This document shows positions 1-64,000 of a DNA stretch of 64,000 nucleotides, in pieces; position 1 is the stretch's first letter, and every line of letters begins with the position of its first letter. Location of the stretch: NCBI GenBank assembly GCA_965227295.1, contig OZ245742.1, forward strand, positions 544,001 to 608,000, written 5' to 3'. This stretch comes from Leptonemataceae bacterium (GTDB taxonomy: Bacteria; Spirochaetota; Leptospiria; Leptospirales; Leptonemataceae). A program made the position numbers and the translations under genes. A model generated the notes under the pieces. It saw only the letters and a list, made by a program, of their open reading frames with translations, was not told the origin of the DNA and made no database searches.

Positions 1-600
1 GGCATCAGCGAGCCGGCCAGGGAACTCTGCGCCGAGTTCTGCGACGTCTTTTTGATGTGGCCGGAAACGGAAGATCGCATCGCCGACACCATGAAGGACA
101 TGTCCGCCCGCGCCGCGAAGTACGGGCGCAAAATCGACTTCGGCTATCGAGTGCACATGATCGTTCGCGACACCGAAGAAGAAGCGCGGGCCTGCGCACG
201 GCGCCTGGTCTCCAAACTCGACGCCGGCCGCGGCGAAGAGATCAAGCACCGTTCCCTGGACTCGAAGTCCGCCGGCGTCATGCGCCAGGACGCCCTGCGC
301 GAAACCGCCGACGCCGAGGGATACATCGAACCGCATCTCTGGAGCGGCATCGGTCAGGCGCGTTCCGGCTGCGGCAGCGCCATCGTCGGCGATCCGGAGC
401 AGGTGCGCGCGAAGTTGCAACGCTACATCGATCTGGGCTGCCGCGCCTTCATACTTTCGGGCTATCCCTTAATCGAGGAATGCGAACACTTTGCGAAGCA
501 CGTCCTGCCGCACATGCAAACGGTCCGTCTCGCGAAGGCCCAGGGTCGCCTGCCGGAGTCGGAGCCGGTCACGCCGCTGACCACCGGAGAACGCAAATGA
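1..600 (+). CDS. LLM-class flavin-dependent monooxygenase (SsuD-like), 5'-truncated by window edge
   Basis: Frame is open from base 1 ([22 protein letters not shown]...). Motifs '[17 protein letters not shown]', '[23 protein letters not shown]' and '[12 protein letters not shown]' resemble the C-terminal half of luciferase-like alkanesulfonate monooxygenases. Confidence 0.85.
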
Positions 601-1523
601 GCAAGAGTATTCCCCGCATACAAATGTCCGGCAGCGCCGGCGGCCCCGAGGTCTCACGCTTAGCTTACGGTGTGTGGCGGTTAACGGAGGACCCCGACGG
701 CCACACACCGGCCCGTGTCCTTGCAAAGATCGACGCCTGCCTCGAAGCCGGCATCACCACCTTCGATCACGCCGACATCTACGGCGGCTACGCCTGCGAA
801 GAAGCCTTCGGACGCGCCGTCAGAGAACGCCCGGAGCTGAAAGACCAAATCGAAATCATAACGAAGTGCGGCATCATGCTGGTCGACCCCGCGCGGCCGC
901 ACAACCGCATCAAACACTACAACCTCACTTCGAAGCACATCATCGAAAGCGCCGATCGTTCGTTGCAGAACATCGGCGTGGACACTCTGGACGTGTTGCT
1001 GCTGCACCGCCCGTCCCCCATGATGGACCCGGACGCGGCGGCCTCGGCGTTCACGATCCTCAAACAACAGGGCAAGATCCAACACGCCGGCGTTTCGAAC
1101 TTCACGCCGGCGCAGTTTGCAGTGTTACAATCGCGCCTGGACTTCCCCCTCGTTACAAACCAAATCGAAATCCATCTGCTGCGCCTGGACCCGTTCCTGG
1201 ACGGCAGCCTGGATCAGTGCCAGGAGTATCGCATCGCGCCCATGGCCTGGAGCCCCACCGGCGGCGGGCGCGTGTTTACCGGCACGGGAGTACGCGAGAT
1301 TCGCGTGCGTAACATGCTGGAAGGCCTGGCAAATAAATACAATGCGCGTCCTGATCAAATTCTGTACGCCTGGTTGCACAAACATCCTGCGAACATCGTG
1401 ACGGTGCTCGGGACGAACAACGTGGAGCGCATCCGATCCGCGGCCGGCAGCTTCGGCGTGGACCTGGAGTTGCAGGATTGGTTCGAATTATGGAGCGCGA
1501 GCACCGGCGAAGAGGTGCCGTGA
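597..1523 (+). CDS. Aldo/keto reductase (YdhF-like)
   Basis: ATG at 597 overlaps the upstream stop (ATGA). Motifs '[14 protein letters not shown]', 'LLLHRP', 'GVSNF', 'TNQIEI', 'PMAWSP'. Confidence 0.92.
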
Positions 1524-1533
1524 GTCATTTATC

Positions 1534-1941
1534 ATGGCCGGTTACTCAGGCACACCGCTCGTTAAGAAGCTCGGCATCAAGGCCGGCACGTCTGTCTACA
1601 TCAAAAACGCGCCGGTCGATTACGCGACACTCGTCCCCGGAATCCCCGCGGACACCGTCATCGCGGCGCGCCTTAAGAAAGGTCTCGACTTCGCGCACGT
1701 CTTCTTCAAGAAACGCGCGGAGCTCGACGCGTTCTTAAAGAAGGCGCGCGCTTCGATCGCCGTGGACGGCTGTGTGTGGGTTTCCTGGCCGAAGAAAGCG
1801 TCCGGCGTAACGACGGACATCACCGAAGACGTGATCCGCGAGCTGGCGTTGCCGCTGGATTTCGTGGACGTGAAAGTCTGCGCGGTGGATGAAACGTGGT
1901 CCGGGCTGAAGCTGATGATTCGCAAGGAGAAGCGAATGTAA
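1534..1941 (+). CDS. DUF3052-like protein
   Basis: 'MAGYSGTPLVKKLGIK...WVSWPKKASGVTTDITED...DVKVCAVDETWSGLK' matches this family. Confidence 0.85.
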   Translation: MAGYSGTPLVKKLGIKAGTSVYIKNAPVDYATLVPGIPADTVIAARLKKGLDFAHVFFKKRAELDAFLKKARASIAVDGCVWVSWPKKASGVTTDITEDVIRELALPLDFVDVKVCAVDETWSGLKLMIRKEKRM

Positions 1942-1974
1942 TTGACAGAATTCCACGATCCTCTAAGGCACAGC

Positions 1975-1996
1975 ATCTGCGGCGGTGCAGATTTTT
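1975..1996 (+). terminator. Putative intrinsic terminator
   Basis: ATCTGC-ggcggt-GCAGAT followed by TTTT, downstream of the + strand operon. Confidence 0.45.
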
Positions 1997-2042
1997 GAAG
2001 AGGCCGTTCCTTGTTCCGGGCAGCCTCTCATCCTCCTGTGAC

Positions 2043-2726
2043 CTATCTTTCACCAAACTCCTTCGCCGACGCGCTCTCCCGACTCACAATCGCCGGCGCC
2101 TCGTGAATCAATTCGTCGTTCGTCAGCGCCTCCACCATAAACAAAGCAAAGTCCACCCGCCGCGTGATGTTGCTCTTCAACACGGGGTCCTGCACATGCC
2201 GCGACCAAAGCGGCAAGCCCTGAGACGGCCCCTCCTCGAGATCACTGCCGCGCACCACGGTCCAGCGCGTGTCGCTTGCGAAAATGCGCCGGCACGCTTC
2301 CACCTGATCGTCGATCTCCACGAGCCTTAACATCTTCACAATCGCACCTACCACGGCCAGCGTCGCCCGAAACAGCCGGGAGTACTCGTCCTTGCCGTCC
2401 TTCGAAATGTGCCAGCCGCAGGAAAAGATCAAGCGCGCGTCGGGCTTCGCGAAGTCGAGCACCGCCTGGGCCGTGCCGGAAGAATACTGCTGCACGCCCC
2501 AGGGCACCAGCACCGTAAGCACGCCGGCGCAACCGTCGACGGCTTCGCGAATCACTTCGCGATCATTGGTCTTGCCGGGCACGATCGTCATGCGATCGGC
2601 AAACTCTTCGAGCTTCGGCACACTCTTTTCGCGGCACACGCCCACGACCTCGTAACCGCGATCCAGGCAGTGTTGGATCATGTAACGCCCGAGTTTTCCG
2701 GAAGCGCCGACAATGCAAACTTTCAT
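2043..2726 (-). CDS. NAD(P)H-binding oxidoreductase (atypical SDR / flavin-reductase-like)
   Basis: Likely start MKVCIVGASGKLG (Rossmann GxxGxxG), plus 'WTVVRG' and 'ITRRVDFALFM'. The track ORF extends upstream into the repeat array, and that extension is probably spurious. Confidence 0.88.
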   Translation of the reverse strand: MKVCIVGASGKLGRYMIQHCLDRGYEVVGVCREKSVPKLEEFADRMTIVPGKTNDREVIREAVDGCAGVLTVLVPWGVQQYSSGTAQAVLDFAKPDARLIFSCGWHISKDGKDEYSRLFRATLAVVGAIVKMLRLVEIDDQVEACRRIFASDTRWTVVRGSDLEEGPSQGLPLWSRHVQDPVLKSNITRRVDFALFMVEALTNDELIHEAPAIVSRESASAKEFGER

Positions 2727-2782
2727 ACAAGAAGCAACTGTGCGCGGCATCACACGGTCAAGAGATTCCCGTGCAAGAACAG

Positions 2783-3981
2783 GAATAGAGCGGGGCTCCG
2801 GAGCGCACCTTCGCTTGCCGTATCTTAAAATCAGGACGCCGTTCCGGTGCGCGCCCCACCTTTCCCCGGCACAACCTCCGTGGGTGGGGAACATCTGCCG
2901 CGGCCACGACAAGCGTGGCCTTGCCCCTGGAACCAGCCGTGACCATAAAAGGCTAATGTACACTGGCCGACACTTACACCACGATTCAGAGCGTGCTCGA
3001 ACGAACAAAACTTCCCGGTAGTTCAAGAGCCGCGGTTCGAGGCGGTTGCCGCAAGAAACATGAAGTAAACTGCGCAACCGTGAAGGGCCTTTTTGGGCTA
3101 CGGCTCTACGGAGTTGTGGTATGTCGTTTTGCAAAGAACGCGGGATTCGACCCGGACGTCGGTTGTGCGACTCAGCTATCGCGAATCCGCACCCGCTCCG
3201 CCCCGCGGATAGAGCGGGGCTCCGGGGTGCGGATTCGCTTGATGTGCACTTTCAATTTTTGAGGCTCAGACACCGGGAACATACCGTACCGTTTCTCACG
3301 GTGGAGACGCCGTTCCGGTGCGCCTTACCACATTCCCCGGCATAACCTCCGTTCATCTGCTGGAACCAGCCGTACCCATAAAAGGCTTAATGCACACTGG
3401 CCGCCACTTACACCACGACTCGGGGCATGCTCGAACGAATAAAGCTTTCCGGTAATCCAGGAGCCGCGGTTCGCTACCGTCGTCGTGAGAAACAGGAAGT
3501 AAGTTGCGCAACGGTAAAGGGATTTGTATGGCTACGGCTTTGCGGGAGTTGTGGATTTTCGTTTTGTTAAGATGGTCCGCTTCGACCCGGACGTCGGTTT
3601 GTGACTCAGCTATCGCGAATCCGCACCCGCTCCGCCCCGCGAATAGAGCGGGGCTCCGGAGCGCACCTTCGCTTGCCGTATCTTAAAATCAAGACGCCGT
3701 TCCGGTGCGCCTTACCACGCTCCCCGGTGCTGGAACCAGCCGTACCCAAAAAAGGCTTAATGTAAACTGGCCGCCACTTACACCACGATTCGGGGCATGC
3801 TCGAACGAATAAAGCTTTCCGGTAATCCAGGAGCCGCGGTTCGTAACGGTTGCTGCAAGAAACATGAAGTAAGTTGCGCAACGGTAAAGGGATTTGTATG
3901 GCTACGGCTTTGCGGGAGTTGTGGAATTTCGTTTTGCAAAGAACGCCGACTTCGACCCGGACGTCGGATTGCGGCTCAGCT
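2783..3981. repeat. Tandem array of three diverged 340-435 bp non-coding palindromic units (2783-3206, 3207-3640, 3641-~3981)
   Basis: Shared blocks recur in the same order: ATAGAGCGGGGCTCCGG, GACGCCGTTCCGGTGCGC, TGGAACCAGCCGT, CACTTACACCACGA, TGCTCGAACGAA, GAGCCGCGGTTCG, GGCTACGGCT, TTCGACCCGGACGTCGG, CTCAGCT. Confidence 0.95.
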
Positions 3982-4026
3982 CCGTATTCCACTTGCCGTG
4001 CGCGAACGGAATTCCGTCAATGATCC

Positions 4027-4242
4027 GTGACGTCCGACTATCGCATCCAGATCGGCTTCGCCGGGGAACATCGCGCGACCGCCGCACGCCTGTACGCGGA
4101 GGCGTTTCGGGGTAAATTCGCCAACGTCCTCGGCGACGTCGACGCAGTCGCATGGCCGTTCCGACGACTCGTCGGCGTGAGCGGAGTCACCACGATGATC
4201 AAGCAACTACAGAATAAAGTCGGACAAAAACACTTTCCATAA
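4027..4242 (+). pseudogene. Probable internally deleted GNAT acetyltransferase remnant
   Basis: 'IQIGFAGEHRATAARLYAEAFRGKFANVLG' resembles the N-terminus of a GNAT subfamily and 'WPFRRLVGVSGVTTMIK' its C-terminus. The acetyl-CoA-binding core is missing (71 aa). Confidence 0.45.
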
Positions 4243-4269
4243 TAACACACCAACATAGACTTCCGCAGA

Positions 4270-6066
4270 ATGTTCGCCACGCTGGATCTCGCTATCTTCG
4301 TCCTCTTCCTCGCCCTCGTCATGGCCGTGGGTCTCATCGCCGGGCGGCGGGAGGATTCCAGCGAGGACTACTTCCTGGCCGGCCGCTCCATCCCCTGGTG
4401 GGGCGTCGCGGGCTCCATCTTCGGCACGAACGTCAGCGCGAATCACATCGTCGGCATGATGGGCATCGGCTTTTCCATCGGCTTCGCGCAAACGCACTTC
4501 GAAATCGGCGCGGTACTTGCGCTTTTGATTCTCGCGTACATCTTTTTGCCGGTTTACCTGAACCTGCGCATCTTTACGCTCAGCGAATACCTCGGCAAAC
4601 GCTACGGCCAGACGGCTTCGTTGCTCTACACGATCATCCTCATCGTACTCATCCTCGTACAAATGACGGCGGCTTTTTACATCGGCTCTCGCTCGCTCAT
4701 CTTACTGCTCCAGGGAACCATGATCGAACCGTCCTACATCGGCGGCGTGTGGATCCTGGTCTTCATCACCAGCGCGTATACGATCTTCGGCGGACTCAAG
4801 GCCGTGGTCTGGACCGACGTCATCCAATCGGCGTTGTTGCTCATCGCCGGGATCATCGTGGCGGTGCTGACGTTCGCGCAGCCGGAGGTCGGCGGCTGGA
4901 GCGGCATGATGGCGGCGGACGCCGCCCGCCCCGCCGCCGAACAAAAGATGCATCTGTATCTGCCGTCGGATCATCCGGAACTGCCCTGGACCGGCGCGCT
5001 CACCGGGCTGTTGTTTCTGCACGTCTTCTTCTGGGGAACGAACCAGTACCTCGTCCAGCGGGCTCTCGCGGCGAAGAGCGTCGCCGAAGCCCGCGTGGGC
5101 ATCTTCACCGGCGGTTTCCTTAAGTTACTCGTACCGTTCTTTAGCATAGCCGGTGGAATCGCCGCGGCGCAGTTGTTTACACAACGCCTGGACGTCCTCC
5201 CCGATCCGGACGAAACCTTCCCCGTCCTCGTAAGCCTCGTCATACCCCAGGGCTACGGTATCGTCGGCATCGTGCTCGCCGGTTTGATGGGCGCCATCAT
5301 CTCCACCATCGACTCCATGATGAACTCCGCGGCCACGTTGACGACCATCGACATCTACAAACGTTACTTCAATCCGAACGCCGACGACACGAAGATGATC
5401 CTCGTCGGCCGGCTGACCATCGCAGCCATCGTCCTCGCGGCGGCCCTGGCGGCGATCACGACCTACGATCCGAGCTCCAACGACAACTTCTTCCTGGCAG
5501 TGTCGGCGCAATCATCCTACTTCACGCCGGGCCTCGTGGCGGCTTTCGTACTGGGCATGTTCTATCGCGGAGCGCGCCCCACCGGCGCCGTCGCGGCCAT
5601 CGTGGCCACGCCCTTCGTGTCCGTCGGCATCCAGTTCTTCTACAATCATGTACTCGCCGAAACGGCGTTGTCGACTTACCTCGGCGCGGAGCTGAACTTC
5701 ATGCACCGCGTCGCCTTCGTAACCGTTGCCATGCTTCTGTTACACGTCGTCGTGAGCGCCTTCGAAACCAGGCAGCAAGAACGCGAACAGTATCTCTGGA
5801 TCGAAGCCACCGACGCCACCGCGGCCGGTATGCGCCGCATCCTCACGGGCTTCGGCGTCTTTTTGATCTTTCACATCGTCCTGGCCACGTTAATGGTAAA
5901 CGAGGCCGTCGTCTCGTCCGTAGCCGCCTGGATCAGCGCCGTGTTTACGCTGTCCCTCTTCATCGTAAACATGCGCCGTTCTCCGGCGGATTTCTACCGC
6001 GACGATCGTTTCTTCGCGGGCCTGTTATCCGCGGGGGCCATGTTTATCATGTTCTATTTTTACTAA
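4270..6066 (+). CDS. Sodium:solute symporter (SSS family)
   Basis: 'DYFLAGRSIPWW', 'YTIFGGLKAVVWTDVIQ', 'NQYLVQRALAAKS'; many transmembrane helices. Confidence 0.95.
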   Translation: MFATLDLAIFVLFLALVMAVGLIAGRREDSSEDYFLAGRSIPWWGVAGSIFGTNVSANHIVGMMGIGFSIGFAQTHFEIGAVLALLILAYIFLPVYLNLRIFTLSEYLGKRYGQTASLLYTIILIVLILVQMTAAFYIGSRSLILLLQGTMIEPSYIGGVWILVFITSAYTIFGGLKAVVWTDVIQSALLLIAGIIVAVLTFAQPEVGGWSGMMAADAARPAAEQKMHLYLPSDHPELPWTGALTGLLFLHVFFWGTNQYLVQRALAAKSVAEARVGIFTGGFLKLLVPFFSIAGGIAAAQLFTQRLDVLPDPDETFPVLVSLVIPQGYGIVGIVLAGLMGAIISTIDSMMNSAATLTTIDIYKRYFNPNADDTKMILVGRLTIAAIVLAAALAAITTYDPSSNDNFFLAVSAQSSYFTPGLVAAFVLGMFYRGARPTGAVAAIVATPFVSVGIQFFYNHVLAETALSTYLGAELNFMHRVAFVTVAMLLLHVVVSAFETRQQEREQYLWIEATDATAAGMRRILTGFGVFLIFHIVLATLMVNEAVVSSVAAWISAVFTLSLFIVNMRRSPADFYRDDRFFAGLLSAGAMFIMFYFY

Positions 6067-6105
6067 TATGATGTGATGTGAATGTGCCCGGGCATGCCGT
6101 GTGAC

Positions 6106-6450
6106 TTATCCCCGCTTCCACAACGGCAACGCCGTCCCGCGCCGCTCCACAATCCGCACCCGCGCGCCCCGCATCACGCACTCCATATTCCAACCGACCA
6201 AATCCACGTCCGCTAAGTTCTTCTCCGCACGCCTTAAGAGCCGTCCGGCCCCGTACTCGTTCTTCCGCGTCCAGTGTAAGAGCGCCGCGGCGAGTTGCAC
6301 CAGGCCCTGATAGACCCGGGACGCCTCGCCTTCCCGACGGCCGTGCAGAATCCACAGTTCCTCCATCTTCTCGTGCGCCGCATAAAAGTCCCCCGCGTTA
6401 AACAAGCGCACGTATTCATGAAGCAAAGGATGATCGCTTTCAATCTTCAT
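6106..6450 (-). CDS. DUF309 domain protein
   Basis: 'LFNAGDFYAAHEKMEELW...YQGLVQLAAALLH...GA' is the DUF309 signature. Confidence 0.88.
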   Translation of the reverse strand: MKIESDHPLLHEYVRLFNAGDFYAAHEKMEELWILHGRREGEASRVYQGLVQLAAALLHWTRKNEYGAGRLLRRAEKNLADVDLVGWNMECVMRGARVRIVERRGTALPLWKRG

Positions 6451-6595
6451 CTGAGCAGGCTGTGCAGGACATAATCCCGGGCGTAAAAATTTGCACGGTT
6501 ACACGGATTCGAGGGGTTTCCGTTGCAAAAAACGCTGACGTTCCGTCTTATAGTATAATACCAGGCAGCGCCGATCTGTCCGCCCGGGTTATGCT

Positions 6596-7516
6596 ATGAT
6601 CTCATCCACCGCCGCAGCAGATTCCCCCCGTTCGGTCCGCCCGTCGGATCTCATGGGGCAGCGCGGCTGGTTATCGCTGGCATTGATCGCTCTGGAATGG
6701 ACCCTCGTCGTCGGGCTTGCGGTGCTCGGCGAAATCGTTCCCCGCCCCTGGTCGTTTGCAGTCTACCCCGTCATCGCCTTTCTCATCGGCGGCCGCATGA
6801 TCTCCCTCGCCGAGGTCATCGGACACGACTCGGTGCACAACAATCTCTTCAAACATCGCGGCCTCAACCGCCACCTGGACTTTCTCTGGTTCCTGCCGCT
6901 CTTCGAAACCTGGGACTCGTATCGCGAGGCCCACGAACGCCATCACGCGTTTCTCCTGAGCCCGCAGGATCCGGCTTACCAGGACTACGAGCGCTGGGGT
7001 CTCTTCCGGCCGAACGTGAACTGGTTTTACGTCTGGTTCATCCGCCCGTTCTTATTCTTCGACACGCTCTACATGATCCGCAGCATCGCGGAGGGACTGT
7101 GGACCGACGCGGCCTATCGCCGGCGCCTCCTGGCGTTCTGGATTCCCGTCACCGCCGCCTGCGCCTACTTCGGCGCTCTGGACCTGCTCTTCTGGTACTG
7201 GCTGCTCCCGCTCTTCTGGGCCTACCCGGCCATCCTCTTCTGGTCCGAAACGGGCGAGCACTTCCGCACGCCCGTCGGCGATTCCCGCAATACCTTCGGC
7301 CTGCTCGAATACTGCATGATCAGCCCGCACTACGATCGCTATCACGCGGTGCACCATCGCTATCCGCGCATTCCCTGGTTTCGACTCAAGCAGGCCACCC
7401 GGATGCTCGCCGGCCCCGGCGACGCCTCGCGGTCGAGCGGCTTTCTGGATCTCTACCGGCAAATGCGAAACGAAAGCCTGCCGCGAATTGCGAAGCGTAC
7501 TTCGCGCGCGGCCTGA
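6596..7516 (+). CDS. Membrane fatty-acid desaturase family protein
   Basis: Three His boxes (HDSVH, HERHH, HAVHH) and hydrophobic segments. Confidence 0.9.
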   Translation: MISSTAAADSPRSVRPSDLMGQRGWLSLALIALEWTLVVGLAVLGEIVPRPWSFAVYPVIAFLIGGRMISLAEVIGHDSVHNNLFKHRGLNRHLDFLWFLPLFETWDSYREAHERHHAFLLSPQDPAYQDYERWGLFRPNVNWFYVWFIRPFLFFDTLYMIRSIAEGLWTDAAYRRRLLAFWIPVTAACAYFGALDLLFWYWLLPLFWAYPAILFWSETGEHFRTPVGDSRNTFGLLEYCMISPHYDRYHAVHHRYPRIPWFRLKQATRMLAGPGDASRSSGFLDLYRQMRNESLPRIAKRTSRAA

Positions 7517-7532
7517 GGCGCGAAGAGTCTCT

Positions 7533-7574
7533 AAAAACAAAAACGGCCCGCTTGGATGGCAAGCGCGCCGTTTC
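7533..7574 (-). terminator. Intrinsic terminator downstream of tRNA-Val
   Basis: AAACGGC-C-CGCTTG/CAAGCG-C-GCCGTTT hairpin preceded on + by A-runs (U-tract on the minus strand). Confidence 0.7.
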
Positions 7575-7576
7575 TG

Positions 7577-7650
<74 letters not shown>

Positions 7651-7803
7651 ATCATCCAGATGTCAGAGTACTGGAAACAATCCGGGGCGTGCTTCCGGCG
7701 TCAATTGATATATTCTTGACACGATCTGAAAAACGGATGAACTCGGAGTTCGTTTTGCGCATCCAACCCCACGCAGGGCGCTGCACACACAGGAAGCACC
7801 ATC

Positions 7804-9249
7804 ATGAAAAAGATTCTCATCATCGCCGGTTCCGTCATCGGCGTCATCCTCGTCATTCTCATCGGCGTTTCGATGTATGTCTCATCGCTCATTAACGAAG
7901 ACTTCGTCGTGCAGCAGGTCGAGGGCACATTCAATCTTCGCGCCGAACTCGCCGAATTGAATGTCGGTCTCTTCTCCGGCGCGAGCGTAGAACTCCGGGG
8001 TGTCGCCCTGGGACCGCGGGATTCCTACGCGAACAAGGGCACGCCCCTCAGCGAGCGGAAGCCCATGACGAACAAAACCATCTCCGCCGACAACGTGAAA
8101 CTATCCCTGCAGCTGTTTCCGCTCATGGACGGGCGGCTGGTCGTTGAGGAGTTCATCTTCCGCAAACCGGTGGTCAACCTGGTCATGTACCGCAGCGGCT
8201 CCAATAACCTGGGCGGCCTCTTCACCACGCCCAGAGTCGTAAACGGCGAACGCAATCCCGCGCTGGACGCCCCGAAGCAACAACCCGCCGAACCGGAAGA
8301 GGGAGCCGACGAACCGTTCCAGGCCAAACACCTCGGCCTGGCCGGCACCATCGATACCGCCGGCATCGAAAACGGCACCCTCAACATGCGCCTGGCCGCC
8401 GGCGACAAACTCGAATTCCGCGGCCTGGAACTCTGGCTCACGGACATCGACATCGATCCCGAGGATCTCGAGAACCACAACTCCGCGTATCTCAGTCTGG
8501 ATACAGTGGTACACGCCATCAGCCGTCAGGGTCAGGAAGTCGGTAAGTTCATCCTTGAGTCCGACGGCAAAATCGTACCGTTCGATCCTAAAACCGGCGA
8601 GGTGGCGCTGAACATCCGCTACGATCTAAATCTCGCCCAGAGTTCCTTCGTCACCGGCTTCGCGGTGGTCGACAAACTCGCCGGCGATCTGCCGGACCTG
8701 CGCCAGGCCGGCGTGAAAATGAACGATCTCGCGAAAAAGGCCGAACTCATTCGTGACGTGAAGCTGAACGTAGAGTACGGTCGCGGCCTGTTAAAGTTTC
8801 TCGACGACTCCATGCTGCCGACGAAGCACTACGATTTCGGATTACAAAAGGGCAGTACCATCCGCCTCGCCGACAGCACGCACCGCTTCCGCGGACAATT
8901 GCTCGCATCCGAAAGCGAAACCGACGTCGCCCTGGCCGGCCTGGACCGCGAACTCACGAACGCCCTCAAAGGTACCGGCGCCGATCCCAAAGAAATTCGC
9001 AACAAAGCCCTGGCTCAGGTCATCAAGGACGGGCGCCTGCACTTCAACTTTCTCTCTTCCGGCCCTCTCGCCAACCCGAACGTGGATCTGCTCGCGGAAA
9101 TTCCTTCCATCACGGCCATGATCAAGAGCGCCGGCGGCGACGTTCTGCGTTCGAAACTGGACTCCGAGCTCAAGAAAGTACTCCCGGGCAAACTGGGGGA
9201 CGACATCGGGGATGAAGCGAAGGATCTGATCAACAAGTTCGGCTTCTAA
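7804..9249 (+). CDS. AsmA-like membrane-anchored protein
   Basis: N-terminal TM anchor 'MKKILIIAGSVIGVILVILIG', then a beta-rich region with 'ISADNVKLSLQLFPL...PVVNL...GSNNL' and C-terminal 'SGPLANPNV'. Confidence 0.75.
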   Translation: MKKILIIAGSVIGVILVILIGVSMYVSSLINEDFVVQQVEGTFNLRAELAELNVGLFSGASVELRGVALGPRDSYANKGTPLSERKPMTNKTISADNVKLSLQLFPLMDGRLVVEEFIFRKPVVNLVMYRSGSNNLGGLFTTPRVVNGERNPALDAPKQQPAEPEEGADEPFQAKHLGLAGTIDTAGIENGTLNMRLAAGDKLEFRGLELWLTDIDIDPEDLENHNSAYLSLDTVVHAISRQGQEVGKFILESDGKIVPFDPKTGEVALNIRYDLNLAQSSFVTGFAVVDKLAGDLPDLRQAGVKMNDLAKKAELIRDVKLNVEYGRGLLKFLDDSMLPTKHYDFGLQKGSTIRLADSTHRFRGQLLASESETDVALAGLDRELTNALKGTGADPKEIRNKALAQVIKDGRLHFNFLSSGPLANPNVDLLAEIPSITAMIKSAGGDVLRSKLDSELKKVLPGKLGDDIGDEAKDLINKFGF

Positions 9250-9286
9250 CTTAACTGTTACGCCGCTTAACTTACTGTGTAGCGGC

Positions 9287-10030
9287 TCAACCCGCGGCGC
9301 GCACCTGTTCCCAGAACGGCGGCAGTATCTCGCCGGCCTTGCCCTGCAGAAAAAAGCGGGCGAGGCCGGTCGCGCCCGAGCGCTCCGGATTCACGTCGAC
9401 GGCCACAGCCCCGCGTTCCACCGCCTGCTGGGCCAGGTAAACCGGCATCGGCACCATGCCCGAGGTTCCAATGATGAACACCAGGTCCGCTTCCGCCAGG
9501 AAATCCAGGGAGCGGCCTAACTTCTCATGATCGTAACTTTCACCGAACCACACAACGTCCGGCCGGGCCGGCGCTCCCTCCGCGAACGGACTGAGCGGCG
9601 GCAGTTCCGCTAACGGCGGCGGCGGCAGATCAAACGTTTTCCCCGTACGCGTACACCGCCCGCGCAGAATGCTGCCGTGAATCTCGACGATCTCCCGGCT
9701 GCCGGCACGCGCGTGCAGGCCGTCCACGTTCTGGGTAATCAGCAAGAATTCCGGATAGTAGTCTTCCATGGCAAGCACCGTGCGATGGGCCGCGTTGGGT
9801 TCGGCCTGCGCGCAGACTTCGCGGCGCCAGTCGTACCACTCCCACACGAGCTTCGGATCCCGCTCGAAGGCCCCCGGCGTGGCCAGGTCTTCGGCGCGGA
9901 AGTTCCGCCACAGCCCGCCCTCGCCCCGAAACGTGGGAATCCCGCTCTCGCTGGAAATGCCCGCCCCGGTAATAACGGCAACGCGCCGCGCTCCGGCGGC
10001 GATCTCGATTAACTCCGCATCAAATTGCAT
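9287..10030 (-). CDS. cobB: NAD-dependent protein deacylase (sirtuin, class III)
   Basis: 'TGAGISSESGIPTFRG', 'WYDWRR', 'ITQNVDGLH', 'EIHG', 'RPDVVWFGE', 'IGTSG'. Confidence 0.93.
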   Translation of the reverse strand: MQFDAELIEIAAGARRVAVITGAGISSESGIPTFRGEGGLWRNFRAEDLATPGAFERDPKLVWEWYDWRREVCAQAEPNAAHRTVLAMEDYYPEFLLITQNVDGLHARAGSREIVEIHGSILRGRCTRTGKTFDLPPPPLAELPPLSPFAEGAPARPDVVWFGESYDHEKLGRSLDFLAEADLVFIIGTSGMVPMPVYLAQQAVERGAVAVDVNPERSGATGLARFFLQGKAGEILPPFWEQVRAAG

Positions 10031-10680
10031 TAGTGTTTCCCGAGATTACGTTTGCGGTAACGCACAAACAGCCAGATCAACACGGCAACGCTGATCACCG
10101 AAACGGCGACCTGACTGTAGAGCTTCACCCAGTGTACGACCAGCTCCCAGTTTTCTCCGAGGGCGTAGCCGCCACCGAGGAGCAGCACGTTCCATATGGA
10201 CACGGCCACGGAAAAACTCAACAGGAAGATCGCCATGTTCATGCGCGAAAGACCGGCCACCACCACCACGAAGATGCGAATGCCCGCAAGAAAACGCGAG
10301 ATCACCACCAGCCAGGCGCCCCGGCGACGGAACCACACCCGAGTCTTTTCCAGTTCCTTCTTCGAAAAGACGTCCCCCAGCCAGCGACGAATGAAGCGCG
10401 GCCGTCGCAGCCGTCGACGAATGCCGTAGACCAGGCCCACCACGTAGGTTCCGGCATAGTACATGATCAGTCCGCTCAGGATATTGCCTATGAGCGAAGC
10501 AATGAAAGAAGCCGGCAGCGTGAGCACCTCATGCGCGGACAAAAAGCCGGCGAATACGATGAAGACGTCCCCGGGCCACGGCGGAAACAGGTTCTCCAGC
10601 ATGGACGAGATGCACAAAAAGGCGTAGATGCCCCAATCCGGCAGGGTCCGCAACCATTCAATGATGTCGTAAGCGTCCAT
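10030..10680 (-). CDS. DedA family membrane protein
   Basis: 'LENLFPPWPGD', 'WFRRRGAWLVVISRFLAGIR', 'AGLSRM'. Confidence 0.92.
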   Translation of the reverse strand: MDAYDIIEWLRTLPDWGIYAFLCISSMLENLFPPWPGDVFIVFAGFLSAHEVLTLPASFIASLIGNILSGLIMYYAGTYVVGLVYGIRRRLRRPRFIRRWLGDVFSKKELEKTRVWFRRRGAWLVVISRFLAGIRIFVVVVAGLSRMNMAIFLLSFSVAVSIWNVLLLGGGYALGENWELVVHWVKLYSQVAVSVISVAVLIWLFVRYRKRNLGKH

Positions 10681-10714
10681 GTTTCAGATCAATTTAACAT
10701 CATCTCAAAAACAG

Positions 10715-11812
10715 CTAATCGAAAATTTCCAGACGGCGGGCCAGCAGCATCGCGAAGTTCTCGAAAATGCGCTCGGCGTCCGCGTCGTAGCGTTCCAGCC
10801 GACGCCGCTGTTCGTCGACGATGCGTGCGTTGAGGTCAGCGTCGTCGAGGATGCGGGCGGCCAGCTCCGCCACACGCACGGGATCGAAGCGCCGAAACAG
10901 AACGCCGGCACCGTCGAGGGTCTCTTCGACGGCGGAACGCGGCGAACCGTCGGGCCCGTCACCGGCGTACGCCAGCACCGGTAAGCCGGCCCGCATGGCC
11001 TCCAGCAACGGTACGCCGAAGCCCTCGTGCCGCGACGCCGAAAGAAACATCGAAGCCCGGGCGTAAAGATCCTGCAGTTCGTCGTCGCTTACGTAGCCGC
11101 GCAATTCCACCGCATCGTTCAGTCGCAATTCGTTCCGCAGGCGATCCAGTTCCCGGCGAAAGCTTTCCATGCCGGGGATTTCCGTGCCGGCAATGACCAG
11201 GCGCAGCTCCGGTCGCAGGCGTCGCAGGTAATAAAAAATCTTAAACAATTCCGGCAGACCCTTGTTCGGCGCAATGCGACCGACGAACAAAACCACCGGC
11301 TCCCGCCGCGGAGACGGGCCCTGCTGTCGCCGGTGAAACGGAAATAACAACGGGAGGACGGCCACCTCATCGTAGCCGAGCATTTGCAGTTCCGAAGCGT
11401 TGAAGCGAGAAACGGCGAAGCTTGCTTCGAAACAGCGGCGCAGGCTGCGCAATTCGCGGCGGGCACGTTCCAGGCGACCGGAAATGAACAGGGAGTACGG
11501 CCGGAAGTACTTCGCGGGCGTAACGTTGTGGTACATCAAAAAACGCGGAACGCTCCAGGAAGAGATGCGATCGTTGATCCCCGAGGCAATACCGTAGTGA
11601 TACAGAATGACATCGTCGGGGCGAGGCCGGTAGCGACGCACAAGACCCGCGTCAAAGCCCACGTCGCCGATGTTCTCGGCGAAGATTGCCGTCTCCTGAA
11701 ACGGCAGGGCCGCGGACGACGTGCGGAACATCTGATCCAGCAGACGGATTTCGTTGGTGATCGCGTCACCGGGATTCAGGCCGGGCGCAATTTGCACAAG
11801 GCGGCTCTTCAT
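10715..11812 (-). CDS. Glycosyltransferase family 4
   Basis: 'GDAITNE', 'YHNVTP', 'LFVGRIAPNKG', 'SRHEGFGVPLLEAM'. Confidence 0.93.
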   Translation of the reverse strand: MKSRLVQIAPGLNPGDAITNEIRLLDQMFRTSSAALPFQETAIFAENIGDVGFDAGLVRRYRPRPDDVILYHYGIASGINDRISSWSVPRFLMYHNVTPAKYFRPYSLFISGRLERARRELRSLRRCFEASFAVSRFNASELQMLGYDEVAVLPLLFPFHRRQQGPSPRREPVVLFVGRIAPNKGLPELFKIFYYLRRLRPELRLVIAGTEIPGMESFRRELDRLRNELRLNDAVELRGYVSDDELQDLYARASMFLSASRHEGFGVPLLEAMRAGLPVLAYAGDGPDGSPRSAVEETLDGAGVLFRRFDPVRVAELAARILDDADLNARIVDEQRRRLERYDADAERIFENFAMLLARRLEIFD

Positions 11813-11817
11813 GCAGC

Positions 11818-12858
11818 TCAGGGAATCTTTTCGAGCAGGAGCTCGAAGGAACCGTCTTTCAATTCCTGGGGAAGGTTTTCCGTGACGATGCGGAACCCCA
11901 GCCCCTCGCAGAGTTTCTTGAAGACGACGAAGTCTACGTCGTACAGCCCGCCCCGGGAAAAAGGAGACGAACGCAAGCCGCGGTCGGCGCGAGCGTACAG
12001 GTATCCACCCGGCTTAAGTTTACGTGCGCATAACTCAGGCAGGAGCTCCACGAGACCGCTGGTTTCGCAGAGGTTCGGCACCAGCACGGCGGCTACCGAG
12101 ACGTCGTTATGCCGGGAAAGCAGCGCGTCGGCCGCCAGGCGTTCCACCCGGTCCGGGTATGCCCCCTGCAATCGTAGATACGTCCCATGATCGTCGGCGT
12201 GCAGGAAAAGATCGTTTCGACTGAAACCGGCGGCACTCAGCGCGGCAGCCAGCCCGCCGTTGCGATCGTCCAGACAGAGCAACGGCCCGTCCGGAAAACC
12301 GGAGGCTTCGCGAAGTTCTCGGGCCACAGCGTCGTTCATGGAACGAACAGCCTCGGGTAGTTCCGGCAGCGCCGGCCCGGCAACCCCGGCGTCCGTGCCC
12401 CGGTTGCCGTCACTGAGGGAAGCCAGCCGCGACCGGAGTTCGAAGTTTTCCCCGGAAACACTCTCCAGGCGACTCTGCATGCGCTCCAGGCGATAGTTCA
12501 CGGCAATGAGTTCATGCACTACGTTATAGAAGGCCTGGATCTTATTCTGGCTGAGCTTGTCGTGGAGACTTGAGAAAAAGTTAAAGAGCAGACGGGCAAA
12601 GGTCTTCAGCGGACCACGAAAGCGCCGGTACTTGGGGCTGCGAAAATCAGGAGCGGGGACCGGGCGCTCGAAGAGCTCGGACGTAACCGCGGGATCGAAG
12701 ACGTGTTCGGAAGCGGGGGAAACCGGAGCAAACGAAAGACGTTCGATGCGGCGCTGCTCGTCGAGATCATAGCCGCGTTCCTGAACTCGGTTTTCTATAG
12801 TTTCGACAATTTCCTGTGAATCGATGCCGGGAGCGTGTATCTCAAATATATCTTTCAC
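11818..12858 (-). CDS. Hypothetical protein with coiled-coil and possible degenerate methyltransferase-like C-terminus
   Basis: GTG start, 346 aa. Heptad stretch 'LIAVNYRLERMQSRLESVSGENFELRSRL' and C-terminal 'ARKLKPGGYL...LCEGLGF'. Directly upstream of the GT4 gene. Confidence 0.65.
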   Translation of the reverse strand: MKDIFEIHAPGIDSQEIVETIENRVQERGYDLDEQRRIERLSFAPVSPASEHVFDPAVTSELFERPVPAPDFRSPKYRRFRGPLKTFARLLFNFFSSLHDKLSQNKIQAFYNVVHELIAVNYRLERMQSRLESVSGENFELRSRLASLSDGNRGTDAGVAGPALPELPEAVRSMNDAVARELREASGFPDGPLLCLDDRNGGLAAALSAAGFSRNDLFLHADDHGTYLRLQGAYPDRVERLAADALLSRHNDVSVAAVLVPNLCETSGLVELLPELCARKLKPGGYLYARADRGLRSSPFSRGGLYDVDFVVFKKLCEGLGFRIVTENLPQELKDGSFELLLEKIP

Positions 12859-12968
12859 CAGCCGTTCCGGTTCCGGGAAAGGTCGCGCCTGACCACCGCC
12901 GGGTCAAGCCAAATCCGCGAGAATATAGTTTACACCGAAGCCGTGAGAACCGGACGCTATCCGCAATC

Positions 12969-13388
12969 GTGCGGATCACCAGCAAAGGCAGATACGGCCT
13001 CAAGGCCATGATGGAACTCGCCGCCCCGGAAAACCAGGGCAGCCTGCTCAAGACGCGGGAGATCTCCGAACGCCGGGACATCCCGCTGAAGTACCTCGAA
13101 CAAATCATAAACACCCTTAAGAAACAAAACCTGGTCGCCAGCGTGCGCGGCTCCGAAGGCGGTTATCGCCTGGCCCGGGCTCCCCACGAAATCACCGTCT
13201 ACGAAATCCTCAACTGCCTTGAAGGCGACCTCAGCATCATCGATAAAAACGATCCGACCTGGGGTCGCGACCAGGGCGTGTTCTGGACCGAGCTGGAAGA
13301 TCAGATCCGCCGCATCCTCGACGTCCCCCTCTCGGATTTCATTACCCGCCACGACGAGGCGTCCCAGAATCTTATGTATTACATTTAG
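12969..13388 (+). CDS. Rrf2 family transcriptional regulator (CymR-like)
   Basis: GTG start 'MRITSKGRYGLKAMMELA', 'IPLKYLEQI', 'SVRGSEGGYRLAR'. No three-Cys Fe-S motif; ends MYYI. Confidence 0.9.
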   Translation: MRITSKGRYGLKAMMELAAPENQGSLLKTREISERRDIPLKYLEQIINTLKKQNLVASVRGSEGGYRLARAPHEITVYEILNCLEGDLSIIDKNDPTWGRDQGVFWTELEDQIRRILDVPLSDFITRHDEASQNLMYYI

Positions 13389-14397
13389 TACAAAGGCGTA
13401 CGAGCACCGGCGCAGCGTAGTAGTACCAAAACGCCGCGACCTCACGCAGCATGTACACCGGCAGGAAACGCAAAATGCGGCTCTGCTTTGCCGGCACGGT
13501 ATAGACCTCGGTGCCCGCGCGCAGGTAAGCCAGCTTAATGCGCGGAAGATGATAGAACTGCGACACGGCCAGCACGGTTCGCAGATCGTGCTCACGAAAC
13601 ATGGCGACAGTCTCATCCACGGTGGCCTGGGTGCTGAGCCCGTTCCGATCCAGAAGGATGTGCCGGTCCTTTACACCGTGGCGCAGGGCATAACGGCGCA
13701 TAGCCTCAGTTTCGTGCATGTCGCCGTCGGCGGGACCGCCGCTCAGGATGAGCCGATCCACCGTGCCGTCGTTGTAAAGGTCCACGGCCGTGCGAATGCG
13801 ATCGTACAACGCGGTGGAAAGACGGCCGTCCGCATAGGCGCGCGCCCCGAAAACGACGGCGACATCGGCGGGACGGCGGTAGTTCGTCGAGCCGAAACAA
13901 AGCATCTGCAACAAGGGAAAGAGCACCGCAATCACGGCGAGCGCAAACGCGGCCCACAGGCGGCCAATCGCACTAATCTCTTTCCATCGCAAGTTAGCCG
14001 CCCGGAAGGGGCGATTCTCACCGGAGCGGCGAATCTGCCGCAACATGAACACTACCGGCAGCAACAAAAAGAGCGACAACGGCACGGGAAACCAGGTATC
14101 GATGAAGCCGTAGTACAGGAGTCCGTAGTATTGCAGTACGTTCTGTGCCAGGAACAACCCCAGAAATCCCAGGCCGCCGACGATGAACCAGCGCCCCGGG
14201 CCGCCTGAGGGCACACCGATGACGTACGCCGCCAGCACAAGGGCGACCAGGATCAGAGCAAAGAACGGCAGCGGTGCCGGCAGAAGGCGGAAGTCCACCC
14301 ACCAGATGTTCGCATCGAAGCCGGGCAGCACCAGGTCCAGGCCCAGATTCAGCAGCGAAAATCCCGCGAAAAAGAGCGCCGTGGTTCTGAGCAACAT
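13372..14397 (-). CDS. YdcF/SanA (DUF218) family protein with N-terminal membrane domain
   Basis: 'AVVFGA...LYDRIRTAVDLY...LILSGG...ETEAM...GLST...VSQFYHLPR...LREV'. Confidence 0.88.
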   Translation of the reverse strand: MLLRTTALFFAGFSLLNLGLDLVLPGFDANIWWVDFRLLPAPLPFFALILVALVLAAYVIGVPSGGPGRWFIVGGLGFLGLFLAQNVLQYYGLLYYGFIDTWFPVPLSLFLLLPVVFMLRQIRRSGENRPFRAANLRWKEISAIGRLWAAFALAVIAVLFPLLQMLCFGSTNYRRPADVAVVFGARAYADGRLSTALYDRIRTAVDLYNDGTVDRLILSGGPADGDMHETEAMRRYALRHGVKDRHILLDRNGLSTQATVDETVAMFREHDLRTVLAVSQFYHLPRIKLAYLRAGTEVYTVPAKQSRILRFLPVYMLREVAAFWYYYAAPVLVRLCTKCNT

Positions 14398-14435
14398 ATC
14401 CGTCTACAGGTGCAACCGAAAGGCAGCGGCCGATC

Positions 14436-15098
14436 TTACCAGGGAAGCACTTCGCCCTGGGCGTGCCAGAAGGTACCGCTGTTGTCGAGGTTGAGCCCGT
14501 CCATGCGTTGAATCAGATGCGCGGCAGACTCGTCCGGCGTCACGTTCCCGTTGCCGCCGGTCATGTCCGTTTTCACGAAACCGGGATGCAGAATCCCCAC
14601 GGCCACTCCGCGATCCTTGAGATCGTGGGCCAGGGACATGCCGGCCATGTTCAGCGCGGCCTTGGACATGCGATAGCCGTACATGCCGCCGGACGTGTTA
14701 TCCGCGATCGAGCCCATCCGCGAAGTAATCAGCGCCACTTTGGAGGGCTTCGCCAGAAGATGCAACAAGGCGTGTACGGTGCGCAACGGACCGACGGCGT
14801 TCACGTCGAATTGCTCGCGGATCGTGTCCAGGTCCAGGTCGTTCAGGCCGCCGCCGCGCAGAATGCCGGCATTGTTCACGAGCAGATCTAGACTGACGTC
14901 ATGCAAGCGCCCGGCCAGGTCCGCGAGGGAACCCGGCTGGGTTACGTCGATGCCGTGTTCGACGCGAACGCCCAGGGCGTCCAACGCCTCCGAAGATGTG
15001 CGGCAAACCGCGATGACGTCATCGCCGCGTTGTTTCAATTGTTTGCAAATCTCAAGGCCGATGCCGCGATTTGCTCCGGTGACCAGTGCCGTTGCCAT
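14436..15098 (-). CDS. SDR family oxidoreductase (CsgA-like)
   Basis: 'ALVTGANRGIG', 'LVNNAG', 'YRMSKAALN', 'LHPGFVKTDM'. Confidence 0.93.
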   Translation of the reverse strand: MATALVTGANRGIGLEICKQLKQRGDDVIAVCRTSSEALDALGVRVEHGIDVTQPGSLADLAGRLHDVSLDLLVNNAGILRGGGLNDLDLDTIREQFDVNAVGPLRTVHALLHLLAKPSKVALITSRMGSIADNTSGGMYGYRMSKAALNMAGMSLAHDLKDRGVAVGILHPGFVKTDMTGGNGNVTPDESAAHLIQRMDGLNLDNSGTFWHAQGEVLPW

Positions 15099-15130
15099 AA
15101 TAAATGCTCCTGAGTTATGTTCAATGTAAG

Positions 15131-16291
15131 TTAATGGCCGGGGCCGAGCTTCAGCACGGAACCCGTGCCGTAGTCCACGACGTAGAGTTCGCCGGCGGCG
15201 TCCTCGCCGAAGCTCGCCCAATTGCCGCCGCCGTTTCGGAGGACCTCGGCGGGACCGGCGGCCCGCCCCGCCTTATTCAACGGCAACGCCCAGATCTTGC
15301 CGCTCACAAAGTCCGCGAAGAAGTACTGACCGTAACGCCCGCCGAGGGTCTTGCCGCGATAGACGAAACCGCCGGTAATGCTCTGCCCCTCGTCATGGGA
15401 GTACTCGTGGATCGGATCCACCAGGCCGGGACGTTCACATTTCGTCTTCGGATTATAGCAGTGATTGCCTTCTTTCAAACGCCAGCCGAGATTATCGCCG
15501 GCAGCAATGAGATCGATTTCCTCCCACGCGTTTTGCCCGACGTCACCGGCGTAGAGCCGCCCCGTCTCGCGATCGAAGCTGAAGCGCCAGGGATTGCGGA
15601 GGCCGTAGGCGTAAGTTTCGGGCAGGAAACCTTTGCGAGTCAACAGGGGATTGTCCGGCGGGACGCGGTATCCCTTTGTGCGGCCCGGACGCGGATCGAT
15701 GCGCAAAATCTTGCCGAGGTACGTGGCCGGGTCCTGGCCGGCGTTCAACGGATCGCCGGCGGATCCGCCGTCGCCGGTGCCGATGTAGAGTTTGCCATCG
15801 GGACCGAACACAACGAGGCCGCCGTTGTGATTGCGATACGGCTGGCGGAACTTCAAGAGAATGCGGCGCGCTTTTTCACGAGCCCGCGGCGGCTGACCGC
15901 TGCGAAAATCCACCGGAATCTCTGCGATGTGCGAAAACGACGGACGTCCCGCCGTGTAGTTTACGTAGACCGGGGCCTCGCCCGCGGCTTTGCCCTCAAC
16001 ATAGCCCGGCGAAAATGCCATCGACAGCAGGCCTTCTTCGCCGCTGCCACTGTTAATGACTTTGCTCAGATCCAGAAAGAGACTGCGCTGTTCGCCGGCA
16101 ATGCGATGGACCTTGCCGCCCTGCTCGACGACGTACATCACGTCGCTGCGTTGCGGCGGAAACACGACCTGGAGCGGCTTCTGAAAACCGCTCGCGACTT
16201 TTCGCAAGACCACGCTCCCGCTCTCGCCGCGGGCTTTGTCGCAGCCGAAGATGCCGACGATCAGCGTAAAGAACACAAGGACTCGCATCAT
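15131..16291 (-). CDS. PQQ-dependent sugar (glucose/sorbosone) dehydrogenase, possibly a lipoprotein
   Basis: 'GEEGLLSMAF', 'NHNGG', 'FGPDGKLYIGTGDGGS', 'YGLRNPWR', 'DVGQNAWEE'. Signal peptide ends 'IFGC'. Confidence 0.9.
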   Translation of the reverse strand: MMRVLVFFTLIVGIFGCDKARGESGSVVLRKVASGFQKPLQVVFPPQRSDVMYVVEQGGKVHRIAGEQRSLFLDLSKVINSGSGEEGLLSMAFSPGYVEGKAAGEAPVYVNYTAGRPSFSHIAEIPVDFRSGQPPRAREKARRILLKFRQPYRNHNGGLVVFGPDGKLYIGTGDGGSAGDPLNAGQDPATYLGKILRIDPRPGRTKGYRVPPDNPLLTRKGFLPETYAYGLRNPWRFSFDRETGRLYAGDVGQNAWEEIDLIAAGDNLGWRLKEGNHCYNPKTKCERPGLVDPIHEYSHDEGQSITGGFVYRGKTLGGRYGQYFFADFVSGKIWALPLNKAGRAAGPAEVLRNGGGNWASFGEDAAGELYVVDYGTGSVLKLGPGH

Positions 16292-16333
16292 CTCCTGGAA
16301 AGTTAACAAGCCCTCACGTCACGTCCACGGTTT

Positions 16334-16371
16334 TAAAAAACAAAACGGGCCCCCTTTCGGGCGCCCGTTCG
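16334..16371 (-). terminator. Intrinsic terminator after rplQ
   Basis: Minus strand AACGGGCGCCC-GAAA-GGGGGCCCGTT followed by TTGTTTTTT. Confidence 0.8.
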
Positions 16372-16401
16372 TCTTCGTTGCGATTCGCCGGAGCGATGTC
16401 G

Positions 16402-16962
16402 TTATTCGCTGTCGCGCTTTTTGCGACGGAAACGATCGTACCACTTGCCCTTGCGATCGTCGCCGCGATCCGGTCCTCTGGAATCGCCCTTTTTCGATTC
16501 GCCGTCCGTTGCGTCCGTGCCGTCTTTTTTCTTCTTCGGCTTCGCTTTGGCTTTCTTCTCCGGCACTTTGCGGATTTTCTCTTTGCGATCCACGAGCTCG
16601 ATGATGCTCATCTCCGCCGAATCCGACTGGCGATCCGGAAGGTGAATAATACGCGTATACCCGCCGTTGCGATCTTTGAAACGCGGCGCAATGTCTTCAA
16701 AGAGTTTCTTTACAACGTCGCGATCGCGCAGATGGCGCATGACCTCACGTTTGTTGTGCAGCTCTTTGTGCGCGTCGGCGTCACTCAGATTCTTTTTCGC
16801 GCGGGTAATGAGTTTCTCGGAATAACCGCGGAGGGCCTTCGCCTTCGCCCGGGTGGTCACGATGCGTTCGTGCTCGAACAATGAAGTCGCCATATTGCGC
16901 ATCATCGCCTTGCGATGCGAGTGCGTGCGATTGAGTTGTGCGACGGAATTACGTTTGCGCAT
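16402..16962 (-). CDS. rplQ: 50S ribosomal protein L17 with charged C-terminal extension
   Basis: '[22 protein letters not shown]', 'RNGGYTRII'. Confidence 0.97.
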
Positions 16963-17003
16963 GGTTGTTGTTTCCTATTCGGCTTACGCCGGCTTGCGTC
17001 CGA

Positions 17004-17996
17004 TTAGTCCCGCGTGGCAAAGAAATCCCGCATGCCGAATTCCAGATTCATTTCGGCGAGCTTTTGTTTGATTTCGTCCACGCACTGAGTGGAGTAGTGA
17101 CGGGATTTTTTCAGTTCCTCTTCGGTCCGCTTGACCAGATCGGCGACGAATTCAATTTCCAGGCTCTTCAGCACGGACAGGGAACGCACGGACAGGTCGA
17201 GTTCCTCGACGTGTTTTTCGAGGTTTTGCCGCAGCGTCTCCTCGATCTCGTTCGTATCCTCGTCGAAATCGTCGTCTTCTTCTTCGAAGTTGATGAATAC
17301 CGTAAGGTGTTCTTTGAGAATCTTAGCGGCCTGAGCCAGGGCGTCTTCCGGAGCCAGGGAGCCGTCGGTCCAGATCTCCATGATCAGCTTGTCGTAGTCC
17401 GTACGCTGGCCGACACGGGTTTCCGTGACCTCGAAGTTCACGCGTTTCACCGGCGAGAACAGCGCGTCCACCGGAATGGTGCCGATTTCGTCGATGTTCT
17501 TCTTGAGGATTTCAGCGGGAACGTAGCCGCGGCCGCGCTCGAACTGAATATCCATAACCAGTTCTGCGTCTTCGTTCAGGGTGGCAATGTGCAGATCAGG
17601 GTTGAGGATCTGAATCGAAGAGTCCACGGCCAGGTCGCCGGCGCGGAAGATGCCCGCGCCGCGTTTTTCAACATGGATCACTTTCGGTTCGTCACGGCTC
17701 TCGGACTCGTAGTGAGCCCGCACCTGCTTCAGGTTCAGGATGAGGCGAACGACATCCTCGGCGATGCCCTCGATCGTAGAGAACTCGTGCGGGACGTTCT
17801 CGATCTTTACGGCGGTGATGGCGGTGCCTTCAATCGAAGACATCAGCGTGCGACGCAGGGAGTTCCCGATGGTCGTGCCGAAGCCGCGCTCAAAGGGCTC
17901 CGCCGTAAATCGGCCGTAACCGGGTTGGGCCGCATCCTGGGCAAATTCAATCTGTCTCGGGCGCTTCAGGCCGCGTAGGAGGTATTTCGGTGACAA
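17004..17996 (-). CDS. rpoA: RNA polymerase alpha subunit
   Basis: TTG start at 17996 after AGGAG. '[17 protein letters not shown]', '[10 protein letters not shown]', '[11 protein letters not shown]'. Confidence 0.97.
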
Positions 17997-18096
17997 CTCT
18001 GATCTCCTGGGCCGGTTCGCTGTTTCGCGATGCCGGCTGTGCTCTGACAATCTACAGTAAAACCAAGCCGCGCTCAAATGAGCGCGACACGATGAA

Positions 18097-18477
18097 TCAA
18101 ACCCGACGCCGTTTGCGCGGGCGGCAACCGTTGTGCGGTAGCGGCGTTACGTCTTTAATGGTGCGAACGGAGATACCTTCGTTCGCAATGCCACGAATGG
18201 CTGACTCGCGGCCGATGCCCGGGCCCTTGACGAATACGTCGACTTCTTTGAGGCCTTGCTCGCGGGCTTTCTCCGCGGCATCCCGGGCCGCCTGCTGGGC
18301 CGCGTACGGCGTGGACTTCCGCGAACCGCGGAAGTTCATGTGGCCGGCGCTCGACCAGGCAATGACATTCCCCGACGGATCGGTGATCGTAACGATGGTG
18401 TTGTTGAACGACGCCTGGACGTAGACGCGACCGCGTGGTACGTTGCGTTTTTCTTTTTTCTTTGCTGCCTGGGCCAT
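18097..18477 (-). CDS. rpsK: 30S ribosomal protein S11
   Basis: '[12 protein letters not shown]', 'RKSTPYAAQ', 'PHNGCRP'. Confidence 0.98.
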
Positions 18478-18490
18478 TTACGATTCCTGC

Positions 18491-18868
18491 TTATTTAGTG
18501 GGCTTCTTCTTGCCGGCGACGGTTTTGCGACGCCCTTTCCGGGTGCGCGCGTTGGTCCGGGAACGCTGGCCGCGTGCCGGAAGACCGAGGCGATGACGAA
18601 GACCGCGATACGAGCCGATGTCCATCAGCCGCTTGATGTTGAGCTGCACCTCGGTACGAAGGTCCCCTTCCACACGATACTTGTCGGAGATGATGCCGCG
18701 GATCGTGTTGACCTGCTGGTCGTCGAGATCCTTGCAGCGGATGGTCTCATCGATCCCCGCTTCGTTCAAGATCTTCTCGGACGTGGTGCGACCGATTCCG
18801 AAAATATACGTGAGCCCGACGACAACTCGTTTGTCGTTCGGGAGTTCTACACCTGATATACGCGCCAT
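18491..18868 (-). CDS. rpsM: 30S ribosomal protein S13
   Basis: '[10 protein letters not shown]', 'YRGLRH', 'RTNARTRKG'. Confidence 0.98.
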
Positions 18869-18916
18869 GCCTTAGCTACCTTCTATAACCTTTTGATCGT
18901 GTCGGATCGCCAACGA

Positions 18917-19030
18917 TCAGCCCTGCCGTTGCTTGTGGCGGGGGTTCTTGCAGATGACGCGTACAATGCCTTTGCGGCGGATTACGCGACAGTCGCTGCA
19001 GATTTTCTTAACGGAAACGCGGACTTTCAT
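18917..19030 (-). CDS. rpmJ: 50S ribosomal protein L36 (below ORF-track cutoff)
   Basis: Manual translation [37 protein letters not shown]; zinc-ribbon type. Confidence 0.97.
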
Positions 19031-19079
19031 TATTCGTCTCGTCTTGCTCTTAAGAGTTATTCAGTAATAATTACCGTTC

Positions 19080-19298
19080 TTACTTCCTGCGATACGTGAT
19101 GCGCCCGCGACTCAGGTCGTAAGGCGACAATTCCACCGTAACGCGATCCCCGGGCAGAATGCGGATGTAGTGCATGCGCATTTTACCGGAAATGTGGGCG
19201 AGGACCTTGTGTCCGTTCTCCAGCTCCACGCGAAACATCGCGTTAGGGAGAGGCTCGATCACGGTACCCTCGACTTCAATCGCTTCTTCTTTTGCCAC
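19080..19298 (-). CDS. infA: Translation initiation factor IF-1
   Basis: '[14 protein letters not shown]', '[13 protein letters not shown]'; GTG start. Confidence 0.98.
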
Positions 19299-19390
19299 TC
19301 AATAGTGCCTCTCGCCCAAACCGGGCGAATCTGCCATGATTTTGGACCCACCCGGATTCGTCAGCAACCTTCCAGGAATCCCTGCCGATC

Positions 19391-19966
19391 TCAGCCCTCC
19401 TGGATCTCCTTCAGAATCGCCCGAATGCGGGCCGTAATCTCATCCATTGCCCCCAGTCCGTCGATGCTCTTCAGAATACCCTTCTTCTGATAGTAATCGA
19501 TCAGCGGGGCCGTCTGTTCCTGATAGGTCTTCAGGCGATTTTTGATGACCGGTTCGGTATCGTCCGCGCGGCCGTCTTTCTGGGCGCGATCCAGCAGTCG
19601 CTTGATGAGCTCCTCATCCGGAACTTCCAGATTCAGAGCGGCATCGAGCTTCTGGCCCATGTCCGCCAGGAGCTTTTCCAGGGCGTCGGCCTGCTCGATG
19701 GTACGGGGGAAACCATCCAGGACGTAGCCGTTTTGCGCGTCGCTCTCCTTCAGCCGCTCCCGCACAATTCCGATGACAATGTCATCCGACACGAGCTTGC
19801 CGGCATCCATGAGCGCCTTCGCCTGTTTGCCCAGTTCCGTACCGTTCTTCACGGCAGCCCGCAGAATCTCACCCGTAGAAATCTGCGGGATGTTGTAATC
19901 ATCGCAAATGATCTGCGCCTGGGTTCCTTTGCCGGCCCCCGGGGGGCCCATAAACAACAGCTTCAA
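19391..19966 (-). CDS. adk: Adenylate kinase (short LID)
   Basis: 'GPPGAGKGTQA', 'LDGFPRT', 'GRADD'. Confidence 0.97.
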   Translation of the reverse strand: MKLLFMGPPGAGKGTQAQIICDDYNIPQISTGEILRAAVKNGTELGKQAKALMDAGKLVSDDIVIGIVRERLKESDAQNGYVLDGFPRTIEQADALEKLLADMGQKLDAALNLEVPDEELIKRLLDRAQKDGRADDTEPVIKNRLKTYQEQTAPLIDYYQKKGILKSIDGLGAMDEITARIRAILKEIQEG

Positions 19967-19987
19967 AACTTTCCCCCGCTCCGTTTT

Positions 19988-21349
19988 TCAGGTCCGACCT
20001 TTGATCCGGCCCTTTTTCATAAATCCTTCGTAGTTCCGCATGAGCAGTTGAGACTCCACCTGCTTCAGCGTATCCAATCCGACGCCCACGATAATGAGCA
20101 GCGACGTTCCGCCGAAGGTGTAGGCGAGGCCCTGTATGTTCTGGTTCTCTTCGAGATCCAGCATGTTGATCAAAAAGTACGGGGCGAGCGCGAGACCCGC
20201 GAGGAAGATTGCCCCCGGCAGGGTGATGCGATTCAGCACATACTCGATGTACTCCCGGGTATGCGTGCCGGGACGAATGCCCGGAATGAATCCGCCGTAC
20301 TTCTTCAGGTTCTCCGCCAGATCCTGCGGATTGATCTGGATGGCGGTGTAGAAGTACGCGAAGAAGATGATCAACGCGGTGTAGATGAAGTAATACGGGA
20401 TTTGCTGGTACCAGACAGGCGAGAACGGGTTCAGCCACTCGTTCATAATGCGCCAGCCGATCCAGGTTTCGGTGCCGCCCTGGCCGAGCACACCGAAGAC
20501 CGTCTGCGGAAACAGCAGCAACGACGACGCGAAGATGATCGGCATAACGTTCGCCGAGTTCAACTTAAACGGAATGCTCTGCGAACGGGCCTGCACCATG
20601 CGGCGGCCCTGCATCTTCTTGCCGTACTGAAGTGGGACCTTGCGCACGCCGGTGGACAGCACCACGGTCAGCGCGATCAGAATCACAAACACGATCAAAA
20701 GAATAATGATAATGAAGAAATCCACGCGCTCGTCTTTGACCATCATCCAGAGCATGGCCGGCAACTGCGCAATAATGCCGGCGAAGATGATCAACGACAC
20801 ACCGTTGCCGATGCCCCGCTCGGTAATCTGCTCGCCCATCCACATTAACAGAATGGTGCCGGTGGTAATCGTCAGAATGCCGATCACGAAGAACATGAAC
20901 GGCGACACGTCCGCGGAAACCAGCGGTTCGCCGACGCGGTTCGTCTGGGACTGCGCGTTCAGCAGAATGAAGTACGACTGCACCGCGCACAGCACGATCG
21001 TGCCGTAGCGGGTATACTGGTTGATCTTCTTACGGCCCTCTTCGCCTTCACGTTGCAGGCGCGCCAGCGGTGGGATGACCACGGTCAGCAGGTTCATGAT
21101 GATCGAGGCCGAGATGTACGGCATGATGCCGAGAGAAAAGACCGAGAGTTTGAAGAGCGCCCCGCCCGAGAAGACGTTGACCACGTCGAGAAAGGACTGC
21201 CCCTCGGGACGCGCCAGGGCCACCGCCACCGGGTTTACGCCCGGGATCGTAACGAAAATCCCGAAGCGGTAGAGAATCAACATGCCCAGGGTGAACAGGA
21301 TCTTGCTGCGCAGTTCGGGAATGCGGAAGATGTTGATGATCGAACTCAT
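19988..21349 (-). CDS. secY: Preprotein translocase SecY
   Basis: '[12 protein letters not shown]', '[11 protein letters not shown]', 'IPGIRPG', 'GGTSLLI'. Confidence 0.98.
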
Positions 21350-21407
21350 AGAAATTCAGGTATGTGGTAAGGCGAACGGAGGTCGGCTGAAAGCAGGATG
21401 CGGATCC

Positions 21408-22010
21408 CTACTTCGCCTCGCCCTGTTTCACCGATTTGCGAGCCGCGCGCTTCGCTTCAGTAATCTCTTTGCGCAGTTGCCTCGGCTCGCGCAGACTTAC
21501 CGAACCGCCGGCCGCCTCGATTTTCTTTTTCGCGCTTTCGGAAACGGCGTCGGCCGTGATCTGTAGCCCGGCCTTAATCTCACCGGTGCCGAGGATCTTC
21601 ACTTTCTGCAACGCGTCGCGAATGAGACCCTTCGCCGCCAGCTCCGCCGGACCCACGGCCCCGGAAAGGCCGGCACGATCCAGGCGGAACAGGTTTACTT
21701 CCTGGTAGTCGACGCTCCAGATATTCGTAAAACCGCGCTTCGGTACCCGACGGTGCAGCGGCATTTGACCGCCTTCAAAACCCGCGGTATGTGAATAGCC
21801 CGAGCGAGACTTCTGGCCCTTCTGGCCGCGGCTGGAGGTCTTGCCCATGCCGCTGCTGCGCCCGCGACCCACGCGCTTACGTTCTTTGCGACTGCCTTTC
21901 GGCGGCGCAATGGGTTCCTGAACGCCGGTGCGATCGTTCTCTTTGCGCTTCCGGTCGCTGTGCAGCGAACCATAGTTCAGGTTCTCGCTCTTTTGTTTCT
22001 GTTCGCTCAT
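21408..22010 (-). CDS. rplO: 50S ribosomal protein L15 with N- and C-terminal extensions
   Basis: 'RVGRGRSSGMGKTSSRGQKGQKSR', 'GFEGGQMPLHRR'. Start is uncertain (ATG 22010 or TTG 22025). Confidence 0.95.
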   Translation of the reverse strand: MSEQKQKSENLNYGSLHSDRKRKENDRTGVQEPIAPPKGSRKERKRVGRGRSSGMGKTSSRGQKGQKSRSGYSHTAGFEGGQMPLHRRVPKRGFTNIWSVDYQEVNLFRLDRAGLSGAVGPAELAAKGLIRDALQKVKILGTGEIKAGLQITADAVSESAKKKIEAAGGSVSLREPRQLRKEITEAKRAARKSVKQGEAK

Positions 22011-22035
22011 GGCAATATTACTCAACAGAGGACGC

Positions 22036-22221
22036 TCAGGCGTCCTCGACTTTGATCAGGTACTCGACCTGTTTGATCATGCCCTGGATCACCGGGCTCA
22101 GCGTATGCTCGCGCACCGCGCCGATCTTGCGCAGGCCGAGGGCGCGCAACGTCGCCCGATGTTTCGGGATGCGACCGATGCCGCTGCGAATTTGCGTGAC
22201 TTTTACTTTCTTACCGCTCAT
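22036..22221 (-). CDS. rpmD: 50S ribosomal protein L30
   Basis: 'KVTQIRSGIG...TLRALGLRK...GMI'. Confidence 0.96.
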   Translation of the reverse strand: MSGKKVKVTQIRSGIGRIPKHRATLRALGLRKIGAVREHTLSPVIQGMIKQVEYLIKVEDA

Positions 22222-22249
22222 AGGATTTCCGTCTTTTCGGCTTCGTTTC

Positions 22250-22768
22250 TCAGTACTCGTCGCCGAAGAGCTGCGTCATGGTAATGCCGCGTTTCTTCGC
22301 CGACACGACAGGTGTTTCCAACTGCGCCAGCGCGTCCATCGTCGCCCGCACTACGTTAATGGTATTCTTCGAACCCACCACTTTAGAAAGCACGTCGTGT
22401 ACACCGGCCTGTTCGACCACGGCACGCACCGCTTCCCCGGCGATGATTCCCGTTCCCGGCGTGGCCGGACGCAGCATCACGCGCGTCGACTTGAATGTGC
22501 CGACCACTTCGTGGGGCAGCGTGCCCTTGCGCGTGAGATGCACGTCGATCATGGTCCGCCGGGCGGTTTCGATGGCTTTCCGAATCGCGTCGGGAACCTC
22601 GTTGGCTTTGCCGAGACCGATGCCCACCCGACCCGCGGTGTCACCGACTACCGCGAGTGAGTTGAACGAAAAGCGCCGACCGCCCTTTACTACTTTAGAA
22701 ACACGATTGATCTTAACGACTTTCTCGACTAACTCGCGTTCCGCATCCTGCGTTGCCGGTTGCATCAT
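22250..22768 (-). CDS. rpsE: 30S ribosomal protein S5
   Basis: '[14 protein letters not shown]', 'GTGIIAG'. Confidence 0.98.
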
Positions 22769-22771
22769 AAC

Positions 22772-23131
22772 TTAAAACTCCAGTCCTTTTTCCCGCGCGG
22801 CGTCCGCGAAGGCGGCGATCTTGCCGTGATAGAGAAAACCGCGGCGGTCCAGAACCACCTGCTTCACACCCTTGTCGACGGCGCGCTGAGCAATCAGCTC
22901 TCCGAGGGCTTTCGCGGCTTCTTTGTTCTTACCCTTCGTCGGGAAGCTCTTCTCGTTCGTGGCAGCCGCGCACAGCGTCTTGCCGCTCACGTCGTCGATG
23001 ATCTGCACGGCGAGGAAACGATTCGAGCGATTGATGACCAGCCGCGGACGGGTGGTCTTCGGGCGAATCGCATGGCGGACCCGGGTGACCCGGCGCCGCA
23101 GTCGTGCGCGTTTGTCCTGTACTCTGTTCAT
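22772..23131 (-). CDS. rplR: 50S ribosomal protein L18
   Basis: 'RPRLVINRSN', 'DRRGFLYHG', 'AREKGLEF'. Confidence 0.97.
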   Translation of the reverse strand: MNRVQDKRARLRRRVTRVRHAIRPKTTRPRLVINRSNRFLAVQIIDDVSGKTLCAAATNEKSFPTKGKNKEAAKALGELIAQRAVDKGVKQVVLDRRGFLYHGKIAAFADAAREKGLEF

Positions 23132-23167
23132 AATGGCGTTCCCTGAATCCGATCGCTTAAATCTTAC

Positions 23168-23716
23168 TTACTTTTTACCGGCCTTGCCCGCCTTACCGGC
23201 TTTGCGGCGGATGTGCTCGTCAGCGTACTTCACGCCTTTGCCCTTGTAGGGCTCCGGCGGGCGCAGCGCGCGCAGTTCCGAGGCAACCTGGCCCAGCTTT
23301 TGTTTGTCGATGCTCGTGAGTTCGACCTTGGTCTGGTCCGTTACGGTAGCCTTCACCGCGTCGGGCAGAGGATAGCGAACCTCGTGGGAATAGCCCAGGG
23401 ACAGAACGAGTTCGTTGCCCTTGAGCTGCGCCCGATAACCTACGCCGACCAGTTCCATACGGCGGCTCCAGCCTTTGCTCACGCCTTCAATGCAATTCGC
23501 GAGCAACGCCCGCGTCGTGCCGTGCAGAGCTCGCAATTTACGCGAGTCGTCGGCACGTTTAATGAAAACCCGGCCGTCGTTTTCTTCAAACGTAATGCCT
23601 TCGGGCAGCGGAGCACTCAGTTGTCCCTGCGCCCCCTTCACGACGATCTCGCCGTTCGCGGCTTTCAGTTCCACGCCGTTCGGCACTGCAATAGAGGCAT
23701 TTCCTACTCGTGACAT
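23168..23716 (-). CDS. rplF: 50S ribosomal protein L6
   Basis: 'MSRVG', 'GVGYRA', 'PPEPYKGKG'. Confidence 0.98.
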   Translation of the reverse strand: MSRVGNASIAVPNGVELKAANGEIVVKGAQGQLSAPLPEGITFEENDGRVFIKRADDSRKLRALHGTTRALLANCIEGVSKGWSRRMELVGVGYRAQLKGNELVLSLGYSHEVRYPLPDAVKATVTDQTKVELTSIDKQKLGQVASELRALRPPEPYKGKGVKYADEHIRRKAGKAGKAGKK

Positions 23717-23747
23717 GATATCGTTCTCCAGATGAAGCCGCGCGATC

Positions 23748-24143
23748 TTACCATACGCGGCAGAGGATCTCGCCCCCGATGTTCAGCTTCTTCGCTTTGC
23801 GCCCCGTCATCACGCCCTGGGACGTGGAAACGATGGCGATGCCCATGTTATTCCGCACCGGACGCATTTCCCGGCCTTTCACGTAGTAGCGGCGGCCCGG
23901 GCTCGACACACGCTCCAGTTGACGGATGACCGGAGTTTTGCCGGCATACTTCAACTGGACTTCGATGTCCGCTTTGCGGTTCTCGGTCTTCATCTCGAAC
24001 CCCGCGATAAAACCCTCGCGCTTGAGGATATCGAGAATGGCGACCTTTAACTTCGATCCCGGGAAACTTACTGTACGGTGCCCGGCCCGCGATCCGTTCC
24101 GGATTCGCGTCAACATATCTGCAATGGGATCAGAAAGACTCAT
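23748..24143 (-). CDS. rpsH: 30S ribosomal protein S8
   Basis: Start MSLSDPIADMLTRIRN; 'SSPGRR', 'GGEILC'. Confidence 0.98.
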   Translation of the reverse strand: MSLSDPIADMLTRIRNGSRAGHRTVSFPGSKLKVAILDILKREGFIAGFEMKTENRKADIEVQLKYAGKTPVIRQLERVSSPGRRYYVKGREMRPVRNNMGIAIVSTSQGVMTGRKAKKLNIGGEILCRVW

Positions 24144-24156
24144 AATGACCTCTATC

Positions 24157-24342
24157 TTACCAGGATGATTTAACCACACCCGGAACGTGGCCCTTGCCGG
24201 CCAGTTGGCGGAAACAAATCCGGCACATATCAAAGCGGCGCATATAGCCGCGAGGGCGTCCGCATAACGGGCAGCGGTTGTACGCCCGGACCGCAAACTT
24301 CGGTTTACGGCGTTGTTTTTCTTCGAGTGACTTCTTCGCCAT
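24157..24342 (-). CDS. rpsN: 30S ribosomal protein S14, type Z
   Basis: 61 aa with CPLC...CRIC; ends 'PGVVKSSW'. Confidence 0.98.
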
Positions 24343-24363
24343 GTTCTTGCGCCTTTCTTGCTA

Positions 24364-24921
24364 TTAGCCTTCTTTCTCTTTCTTTTTGCGGAACGGCAGC
24401 CCCAGCTTCGTGAAGAGTGAGTGCGCCTCGGTGTCGTTCACCGCGGTGGTGACCATCGTGATATTCATCCCGTGGTAGCTATCCACCTTATCCACGTCGA
24501 TTTCGGGAAAGATGATTTGTTCTTTGATACCCATGTTGTAGTTGCCGCGGCCGTCAAAACCGTTCGGGTTCAGACCCTTAAAGTCCCGAACCCGCGGCAA
24601 CGCAACGCCGACGAGACGTTCGAGGAATTCGAACATCCGGCGACCACGCAACGTAACCCGCGCGCCCACGGCCATGCCTTCGCGCAGTTTAAAACCGGCG
24701 ATGGACTTGCGCGCCGCGGTCTTGACCGGGCGCTGGCCCGTGATGGCCGCCAGTTCTTCCAGAGCCACTTCCAGACCCTTGGGGTTACCCGAGGCGTCGC
24801 CCATGCCGACGTTCAGCACGATTTTTTCCAGGCGCGGCACCTGCATAATGGACTTGTACTGGAACTCCTGGTGCAGTTCCGGCACGATCGTCTCTTTGTA
24901 TTTCTGCATTAAAGCGCTCAT
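24364..24921 (-). CDS. rplE: 50S ribosomal protein L5
   Basis: 'KIVLNVGMG', 'LPRVRDF', 'FDGRGNY', 'EQIIFPEI'. Confidence 0.98.
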
Positions 24922-24948
24922 GTTACGCTGACCTTACTCAAAATAACC

Positions 24949-25332
24949 TTACTTGTCTTTGTCCTTAATCTCCCGGACTTCGCCTTTGCCGAGGCGCATC
25001 ACGCGAGATTTGGAACCCTTATCGTCCGTCTTGTAGCCCAAACGACGCCCCTGCTTGCTCTTCGAATCGTAGTACATCACGTTCGAAATGTGCAGACCGC
25101 TTTCCACTTCAATAGCGCCGCCCTGGGGATTCTCCTGGGTGGGACGCTGGAAACGTTTGATCTTGTTCACGCCCTGGACCACAACGCGATCCCGACGCTT
25201 GTCGATGAACATGATCTCACCGCGTTTGCCTTTTTCGCGGCCGGCGATGACGACAACCTCGTCGCCGATCTTCAGCTTCACGCGACGGTGCTTCGCGACC
25301 TCAGGATCGATGTATTTCTTGTTCTCAGCCAT
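24949..25332 (-). CDS. rplX: 50S ribosomal protein L24
   Basis: KOW motif 'GDEVVVIAGREKGKRG'; 'LHISNV'. Confidence 0.97.
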   Translation of the reverse strand: MAENKKYIDPEVAKHRRVKLKIGDEVVVIAGREKGKRGEIMFIDKRRDRVVVQGVNKIKRFQRPTQENPQGGAIEVESGLHISNVMYYDSKSKQGRRLGYKTDDKGSKSRVMRLGKGEVREIKDKDK

Positions 25333-25364
25333 TCTCGTTCTCTACTTTTGGTCCGGCGCGAGCC

Positions 25365-25757
25365 TCAAAGGACTTCCGGCGCCAGCGAAACGATCTTCAT
25401 GAACTTGCGGTCCCGCAGTTCCCGGGCCACCGGCCCGAAGATCCGCGTGCCGCGCGGGTTCATCTTTTCGTCGATGATGGCGCAGGCGTTGTCGTCGAAA
25501 CGAATGTACGATCCGTCCGGACGCCGAATTTCTTTGCGGGTGCGAACGACTACCGCCTTCTGCACGGCCTTGTTATGCACCTTCTTACCGGTACTGTCCT
25601 TAATGCCGTAGGCCGGAACGCTGTCCTTCACCGCCACGACGATGACGTCACCCACGGTGGCGTAACGCCGACGGGTGCCGCCCAGTACCTTAATGCACTG
25701 CACGCGACGGGCGCCGGTGTTGTCGGCTACATCCAGAAAAGATTCTACCTGAATCAT
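25365..25757 (-). CDS. rplN: 50S ribosomal protein L14
   Basis: 'VADNTGA', 'RFDDNA', 'IFGPVAREL', 'SLAPEVL'. Confidence 0.98.
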
Positions 25758-26023
25758 TGCGCACGCTCCACGATCTTATGCAGACGATGACGTTTCTCTT
25801 TGGAAAGGCGACGCGTTTCGATAGCCAGGACCACGTCTCCGACGTTCGCTTCATTGCGCTCGTCATGGATCTTGATCCGCCGCGAACGGCGCATACTCTT
25901 GTGGAACAACGGGTGACGGATCAGCGTTTCCACGAGAATAATGCGGGTCTTGTCGTTCTTCGCAGAGACGACCTTGCCCCGAATGATCTTAAAGTTTTTA
26001 CTGCGTTCTTTTTGCGTCGCCAT
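25754..26023 (-). CDS. rpsQ: 30S ribosomal protein S17
   Basis: '[11 protein letters not shown]', 'HPL', 'HDERN', 'ETRRLSKEK'. Confidence 0.97.
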
Positions 26024-26064
26024 ATGCGCCCATCGCGTCTACGCCGGCGAACCGGCGGATGCTC

Positions 26065-26289
26065 TTACGATTTCTTCTTCCCTGTAATCTCGATGCCCTT
26101 CTTGCGGGCGTTGCGCACGGTCAAAATCCGTGCGATGTTCTTCTTCAGTTGTCCCACTCGTGAGGGATTCTGGAGTGAACGGGCCACGGCAAAGTGGAAC
26201 CGCAGGTCCATGAGTTCGCGACGGGCGTTCTCAAGCTGCTTGCCCAGTTCTTCGTCCGTCATATCGTGAAATGAAGTCGACTTTGCCAT
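26065..26289 (-). CDS. rpmC: 50S ribosomal protein L29
   Basis: 'ELMDLRF', 'KKNIARILT'; expected position in the operon. Confidence 0.96.
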   Translation of the reverse strand: MAKSTSFHDMTDEELGKQLENARRELMDLRFHFAVARSLQNPSRVGQLKKNIARILTVRNARKKGIEITGKKKS

Positions 26290-26293
26290 GATC

Positions 26294-26707
26294 TTACACG
26301 AGCTCCTTCTTTACGAAGGTGGTCTTGAGCGGGAGCTTAAACGCCGCCAGCTCCAGGGCTTCGCGGGCCACCGCTTCGTCTACGCCGCTCATTTCGAAGA
26401 GCATCCGGCCCGGGCGAATCTGAGCCACCCAGTACTCCGGAGAGCCCTTACCGCTACCCATTCGGGTCTCGGCCGGCTTCTTCGTGACCGGACGATCCGG
26501 GAAGATGCGAATCCACATCTTACCACCCCGCTTCACGCGGCGGGTCATGGCCCGGCGAGCAGCTTCGATCTGCCGTGCGGTAAGATAACCGGAAGTGACG
26601 GCCTTCAGACCGAACTCTCCGAACGATACCTTATTCCCGCGGTTGGCATTGCCCTTAAGGCGACCGCGCTGCCGCTTACGAAATTTAACTCTCTTCGGCG
26701 CTAACAT
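26294..26707 (-). CDS. rplP: 50S ribosomal protein L16
   Basis: '[11 protein letters not shown]', 'QIEAAR', 'RMGSGKG'. Confidence 0.98.
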
Positions 26708-26716
26708 AAGATTGCA

Positions 26717-27394
26717 TCAACCGGTACGACGACGAACCGCGTACTGGTCTTCCTCCTCTTTCTCGAGTCCCGGAAGCAGGTCGCCGTGATAGGTCCACAC
26801 CTTCACGCCGATCATGCCGTAGGTGGTCTTCGCTGCGCTGTTAGCGTATTCGACTTTCGCGCGCAGTGTATGCAGCGGCACACGACCGTCCTTGTAGGAC
26901 TCGGCCCGGGCCATATCCGCACCGTTCAGACGACCACCCACCGCGATCTTCACTCCCTCGATGCCGCCGCGCATCGCGCCGCGTAGAGCCTGCTTCATCA
27001 CCCGACGGAACGGCATGCGCTGCTCCAGTTGCTGGGCGATGGTGTCGGCGATGATCTGAGCGACCGTCTCGGGCTTCTTCACCTCGACGATGCTGATGGA
27101 CAGCGGGCGCTCGACCTTCTTCTTAAGATCGGCTTTGAGCGCTTCGATGGAAGAACCCTTCTGCCCGATGATCACCCCCGGACGAACCGTGTGGATGTTG
27201 ATGTTGATCTTTTCGGGAAAACGCTCGATGACGATCTTCACGATTCCGGCGCGCTTGAAGCGGCCGTTGATCTCCCGGCGAATCATCAGATCTTCGTGGA
27301 GGTTCTTTTTATAGTCTTCCCCCGCGTACCAGATGGAATCCCAGCTCCGGGTGATCCCCAGTCGCAGTCCCGTTGGATTTACTTTTTGACCCAT
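26717..27394 (-). CDS. rpsC: 30S ribosomal protein S3
   Basis: '[13 protein letters not shown]', '[10 protein letters not shown]'. Confidence 0.98.
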
Positions 27395-27436
27395 AGATAA
27401 GTTCCGTGTTTCTCTTTGATGTGCCGACGCGGGATC

Positions 27437-27775
27437 TTACTGATCGTCGCTCAACACCACCGTAATATGACTCGTCGGCTTCAGGATGCGGACACCGCGT
27501 CCCCGGGCCCGCGGGCGCCAGCGCTTCAGCGTCGGGCCGGCGTCTACGTACAACTTCTTAATGTAGAGATCCTCGTCCTTGAGGCCCTCGTTGACCTGCG
27601 CCGCATTCGCGCGTGCCGACTTCAGCAGCGTACCGAGAAAACCCGCCGCTTTCTTCGGAATGAACCGCAGCATGTCTACGGCTTCCGAGTAAGTGAACCC
27701 ACGAATCTCGTCCGCCACCAGGCGGACCTTGCGGGGACTGATCAAAAGAAACCGTGCTGTCGCTTTACTTTCCAT
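27437..27775 (-). CDS. rplV: 50S ribosomal protein L22
   Basis: 'SPRKVRLV', 'PRARGR', 'TSHITV'. Confidence 0.98.
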   Translation of the reverse strand: MESKATARFLLISPRKVRLVADEIRGFTYSEAVDMLRFIPKKAAGFLGTLLKSARANAAQVNEGLKDEDLYIKKLYVDAGPTLKRWRPRARGRGVRILKPTSHITVVLSDDQ

Positions 27776-27794
27776 CTCTCTTCAGTACTCCCGC

Positions 27795-28073
27795 TCAGCG
27801 TTTGCCTTTTTTATCCAGGCTCGTGTGTCCGCGATACGTGCGAGTCGGCGCGAACTCACCAAGTTTGTGGCCGACCATGTTCTCGTTGATATATACCGGC
27901 ACGAACTTGTTGCCGTTGTGAACGAGAACCGTGTGTCCGATCATTTCCGGGAAGATTGTAGATCTCCGGGACCAGGACTTAAACGGCTTCCTGTTGTTCT
28001 CGCCGTTCATCTTCGTGATCTTCGTCATCAGATGATCGTCGATGAACGGGCCTTTTTTAATCGAACGCGCCAT
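27795..28073 (-). CDS. rpsS: 30S ribosomal protein S19
   Basis: 'RSIKKGPF', '[13 protein letters not shown]'. Confidence 0.98.
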
Positions 28074-28107
28074 GTCTTAGTATTCCTGCATCTCAAGCTA
28101 AGCGATC

Positions 28108-28953
28108 TTAACGACCGATGCGCTTGTTGATTCTCCGTTGAATGATGAAACGATCCGACGGCTTGTTTTTCTTTCGCGTCTTGTAACCACGCGTGGGCTG
28201 CCCCCACGGCGTCACAGGGTGACGACCACCGGAACTGCGGCCCTCGCCGCCGCCCAGGGGGTGATCCACCGGGTTCATGACCACACCACGCACGTTCGGG
28301 CGCTTGCCTTTCCAACGGTTCCGACCGGCCTTACCGATCTTCACGAGGTTGTGCTCCCGGTTGCCGACGACACCGACGGTTGCATAACAGGTGCGCAGAA
28401 CCTTGCGTGTTTCCCCCGACGGCATTTTCAGAATGATGTACTGTCCGTCGGACCCCGCGATGGTCGCGAAGACCCCCGCCGAACGCGCGATTTGTCCGCC
28501 GCGGCCCGGCTCCATCTCAATGTTGTGCACCATGGTACCAACGGGGATGTTTCCCATCGGCAGGGCGTTGCCCGCGCGAATCGGAGCCTCAGGGCCCGCC
28601 AGGACTTCGCCGCCCTTCTCCAGACCGTCCGGAGCCAGGATGTAGCGATATTCGCCGTCCAGATACTTGATGAGTGCAATGTGCGCAGAACGGTTCGGAT
28701 CGTAGTGCAGAGCCGCCACGACACCTTTCACACCGTGCTTGTTGCGCTTGAAGTCGATCTTGCGATACTTGCGCTTGTGACGGCCGCCACGCTGCCACAT
28801 GGTGACCCGACCCTGATCGTTCCGGCCGGCGGTGTAGTTCAGGTTCTCAAGCAGCTTCTTCGGCGCGGGCACGTCATGATCGAGACCACTGAAATCCAGA
28901 ACGGTCTTGGTGCGGCTTGCGTGAGTGTACGGTTTGTATTTCTTAATCGCCAT
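28108..28953 (-). CDS. rplB: 50S ribosomal protein L2
   Basis: 'YDPNRSA', '[13 protein letters not shown]'. Confidence 0.98.
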
Positions 28954-28967
28954 AGTCGTTTATACCG

Positions 28968-29270
28968 TCAGGGATTCTGCATGAAGTCGATGCTCTGCCC
29001 CGGCTCCAGGGTAACGATCGCCTTTTTCCAGCGCGGTAACTTGTAAAAATCCATCCGAAAGCGCTTACGCTTACCCGGCACTACAATCGTGTTTACTTTC
29101 ACCGCCTTCACTTTGAAGACGTGAAAGAGCGCCTGCTTGATCAGCTCTTTGTTCGCATCCGGATGAACCTTCAGCGTGTAGCGATTTACGTTCTCGTCAC
29201 CGCGGGGATGCTTGATCTCCTCGGTCTTTTCCGTAATCAACGGCGCGATAATGACATTGTGCAGATCCAT
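28968..29270 (-). CDS. rplW: 50S ribosomal protein L23
   Basis: 'PLITEK', 'ANK..IK', 'WKKAIVTL'. Confidence 0.96.
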   Translation of the reverse strand: MDLHNVIIAPLITEKTEEIKHPRGDENVNRYTLKVHPDANKELIKQALFHVFKVKAVKVNTIVVPGKRKRFRMDFYKLPRWKKAIVTLEPGQSIDFMQNP

Positions 29271-29923
29271 CAGGCTGCTCCACTCCGGCGCGACACCTTA
29301 CGGTAGCGCTCTTCCAAATCGGCGAGAGCCGGCTCCGCGATCACCACCTGGGACGCGTAGTACAACTCCGGTGCCGTAACCCGCGACGCGCTGATAAAAC
29401 GCACGTTGGGGATGTTCGACATGGACTTCTTCAGGTGTTCGTCCTCCCGGGACGTAACAAAGACCACGGAAGATTCCTTCGCGAAGCCCATCGCTTTGAA
29501 AACGTCGAAGACGGCTTTCGTGCTGAAGCTCTCAACGGCGAAGTCTTCGAGGAGATTGACCACGCCGTCTTTCGCCTTGCTGGAGAAGATCGAACGGATA
29601 CCCGCGCGACGAACCTTCTCCGGCAGATCGATGCGATAGCTACGCGGGCGCGGTCCGAACACCGTTCCACCGCCGCGCCACTGGGCCGCGCGAATGGAGC
29701 CCTGACGGGCGTTACCGGTGCCTTTCTGGCGCCACGGCTTCTTGCCGCCGCCGGAGACCTCGGCGCGTTCCTTCGTCTTGTGGTTGCCCTGACGACGGTT
29801 TGCCTGCTCCGCGCGGACGACGGCATAGATGGCCGACTTGCTGAAGTTCTCGTTGAAGAGATCCGCGGGAAGTTCGGTTTCGCCCTGTTTCTTTCCGCTC
29901 TTGTCGAATTTTACGGCTTTCAT
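29270..29923 (-). CDS. rplD: 50S ribosomal protein L4
   Basis: 'GGGKKPWRQKGTGNARQGS', 'GGTVFGP'. Confidence 0.98.
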   Translation of the reverse strand: MKAVKFDKSGKKQGETELPADLFNENFSKSAIYAVVRAEQANRRQGNHKTKERAEVSGGGKKPWRQKGTGNARQGSIRAAQWRGGGTVFGPRPRSYRIDLPEKVRRAGIRSIFSSKAKDGVVNLLEDFAVESFSTKAVFDVFKAMGFAKESSVVFVTSREDEHLKKSMSNIPNVRFISASRVTAPELYYASQVVIAEPALADLEERYRKVSRRSGAA

Positions 29924-29949
29924 TGTTCTAAACTTACGATAACTAACAA

Positions 29950-30561
29950 TTACATGGCTTCGATCTTCACGTAGCCGGTCCGCGGACCGGGGATCGAACC
30001 CTTAATGAAAATGAGACCCTGCTGAGCGTCCACATCCATCACCGTGAGGTGCGTGGTGGTTACCCGGCGAGCGCCTTTGTGACCCGGCAGCTTCTTGCCC
30101 TTGAAGACGCGCGACGGATACGCCGATGCGTTCAAAGAACCCGGTGCCCGGTGAAAACCGGAACCGTGGGTCTTCCGACCACCGCCGAAGCCGTGGCGCT
30201 TAATGGCACCGGCGAAGCCCTTACCCTTCGAGGTGCCGGTCACTTTTACGCGAGCGCCTTTCTCGAAGATGTCCGCGCGAACTTCCTGGCCGACTTCGTA
30301 GTCGCCGGCATCGCGAAACTCTTTGAGAATGCGATACGGTTGCTCGACGCCTTTCTGGTGTCCGCGCTCGGCTTTGCTGACGAGAGCCGGACGCACCGGA
30401 TCAAAGCCCAACTGCACGGCGCTGTACTGATCCTTCTCCGGCGTCTTCACCTGAAGCACGCGACAGGGACCCGCTTCCAGTACCGTAACGGGAATGGAGG
30501 CACCGCCCTCATCGAAGAGGCGGGTCATCCCGAGTTTCTTTGCGATCAATCCTCTGGCCAT
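29950..30561 (-). CDS. rplC: 50S ribosomal protein L3
   Basis: 'KLGMT', 'PVTV', 'SKGKGF', 'KGSIPG'. Confidence 0.98.
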   Translation of the reverse strand: MARGLIAKKLGMTRLFDEGGASIPVTVLEAGPCRVLQVKTPEKDQYSAVQLGFDPVRPALVSKAERGHQKGVEQPYRILKEFRDAGDYEVGQEVRADIFEKGARVKVTGTSKGKGFAGAIKRHGFGGGRKTHGSGFHRAPGSLNASAYPSRVFKGKKLPGHKGARRVTTTHLTVMDVDAQQGLIFIKGSIPGPRTGYVKIEAM

Positions 30562-30566
30562 TTCCG

Positions 30567-30872
30567 TTAGCTCTTGATGTCAACGCTTACACCGGCCGGC
30601 AACTGCAGCTTCATCAGCGCATCCACCGTATCGGGGTTCGTATTCATAATGTCGATGAGGCGCTTATGCGTGCGCACCTCGAACTGCTCCCGGCTCTTCT
30701 TGTTCACGTGCACCGAGCGCAGAATCGTGAATTTTTCGATCCGGGTAGGCAGAGGAATCGGACCGGAGATCTCAGCGCCCGTACGCCGGGCGGTGGCGAC
30801 AATCTCCTGCGCCGACTTATCGATCAGCTTGTGATCGAATGCCTTGAGTTTGACTCTAATTCGCGTGGCCAT
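30567..30872 (-). CDS. rpsJ: 30S ribosomal protein S10
   Basis: 'GPIPLPT', 'SREQFE', 'LPAGV'. Confidence 0.98.
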
Positions 30873-30895
30873 GATTCCTCTGCTTGCCTCGTCTC

Positions 30896-32092
<1,197 letters not shown>

Positions 32093-32227
32093 CTCCAGAT
32101 ACCTCGGTTTCGTTCTTAATTATTGTAGAAATTCCGTCTTCGCAGCGAGCGGGCGAAGAGGATACCACTCGCGTGTAAGCCCTTCTCCCGTCCATTGCTT
32201 TTTCCTGACAATGAGTCCTCGTTCTCG

Positions 32228-34336
<2,109 letters not shown>

Positions 34337-34372
34337 GATTGTGAGATCTCGTAACTTAATTCAAGTCGCTGC

Positions 34373-34846
34373 TTACCAGCGATAGTGGCTGAAGGCCTTG
34401 TTGGCGTCGGCCATACGACGTGTATCGTCGCGCTTCTTTATGGAACCGCCCTGATTCTTCTGGGCATCCATGATTTCATTGGCGAGCTTCATCGCCATGC
34501 TGTGCTCTTTGCGCTGGCGGGCGTAACCGACGACCCAGCGGATCGCCAGGGCCTGCATACGCTCCGGCCGAACCTCGACGGGCACCTGATAGGTAACACC
34601 GCCGACACGACGGGAACGAACTTCCAGAGCCGGCTTCACGTTCTCAATAGCTTCCCGGAAAATATCGATGCCGGGCTGGTCGCTCCGCTCGCCGATGATG
34701 TCCAGCGCCGTGTAGAAACAGCGCTCGGCAACGGACTTCTTGCCGTCGCGCATCATGTAGTTAATGAATGCCGATACCAGCGTATCGTTGTACTTCGCGT
34801 CTCCGATAATGGGACGACGATTGAGTGCACCTGTTCTTCGAGACAT
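34373..34846 (-). CDS. rpsG: 30S ribosomal protein S7
   Basis: Start MSRR; 'RRVGGVTYQVP', 'ANKAFSHYRW'. Confidence 0.98.
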   Translation of the reverse strand: MSRRTGALNRRPIIGDAKYNDTLVSAFINYMMRDGKKSVAERCFYTALDIIGERSDQPGIDIFREAIENVKPALEVRSRRVGGVTYQVPVEVRPERMQALAIRWVVGYARQRKEHSMAMKLANEIMDAQKNQGGSIKKRDDTRRMADANKAFSHYRW

Positions 34847-34862
34847 AGACGTTACTCCCCGC

Positions 34863-35237
34863 TCAGGCCTTCGGCCGCTTCGCTCCGTACTTGGACCGCG
34901 CCTGGCGCTTCTTTTCCACTCCCAGGGTATCGAGCGCGCCGCGGATGATGTGATAGCGCACGCCCGGCAGGTCTTTGACCCGGCCGCCGCGCACGAGCAC
35001 AACGTTGTGCTCCTGCAGGTTGTGACCTTCGCCCGGAATGTAGGCGGTGACTTCGATTCCCGTCGTCAGGCGAACCCGGGCGACCTTACGCAGAGCCGAG
35101 TTCGGCTTCTTCGGCGTGAAGGTCATAACGCGCGTGCAAACGCCGCGGCGCTGGGGGCTCGCGTTCAGGGCCGGAGACTTGGTCTTGGTCGTCTGTAAAA
35201 CCCGGCCGTGACGGATCAACTGGCTGATCGTAGGCAA
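34863..35237 (-). CDS. rpsL: 30S ribosomal protein S12
   Basis: TTG start; '[11 protein letters not shown]', 'DLPGVRY'. Confidence 0.99.
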
Positions 35238-35574
35238 TTTCGTACTCCCTGTGGCGCGATATGTCGCGCAATTATACCTGGCGTGCAGCGTTGCCCCGCG
35301 CGGGCGAGACGCTCACTGCTCGTAAATTCTGCTCGGCCCGGTTCCCCGGCGCCGTTTGTGAATCATTCCGCTTGGCCTCTCAACTTATCTCCCCATCCCG
35401 TGGGGAAACAGTATTGAGCGGTCGATCCGGCCGTCTCCGGCCGAAAGAATGCCTGCGGACAACCTGAATTTCAGTACAGGCCGGACCGACAAGTACTATT
35501 CATCCGATATGCTACAGAGTGGTGATTTTTTTCGATTTTCGGCGAAAAAAATCACACACCCCTGGCAAACTTTT

Positions 35575-39789
<4,215 letters not shown>

Positions 39790-39861
39790 GTGTAGTTCCC
39801 GTTTCCCGGTATCAGCTACGCCGGCACACGGCCGGCGATGTTAACATCAGCTCAGTATCTC

Positions 39862-42800
39862 TTAGATGATGCGCTCGATGGTTTCGAGTTTGATCTTGTT
39901 GCGACGTCCGCCGCGACTCAGTTCGTCCTCGAGGTCGGTCAGCTCCAGGCGTTCGCCGCGCGTATCGTAGAGCGCCACGTCCAGAGCCAGGCCGCGAAGT
40001 TCCTGCATGAGCACGTTGAACGATTCCGGAATGCCCGGTTTGATCGAGTGAATGCCCTTCACGATCGCTTCGTAGATGCGCGCGCGGCCGAGCATGTCGT
40101 CCGACTTCACCGTGAGCAATTCCTGGAGCGTATGCGAGGCGCCGTAGGCCTCGAGCGCCCAGACCTCCATCTCTCCGAGGCGCTGACCGCCGAACTGCGC
40201 CTTGCCCCCCAGCGGCTGCTGGGTAACGAGGGAGTACGGGCCCGTCGAACGCGCGTGAATCTTGTCGTCGACCAGGTGGGCGAGCTTCAGGAGATAGATG
40301 TATCCGGCGAATACTTTGCCCTCGAACTTCTCGCCGGTGCGCCCGTCTTGCAGCGAAAACTTGCAATCCGTGGGCAGGCCGGCCTGTTCCAGGTAACCTT
40401 CGATGTCCGCCTCGGAGGCGCCGTCGAAAACCGGCGTTTCGAAGCAGATGTTTAACTTATGCCCGGCAAAACCTAACTGAGTTTCGAGGATTTGCCCGAT
40501 GTTCATCCGCGAGGGAACCCCCAGCGGATTGAGAATGACGTCGATGGGCGTGCCGTCTTCCATGAACGGCATGTCCTCTTCGGCCATGATGCGCGCCACG
40601 ACACCTTTGTTGCCGTGGCGGCCGGCCATCTTGTCACCGACCTGCAGCTTGCGCTTCTTCGCGACGTATACTTTAACGAGGGCCTCGACGCCCGCCGGCA
40701 ACTCGTCGCCGTTTTCCCGCGAGTACTGCTTCACATCGATGACGATGCCTTCGGTGCCGTTCGGCATGCGCAGTGAGGTATCGCGCACTTCTTTGGCTTT
40801 TTCACCGAAGATGGAGTGCAGCAGTTTGTACTCCGGCGTCAGATCGGCCTCGCCCTTCGGCGTAACCATACCGACCAGAATGTCCCCGGCCCGCACCTCG
40901 GCGCCGATGCGCACGATGCCGAATTCGTCGAGATCGCGGAACGCCTTGTCGCTGAGATTCGGAATGTCGCGAGTAATCGTTTCCTGGCCGAGCTTCGTTT
41001 CCCGCGCCTGGATCTCATACTCTTCAATGTGAATCGAAGAGAAGACGTCGTCTTTCACGATGCGCTCGCTCATGAGAATGGCATCTTCGAAGTTGTAGCC
41101 TTCCCAGGGCATGAACGCCACGAGCACGTTTTTGCCGAGCGCCAGACGACCGTGATCCACGGCCGGGCCGTCGGCGAGCACGGTGCCGCGACGGGTGACA
41201 CGACCGTAGCGATCCCGCTTCTCGGCGAAGACCTTCTGGCCCGCGATCTTGTCCCCGGCTTTTACCGAGGCCCCCGATTTCGCGATGGCTTCCATCTGGA
41301 AGTCGGCGCCTTTCATCGGGTACTGTTCCACACGCTCGTCGTCACCGGTGAGTTCGACGATATCGGCGTTCAGCTTCGTGATCTTGCCGTCGTACGGGGC
41401 GCGGTACAGCTTCGCGATGGGACGCTGGTTTACGCACGTTCCCTGGTTGGATCGTTTGAACTTGATGAGATCGTACTGCTTCGGTTCCTTCTGGCCGGTG
41501 ACACTGATCACGACCTTTACCGCGTCGACGTCTTCGATGATTCCGTCTTCCTGTGCTACGATGCAGGTCCGGGAATCGTAAGCCGCGCGGGATTCCATGC
41601 CGGTACCGACATAGGGCTCCTCATCTTGCAACAGCGGAACCGCCTGGCGCTGCATGTTAGAACCCATGAGCGCACGGTTCGCGTCGTCGTGTTCAAGGAA
41701 CGGAATCAACGCCGTGCTTACGCTCACCACCTGCATGGGCGCCATGTCCATGTACTGGACCTCGTCCGGCGTGCACAGCGGGTAGTCTTCGCGGCGGCGA
41801 CAGGAGACCAGCTTGTTCTTGAACGTCTGGCTGTCGGTAAGCGGCGCGTTGGCCTGCGCGATGTTGTAATGCTCTTCAATGTCCGCGGTGAGGTACTCAA
41901 CCTTGTCCGAAACCTTGCCTTTGTCGGATTTACGGTAAGGGGTTTCCAGGAAACCGTACTCGTTGACCTGGCAGAACGTGGACATCGAAACGATGAGGCC
42001 GATGTTCGGACCTTCCGGCGTTTCAATCGGACACATGCGGCCGTAGTGCGAGTAGTGGACGTCGCGGACTTCGAAGCCGGCGCGCTCACGAGAGAGACTG
42101 CCAGGACCGAGAGCGTTCAGGCGGCGCTTGTGCGTGAGTTCGGACAGCGGGTTCGTCTGGTCCATAAACTGGGACAACTGCGACGAACCGAAGAACTCGT
42201 TGATCACCGCCATGATCGGCTTGATCGAGATCAGCGCCTGCGGGGTAATCACGTCGATGTCCTGCACGGTCATGCGCTCTTTCACGACGCGCTCCATCCG
42301 CGAGAAACCGACCTTGAGCTGGTTCATCAGGAGTTCACCGACGCTGCGCACGCGGCGATTACCGAGGTGGTCGATGTCGTCGAAGTGATACTCCGGGACC
42401 TCGTTCACGAGATTCACGAAGTACTTCAGCGTCGAGACGATGTCCTCGCCGCGCAGGGCCCGGGTATCGACGTCCGTAAACGCGTCCGGATTGTGATAGC
42501 GGAACTTGTTGTTGATTTTGTAACGCCCCACCGCGCCGAGATCGTAAGACTTCTCCGAGAAGAAGAGGCGCTCCAGTTCGGCTTTCGCGTTGTCCACGTT
42601 GAACGGTTCGCCCGGGCGCATGATGGCATGGAACTTCTGCAGCGCCGTCTCGTGGTTCTCGGCGTTGTCTTTCTCCATGCAGTTGATGATCGTAACATCA
42701 TCTTTGCCGCCGGGGAAGACGAGCAGGTCCACCGACTTCACTTTCAGTTCTTTGAGGATGTCGATGTTGTCCTCGTTGATCTTTTCCCCCGCGGCCATGA

Positions 42801-43554
42801 TGACCTCATTGGTCTCGGGGTTGATCACGGTGGCAACCAGGCGCCGGCCGATGATCTTCTTGAGTTCGCGGCCGGTGGCGCCGGAGATGCGTTTCTCCTC
42901 GGTTTCGTAAAAGAGACGCAGGACTTCTTCGTCCGAGTTGGCGCCCATGGCTTTCAAGAGCAGCGTCGCCGGGAATTTCTTTTTGCGGTCGATACGCGCG
43001 ACAAGGATGCCCTTGGTATCCATCTCCAGTTCCAACCAGGAACCGCGGTACGGAATCACCCGCGCGGAATAGATGCGTTTCTCGCTGTCGTAGAAGAAGA
43101 AGATGCCCGGACTCCGGTGCAACTGCGAGACCACAACGCGCTCGGCGCCGTTGATGATGAACGTGCCCTGCTCGGTCATCATGGGCAGGTCGCCCATGTA
43201 GACGGTCTGCTCGCGGACTTCACCGGTGTGCTTGTTGATGAGGCGAATGACGGCCTTTAGCGGCATGGAGAACGTGGTGCCGCGGTTCTTGCATTCGTGC
43301 ACGTCCCACTTCGGATCGCCGAACGAAAACGACACGAACTCAAGGACCATGTCCTCATTGGGACTTTCAATCGGGAAGGTATCCCGAAAGACGGCCTCCA
43401 GGCCCTGCATCTTACGTTTCGCGGACGTGACATCCTGTTGCAGGAACCACTCGTAGCTCTTGAACTGGATATCGATCAAATCCGGAATCTGGTCGATGTC
43501 GGTGATCTTGCCGAGGTTAATGATTTCTCTGGATGCTTTATCCTGGATGGACAT
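39862..43554 (-). CDS. rpoB: RNA polymerase beta subunit
   Basis: 'SQLHRSPG', 'ETPEGPNIG', '[12 protein letters not shown]', '[11 protein letters not shown]'. Confidence 0.99.
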
Positions 43555-43782
43555 GCGCTTCTCCCGGTGTTGCGGAACTGGAATTCGGCGAAGTCTTCAG
43601 GAAATGAATTACGCAAATAAAAAGTGCGTCAAACCACGGATCCCTTCGCCGCCGGATCCGCCCGTACAGTAAATTTGTCTTTTAAATGTATCATCTCCGA
43701 TCGATTTCAGCAAGTTCCGCTGAAACCGTCGGAGACGCTTGTTCAGGCCCGCACAGGCAGACCCCTCTGTTTTCCCGCGATC

Positions 43783-44169
43783 TCAGGCCGGAGCGAGCTC
43801 GACTTTGGCGCCGGCAGCTTCGAGCTTTCCTTTCAGCTCGTCCGCGGCGGCCTTGTCCAGGTCTTCTTTAACGACCTGATCGCCCTTCTCTACGAGATCT
43901 TTTGCTTCTTTGAGGCCCAGACCGGTGGCTTCGCGCACCGCTTTGATGACGTCGATCTTCTTGTCGCCGAAGCTTTTCAGCACGACGTTGAAGTTCGTAT
44001 CTTCGGCAGCGCCGCCGTCCGCGGGCGCGCCCGGTGCAGCCGCTACCGCCGCTACGGGAGCCGCCGTTGAGATGCCGAATTTATCTTCCATCTTCTTAAC
44101 GAGGTCCGCGGCTTCGGTCAGCGTCAGTCCGCCGATCTGTTCCAGTAAGCTATCTACATCTGCAGCCAT
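43783..44169 (-). CDS. rplL: 50S ribosomal protein L7/L12
   Basis: '[10 protein letters not shown]', '[12 protein letters not shown]'. Confidence 0.98.
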
Positions 44170-44251
44170 TGCTTTTATACTCCCTGTATACCTGATACCA
44201 AATTGCGTTGTGGTTGTCTGCTTTCAGTTAATTAAGTACGTGTTGTAGTAA

Positions 44252-44785
44252 TCAGTCGCCGTTCTTTTCGCCCACGGCGCGGATGCCCCGGGCCAGACTC
44301 GACATGATTTGATTGATGCCCGTGGCGATCTGCGTGGCCGGCGTATTGAGGCCGCGACCAATGATGGCGAGCAGCTCTTCGCGGCTCGGCAGGTTCGCCA
44401 CTGCCTTCACGGCGCTCCCGTCGAGGAACTCCCCTTCCATGCAGCCGGACTTGACGTCCACTTTCTCGGACTTCTTCGCGTAGTCGACGAGCAGTTTCGA
44501 GACCGAAGGAAAGTCTTCGTCCACGAACGTAATCGCGACGGGGCCTTCCAGAACCTTTATGGTGCCTTCCAGCACGCCCTCGTACTTCGAGTCTTCCTGG
44601 AGGACGCGACGGAAGAGATTGTTCTTCACGACCTTCAGACGCGCGCCCTTCGCGCGCACCTGGCCACGGAGCTCCGTAATCTCTTCGACCGTGAGACCGC
44701 TGTAGGTCGTCACGACAAAATTGCTCCGCTCGCTCAGCATTGCCTTGAGCTCGTTGACCTGTTCTACTTTCGCCGGTGCAGCCAT
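44252..44785 (-). CDS. rplJ: 50S ribosomal protein L10
   Basis: 'YSGLTV', 'KVVKNNL', 'LPSREEL'. Confidence 0.97.
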   Translation of the reverse strand: MAAPAKVEQVNELKAMLSERSNFVVTTYSGLTVEEITELRGQVRAKGARLKVVKNNLFRRVLQEDSKYEGVLEGTIKVLEGPVAITFVDEDFPSVSKLLVDYAKKSEKVDVKSGCMEGEFLDGSAVKAVANLPSREELLAIIGRGLNTPATQIATGINQIMSSLARGIRAVGEKNGD

Positions 44786-44825
44786 GTTCTATCTCAATTC
44801 CAGTATATCTTTGCGCGTTTCGCGA

Positions 44826-45509
44826 TCAGGCCATGGCCCGCGTATTGAGGCGGATGCCGGGACCCATCGTCGGTGCGATAAAAAAGCTCTTGATGTACTC
44901 GCCCTTTGCGTCGGCAGGCTTGTCTCGCATCAGCGAGTTAAAGAGCGCCGTTACGTTTTGCTCGATCTTCTCCGGCTCGAATGAGCACAGGCCCACACGC
45001 ATGTGGATGACGCCGGTTTTGTCCGGACGATATTCCATTTGACCGGCCTTCAGGTTCTTGATGGCGGTCGCAACATCCGTGGTCACGGTGCCGGCCTTGG
45101 GCTTCGGCATGAGACCCTTGCGACCCAGAATGGGACCGAGCTTACCGACGTCCTTCATCATGTCCGGAGTGGCCACACAGGCGTCGAAGTCGGTCCAGTT
45201 TTCTTTCTGGATTTTCTCCACCAACTCGGCTCCGCCGACGAAATCCGCCCCGGCTTCTCTGGCTTCGGCGTGACGGTCTTCTTTCGCGAAGACGAGCACG
45301 CGAACCTGCTTGCCCGTGCCGTTCGGCAGACTTACGATGCCGCGCACGTTCTGCATGGATTTGTAAGAGACCTTAATGTGAGCCTCGACCGCAGCGTCGA
45401 ACTTCGTATAACTAACTTCTTTGACCAGGGCCGCAGCCTCGGCCGGAGAGAGCGCCTGTTCGCGATCTACTTTTTCGGCAACGCCGCGCCACTTCTTACC
45501 GCGCTTCAT
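44826..45509 (-). CDS. rplA: 50S ribosomal protein L1
   Basis: 'LPNGTGK', '[15 protein letters not shown]', 'TMGPG'. Confidence 0.98.
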
Positions 45510-45934
45510 CCTTTCACCTCGATGCCCATGGAACGACAGGTGCCGGCCAGGATTTTCACGGCCGCGTCCATATCGTTGCTGTTCAAATCTTCTTTCTTAA
45601 TGTCTGCGATCTTTTCCAGTTGCGCTCGCGTGATCTTGCCCTTGAACTCTTTGTTCGGCACGGGCGAGCCGCCCTTCAGACCCAGCTCCTTGAGGATGAG
45701 CAGCGCCGCCGGCGGCGACTTCGTTATGAACGTAAACGAGCGGTCGCTGTAGACCGTGATCACCACCGGCAACTTGATGCCGATCTGACCCTTGGTCTTT
45801 TCGTTGAACTGCTTGCAGAATTCCATGATGTTCAGGCCGTGCTGACCCAGCGCTGGACCCACCGGGGGGGCCGGGTTCGCTTTGCCCGCTTCCACCTGAA
45901 GCTTGATCTGCGTGACAACTTTCTTCTGAGCCAT
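45506..45934 (-). CDS. rplK: 50S ribosomal protein L11
   Basis: '[12 protein letters not shown]', 'FCKQFN', 'GTCRSMG'. Confidence 0.98.
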
Positions 45935-46184
45935 GGAGCCTGTTGTGCGCTTACGCGCTGTCTATATTATTGAAAGATACCAGCCTGAAAGGCGCTTCCA
46001 CACCGTTCACGGACTGCACATCCCGTGCCCGAAACGGGGAACTTGAGGCATATCTCTGTAAGGGGCGGTACTGAAAACTATTTTTCGGTTCTAAAGCCCT
46101 GAACGGGCATTTTTTTTGCTTTCAGCCCGATTTTTTGCCCACCACGTCGAAAACTTTTTGGAAAATCCTGCGACGGCCCGGAAC

Positions 46185-46730
46185 TCAGCCGACGTTCGAT
46201 GCCACCTGAAGATAGTCCAATTCCACCGGTGTCGCCTGGCCGAAGATTTCCACCTTCACCCGCAGCTTGCCCTTATCGTGCATGATCTCGTCGACGACGC
46301 CCGTGAAGTTCGCAAACGGACCGTCCACGATTTTCACCCGCTCGCCCACGCTGAACAGGATGTGAGCCGGGGCGGCTGCCTCGTCCTCATCGTCGGCCGG
46401 AGCCTCGCCCTGGAGCAGGTTGCGCACCTCTTCTTCCGGCAACGGTTCCGGTTCCGGCGATCCCACGAATCCCGCCACGGAGGGGAGCCGTTGGATCATG
46501 TACTGGATCTCGTCGTCCATCGCCAGTTCGGCGAGGATATATCCCGGCATGAACTTCTTCTCGACCACGCGCTTCTTGCCGTTTTTCATTTCGGCAACCT
46601 TGATGGTCGGAATGTTGATCTGGCCGATGCGCCCTTCGAGGCCGCGGGACTGGACCAATCGGTCGATATTCGTTTTGACCTTGTTTTCGTGACCGGAATA
46701 CGTCCGAATCACATACCACTTCAGAGCCAT
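46185..46730 (-). CDS. nusG: Transcription termination/antitermination factor NusG
   Basis: Start MALKWYV; 'YSGHE', 'PGYI', 'DGPFANF', 'IFGQATPVEL'. Confidence 0.98.
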   Translation of the reverse strand: MALKWYVIRTYSGHENKVKTNIDRLVQSRGLEGRIGQINIPTIKVAEMKNGKKRVVEKKFMPGYILAELAMDDEIQYMIQRLPSVAGFVGSPEPEPLPEEEVRNLLQGEAPADDEDEAAAPAHILFSVGERVKIVDGPFANFTGVVDEIMHDKGKLRVKVEIFGQATPVELDYLQVASNVG

Positions 46731-46738
46731 AGATTCCC

Positions 46739-46933
46739 TCAGGATCCGCCACCGGTGCCCAGCTCGATCAGGCGATCGAACAGCCACTCGAAGACGCTAT
46801 CCACACTGAAGAGAAAGACGGAAATCAGAGCCACGGCCACCAACACCACGATTGTGGAGTTCAGGACTTCTTCCCGGCTGGGCCAGACCACCTTCTTCAG
46901 TTCTTCCCGGCTTTCTTTGAGAAATTTCAGCAT
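46739..46933 (-). CDS. secE: Preprotein translocase SecE
   Basis: 'ELKKVVWPSREE' followed by a TM helix. Confidence 0.96.
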   Translation of the reverse strand: MLKFLKESREELKKVVWPSREEVLNSTIVVLVAVALISVFLFSVDSVFEWLFDRLIELGTGGGS

Positions 46934-46993
46934 AGCGTTCAGTTACCGCACCCGCAGGCGCTCAGCTTTCATTGTATATCGTAGAGTTCCGTG

Positions 46994-47065
46994 CAGGCCG
47001 GGAGAGAATCGAACTCTCATCAAGGGTTTTGGAGACCCCTATACTAACCATTATACTACCGGCCT
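46994..47065 (-). tRNA. tRNA-Trp(CCA)
   Basis: Reverse complement AGGCCGGTAGTATAATGGTTAGTATA-GGGGT-CT-CCA-AA-ACCCT-TGAT-GAGAG-TTCGATT-CTCTC-CCGGCCTG; canonical position upstream of secE. Confidence 0.96.
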
Positions 47066-47100
47066 GTTTCCGGCTGTCCGTTCACCGACATCCGGATATG

Positions 47101-47173
47101 AGCCCTCTACCAGGCTTGAACTGGTGACCTCATCCTTACCATGGATGCGCTCTACCAACTGAGCTAAGAGGGC
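47101..47173 (-). tRNA. tRNA-Thr(GGT)
   Basis: Reverse complement GCCCTCTTAGCTCAGTTGGTAGAGCG-CATCC-AT-GGT-AA-GGATG-AGGTC-ACCAG-TTCAAGC-CTGGT-AGAGGGCT. Confidence 0.97.
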
Positions 47174-47448
47174 CTGTGCCGGAATGCCTCCCCGCCGATT
47201 GGCCGGGATTCGGCGAGTTTGACTGTTTTTTCGACGAAGGGCCGGGGGTCAAGGAAAACCCTGTGAACCTGGCTGCCAGAACGCAGACTCCGCCACCCGG
47301 GAGGGCCTACGACGGCCCACAAAAGCCTCCTGCCCCAAAGAATACTTGCTTGTGCACGCAATGGGCAGAGCTTTGGGACCAGGCCCTTTAAGAGATTCGT
47401 AGGCGATCTCCAGGAAGCCAAACGGATCGTCGAAGAACGACAACAATC

Positions 47449-48399
47449 ATGACAAGACCATTACTACCGGTGATTGCGATTGCCCTGGCGCTGATCTCAT
47501 CCAGATGCGCGCAGGAACCGGTCGCGACCTGGCCTGCTGAAACGACCTATCATCATGCCGTCGTAAACGGCTATAGGATCTTCTACCGTGAAGCCGGAAA
47601 CCCTGATCGCCCGACGATCGTGTTGCTTCACGGTTATCCTTCCTCTTCACACACATACCGCGCATTGATACCGCTGCTCTCCGGACGTTACCACATCATT
47701 GCACCTGACAACCTTGGTTCCGGCTACAGCGACAAGCCGGACCCGGCAAACACGGACTATGATTTCGATTTTCTCGCGGCTCAAATCAGTGGCCTGATCG
47801 AGACTCTAAATCTGGACAGTTGCATTATCTACATGCAGGATTTCGGAGCACCGGTGGGCTTTCGGGTCATGATGAACGATCCCTCGAAGATTCGGGCTAT
47901 TATCGCCCAGAATGCCAACGCGTATCTGGAGGGCATTCCACCGGATAAGCAGGCCTTCTTTATGAATGCGCAGTTGGACCGGTCGGCCGAGAACACTCAA
48001 AGACTCTACGAGTTCACCTCCGCACGCAACGTAAAGCACCATCAATATTTGCGCGATGTTTCAGGCAAAGAAGAGACCATGAGCCCGGATAGCTGGACCC
48101 ATGATGCGCATTTCCTGGAAACGGAGAAGGAACGCCGGATCCAGGTCGCGCTTTTTCAGGATTATAAAACCAATCTGGATGATTACCCGCGATGGCAGGC
48201 CTTTCTGAGAAAACATCAGTTTCCGGCACTGTTGGTCTGGGGCAAACGGGACCCGGTCTTTACAGTTGCGGGAGCGAGGGCGTATTTAAGAGACTTACCG
48301 AATGCGGAGCTGCACCTCGTTGATGCCGGCCATTTTGCGGTAGAAGAAAAGCCTGTTGAAATCGCGAAGCATATCATCAACTTCGTAGAAAGACTGTAG
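47449..48399 (+). CDS. Alpha/beta fold hydrolase (epoxide hydrolase/haloalkane dehalogenase-like), exported
   Basis: 'FYREAG', 'LLHGYPSSS', 'MQDFGAPVG', 'WGKRD', 'AGHF'; N-terminal signal peptide. Confidence 0.92.
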   Translation: MTRPLLPVIAIALALISSRCAQEPVATWPAETTYHHAVVNGYRIFYREAGNPDRPTIVLLHGYPSSSHTYRALIPLLSGRYHIIAPDNLGSGYSDKPDPANTDYDFDFLAAQISGLIETLNLDSCIIYMQDFGAPVGFRVMMNDPSKIRAIIAQNANAYLEGIPPDKQAFFMNAQLDRSAENTQRLYEFTSARNVKHHQYLRDVSGKEETMSPDSWTHDAHFLETEKERRIQVALFQDYKTNLDDYPRWQAFLRKHQFPALLVWGKRDPVFTVAGARAYLRDLPNAELHLVDAGHFAVEEKPVEIAKHIINFVERL

Positions 48400-48414
48400 G
48401 CCGGGCGCGGGACC

Positions 48415-50007
48415 TTACGCGGTTGCGAGTTGCTCCACTTTCGTGAGCAGGGGTTTCATTTTTTCAATCACGCGTTGCTTCAGCTCCGGGTCCGCAATCT
48501 GGAGCAGCGGAATCTTGAGCGTGTTCATCATGTGGTCGGCCTTCCACTCGTCGTTAAAGAGCAGCCGGACCTGGGGCCAGATCTTCTTCATGGCGCCGAC
48601 GAGGGCCGGATCGCCCTGCTTGATGCTTCCGGTGAACTCGTTGAGCAGGCGCTGCAAACGTTCGAAGCGCTTCAGGCGGTCGTGCAGTTCGCGGATTTGA
48701 CTCCGGTCCACATCCAGGTGGGCGGCGATGTTGTAGTACTCGTCGTCGTAGTTCAGATCGGCGCCGCGTTTGGCTTTCGTGTCGAGATTTCGCAGGCCGA
48801 CCACGGCCTTGCCGCTCAGACCGGCGTCACCGCTCAACCAACCGCGATAACCGTCGCTGTCGCCGGTCGACTGGAACTGCTGAATGCGCTTTACGGTTTC
48901 GATGTACTGCTGGAACGTCAGCGGAATGGGCGGGAGGTCTTCGGGTTCCGGTTCGGGTTCGACCTGTGCGGTGGCCGACCCCGGCTGAATCGAAGAGACC
49001 AATCGTTCTTCGTTGCCCCCGCCCACCATGCCGTCGCCCGCGCGCAGTTTCCCCGGAGGGAGTTTCAAACCATCGCCGAACTTCTCAAGGATTTCGGCGA
49101 TCATCGACTGCTCGTCCTCGGGAGCGTCCGGAAATCCCCCCCCGCTACTCGCGGGAGCACTGCTCCCCGTGCCGGAAGAACCTGACGCGCCGGCTGCCGG
49201 GGCCGCGCCTGCCGGGGCCGCGCCTGCCGAGGACGCTCCGTCCGCGGTTGCCGCGCCCTGGTTTTTCGGAAAGGGCGGCACTTCGAGACGCCCGGGAACA
49301 TTCAGACCCTCACCGAACTTTTCCAGGATCTCGCTGATGATCGAAGTCTCGGCACCGCCGAGCATACTGCCAGGACTCGCGGCCGCCGCCGGGGTCGAAC
49401 CCGCGGAGCCTCCGCCGGAACTCTCGCCGCCGGACGATTTCCCGGTAACGGTAGCCCCGCCACCTCCGGCCGGGGCACCGCCGGAATCCGCCGGCATCCC
49501 GGCCGACTCGCGCAGGGAAGTGCTGAGCACGTCCTGCCCCCCGTTCAGCGAGACGAGCTTCATGAGGCCCATGTCGTGGACGGCAAACCGGGCCGGCTGT
49601 TCCATGAACACGCCCAAATCACGCTCGATTTCTTTCAGGATGGAGGATGCCACCGCGGCATCGCTGACCTTGCCGCCTCCGCCGCCGCTCTGCCGGGCTT
49701 TGGCCGCCCCGACCAGTTCGGCCTCCTGCTTTGCCCGCATGGACTTTTTGACCGCATTCAGGGCCGGCAGCAGATTGCTGCCGATAAAAGCCGAGAGCTG
49801 CTCCGGGCGCACGCCGAGGCCGCGCGAGAAGGTTGGAATGTGATCGAGGAATTCGTCCGGATCCTTGATTCGGGTGGTGACGTAGTTCTTGAGTTTCGCG
49901 AGCAACGCCCGGGCCTGCTCCGGCGGGGCGTTTTTCTTTTTGAGGACGGCCTGAAAGATCTGGAGATAGGCGCGCTGATGGGCCTCGAGTTCGTCCAGAT
50001 CCTCCAC
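48415..50007 (-). CDS. Hypothetical protein with low-complexity linkers and a duplicated motif
   Basis: 530 aa with a GTG start and host-like codon usage. Helical N- and C-terminal domains flank a G/A/S/P-rich middle. Confidence 0.75.
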   Translation of the reverse strand: MEDLDELEAHQRAYLQIFQAVLKKKNAPPEQARALLAKLKNYVTTRIKDPDEFLDHIPTFSRGLGVRPEQLSAFIGSNLLPALNAVKKSMRAKQEAELVGAAKARQSGGGGGKVSDAAVASSILKEIERDLGVFMEQPARFAVHDMGLMKLVSLNGGQDVLSTSLRESAGMPADSGGAPAGGGGATVTGKSSGGESSGGGSAGSTPAAAASPGSMLGGAETSIISEILEKFGEGLNVPGRLEVPPFPKNQGAATADGASSAGAAPAGAAPAAGASGSSGTGSSAPASSGGGFPDAPEDEQSMIAEILEKFGDGLKLPPGKLRAGDGMVGGGNEERLVSSIQPGSATAQVEPEPEPEDLPPIPLTFQQYIETVKRIQQFQSTGDSDGYRGWLSGDAGLSGKAVVGLRNLDTKAKRGADLNYDDEYYNIAAHLDVDRSQIRELHDRLKRFERLQRLLNEFTGSIKQGDPALVGAMKKIWPQVRLLFNDEWKADHMMNTLKIPLLQIADPELKQRVIEKMKPLLTKVEQLATA

Positions 50008-50088
50008 GACTTACGGATTGCCCGCCGGAGCAAACCGGTCAAGCATTTCAGCGGAGGACGGAGCAGCCGGGGCCGCGTCCGTCTGTCG

Positions 50089-50418
50089 TCAGTCTTCGCT
50101 CTCGCCGGCCGTAAGCCGGGCGGGAGCCGTGGGCAGGACGCCGCCGCGTACTGCTTCTTCTTCCACAATGCGGTAGCGCAGATACGTATTGCAAGTCGCT
50201 TCCTGGGTGTAACGCACCAGGTCGAAGTCCACCCGCGGAGAAATGAAAAAGTTCGAATTCCCGAGCCGGTCACGAATCTCTTTTTTAATGTGCGCCCGTG
50301 CTTCCGAGCGACGGTGATACAAAGTGGGTACCAACATATCGTTGCGGTATACGAGTTTTTTATCTTTGTAAACGGCTACGGTCAATTTAATCCGAAATCG
50401 TGTGCTCTGAGACGCCAT
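50089..50418 (-). CDS. Hypothetical protein
   Basis: ATG at 50418 preceded by GGGGAG; protein-like composition (MASQSTRFRIKLTVAVY...). Confidence 0.7.
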   Translation of the reverse strand: MASQSTRFRIKLTVAVYKDKKLVYRNDMLVPTLYHRRSEARAHIKKEIRDRLGNSNFFISPRVDFDLVRYTQEATCNTYLRYRIVEEEAVRGGVLPTAPARLTAGESED

Positions 50419-50548
50419 GCTACTCCCCGTGTGGTTCAAAGCAAATATCGTCTCCGGGGTGGGCGGAATTAAAATGGCGGCGGTACTTTCCAGGACACGG
50501 GAGGCTTTTTTAACTCACGAACGCGACAGGCCGCTGTTTATGTCGCCT

Positions 50549-51208
50549 TCATTGTTCGCGATTTTTCAGGGTTTTTAGCGCGATTTCCTGTAAAGTTTTT
50601 CCCATGCTTGCGTGGTTATCGCGCCACTGCAATGAGCCATTCCGGCCGACGATGTTCGTCAGCGCGAAGAACGCGGTGAACGGAAGTTTGTGATGCACGC
50701 AAACCGCGGCCAGGCCGTAGGCTTCGAGATTTTCAAAGTCCGGGCGTGTAATCAAGTCACCCGCTAAGTTTAACTCGTACAGAGTTACCGAGTCGGTGGA
50801 ATTCGCCACCCCGGTATGGAAGTTCACATCGGCCGAACGCAGGCTGCGAGCAATCCCCCCGGCCTCCACGGCAAGCGAGCGCGAGAGAGGGCCCACGGCC
50901 CGCCCGCGCCCCTCCAGGACGGCGGCGTCGTACTTCGTGAAGACGGTGCTCGCACCAAAGTGGCCGGGGCCGTACGCCGCGTCCTGATCGTAAACGCCGG
51001 CGCTGCCCAGGAATACGACCTCGGAAATCGGCGGAAGTTCCGGCAGGGATCGTTCCAGTTGCAAAGCGGCCGTAAGACTGCCGATGCCGGCTTCGAGGAT
51101 GCTCACCCCGTCCAGATCCCGGGGAATGACATCGATCTCCGGCGCGAAGGCTCCCGTAATCAGGACGTGCGCTTTTTGGTTGTCATCCGTCATGCATTCA
51201 CCCGGCAT
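50549..51208 (-). CDS. Nucleoside phosphorylase-fold protein (PNP/MTAN/futalosine hydrolase-like)
   Basis: 'LITGAFAPE', 'AGIG', 'VVFLGSAGVY', 'ENLEAYGLAAVC', 'LTNIVG'. Confidence 0.8.
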   Translation of the reverse strand: MPGECMTDDNQKAHVLITGAFAPEIDVIPRDLDGVSILEAGIGSLTAALQLERSLPELPPISEVVFLGSAGVYDQDAAYGPGHFGASTVFTKYDAAVLEGRGRAVGPLSRSLAVEAGGIARSLRSADVNFHTGVANSTDSVTLYELNLAGDLITRPDFENLEAYGLAAVCVHHKLPFTAFFALTNIVGRNGSLQWRDNHASMGKTLQEIALKTLKNREQ

Positions 51209-51213
51209 GCATT

Positions 51214-51591
51214 ATGCAATCGGTGCTGCAACTGTCGTCCGTTTTTCGTTTCACCCTCATGTCACTGGTGCTCTTGCTTGCGGCGGGCGCCTGTTCCTCC
51301 AAACCCGACACGGCTCTCTGCGGCCGGTACTACCGGCAAATCCTCCATCTCCAGGCGGAAGGCCTCTCCGGCGTGCTGGCGGGGCTCAAGACGTCTCAGG
51401 GTAAGTCGGCGGTGATCGATCATTGTCTGCAACTGGAGCGAGCCGAGGTGGAATGCGTACTCCAGGCGAACTCGCTGAGCGCGGCCGAAAGCTGCGAGTA
51501 CGGCGCACCCGCCGGGCCGGCGGATGCGGCGCCGCTGAGCGGTGACCTGGATTTACCGGCACCGCCGGACGATCTACCGGCCGAGCCGTGA
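51214..51591 (+). CDS. Small Cys-rich lipoprotein
   Basis: Lipobox 'LLAAGAC' followed by four more Cys in a small helical domain. Start may be 51259. Confidence 0.7.
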   Translation: MQSVLQLSSVFRFTLMSLVLLLAAGACSSKPDTALCGRYYRQILHLQAEGLSGVLAGLKTSQGKSAVIDHCLQLERAEVECVLQANSLSAAESCEYGAPAGPADAAPLSGDLDLPAPPDDLPAEP

Positions 51592-51635
51592 TCAAAGGGG
51601 CGCCCAAAGAAGCATTAACTTTGCTTCACTGACAC

Positions 51636-52742
51636 TCAGTCTTCGGACGTGTTTGTTTTCACGACGTTCTCGACAAACTGCACCTGGCGAGCAAAGATCT
51701 CCGGCACACAGGTTTCACTGAAGTGCACCGGATCGATGTACTGGCTACACTGAACGACACCGGCTTCGCCCAGGTCGACGAAGTGCCCGCCGCGCGCTTC
51801 GATCTTACGAACCAGGCGATTCCAGAGTTTCGGCTCAAGCTTGCGGTTTACGGCGGCGCGCCAGAGCGGGTGGGCCGGCGGTTGCCAGAAGACGATCGGG
51901 ATGCCCTCGGCCTTCGCACGATCGATCATGAGATAGACGTAGCGTTCCAGGGAAGGATCGATGCGGTAGCGTTGAAATAGCAGGTTCTCCATGGTGTCGG
52001 CCATGTACTTGTGGCGCATCTGAATGGGGAGCGGCTCTTCGCCCGCGGGAATGCCCGCCTTGAGCGGGGCGTTTTCCGGTCGCACGATGGCAGCGTCGAC
52101 GACCTGGCGAAACAGAAATTCGAAGGGCTGCACCTGGTTTTGCGCTTCGCCGATGCGATAGCGCGAGAGTTCAAAGACGCGGCTGCCGATGATCGTCTTT
52201 ACGTGATCGTACGGCATCTCGTGCATGTAGTTCAACGTAAACGCAAGCGGCACGCCGAACTTCAGCTCCGTAACAAACCAGGTGGTATTGCGCGTTAACG
52301 CCACCGGCGAAATCTCCACGAACACCGCCTCGGGACGCGCACCGTGATCGAGCCATTGATTGAAACGCACGTACGAGAACAGCATGGAGCTCCCCGGCGC
52401 GGCCGAGTTCAGGACTTCCCAGCGCTTCGTTTGTTCCTTCTCGGCAGGCGTAAGATAAGGATCGTTGTCGATGTGCGCGATGGACGGCGCCGTAAAGTAT
52501 CCGAGGCTCCGCGAAGAACCGAAGTTCATGGCCAGGCGCCGGCCGTCCTTGCGCGCCTGTTCGATCATGGCGTCCTGGCGAAAATCGTACTCGATGGCGG
52601 TGCGAAAGCTTTCGCTGGAACCGCTGCGCGTGCAACACTGACGAAACGCGGGAATATAGGCGACCTTATCGACGGCGAAGAGCAGGAGAAAGAGGAATAC
52701 CGGCAGGTAAACGCGGACGTTGCGGGGTTTAATGTCGCTCAT
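51636..52742 (-). CDS. Membrane-anchored SGNH/DltD-like partner of MBOAT (DUF1574-like)
   Basis: N-terminal TM, 'FGSSRS' (GSS), 'N.AAPG' and C-terminal 'DPVH' (DxxH). Directly downstream of the MBOAT gene. Confidence 0.75.
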   Translation of the reverse strand: MSDIKPRNVRVYLPVFLFLLLFAVDKVAYIPAFRQCCTRSGSSESFRTAIEYDFRQDAMIEQARKDGRRLAMNFGSSRSLGYFTAPSIAHIDNDPYLTPAEKEQTKRWEVLNSAAPGSSMLFSYVRFNQWLDHGARPEAVFVEISPVALTRNTTWFVTELKFGVPLAFTLNYMHEMPYDHVKTIIGSRVFELSRYRIGEAQNQVQPFEFLFRQVVDAAIVRPENAPLKAGIPAGEEPLPIQMRHKYMADTMENLLFQRYRIDPSLERYVYLMIDRAKAEGIPIVFWQPPAHPLWRAAVNRKLEPKLWNRLVRKIEARGGHFVDLGEAGVVQCSQYIDPVHFSETCVPEIFARQVQFVENVVKTNTSED

Positions 52743-52754
52743 AAAGAACCTTTT

Positions 52755-52840
52755 GCCACAGAGGCACAGAGAACACAGAGCTTGAAGTCTGTCTGTATCT
52801 GTATGCGCATCTCTTCTCCATGTCCTCTGTAGTCTGTGGC
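52755..52840. repeat. Short imperfect inverted-repeat element (CACAGAG type)
   Basis: GCCACAGAGGCACAGAGAACACAGAG ... CTCCATGTCCTCTGTAGTCTGTGGC arms are imperfect reverse complements. Confidence 0.7.
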
Positions 52841-52848
52841 CAGGAGTT

Positions 52849-54342
52849 TTAGAACTGAAAGTATACGAACGGAATGTCCCCGCCGCCCTTCCAACTGCTG
52901 TACAGGAACAACAACAACGCGGCCGCGGGCAACCAGTACATCGCGTAGCGGTAGATCGGCTTGACGAAGGCCGCGGGCTCGTATTTGCCCTCGGGCGTTT
53001 TCTTCGGAAAGTAGTCGTTGTACTCGAGCAAGTGCAGCCCCAGGTACGTCAGCCACACCAGGCCGTGGCGGGCGGTGACCGCGAAGTGCTCGCTCCCGCC
53101 GCCGCCGAGCATCGCCTTGATCATGTTCACACCGAGCTCAAGATCCAGGCCGGCCGGAAAAAAGACGCCGATCAAACTCATGAGCGCGATCATCGTCACG
53201 TTTTTAAATACGTTGTAGGCCGTGCGCAAATAGAACGTTTGATCGTCCTCGCCTTCCCGGCGACCCCAGCTCGGGCGCTGCTTCGGAATGCCGCTCTTGT
53301 ACCAGAAACGCTCGAAGGCCAGGTAGGCCCCGTGAAAGCCGCCCCAGATCGCGAAGCCCCAACCGGCGCCGTGCCAGATGCCGCCCAATAGAAACGTTAA
53401 GAACAAGTTGAAGTACGTGCGGACCTCGCCGAAACGATTGCCGCCGAGTCCGATGTATACGTAGTCGCGGAGCCAGGCCGTGAGACTGATGTGCCAGCGC
53501 TGCCAGAATTCCTGGAACGACAGGGCGAACATGGGCCCGCGAAAGTTGATGGGCAGATTGTAACCGAGCAGCAGGGCCGAGCCGCGGGCGAAGTCCGTGT
53601 AGCCGGAGAAGTCGCAGTAAATGTAAATGAAAATGAAATAGACGGCGAGCCACATGTAGACCGCCGAGTAGCTCAGCGGGTCCGACAGCACCGGCACCGT
53701 AGTCTCGATGAGAAAATCCGCGATGACGACTTTCTTGATCACGCCCGAAGCGATCAAACCCAGGCCGCGCACGCTGTCCACGCGCTCCGGATCTTTTACG
53801 CGATCGAACTTCGGCAGCAGTTGATCGTGCCGGCAAATGGGACCGGCAATCAACTGCGGGAAGAACATGATGAACAACGTGAAGTTCAGAAACGAAGGCT
53901 CTTCCGGAATCGTCTCGCGGTAGGCGTCGATATGCATGGCCAGGATCTGAAACGTATAGAACGAAATGGCCAGGGGCAGGATGATGTCCGGAAACCAGTC
54001 GGCATCGCGTTGGGCCACCGCGATCCAGGCCGGGTCCTGGTAAAAGTAGGTTACCGTATCGAGGAGAAAGTAGAAGTACTTAAAGAACGCCAGGTTCAGC
54101 AGGTTCAGTACAACGGCCGCAACCAACGCCAGGTGTGAACGGCGGCGGTAGATCCACAAAAACAGCGGATAGTTGACGGCCAGAACGACGACGAAGTGGA
54201 TCAGGAAAAGGTACGACCACGACAGGTAAAAGATGATCGACCCGCCGAGCAGCACGAGCTTGCGGGCGCCGTGATTGACACTCCAGTATACGATCAGGAC
54301 CGCGAGAAAGAATAAGAGGTATTCGATGCTGTTAAAGAGCAT
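52849..54342 (-). CDS. MBOAT family O-acyltransferase (AlgI/DltB-like)
   Basis: 'MLFNS', 'LPLAISFYTFQ', 'FFPQLIAGPI', 'DFSGYTD', 'FWQRWHISL', 'GIWHGA', 'PFVYFQF'. Confidence 0.95.
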   Translation of the reverse strand: MLFNSIEYLLFFLAVLIVYWSVNHGARKLVLLGGSIIFYLSWSYLFLIHFVVVLAVNYPLFLWIYRRRSHLALVAAVVLNLLNLAFFKYFYFLLDTVTYFYQDPAWIAVAQRDADWFPDIILPLAISFYTFQILAMHIDAYRETIPEEPSFLNFTLFIMFFPQLIAGPICRHDQLLPKFDRVKDPERVDSVRGLGLIASGVIKKVVIADFLIETTVPVLSDPLSYSAVYMWLAVYFIFIYIYCDFSGYTDFARGSALLLGYNLPINFRGPMFALSFQEFWQRWHISLTAWLRDYVYIGLGGNRFGEVRTYFNLFLTFLLGGIWHGAGWGFAIWGGFHGAYLAFERFWYKSGIPKQRPSWGRREGEDDQTFYLRTAYNVFKNVTMIALMSLIGVFFPAGLDLELGVNMIKAMLGGGGSEHFAVTARHGLVWLTYLGLHLLEYNDYFPKKTPEGKYEPAAFVKPIYRYAMYWLPAAALLLFLYSSWKGGGDIPFVYFQF

Positions 54343-54366
54343 GTAAGTTTAAGTTAGCGGATGAAC

Positions 54367-55179
54367 TCAGAACGCCGTGAGCGAAGCCCGAATGAAACTC
54401 GTGACCGGCGCCTGCTCCCGGGTATCCTCCAGGCTTTCCCGGAGTTCGGTGACCACCGTCTGCGCGTCCGTCACGAGGGTATTGGCATTGCGATGCAGTT
54501 CGTCGTCGTTTACCAGCAGGCCCAGGGTTCCTTTGCCTTCGTTGATTTTCCGGGTAATGTCCCGCACGTTCTCAATGGTTTCGCGCACGTTGCCGCGGTT
54601 CTCGCTGATGAGTTCGGCGATGCCGGCTACCGGGTCACCCGAGGCCTCACCCTGCAACTCCACGAACTCCAGGCCGTCGCGGTTTTCGATGTAATAATCC
54701 AGAGCGGTCTGCCCGCGCGAAGAAAGCTCGCCCGCGCTCACGGCGAGTACGCGGATTTCCTGGATGCTGTCCTCGGAACCGTCCGGCCGTGCGGACCCCG
54801 GGTCCACCGAGATGACTTTCCCGGACAGCAACGACTCGTTCTTGATGGCGACGATGTAGTTCTGATAAAAGACGACTTCTTCGCGCAGTTCGATGGTAAC
54901 GGCGACACGTTGACTGACGCGCTGCGGATCGTCGTCGGCGACGACATTGTTCGCGGCGTCGACGGAAACCAGGTCCACGGCCTCGACGAGTCCCGACGGT
55001 ACGCCGAGGACCGTAACGCGACTGCCCTCTTTGATGCCCTCGGCGTTGTCGAAGAAGAGCAAGAGCTGTTTGCCGCGCTCGGCAAACGGGCCGCTCTGGG
55101 AGACGATCGTAAAGAAACCGACCATGAAGAGCGCGCCGAAGAAAAGCAGGCCCACCAGCATGTTCTGTAGCCACGTCAT
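54367..55179 (-). CDS. MCE/MlaD family protein
   Basis: TM anchor, 'FDNAEGIKEGSRVTVLGVPSGLV', 'SLLSGKVISVDPG' and a helical tail. Confidence 0.9.
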   Translation of the reverse strand: MTWLQNMLVGLLFFGALFMVGFFTIVSQSGPFAERGKQLLLFFDNAEGIKEGSRVTVLGVPSGLVEAVDLVSVDAANNVVADDDPQRVSQRVAVTIELREEVVFYQNYIVAIKNESLLSGKVISVDPGSARPDGSEDSIQEIRVLAVSAGELSSRGQTALDYYIENRDGLEFVELQGEASGDPVAGIAELISENRGNVRETIENVRDITRKINEGKGTLGLLVNDDELHRNANTLVTDAQTVVTELRESLEDTREQAPVTSFIRASLTAF

Positions 55180-55267
55180 GGTGTCGGTAGGATCAGCACG
55201 GCGGGAATCAGGGTCAATCCGATTTTCTCAGGCAGCGACGTTTCCGGCACTACAAGCGCCGCGGTCC

Positions 55268-56077
55268 TTACTCCACGGTCTCCGCTTTATTCTTTTTCTT
55301 TTGCGTAGGATCGTCCGCGTCGAGGACCATGGGTCCCGTCGACCGGCCATTGATGAACTGCTGGACGATCTCGTTGTCGGTCTCACGAATTTCGGCGGGC
55401 GTGCCGACGAACTCCACGCGACCTTGATAGAGAAACGTAATGCGATCCGCGATGTAGTACGCGGAGTTCATGTCGTGCGTGACGACGACCTGGGTGACGC
55501 CGAGTTCACGTTGCATGCGACGCACGAGTTCATTGATGACCTGAGACATCACCGGATCCAGGCCGGAGGTCGGTTCATCGTAGAGTAAGATCTCCGGATT
55601 CGTAGTTAAGGCCCGCGCCAGGCCCACGCGTTTCTTCATGCCGCCCGAGATGGAACCGGGCAGCAGGTCCCGCGCCGGCATGAGGCCGAGCCAGCGCAGT
55701 TTCTCCGAAACAATGCGATCGATCTCGCGTTCGTTCATGCGCCGCACTTCGCGCAGCGGCAGCGCCACGTTTTCGAAGACACTCAACCAGTTGATGAGGG
55801 CCCCGCTCTGAAACAACACACCCATGCGCGCCCGCAGTTTCGCCTTGCGTTGTTCCGGCGCGTGAGACATCTCTTCGCCGTCGATGAGCACCTCGCCCTC
55901 GTCCGGGTCCAACAGACCGATGACGTGCCGGATACTCACGGACTTGCCGGTACCGGAGCCGCCCAGGATGACCATGGTTTCCCCGCGACGGACACTGATA
56001 TCGACGCCCTTGAGAATCTTGCGTGCACCGAACGACTTCTTCAGGCCGTGCATTTCGATGATGTTGTCAGGATGCAT
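55268..56077 (-). CDS. mlaF: MlaF/Mkl-like ABC transporter ATPase
   Basis: 'GGSGTGKS', 'FQSGAL', 'ISGGMKKRVGLARAL', 'LYDEPTSGLDP', 'VVTHD'. Confidence 0.93.
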   Translation of the reverse strand: MHPDNIIEMHGLKKSFGARKILKGVDISVRRGETMVILGGSGTGKSVSIRHVIGLLDPDEGEVLIDGEEMSHAPEQRKAKLRARMGVLFQSGALINWLSVFENVALPLREVRRMNEREIDRIVSEKLRWLGLMPARDLLPGSISGGMKKRVGLARALTTNPEILLYDEPTSGLDPVMSQVINELVRRMQRELGVTQVVVTHDMNSAYYIADRITFLYQGRVEFVGTPAEIRETDNEIVQQFINGRSTGPMVLDADDPTQKKKNKAETVE

Positions 56078-56095
56078 ACGCTGTTCGTATCGCCC

Positions 56096-56977
56096 TCAGA
56101 TCAACAGGCCGGAGAAGGCGAGCACGCTGTTGAGAAAGTCGATGGCCGCCCGGCTTTCCCGCGTGTCTTCGACGCCCTCGCGCAGTTCCTGGGTGAGTAC
56201 GATCACCTCGCGCAGAAAACCGTTGCTGCCGTCCATCAACTGCGCCTGGTTCACCAGAAGGGCGATGTTCTGATTGCCTCTGTTCAGCTTGTCGGTAATG
56301 TCGCGTAAGTTGCCGGTGATTTGCCGCAGGGGTCGCCGGTTCTCCACAATCACACTGGCGATCAGGTAGAGCGGGTCGTCGTAATTGCTCGCGCGCAGAA
56401 GTTTGCGACCGTCCTCCGGAAACTCACCGGTGCGATGGTAGCGTTCCAGTTCCGCCGTGGTAAATGTAAGATGATTCAAAGTTTGCAGCGGCGTGCCTTC
56501 CGGGCCGTGCTCCGGCCGGCGTTGTTTGCCGTACGGGAACTCGCGGTAGGCGCCGCCCGGGCCGACCTCCACGACCTTCTCGGACAGGATCGTCTGGTAG
56601 CGGGTGACGACCTCGTAGTTCGGGTAGAACGGCAGGTTCCGACGCATGTGCAGAATGGCGATGACCGTTTGCCCATGGGAACCGCCCTCGGACTTGCGAG
56701 CTTCGGCCCAGGACCGCGGCCGATCGAACTCGTCCACCGTGACGTAGTAGAGATTGCCGACGGTACCGACTTCCACACCGTGGACGAAGACCGGCACGCC
56801 GGTGCGAAGACCTTCGGCACTCGCCAGGCGTACGGGGATGTGCACGACCTCCGCTCGCCAGTCGATCTTACCGAGGAAGATCGTGAAGAACAACAGGAAC
56901 CCGAGGCCGCTGAAGAACGCGCCGCCCACGACGGTTTCGCCGTGTTGTTCCCATGTGCGCTTGAGGTACGTCCACAT
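56096..56977 (-). CDS. Second MCE/MlaD family protein
   Basis: Likely start MWTYLK; TM helix, 'SAEGLRTGVPVFVHGVEVGTV', 'ILSEKVVEVGPG'. Confidence 0.85.
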   Translation of the reverse strand: MWTYLKRTWEQHGETVVGGAFFSGLGFLLFFTIFLGKIDWRAEVVHIPVRLASAEGLRTGVPVFVHGVEVGTVGNLYYVTVDEFDRPRSWAEARKSEGGSHGQTVIAILHMRRNLPFYPNYEVVTRYQTILSEKVVEVGPGGAYREFPYGKQRRPEHGPEGTPLQTLNHLTFTTAELERYHRTGEFPEDGRKLLRASNYDDPLYLIASVIVENRRPLRQITGNLRDITDKLNRGNQNIALLVNQAQLMDGSNGFLREVIVLTQELREGVEDTRESRAAIDFLNSVLAFSGLLI

Positions 56978-56987
56978 GACTTTTTTT

Positions 56988-57125
56988 ACTCCGAGGACCG
57001 AGGGATCGAGGTGCCAGGGGAGGATTGGCCTCGCGTGCACGCGAGCAGGCCAGGAAGGCGACAGTCGCAGGCTGTTTCTTTGTTTCTTCTCAAATTCTTC
57101 GCCTCGGTGTCTCGGTCCTCGGAGT
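56988..57125. repeat. 138-bp element bounded by 24-bp imperfect inverted repeats (MITE/REP-like)
   Basis: Left arm ACTCCGAGGACCGAGGGATCGAGG; right arm reverse complement ACTCCGAGGACCGAGACACCGAGG. The first 15 nt are identical. Confidence 0.75.
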
Positions 57126-57133
57126 TCACTTCT

Positions 57134-57916
57134 TCACCGATAAAACAACGTCGTGATCATATACCCCAGCACCAGCACGAACAAAAACGAATGCACCACG
57201 GACTTGCGCACGGCGATGCCCACCCCGATGGCGCCGCCGCGAGCGGCCAGGCCCTGGTAACAGGAAATCGTCGAAATGCAGATGCCGAAGACCAGCGCTT
57301 TGAACTCGCCGACCCAGATGTCTTTCAGCCCGGACTCCGTCTTCAGAACTTCTAACACCAGATTCGTATAAGTTACGAACTCCACATTCAATTGCGTGAA
57401 GGCCACCAGGCCGCCGCCCAATACACCGACCAGAGTCGCGTAGGCCGAAAGCACGGGCACCATGATAGTAAAACCCATGATGCGCGGGAGGATCAAGTAC
57501 TTCACGGGATCGATGGACATGACCTCGAGGGCGTCGATCTCCTCGGAGACGGTCATAGTCCCGATCTCCGCGGCCATGGCCGAGCCCACCGCCGCCGCGA
57601 GGATCAGGGCCGTCATGAACGGGCTGAACTCCCGGGTCAACGTAACGACGATCACCTGGCCGATGAGATCCTGCTGGCCGAAGTCGCGCAGGGCCAGGCC
57701 GGTTTGTAAGGAGATGATCATCCCCGAAAACGAGGCCACGATGCTGACGACGAACAAGGACTTCACACCGGCGACGTACATCTGTCGCATGGTCTCGCCG
57801 CGTTTGAACCAGAGATGCGGCAGCGCGATGAGTGTGCGGGCCAGCAAGATCAGGGCGGCGCCGGCGCCCCGGATGGAGTCCAGCAGAGTCTGGAGCTGTG
57901 GGATCGAAAGGTTCAT
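57134..57916 (-). CDS. mlaE: MlaE-like ABC permease
   Basis: 'REFSPFMTA', 'GSAMAAEIGTM', 'EEIDALEVM', 'GGAIGVG'. Confidence 0.93.
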   Translation of the reverse strand: MNLSIPQLQTLLDSIRGAGAALILLARTLIALPHLWFKRGETMRQMYVAGVKSLFVVSIVASFSGMIISLQTGLALRDFGQQDLIGQVIVVTLTREFSPFMTALILAAAVGSAMAAEIGTMTVSEEIDALEVMSIDPVKYLILPRIMGFTIMVPVLSAYATLVGVLGGGLVAFTQLNVEFVTYTNLVLEVLKTESGLKDIWVGEFKALVFGICISTISCYQGLAARGGAIGVGIAVRKSVVHSFLFVLVLGYMITTLFYR

Positions 57917-58040
57917 GCGCGGGCGGAAGGCGTAACCATATGCTTACGCCACGACAGCAAACGGTCGGGCGGGCTCACCGTCAAGCGGGCCGCAAATCCG
58001 GTTGCGAAGACGGGCCGCTCCCGCACGGTGCGTAGTGCGG

Positions 58041-59894
58041 ATGATACGAAACAAGAACGATTGGAAGCTCAAGATCCTGATCCTCCTCGCCGGAGCGGGA
58101 ATCACCGCGCCGGTCCTCGCCGGCGGCGAAGACCGCGTACCGGTTCTGACCTTTTCGAATGCGACCGAAGAAGTGCGGATCCAGGACGAACTGGAGAGTC
58201 TCGCCGATCCGTCCGGAAGCCTCGACATAACGGCGGTGCGGCGACTGGATTTCGAACCGTTCGCCGGTTCTCCCGGCTATGCCTCCGGTGCTTTCTGGTA
58301 TCGAACGAAAATCCACAACGCCGCGGGCACAGACGAACTTGTCCTGGAAATCACCTACCCGGTCCTGGACCACATCGATCTCTACGTCGTTCCGGACTCG
58401 CAGGCTGCCGCCGAATCACGACAGCGGGGCGGCGACGCCCTCGCCTTTGCGCAACGTGAGTTTCACTACCGCAACTTCGCGTTCCCGCTACACATCGCCC
58501 GGGGGACATCGGCGACGATCTACCTGCGCGTGGAGACCGACAGCTCCGTCCAGGTTCCGATCGTCTTGCGCACCGAACAGGCGTTTCATCGGCATCGCCA
58601 GTCCGGCGAGGCCGTCCTGGCGTTCTACTACGGCGGCATGATCATCATGGCGGCGTACAACTTCTTTTTGTTCTTTGCGCTGCGCGATCGTTCGTATCTG
58701 CACTACGTCGCGCTGAACCTTTCGCTCGTCTTTATCCTGCTCGTCCAGAACGGCCTGGCCTACCAGTACCTCTGGCCGACCTCGATCTGGTGGAACGACC
58801 GCGCCCAGGCGCTCAGCGTGTTGATCGGTTCCGCCTTCACTCTGGCGTTTTGCCGCTCCTTTCTCGGATTGCGTTCGGTGCTGCCCCGCCTGGACCTGGT
58901 CGTCCGCATCATCATCGCCGCCATTGCTGTCGCAAGCGTAGCTTCTCTTCATATAGACTTAAGAACAAGTCTGCGCATCGCCTCGCTGGCGGCCATCACG
59001 GCGGCCGTCCTGGGATTGATCGTCGGTTTTGCCGCCGTGCTTCAGGGACGGCGAGCGGCGCGGTTCTATCTCCTGGCCGAGGCGGCGCTCATCCTCTTCG
59101 CCGTCCCCATGGCCCTGCGCAACTTCGGCCTCTTGCCGCATTCTTTTTTTACGACGTACGGCCTGCACATCGGCTCATTGATCGAGGTCACTCTGCTGTC
59201 GTTTGCATTGGCGGACCGCATCAACATCATCACACAGGAACGCGAGCAGGCCCGGGCCCGGGCGACAAAACTGGAACTCCGGGCGGCCCGGGAACGCGAA
59301 AGCCTGCTCGCGGATTTTCACGATCATCTCGGCGGCAACCTCACCGACATCCACGTACTTGCCCGGCGCTTAAACGATGAACAACCGCAGAGTAGCGTGC
59401 TCACCGAAATCGCCGAACGTTCGCGGGTCCTTATGCATAACTTCCAGGACGCCCTGTCCGCAGGAGACGACCTGCGCGAACTCCAGGACAACTTCATCGA
59501 GGGTCTGCGGCTCATTCTACTGCGACGCTACGCCCGCGCGGAACGGCCGTTGCTCTTCGAAACGGATGCGAACACCGAACGCCGGCTCGCCGGGGCGGAC
59601 GACGATCTACTGCGCTGCATCCACGCGATCAGCCGGGAACTGGTGACGAACGATCTCAAGTACGGCGCGGGCACGGCGGAATGGGAACTGCGTTTGGCCG
59701 ACGCTTCCAACCTGCAACTGCGATGTACCGCCGACACCCGGGGCGCCGATGCGGACATGCACGGCGGCGGCCGCGGTCTGGAGAACATCCGCGCGCGCCT
59801 GGCGGAATTCGACGGCGAACTCACGGTACAGAATCACGCCGGCCGGCATGAGGTCCGGGTCTTGCTGCGCCTGAATGCGGCTGCCCGCGCCTAA
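58041..59894 (+). CDS. 7TM-DISM sensor histidine kinase
   Basis: 7TMR-DISMED2-like 'GYASGAFWYR...LDHIDLY', 7TM region 'YNFFLF...YLHYV...LSFALADRI', H-box 'DFHDHLG', 'ELVTNDLKY', 'GRGLENI'. Start is uncertain. Confidence 0.85.
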   Translation: MIRNKNDWKLKILILLAGAGITAPVLAGGEDRVPVLTFSNATEEVRIQDELESLADPSGSLDITAVRRLDFEPFAGSPGYASGAFWYRTKIHNAAGTDELVLEITYPVLDHIDLYVVPDSQAAAESRQRGGDALAFAQREFHYRNFAFPLHIARGTSATIYLRVETDSSVQVPIVLRTEQAFHRHRQSGEAVLAFYYGGMIIMAAYNFFLFFALRDRSYLHYVALNLSLVFILLVQNGLAYQYLWPTSIWWNDRAQALSVLIGSAFTLAFCRSFLGLRSVLPRLDLVVRIIIAAIAVASVASLHIDLRTSLRIASLAAITAAVLGLIVGFAAVLQGRRAARFYLLAEAALILFAVPMALRNFGLLPHSFFTTYGLHIGSLIEVTLLSFALADRINIITQEREQARARATKLELRAARERESLLADFHDHLGGNLTDIHVLARRLNDEQPQSSVLTEIAERSRVLMHNFQDALSAGDDLRELQDNFIEGLRLILLRRYARAERPLLFETDANTERRLAGADDDLLRCIHAISRELVTNDLKYGAGTAEWELRLADASNLQLRCTADTRGADADMHGGGRGLENIRARLAEFDGELTVQNHAGRHEVRVLLRLNAAARA

Positions 59895-61384
59895 ATATCC
59901 AGCCAGAGAAACTTAAGCGTATGCCCGCCGACGCTGGTGCGCCCGCCGGGCAACTCCACGCCCGGATGATCGCGGCGATAGCCCAGAAAACCGCCGAGGA
60001 ATTCCACGGACCAGTACTCGGGCTCGTTGTGGGTTTCGAAACCGAGCAGGAAATGATGCCCCGAGTCCCGTTCGGGATTCCAGTAGCGCGAGTAGAGGCG
60101 AAACATGGTGGCGAAATACCGGTCGCCGTTTTCGTAGATGTTGTACTCGAAGAGGGACCAGAAGACGCCCCACACGCGCTCGAATTCATCGGAACGCAGC
60201 GGCCACAATGTAAGCGAACGAAACTCGGTTCGTCCGCGGCTGTCATCGATGTAATAAAAGAGCGGCCAGATCTTGAAGTACTTCTCGGTGTCCTGCGTCT
60301 TCTTGAAGTAGGTGTCCGAGTTCCAGTAGAAGGGAATTAGAATATCGTAATCGCTTTCGAGGATGACGGAGTGAGTTTGCAGATTCACCCAGAACGGCGT
60401 AATAAATTCGGCAGATTTGTAGTAGGCCTCTTCGGTTTCTTCCTCGGTGGCGTCGGGCGGAATCTCCGAACCGAAACGATAGTTGCCGTAAAACGGGAAG
60501 ATGATGTGCTTACGAATGCGCGGGCTTTCGTTGCGCGAGTACTGATACAAAAAGAACAGCGCGTTGAAATCCAGGGCTTCGGTTTGTTTATCTTCACCGT
60601 ACGCCACAAAGCCGCCGAGGAGCGGCAACCACAGAAACGTATGCGCGCTCAGGTTCCCCTGGTCCGACCACTTGCGGCCGTAAAACGGAAACGCGAAGAA
60701 CCAGTGTCGCGGTTCTTTTTTATCCAGGGCCTCCGAGCCCCATTGAAAGAACGGCCACAGCACGGTCTTGCGATCGTACTTACCCTTGTGATGTTTGCGC
60801 GAGTACAGCGGCAGCACGCGAAAGTCGTTGCGCGTCTTCGATCCGCCCCACATGATCAGCGGCCACAGTAACGAACGCGCTTTATAATCGCGGTGCGACC
60901 AGCTTGAGTACAACGGAAACAGGAAGTAATTGATCTCCGACCAGCCGAACTTGTTCTTCAGGCGCCCGTAAAACGGAAACACCGAAACGTAGCGCTCGCC
61001 CGATGCATCGCCGCTGCCGAAGCCCAGGATCGGTGACAGGAAGTCCGAGTCTTCGGCGGTGTCCTCGTGGTAATAATCGTCGCCGGTAAAGAAGTACAAC
61101 AACGTCCAGCGGTTCCAGTAGTTCGTGCCGTGACTGTAGAAGATCGGATAGAGGACGTTATGGTACGTGTAGGCCTTTTCATCGCTATGATAGCGATGAT
61201 AAAACGGATGCACAATGAACTCGTGCTGCCCCGGCGCACTGGTGCTTTCGTAGAGAAACAGGAACTGCCAGTACTCGCGCCGCGTTTCGTCTTCCACGCG
61301 CGTGGGCATGCGGGCCTCCAACAGCGACGGCAAAAAGAACAGGCATGTCCCGAGGATTAAGAAGAAAAAACGCAACATGGGCAT
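59891..61384 (-). CDS. Exported hypothetical protein with aromatic 'FPFY/WP' repeats
   Basis: Signal peptide 'MLRFFFLILGTCLFFLPSLLEA' and many [F/L/W]P[F/L][Y/F/W] units. The upstream part of the track ORF reads through a palindrome and is probably not real. Confidence 0.75.
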   Translation of the reverse strand: MPMLRFFFLILGTCLFFLPSLLEARMPTRVEDETRREYWQFLFLYESTSAPGQHEFIVHPFYHRYHSDEKAYTYHNVLYPIFYSHGTNYWNRWTLLYFFTGDDYYHEDTAEDSDFLSPILGFGSGDASGERYVSVFPFYGRLKNKFGWSEINYFLFPLYSSWSHRDYKARSLLWPLIMWGGSKTRNDFRVLPLYSRKHHKGKYDRKTVLWPFFQWGSEALDKKEPRHWFFAFPFYGRKWSDQGNLSAHTFLWLPLLGGFVAYGEDKQTEALDFNALFFLYQYSRNESPRIRKHIIFPFYGNYRFGSEIPPDATEEETEEAYYKSAEFITPFWVNLQTHSVILESDYDILIPFYWNSDTYFKKTQDTEKYFKIWPLFYYIDDSRGRTEFRSLTLWPLRSDEFERVWGVFWSLFEYNIYENGDRYFATMFRLYSRYWNPERDSGHHFLLGFETHNEPEYWSVEFLGGFLGYRRDHPGVELPGGRTSVGGHTLKFLWLDI

Positions 61385-61401
61385 AGGATCATTCGGGCGT
61401 C

Positions 61402-61520
61402 TCGCCCGGCCGCGCCGCCGAGGCGGCCGGGCGACCGCGCTGCTCCGCACTCCGCGTTCGCTTCGGTCCTCCGCTTCGCTCCGGACTGGCGCTGCGCGCC
61501 ATGCTCCGCATCGCTGACGC
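61402..61520. repeat. GC-rich multi-hairpin intergenic element (REP-like)
   Basis: Perfect 12-bp inverted repeat TCGCCCGGCCGC/GCGGCCGGGCGA (61402-61434), then GTCC..GGAC and TGGCGC..GCGCCA hairpins, with a repeated GCTCCGCA. Confidence 0.55.
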
Positions 61521-61631
61521 GAAGACGGAACCACGAGCCTTTCTGCACACAACTCAGGCCCCCGTGGATCGTCCACGAAAAGCCGGATTTCCTCTTTATT
61601 TCCCGGCCCCTTCCAGAATTATGGCCGCACT

Positions 61632-63293
61632 ATGGACGGCGGATCAGGCAATTCTTCTATCTCTCTCGACAATCCCTTTCGCAAGGACAACGACGGCGAC
61701 GACACGCCGCTCAATGCATATACCGAAACCCTGAAAATGGGCCGCGAGCTCATTGATCGCCCGCTCCAGGGCGGCGGCAAGGCCCGGGTCATGGTCCAGC
61801 ACTCGAAGGGCCGCATGACCGTCTGGGAACGGATCCAGGTCCTCACCCGCGAAGACCCGAACATCCTCTTTCAGAACTGGGGCCCGGCCCTCGACGGCGC
61901 AAGCATCGTTACGGGTATCCTCAATATTAAAGGCCGGGACGTCGCGCTCTACGGCCACGACTTCACCGTCCGCGCCGGCTCCATGGACGCCACCAACGGC
62001 GCGAAGCTCGCCCGGCTCATCCACATGGCCGGCGAACACGGCATCCCGCTGGTCGGCATGAACGACTCCGCCGGCGCTTACGTCCCCGCCGGCGTGGGCG
62101 GCCTCGACGGTTACTCCGAAGCCTTCACGGCCCTGCGCAAAGTCAGCGGCGTCATCCCGAGCATCATGCTCATGTTCGGCTACAACGCCGGCGGCGGTGC
62201 GTACCTTCCGCGCCAGGGATCGTTCATGATCCAGTGCCAGGATACCTTCTTCGGTCTCACCGGTGCCGGCGTCGTCAAAGAAGTCCTCGGCGAAGACGTT
62301 ACCCCGGACGAACTGGGCGGACCGGGCGTGCACGGCCAGAGCGGCGTCGTCGACCTGGTGGCCCCGGATGAACTGGGCTCGCTGCGCAAGTGCCTGCGCC
62401 TGCTCGATTACATTCCGAACAACAACTACGAGTTCGCCCCGTTCCATCAAACGAGCGACCCCATCGATCGCAAGACTTACGAAATCGATCTGCTCTTAAA
62501 CAAAACGTTCACGTCGCCCGCCGGCTTCAACACGCCGTTCGACATGACACTCATCATCCAGCAGCTCTGCGACCACGGCGCGTTCTTCGAACTGCAGCCC
62601 CAGCGGAACCGCAACCTGCTCACGGCCTTCGGTCGCCTGGGCGGTCATGTCGTCGGTTTCATGGCGAACAACTCCGCGGAGTCCAGCGGTCAGATCGACA
62701 TCGGCGCGGCATACAAGGGCGCGCGCTTCATTCGCTTCTGCAATCTATACAACATTCCGGTCATCTTCCTCGAGGACACCACCGGCTTTCTCCCGGGCCG
62801 CGAGCAGGAGAGCGCGGGCATCGTCCAGGCCGGCCGCGCCATTATGGATTCGATCATCGACCTGCGTACGCCGCGCCTGCTGCTGATCGTGCGCAACGCC
62901 TTCGGCGGCGCGTACGCCATCTGGAACTCGCATCACGTCGGCGCCGACCTGGTGCTCACCTATCCCACGGCCCGCGTGGCGGTGATGGGTCCGGCGGGCA
63001 AAGAGTTCGTCTACAAAAAAGAAATCCAGGCTGCGCGTAAGAAGTATTTAGAAGATGTTAAGGCCGGCGCCCCCGAGGCCGAGGCGAAGGCCGAACTGGA
63101 CCGCCTGCTCGTAGATCTGGGCCAGCGCTATGAAAAAGAACTCATGAACCCGAAGGAAGCCCTGTCCCTCGGTTCCATCTCTCGCGTGGTCATGCCGGAG
63201 GATTCGCGCAGTGTGCTGGCGGAGAATTTGAACTATCTCATGCGGCACTATACGCCGGGCCCGCTGACGGAACCGCAGAGAGAGTTTCATTGA
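61632..63293 (+). CDS. Acyl-CoA carboxylase carboxyltransferase (beta) subunit
   Basis: '[10 protein letters not shown]', 'HDFTVRAGS', 'NDSAGA', 'AGGGAY', '[10 protein letters not shown]', 'AFGGAY', 'AVMG'. Confidence 0.93.
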
Positions 63294-63396
63294 GCGCGGG
63301 AGGAAACCCGAAAACTCCAAAGCTTCTCTGCTTAGAAATTACTTGCACAAAGAGCTGCTGTCGGTGTAATCTGGAGCACCTGGCGAAGGTGAGATC

Positions 63397-63567
63397 ATGG
63401 CTGTAACAATCATTGATGAATATGGCAACATGCGGGAGTGGCAGACCGAAAAGCTCTTAAAACGCCGGGTCGCGGAACTGAAGATTGACGAATTAGAAGA
63501 ACTGGACGACAATCAGGTCTGGGAAAAAATTGAGGAGTACATCGAACAGGATAAAGAATCCCGGTGA
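63397..63567 (+). CDS. Small acidic hypothetical protein (56 aa, below track cutoff)
   Basis: MAVTIIDEYGNMREWQTEKLLKRRVAELKIDELEELDDNQVWEKIEEYIEQDKESR. Preceded by AAGGTGAG; its stop overlaps the next GTG (GTGA). Confidence 0.6.
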   Translation: MAVTIIDEYGNMREWQTEKLLKRRVAELKIDELEELDDNQVWEKIEEYIEQDKESR

Positions 63568-64000
63568 ACGAAATCCCCGCGATTAGCCTGGTCTATTGGC
63601 TGGTCATATGCATCCCGGGCTACATTTCACTTATTTTCTATCGCCTGGCAATTAACTCCCGACCTCGCAGCAGCTACGAATTCCTGCTCCAGGCAGGCAT
63701 ATTCGGGGCCTTCCTCTTTATACTAAGTCGACTTGCTTTTCTCGTTCTGTATGGATTAGCACCTGTTGCTTTCGACCACGTAAAACATGCGCTGAACGCC
63801 GTTATCTTCGTTCCTTATGTCGGTACCGTTATTCTGGCGACGGTGGGGGCTCCCTTCGCTGGATTGCTTGCCGGATACTTCTTACGCTCCATACACCGCA
63901 GTCCGCAGTGGATTAGTCGCCGCCTATCGTTCCTGTCATATATACCCGGCGATCAAGATGCCCTGGAGAGCATCGAACGGAGTCGCTTTCCATTCGTATG
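63564..64000 (+). CDS. Membrane hypothetical protein (possibly DUF6338-like), truncated by window edge
   Basis: Frame from GTG 63564 is open to the end: MNEIPAISLVYWLVICIPGYISLIFYRL... with three hydrophobic segments and a 'PGY' motif. Confidence 0.65.
   Translation, partial: MNEIPAISLVYWLVICIPGYISLIFYRLAINSRPRSSYEFLLQAGIFGAFLFILSRLAFLVLYGLAPVAFDHVKHALNAVIFVPYVGTVILATVGAPFAGLLAGYFLRSIHRSPQWISRRLSFLSYIPGDQDALESIERSRFPFV

Follow-up and report, generated by a model that had tools for sequence, protein, structure and literature searches.

The three tandem units at positions 2783-3981 of the analysed window, a stretch of 64,000 nucleotides, form one array of a lineage-specific interspersed repeat family, which the earlier note on this DNA had missed. 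A profile HMM built from 88 units and searched with nhmmer against the organism's own genome, a single contig of 5.94 Mb that is 93.6% complete by marker genes, gave 319 matches covering 70,208 bp (70.2 kb), or 1.2% of the genome; about 5 of these matches are reverse-strand self-matches of an inverted core. They group into 124 same-strand arrays, merged into about 114 loci, with up to 9 matches in the largest arrays, and other similarity counts in the same genome were 174 matches and 327 blastn HSPs. The family occupies these ~114 intergenic sites mostly beside gene 3' ends, and it is a repetitive sequence at the level of DNA, not a rod-shaped RNA gene. We consider it probable that the array is a lineage-specific, non-coding, mosaic interspersed repeat with REP/BIME-like behaviour. 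The earlier proposal of a non-autonomous repeated element amplified in tandem was therefore right in kind, as a high-copy interspersed family was found.

The array and its flanking genes

Repeat search and alignment both recovered the three diverged head-to-tail copies at 2783-3981 that had been described before. A 254-nt repeat family lies at 2924-3177, 3358-3611 and 3728-3981 (identity 65, 100 and 91%; spacing 434 and 370), together with a pair of leader repeats at 2783-2869 and 3641-3727 that are 90% identical, and the same leader precedes many other arrays. The mean column identity in a MAFFT alignment of the three copies is 79%, and the units diverge from one another by 9-35%. Tandem Repeats Finder, applied to 2000-5000 with the minimum score lowered to 30, returned no rows, the length and divergence of the units being beyond what the program handles. 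A unit length of ~430 nt had been proposed; this spacing is seen locally, but the period of the conserved core is ~327 nt, and the remainder is an optional hairpin or linker module. The units abut each other with no unique spacers between them, confirming that the array is not a CRISPR.

Table 1. Features of the array and its flanks in window coordinates
Feature	Position	Strand	Composition or evidence
NAD(P)H-binding / NmrA-like protein gene, upstream flank	2043..2726	-	Pfam NAD_binding_10, E 4.8e-16
Array leader	2783..2819	+	H-type hairpin loop and right arm (left arm missing), then short linker
Unit 1	2820..3181	+	Module A ~2820-3020, module B ~3021-3181; nhmmer HMM positions 2-327, E 4.1e-85
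h2, small optional GC hairpin within module A of unit 1	2899..2925	+	Regex scan
H, inter-unit hairpin	3181..3238	+	Inverted repeat of 14 nt, 100% complementary; outer stem 3181-3194/3225-3238, inner stem 3200-3206/3214-3220, 7-nt loop 3207-3213
Linker, H to unit 2	3239..3289	+	Insertion peculiar to copy 2 in the alignment
Unit 2	3290..3615	+	Module A 3290-3454, module B 3455-3615; nhmmer HMM positions 1-327, E 2.6e-103
Weak terminator-like hairpin with many G-T pairs, then T-rich run, module B	3532..3554	+	Consensus scan
Second H copy, hybrid	3615..3672	+	Folds at -31 kcal/mol, z -2.2
Unit 3	3678..3981	+	Module A ~3678-3824, module B ~3825-3981; nhmmer HMM positions 2-323, E 8.8e-89
Sodium:solute symporter gene, downstream flank	4270..6066	+	Pfam SSF, E 1.7e-59

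Unit 1 reaches 362 nt because a small hairpin is inserted, unit 2 is the nearest of the three to the family consensus, and unit 3 has a ~22-nt deletion in module A. The linker between H and unit 2 has a near-identical counterpart in an array at genome position 2,307,067. In the second H copy the left and right arms come from different subtypes, so that the outer stem is mismatched; the same hybrid is found at genome position 508,539. The terminator-like hairpin of unit 2 has counterparts at 3097-3120 and 3902-3924. With the start codon of the NAD(P)H-binding / NmrA-like gene facing it, the array lies between divergent genes, which is a rare configuration for the family. Orthologues of the symporter in two same-genus genomes are 65-66% identical; in one of these genomes the orthologue has another upstream neighbour, so the window's locus offers no empty-site comparison.

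A mosaic of four modules

The modules A, B, H and h2 are combined in the family in mosaic fashion. Module A (~150 nt) and module B (~155 nt) constitute the 327-nt core, H is an optional 58-nt GC hairpin placed before A, and h2 is a small optional hairpin. Of 124 arrays, 50 start at the beginning of A and 45 at the A/B centre, while 66 end at the A/B centre and 36 at the end of B. Solo copies of A and of B are present in the genome, with half-units standing alone at many loci. Wherever the family occurs, short-read assemblies are interrupted.

Strong structure is confined to the 58-nt H hairpin, which the earlier note had overlooked. H folds at -48 kcal/mol (z -5.7 on the + strand and -6.5 on the - strand), and none of 200 shuffles was as stable. 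It occurs at 45 loci, 43 of them in arrays or at most 150 bp away, and in 41 of 42 cases it is oriented like the array, so that one H follows another as a direct repeat, without alternation. Its outer stem carries compensatory changes at 3 of 14 pairs (GC/CG/TA, CG/GC and CG/TA), with 38 two-sided versus 84 one-sided cells among 36 distinct copies, while the inner stem and loop are nearly invariant across the family. By hand count, with many cells inherited and some copies truncated, A-C mismatches in the outer stem on the unit + strand outnumber G-T mismatches by 28 to 9. For a hairpin acting as RNA, such an excess would speak for the opposite strand, a conclusion that we do not draw. A regex scan of the genome found the smaller hairpin h2 32 times, in 28 cases inside an array or adjoining one; h2 has two stem variants that differ on both arms.

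Conservation, exchange between loci and relatives

Variation along the core is uneven. At 64 of the 327 sites at most 1 of 123 copies differs, and at 62 sites at least 40 copies do; with rare variants at 1.5% per site per copy, 91 sites have no rare variant versus 49.6 expected under a Poisson model. This unevenness suggests site-specific constraint or homogenisation. The strong position-specific conservation could reflect function, including an RNA function invisible to thermodynamic and covariation tests.

The segment 3282-3981, hybrid hairpin included, matches genome positions 508,197-508,914 on the - strand, 36 kb away, with 90% identity over 718 nt. Only 2 inter-locus blocks are at least 93% identical over at least 250 bp, so that a recent copy event is not seen. 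Units are 84.0% identical within arrays (81 pairs) versus 79.6% between arrays (7,422 pairs), and the nearest relative lies in the unit's own array for 40 of 92 units, indicating that simple local duplication cannot explain all of the similarity.

With the unit as DNA query, a search of 40 relatives yielded nothing beyond weak module-B matches in the 2 same-genus genomes. The module-A pattern had no matches in metagenome contigs, and the module-B pattern had 1 there and 6 in genome contigs; 5 of the 6 are in the two same-genus genomes, and the sixth, a 70-nt match in an unrelated MAG, is likely due to chance. The H core pattern was absent from the 2 congeners and matched once, at two mismatches, among 28 other genomes of the taxonomic family. 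The two same-genus genomes carry solitary ~90-nt B-like elements downstream of genes, 6-93 nt past the stop of long co-oriented ORFs, and one such element stands where the genome studied here has an array at the orthologous site. Sequence blocks of module B are conserved in the cross-species alignment.

Arrays lie beside gene 3' ends

Gene context was derived from our own crude ORF caller, and the arrays seed spurious ORF calls within themselves, with such ORFs called inside some of them. On these rough calls the loci are extragenic, lying between called ORFs, and 53 lie between convergent versus 11 between divergent genes, compared with a background of 799:799 (p = 1e-7). Array edges lie a median of 17.5 bp from the neighbouring stop codon, 87 of 156 of them at 25 bp or less. 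Units between co-directional genes show no bias in orientation, 29 having that of the genes and 21 the opposite one (p = 0.32). Relative to replication, unit orientation is co-directional in 30 cases and opposite in 58 (p = 0.004), where 52.7% of genes are co-directional.

This placement is what would be expected if the modules were host-selected cis elements of gene 3' ends, i.e. terminators, insulators of convergent genes or stabilisers of mRNA 3' ends, with tandem growth as a by-product. The reading overlaps in part with the one that we prefer, and is consistent with the abutment of arrays to stop codons, the excess of convergent sites, and the cross-species conservation and position past stop codons of the B-like elements in the two same-genus genomes. 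It is also consistent with the hairpin and T-run in B and the high stability of H on both strands. Terminator-like sites number 5 in the consensus versus 1.8 +/- 1.6 in shuffles, one of them on the + strand of each unit. However, termination would need no more than one module, and arrays reach 9 matches; their orientation relative to co-directional genes is random; H has no adjoining T-run in the window sequence; and the cross-species alignment of module B has no consensus structure (-3.15 kcal/mol). Furthermore, 11 loci, including that of the window, are in promoter-containing divergent spacers. Taken as the full explanation, selection as cis elements therefore seems rather unlikely.

Search for a mobilising enzyme

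The earlier note had suggested a REPIN/MITE-like fold-back element, perhaps moved by an HUH/RAYT-type enzyme encoded elsewhere; as a rival reading this becomes a transposon mobilised in trans by a RAYT/IS200-type HUH (Y1) transposase or by some other one. In favour of such an element are the high copy number, the extragenic and lineage-specific distribution, and hairpin modules that, as in REPs, carry compensatory changes. The orientation bias of 30 versus 58 is of the kind expected of mechanisms acting on single-stranded DNA, and a unit re-phased as B-A has subterminal inverted repeats. The specifics of the suggestion were not borne out. Neither Y1_Tnp (Y1/HUH, PF01797) nor the TnpB zinc ribbon (PF07282) had a match in the single-contig genome, where controls matched, and no family of proteins is found repeatedly next to arrays, the largest cluster comprising 8 of 426 flanking proteins. 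H positions genome-wide include no pair of inverted copies bracketing a gene, the copies within arrays being direct. We noticed no target-site duplications when the flanks of 124 5' and 3' junctions were read by eye, and found no clear empty-versus-filled junction for the family's arrays. Reverse transcriptases and IS-family transposases are present in the genome and are not flanked by family modules; the sole link is one IS copy that landed between two arrays. Considering that enzyme, target-site duplication and clear empty-versus-filled junction were all not found, we infer mobility from the distribution of the copies alone, and regard a transposon of this type as unlikely.

The fold-back does not behave as a structured RNA

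An undescribed family of long structured RNAs had also been put forward, in which each unit would be a gene for a rod-like non-coding RNA of 200-430 nt and the arrays would be tandem RNA genes. The complementary segments on which this was based are present in the sequence at 3368-3380/3527-3539, 3406-3411/3499-3504 and 3432-3436/3469-3473, as are the outer pair 3328-3342/3541-3554 and the TAAT at 3453-3456. They correspond to a diverged inverted repeat of ~45 nt between A and B that is present in every unit, and this shared inverted core is the source of the apparent fold-back. Inverted similarity between the halves of the consensus scored 16.5 versus 9.5 +/- 1.5 (maximum 16.0) in 500 shuffles, under milder scoring than that used for aligning the whole consensus with its own reverse complement, which gave a non-significant 25 versus 20.9 +/- 4.5.

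The stability of the proposed rod is not above chance in comparison with dinucleotide shuffles. Unit 2 folds on the + strand at -101 kcal/mol versus -108.5 +/- 5.3 for shuffles (z +1.40; 94 of 100 shuffles equal or better) and has z +1.47 on the - strand, with 90 of 100 shuffles folding equally well or better. For 16 randomly drawn genomic units, the mean z was +0.22 on the + strand and +0.62 on the - strand. RNAalifold over 123 units yielded a consensus of merely -11.1 (+) and -7.0 (-) kcal/mol. Each of the 40 pairs with the highest mutual information is either non-complementary or part of a local haplotype block, with none on the fold-back axis, and the proposed stems show 595 one-sided versus 29 two-sided (compensatory) changes. 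Rfam 15 had no matches in window positions 2000-5000 at E <= 1.

The proposal of a long structured RNA thus fails on both shuffles and covariation, the grounds of refutation that the earlier note itself had named. Promoters of the sigma-54 and sigma-70 types were sought by eye and by scan; the scan gave none, with 0 sigma-70-like matches in 2600-4400. Orientation relative to neighbouring transcription is random, and half-units stand at many loci. The high, position-specific conservation over 123 units, the inverted repeat in every unit, and a weak hairpin with T-run on the + strand of each unit, with H as a possible terminator, would all suit an RNA gene. Weighing these against the folding results, we consider arrays of RNA genes improbable.

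Coding potential and assembly

As claimed before, the units encode no conserved protein. The family consensus has stops in all six frames and lacks 3-base periodicity, its variability by codon phase being 0.169/0.135/0.173. Four array ORFs contained no Pfam families, and a search of proteins of near length found no homologues of the 127-aa array ORF. That 327 is divisible by 3, and that the module B consensus contains a hydrophobic ORF of 19 codons, would fit decayed coding fragments or type I toxin-antitoxin-like loci with a small peptide. Tandem repeats of the latter kind (LDR/SIB type) have a conserved small hydrophobic ORF in each unit, whereas here the 19-codon ORF is intact in just 20 of 123 units, and we rejected it as a type I toxin. 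Its start codon is present in 48 of 123 units, and within this stretch the length varies by one base between copies and between species. A coding origin is largely refuted, and very improbable.

A collapsed or mis-joined repeat is equally improbable: short-read contigs from two runs of one study, which may include the source sample of the genome and so are not independent support, end at the array edges (2812/2833 and 3938) and do not bridge the array, but breaks at a multi-copy repeat are expected, unit-specific contigs at 2804-2893 (197x) and 3010-3083 (193x) have 0-1 differences at a depth comparable to the single-copy flanks (183-188x), the three units differ by 9-35%, and more than 100 other loci have unique flanks.

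Discussion

The family is best read as a new, RAYT-less, BIME-like mosaic extragenic repeat, and it resembles REP/BIME far more than a long folded RNA. A REP is defined as a short imperfect palindrome of 20-40 nt (PMC2817692), and REP/BIME elements are present in more than 100 copies per genome, extragenic and species-specific, with composite modules and linkers in tandem clusters (PMC2817692, PMC3333891). The palindromes are described as regularly spaced in alternating orientation, with the cognate RAYT (Y1/HUH) gene between two inverted REPs (PMC2817692), and for gamma-proteobacteria roles in termination, mRNA stability and chromosome structure have been proposed (PMC2817692, PMC3333891). 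The present family is similar in being high-copy (319 matches, 114 loci), extragenic, lineage-specific, modular and tandem, in the complementary changes by which H and h2 keep their palindromes paired, and in that a role in termination, mRNA stability or chromosome structure can be proposed. It differs in that modules A and B are ~150 nt long and non-palindromic, with no excess folding, in contrast to palindromes of 20-40 nt. Palindromes occur only as the optional, directly oriented H (58 nt) and h2 (~27 nt), with only the ~45-nt A/B core alternating, and there is no visible GTAG-type head, RAYT/Y1 gene or sequence relation to REPs.

With REPINs (PMC3116915) the family shares two related cores inverted inside one repeated non-autonomous unit. 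Unlike in REPINs, the cores are ~45 nt long, ~75% alike and ~90 nt apart, and show no compensatory evolution; the unit has no excess fold stability, and a RAYT is absent. MITEs (PMC3184786) are likewise non-coding, a few hundred bases long, intergenic and multi-copy, with inverted repeats. In contrast to MITEs, our copies form head-to-tail arrays, not single insertions, and terminal inverted repeats at array ends, target-site duplications on reading of the flanks and a parent IS were not found. Array ends fall at two module boundaries.

Mycobacterial MIRUs occur as the same short tandem array at many intergenic loci, with a function that is unclear or debated. Short arrays at many intergenic loci, again of unclear or debated function, are also formed by staphylococcal STAR elements (PMC3532100) and by the long intergenic CIR repeats of Caulobacter (PMC3372372). 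The family resembles all three in having one short tandem array type at many intergenic loci; unlike in them, its unit is several-fold longer (327-430 nt) and modular, has covarying hairpins and accounts for 1.2% of the genome.

In the preferred reading of a mosaic, BIME-like repeat, the hairpin modules would be read as structures in single-stranded DNA or RNA, and unequal recombination at module boundaries may let arrays grow and shrink. Multi-unit blocks would be copied or converted between loci, and insertions would persist mainly where promoters are left undisturbed. A bolder version, which we regard as doubtful, is a RAYT-independent counterpart of REP/BIME in which a trans factor binds H in single-stranded DNA at the replication fork, and which the host uses as a bidirectional 3'-end element between convergent genes. 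If so, the putative factor would drive the spread and homogenisation of ~150-nt modules, and its action at the fork would account for the 58:30 orientation bias; the invariant loop and inner stem of H would be recognised, and the outer stem would merely need to pair.

Bacterial genomes generally count as poor in satellite-like DNA, and the interspersed repeats best understood in them, REP/BIME and REPINs, are linked to RAYT transposases. In the present case, an uncultured Leptospirales-type bacterium has 1.2% of its DNA in a modular 327-nt repeat, set in more than 100 short arrays against gene 3' ends. The repeat has covarying hairpins, but the genome yielded no RAYT, no TnpB and no other gene associated with it. 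If the family is purely selfish, it would be a repeat that spreads without the known enzyme; if its modules act as terminators or insulators, they would bear on how transcription ends between convergent genes in this lineage.

A dispersed, modular repeat family

The array in the window belongs to a high-copy, non-coding, modular, lineage-specific and intergenic repeat family, with two covarying hairpin modules and without long-range RNA structure. The host genome is a single contig of 5.94 Mb (59.8% G+C), against which the middle unit as query gave 174 matches and 327 blastn HSPs. A family HMM of 327 positions, built from 88 units, returned 319 nhmmer matches (about five being reverse-strand self-matches), which add up to 70,208 bp, 1.2% of its length, and group into 124 same-strand arrays, or 114 loci after merging; the repeated element of non-autonomous type proposed in the earlier note is borne out in kind. 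Near-full-length matches numbered 123, with a mean pairwise identity of 79.5% (range 68-97%).

In the window, repeat search and MAFFT alignment recovered the three diverged head-to-tail copies already noticed at 2783-3981 (mean column identity 79%), while Tandem Repeats Finder reported nothing on the array region. The suggested period of ~430 nt is seen here, but only 3290-3615 is conserved core, the remainder being optional spacer. Short-read contigs from two runs of one study break off at the edges of the array, the usual outcome at repeats, and unit-specific pieces within the array match such contigs at single-copy depth; as the runs may include the source sample, these data lend weak support to the array assembly.

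Positions of array components, neighbouring genes and other elements (window coordinates, or G000:C1 for coordinates on the single genome contig)
Feature	Position	Strand	Remark
254-nt repeat copies	2924-3177; 3358-3611; 3728-3981		65, 100 and 91% identity to middle copy; spacing 434 and 370 nt
Leader repeats	2783-2869; 3641-3727		repeat search of window
Units in HMM terms	2820-3181; 3290-3615; 3678-3981		nhmmer
H, 58-nt GC hairpin	3181-3238		third module
h2, small hairpin	2899-2925		fourth module
Second H, hybrid	3615-3672		left arm of one subtype, right arm of another
NAD(P)H-binding protein gene	2043-2726	-	flanks array
Sodium:solute symporter gene	4270-6066	+	flanks array
ORFs of 89-128 codons	2713-3021; 2993-3262; 3606-3992; others	both	traverse units
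Weak rve-like ORF, 366 aa	G000:C1 1,035,116-1,035,436		6 copies genome-wide
Arrays on either side of rve-like ORF	G000:C1 1,034,576-1,034,816; 1,035,970-1,036,075
Head-to-head inverted pairs, diverged B-like subtype	G000:C1 776,280-776,589; 1,378,565-1,378,857; 1,423,622-1,423,764
Second, unrelated repeat	G000:C1 315,874; 447,598; 1,472,055; 1,771,471; 2,683,036; 4,361,292; 4,838,656; 4,852,789; 5,892,006		9 copies, pattern scan

Mosaic anatomy and divergence of the units

Arrays start at HMM positions 1-30 (50/124) or near the centre, at 126-200 (45/124), and end near the centre, at 133-205 (66/124), or at the unit end (36/124); all four start/end pairings were seen, and solo halves also exist. 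The two start points, two end points and solo halves indicate that the 327-nt unit consists of two modules, A (about HMM 1-150) and B (about 170-327). Hairpin H was found at 45 loci, at 43 of them inside arrays or no more than 150 bp away, always 5' of module A and in the orientation of the array in 41 of 42 copies; of the 32 copies of h2, 28 lie in arrays. H folds at -48 kcal/mol (z -5.7 and -6.5; equalled by none of 200 shuffles). A comparison of 36 distinct copies shows swaps of Watson-Crick type at three of the outer stem's 14 pairs (GC/CG/TA, CG/GC, CG/TA), and the inner stem and 7-nt loop are near-invariant. The h2 stem exists as two variants differing in both arms. The hybrid H of the window recurs in an array at genome position 508 kb, to which window 3282-3981 is 90% identical over 718 nt, implying that multi-unit blocks are copied or converted between loci.

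Units of the same array share 84.0% identity (81 pairs), little more than units of different arrays (79.6%, 7,422 pairs), and 40 of 92 units have their nearest relative in their own array; just two blocks shared between loci are 93% or more identical over 250 bp or more. Divergence is mostly shared rather than private, the rate of rare variants being 1.5% per site and copy. Of the 327 sites, 64 have at most one deviating copy among 123 and 62 have at least 40, and 91 sites lack a rare variant where 49.6 were expected. This pattern is compatible with a reshuffling of variant blocks between copies, accompanied by constraint or, equally, homogenisation at particular sites.

Folding and coding potential

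The earlier note had read each unit as a rod-like fold-back, possibly a family of long structured RNAs. The complementary segments that it quoted are all present in the window sequence where it had placed them, but folding and covariation tests showed that the structure is not maintained. For unit 2, the middle copy, dinucleotide shuffles fold better on either strand (z +1.40 and +1.47; 94/100 and 90/100 shuffles, respectively, equal or exceed its stability), and 16 randomly drawn units gave mean z values of +0.22 and +0.62 for the two strands. The RNAalifold consensus over 123 units reached only -11.1 and -7.0 kcal/mol. The top 40 mutual-information pairs are local haplotype blocks or non-complementary and all fall off the fold-back axis, and across 31 proposed stem pairs one-sided changes numbered 758 (595 + 66 + 97) versus 34 two-sided (29 + 0 + 5). 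At pair 82-248 the four combinations occur at frequencies expected of independent sites; the extra pairing remarked on in copy 1 is likewise one chance combination. Nor was there an Rfam match for the array region at E <= 1; the rod-like RNA reading is not supported. The stems are instead the trace of a ~45-nt core common to A (HMM 78-122) and B (HMM 211-252) in inverted orientation, whose alignment scored 16.5 against 9.5 +/- 1.5 in 500 shuffles (maximum 16.0).

As had been supposed, no protein is conserved: the family consensus has stops in all six frames, variability among units is independent of codon phase, four array ORFs matched no Pfam family, and the longest (127 aa) had no homologue in a large protein collection. 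Module B contains a hydrophobic 19-codon ORF, but just 20 of the 123 units keep it intact. The ORFs that traverse the units are likely to be annotated as hypothetical proteins by gene callers, and our own rough ORF calling, made for the analysis of gene context, put spurious genes in some arrays (315 bp overlap at the window locus).

Genomic context and mobile-element genes

By these ORF calls, convergent genes enclose 53 loci and divergent genes 11, where the background is 799:799 (p = 1e-7). A further 50 are bounded by co-directional genes, with unit orientation the same in 29 and opposite in 21 (p = 0.32), which argues against a strand-specific role. Array edges lie a median of 17.5 bp from the stop codon, and 25 bp or less in 87 of 156 cases. 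By cumulative GC skew, the origin is near 1.15 Mb and the terminus near 4.05 Mb; arrays of 250 bp or more run against the replication fork in 58 cases and with it in 30 (p = 0.004), genes being 52.7% co-directional. The window array occupies a 1.5-kb spacer with divergent genes on either side. The gap from the start of the NAD-binding gene (2726) to the array (2783) is 57 bp, leaving scant promoter room, and a scan of window 2600-4400 found no sigma-70-like promoter match anywhere in the spacer; the promoters of both genes may lie inside the repeat or be affected by it.

An HUH/RAYT-type enzyme encoded elsewhere had been suggested as the mover, yet neither Y1/RAYT nor TnpB had a match in the whole single-contig genome, and no protein family recurs beside arrays (largest cluster, 8 of 426 flanking proteins). 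The genome holds matches to reverse transcriptases (10), an IS110-type gene (1), rve (12) and DDE_Tnp_1 (7), and a link of these to arrays was not seen, bar one IS copy near 1.035 Mb. There the rve-like ORF lies between two arrays, which points to an array interrupted by an IS insertion. The ten RVT_1 matches fall into groups of identical copies (2 x 624 aa, 2 x 472 aa, 4 x 456 aa, others), a pattern that active group II introns or comparable retroelements would produce; none adjoins an array.

Relatives and other repeats

Among 40 relatives, the unit matched only two same-genus genomes, weakly and in module B only (2/24 genomes of the host's taxonomic family, 0/16 of the neighbouring one). 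These congener B-like elements are solitary, ~90 nt long, share four sequence blocks and number 2 and 5 by pattern match (controls 0). Each follows a long ORF of the same orientation, 6-93 nt past its stop codon, and the gene on the other side is often convergent; the elements have no consensus structure across species (only -3.15 kcal/mol). For one of these elements the orthologous position in the host genome carries a 1-kb array; for another it is empty. A pattern scan did not find H in the two congeners. In public genome contigs the module-B pattern gave six stretches, five in the two congeners, and in metagenome contigs one, where the module-A pattern gave none. The congener elements imply that module B is old in the genus; as far as the sampled genomes show, only the host lineage has the A-B-H mosaic and has expanded it.

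At a few loci of the host genome diverged B-like copies form inverted pairs instead of A-B arrays, and a similar pair occurs at one congener locus. The second repeat consists of a T-run, a GC-rich hairpin and a conserved tail, in that order; its stem arms vary together between copies, none of the nine being near unit arrays.

Interpretation

REP/BIME elements are defined in PMC2817692 as short palindromes in more than 100 copies, extragenic, alternating in orientation and having a cognate RAYT. The present family resembles them in copy number, extragenic location and compensatory palindrome changes, but differs in unit size and in lacking both palindrome alternation and a RAYT; on these three points we rejected filing it as REP/BIME. 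It probably behaves like REP/BIME-type extragenic mosaic elements. A species-specific repeat survey (PMC3372372) puts about 11% of such repeats in tandem and reports many intergenic repeats without known function; the literature search also brought up work on REP/BIME/RAYT and REPINs, STAR elements and Bacillus tandem repeats. Neither a 300-400-nt modular intergenic array family nor any repeat of the host organism was found by keyword, a search that cannot prove absence. The repeat is real and, within the literature so searched, undescribed; it is a variant within the known class of bacterial interspersed mosaic repeats.

Three mechanisms agree with these observations. Unequal recombination at module boundaries could generate the array ends, ectopic conversion could give rise to the shared hybrid block and reshuffled variant blocks, and survival only away from promoters would produce the bias to convergent spacers. 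A role for the host at gene 3' ends is plausible, in view of the stop codons that arrays abut and of the B-like elements located after congener genes.
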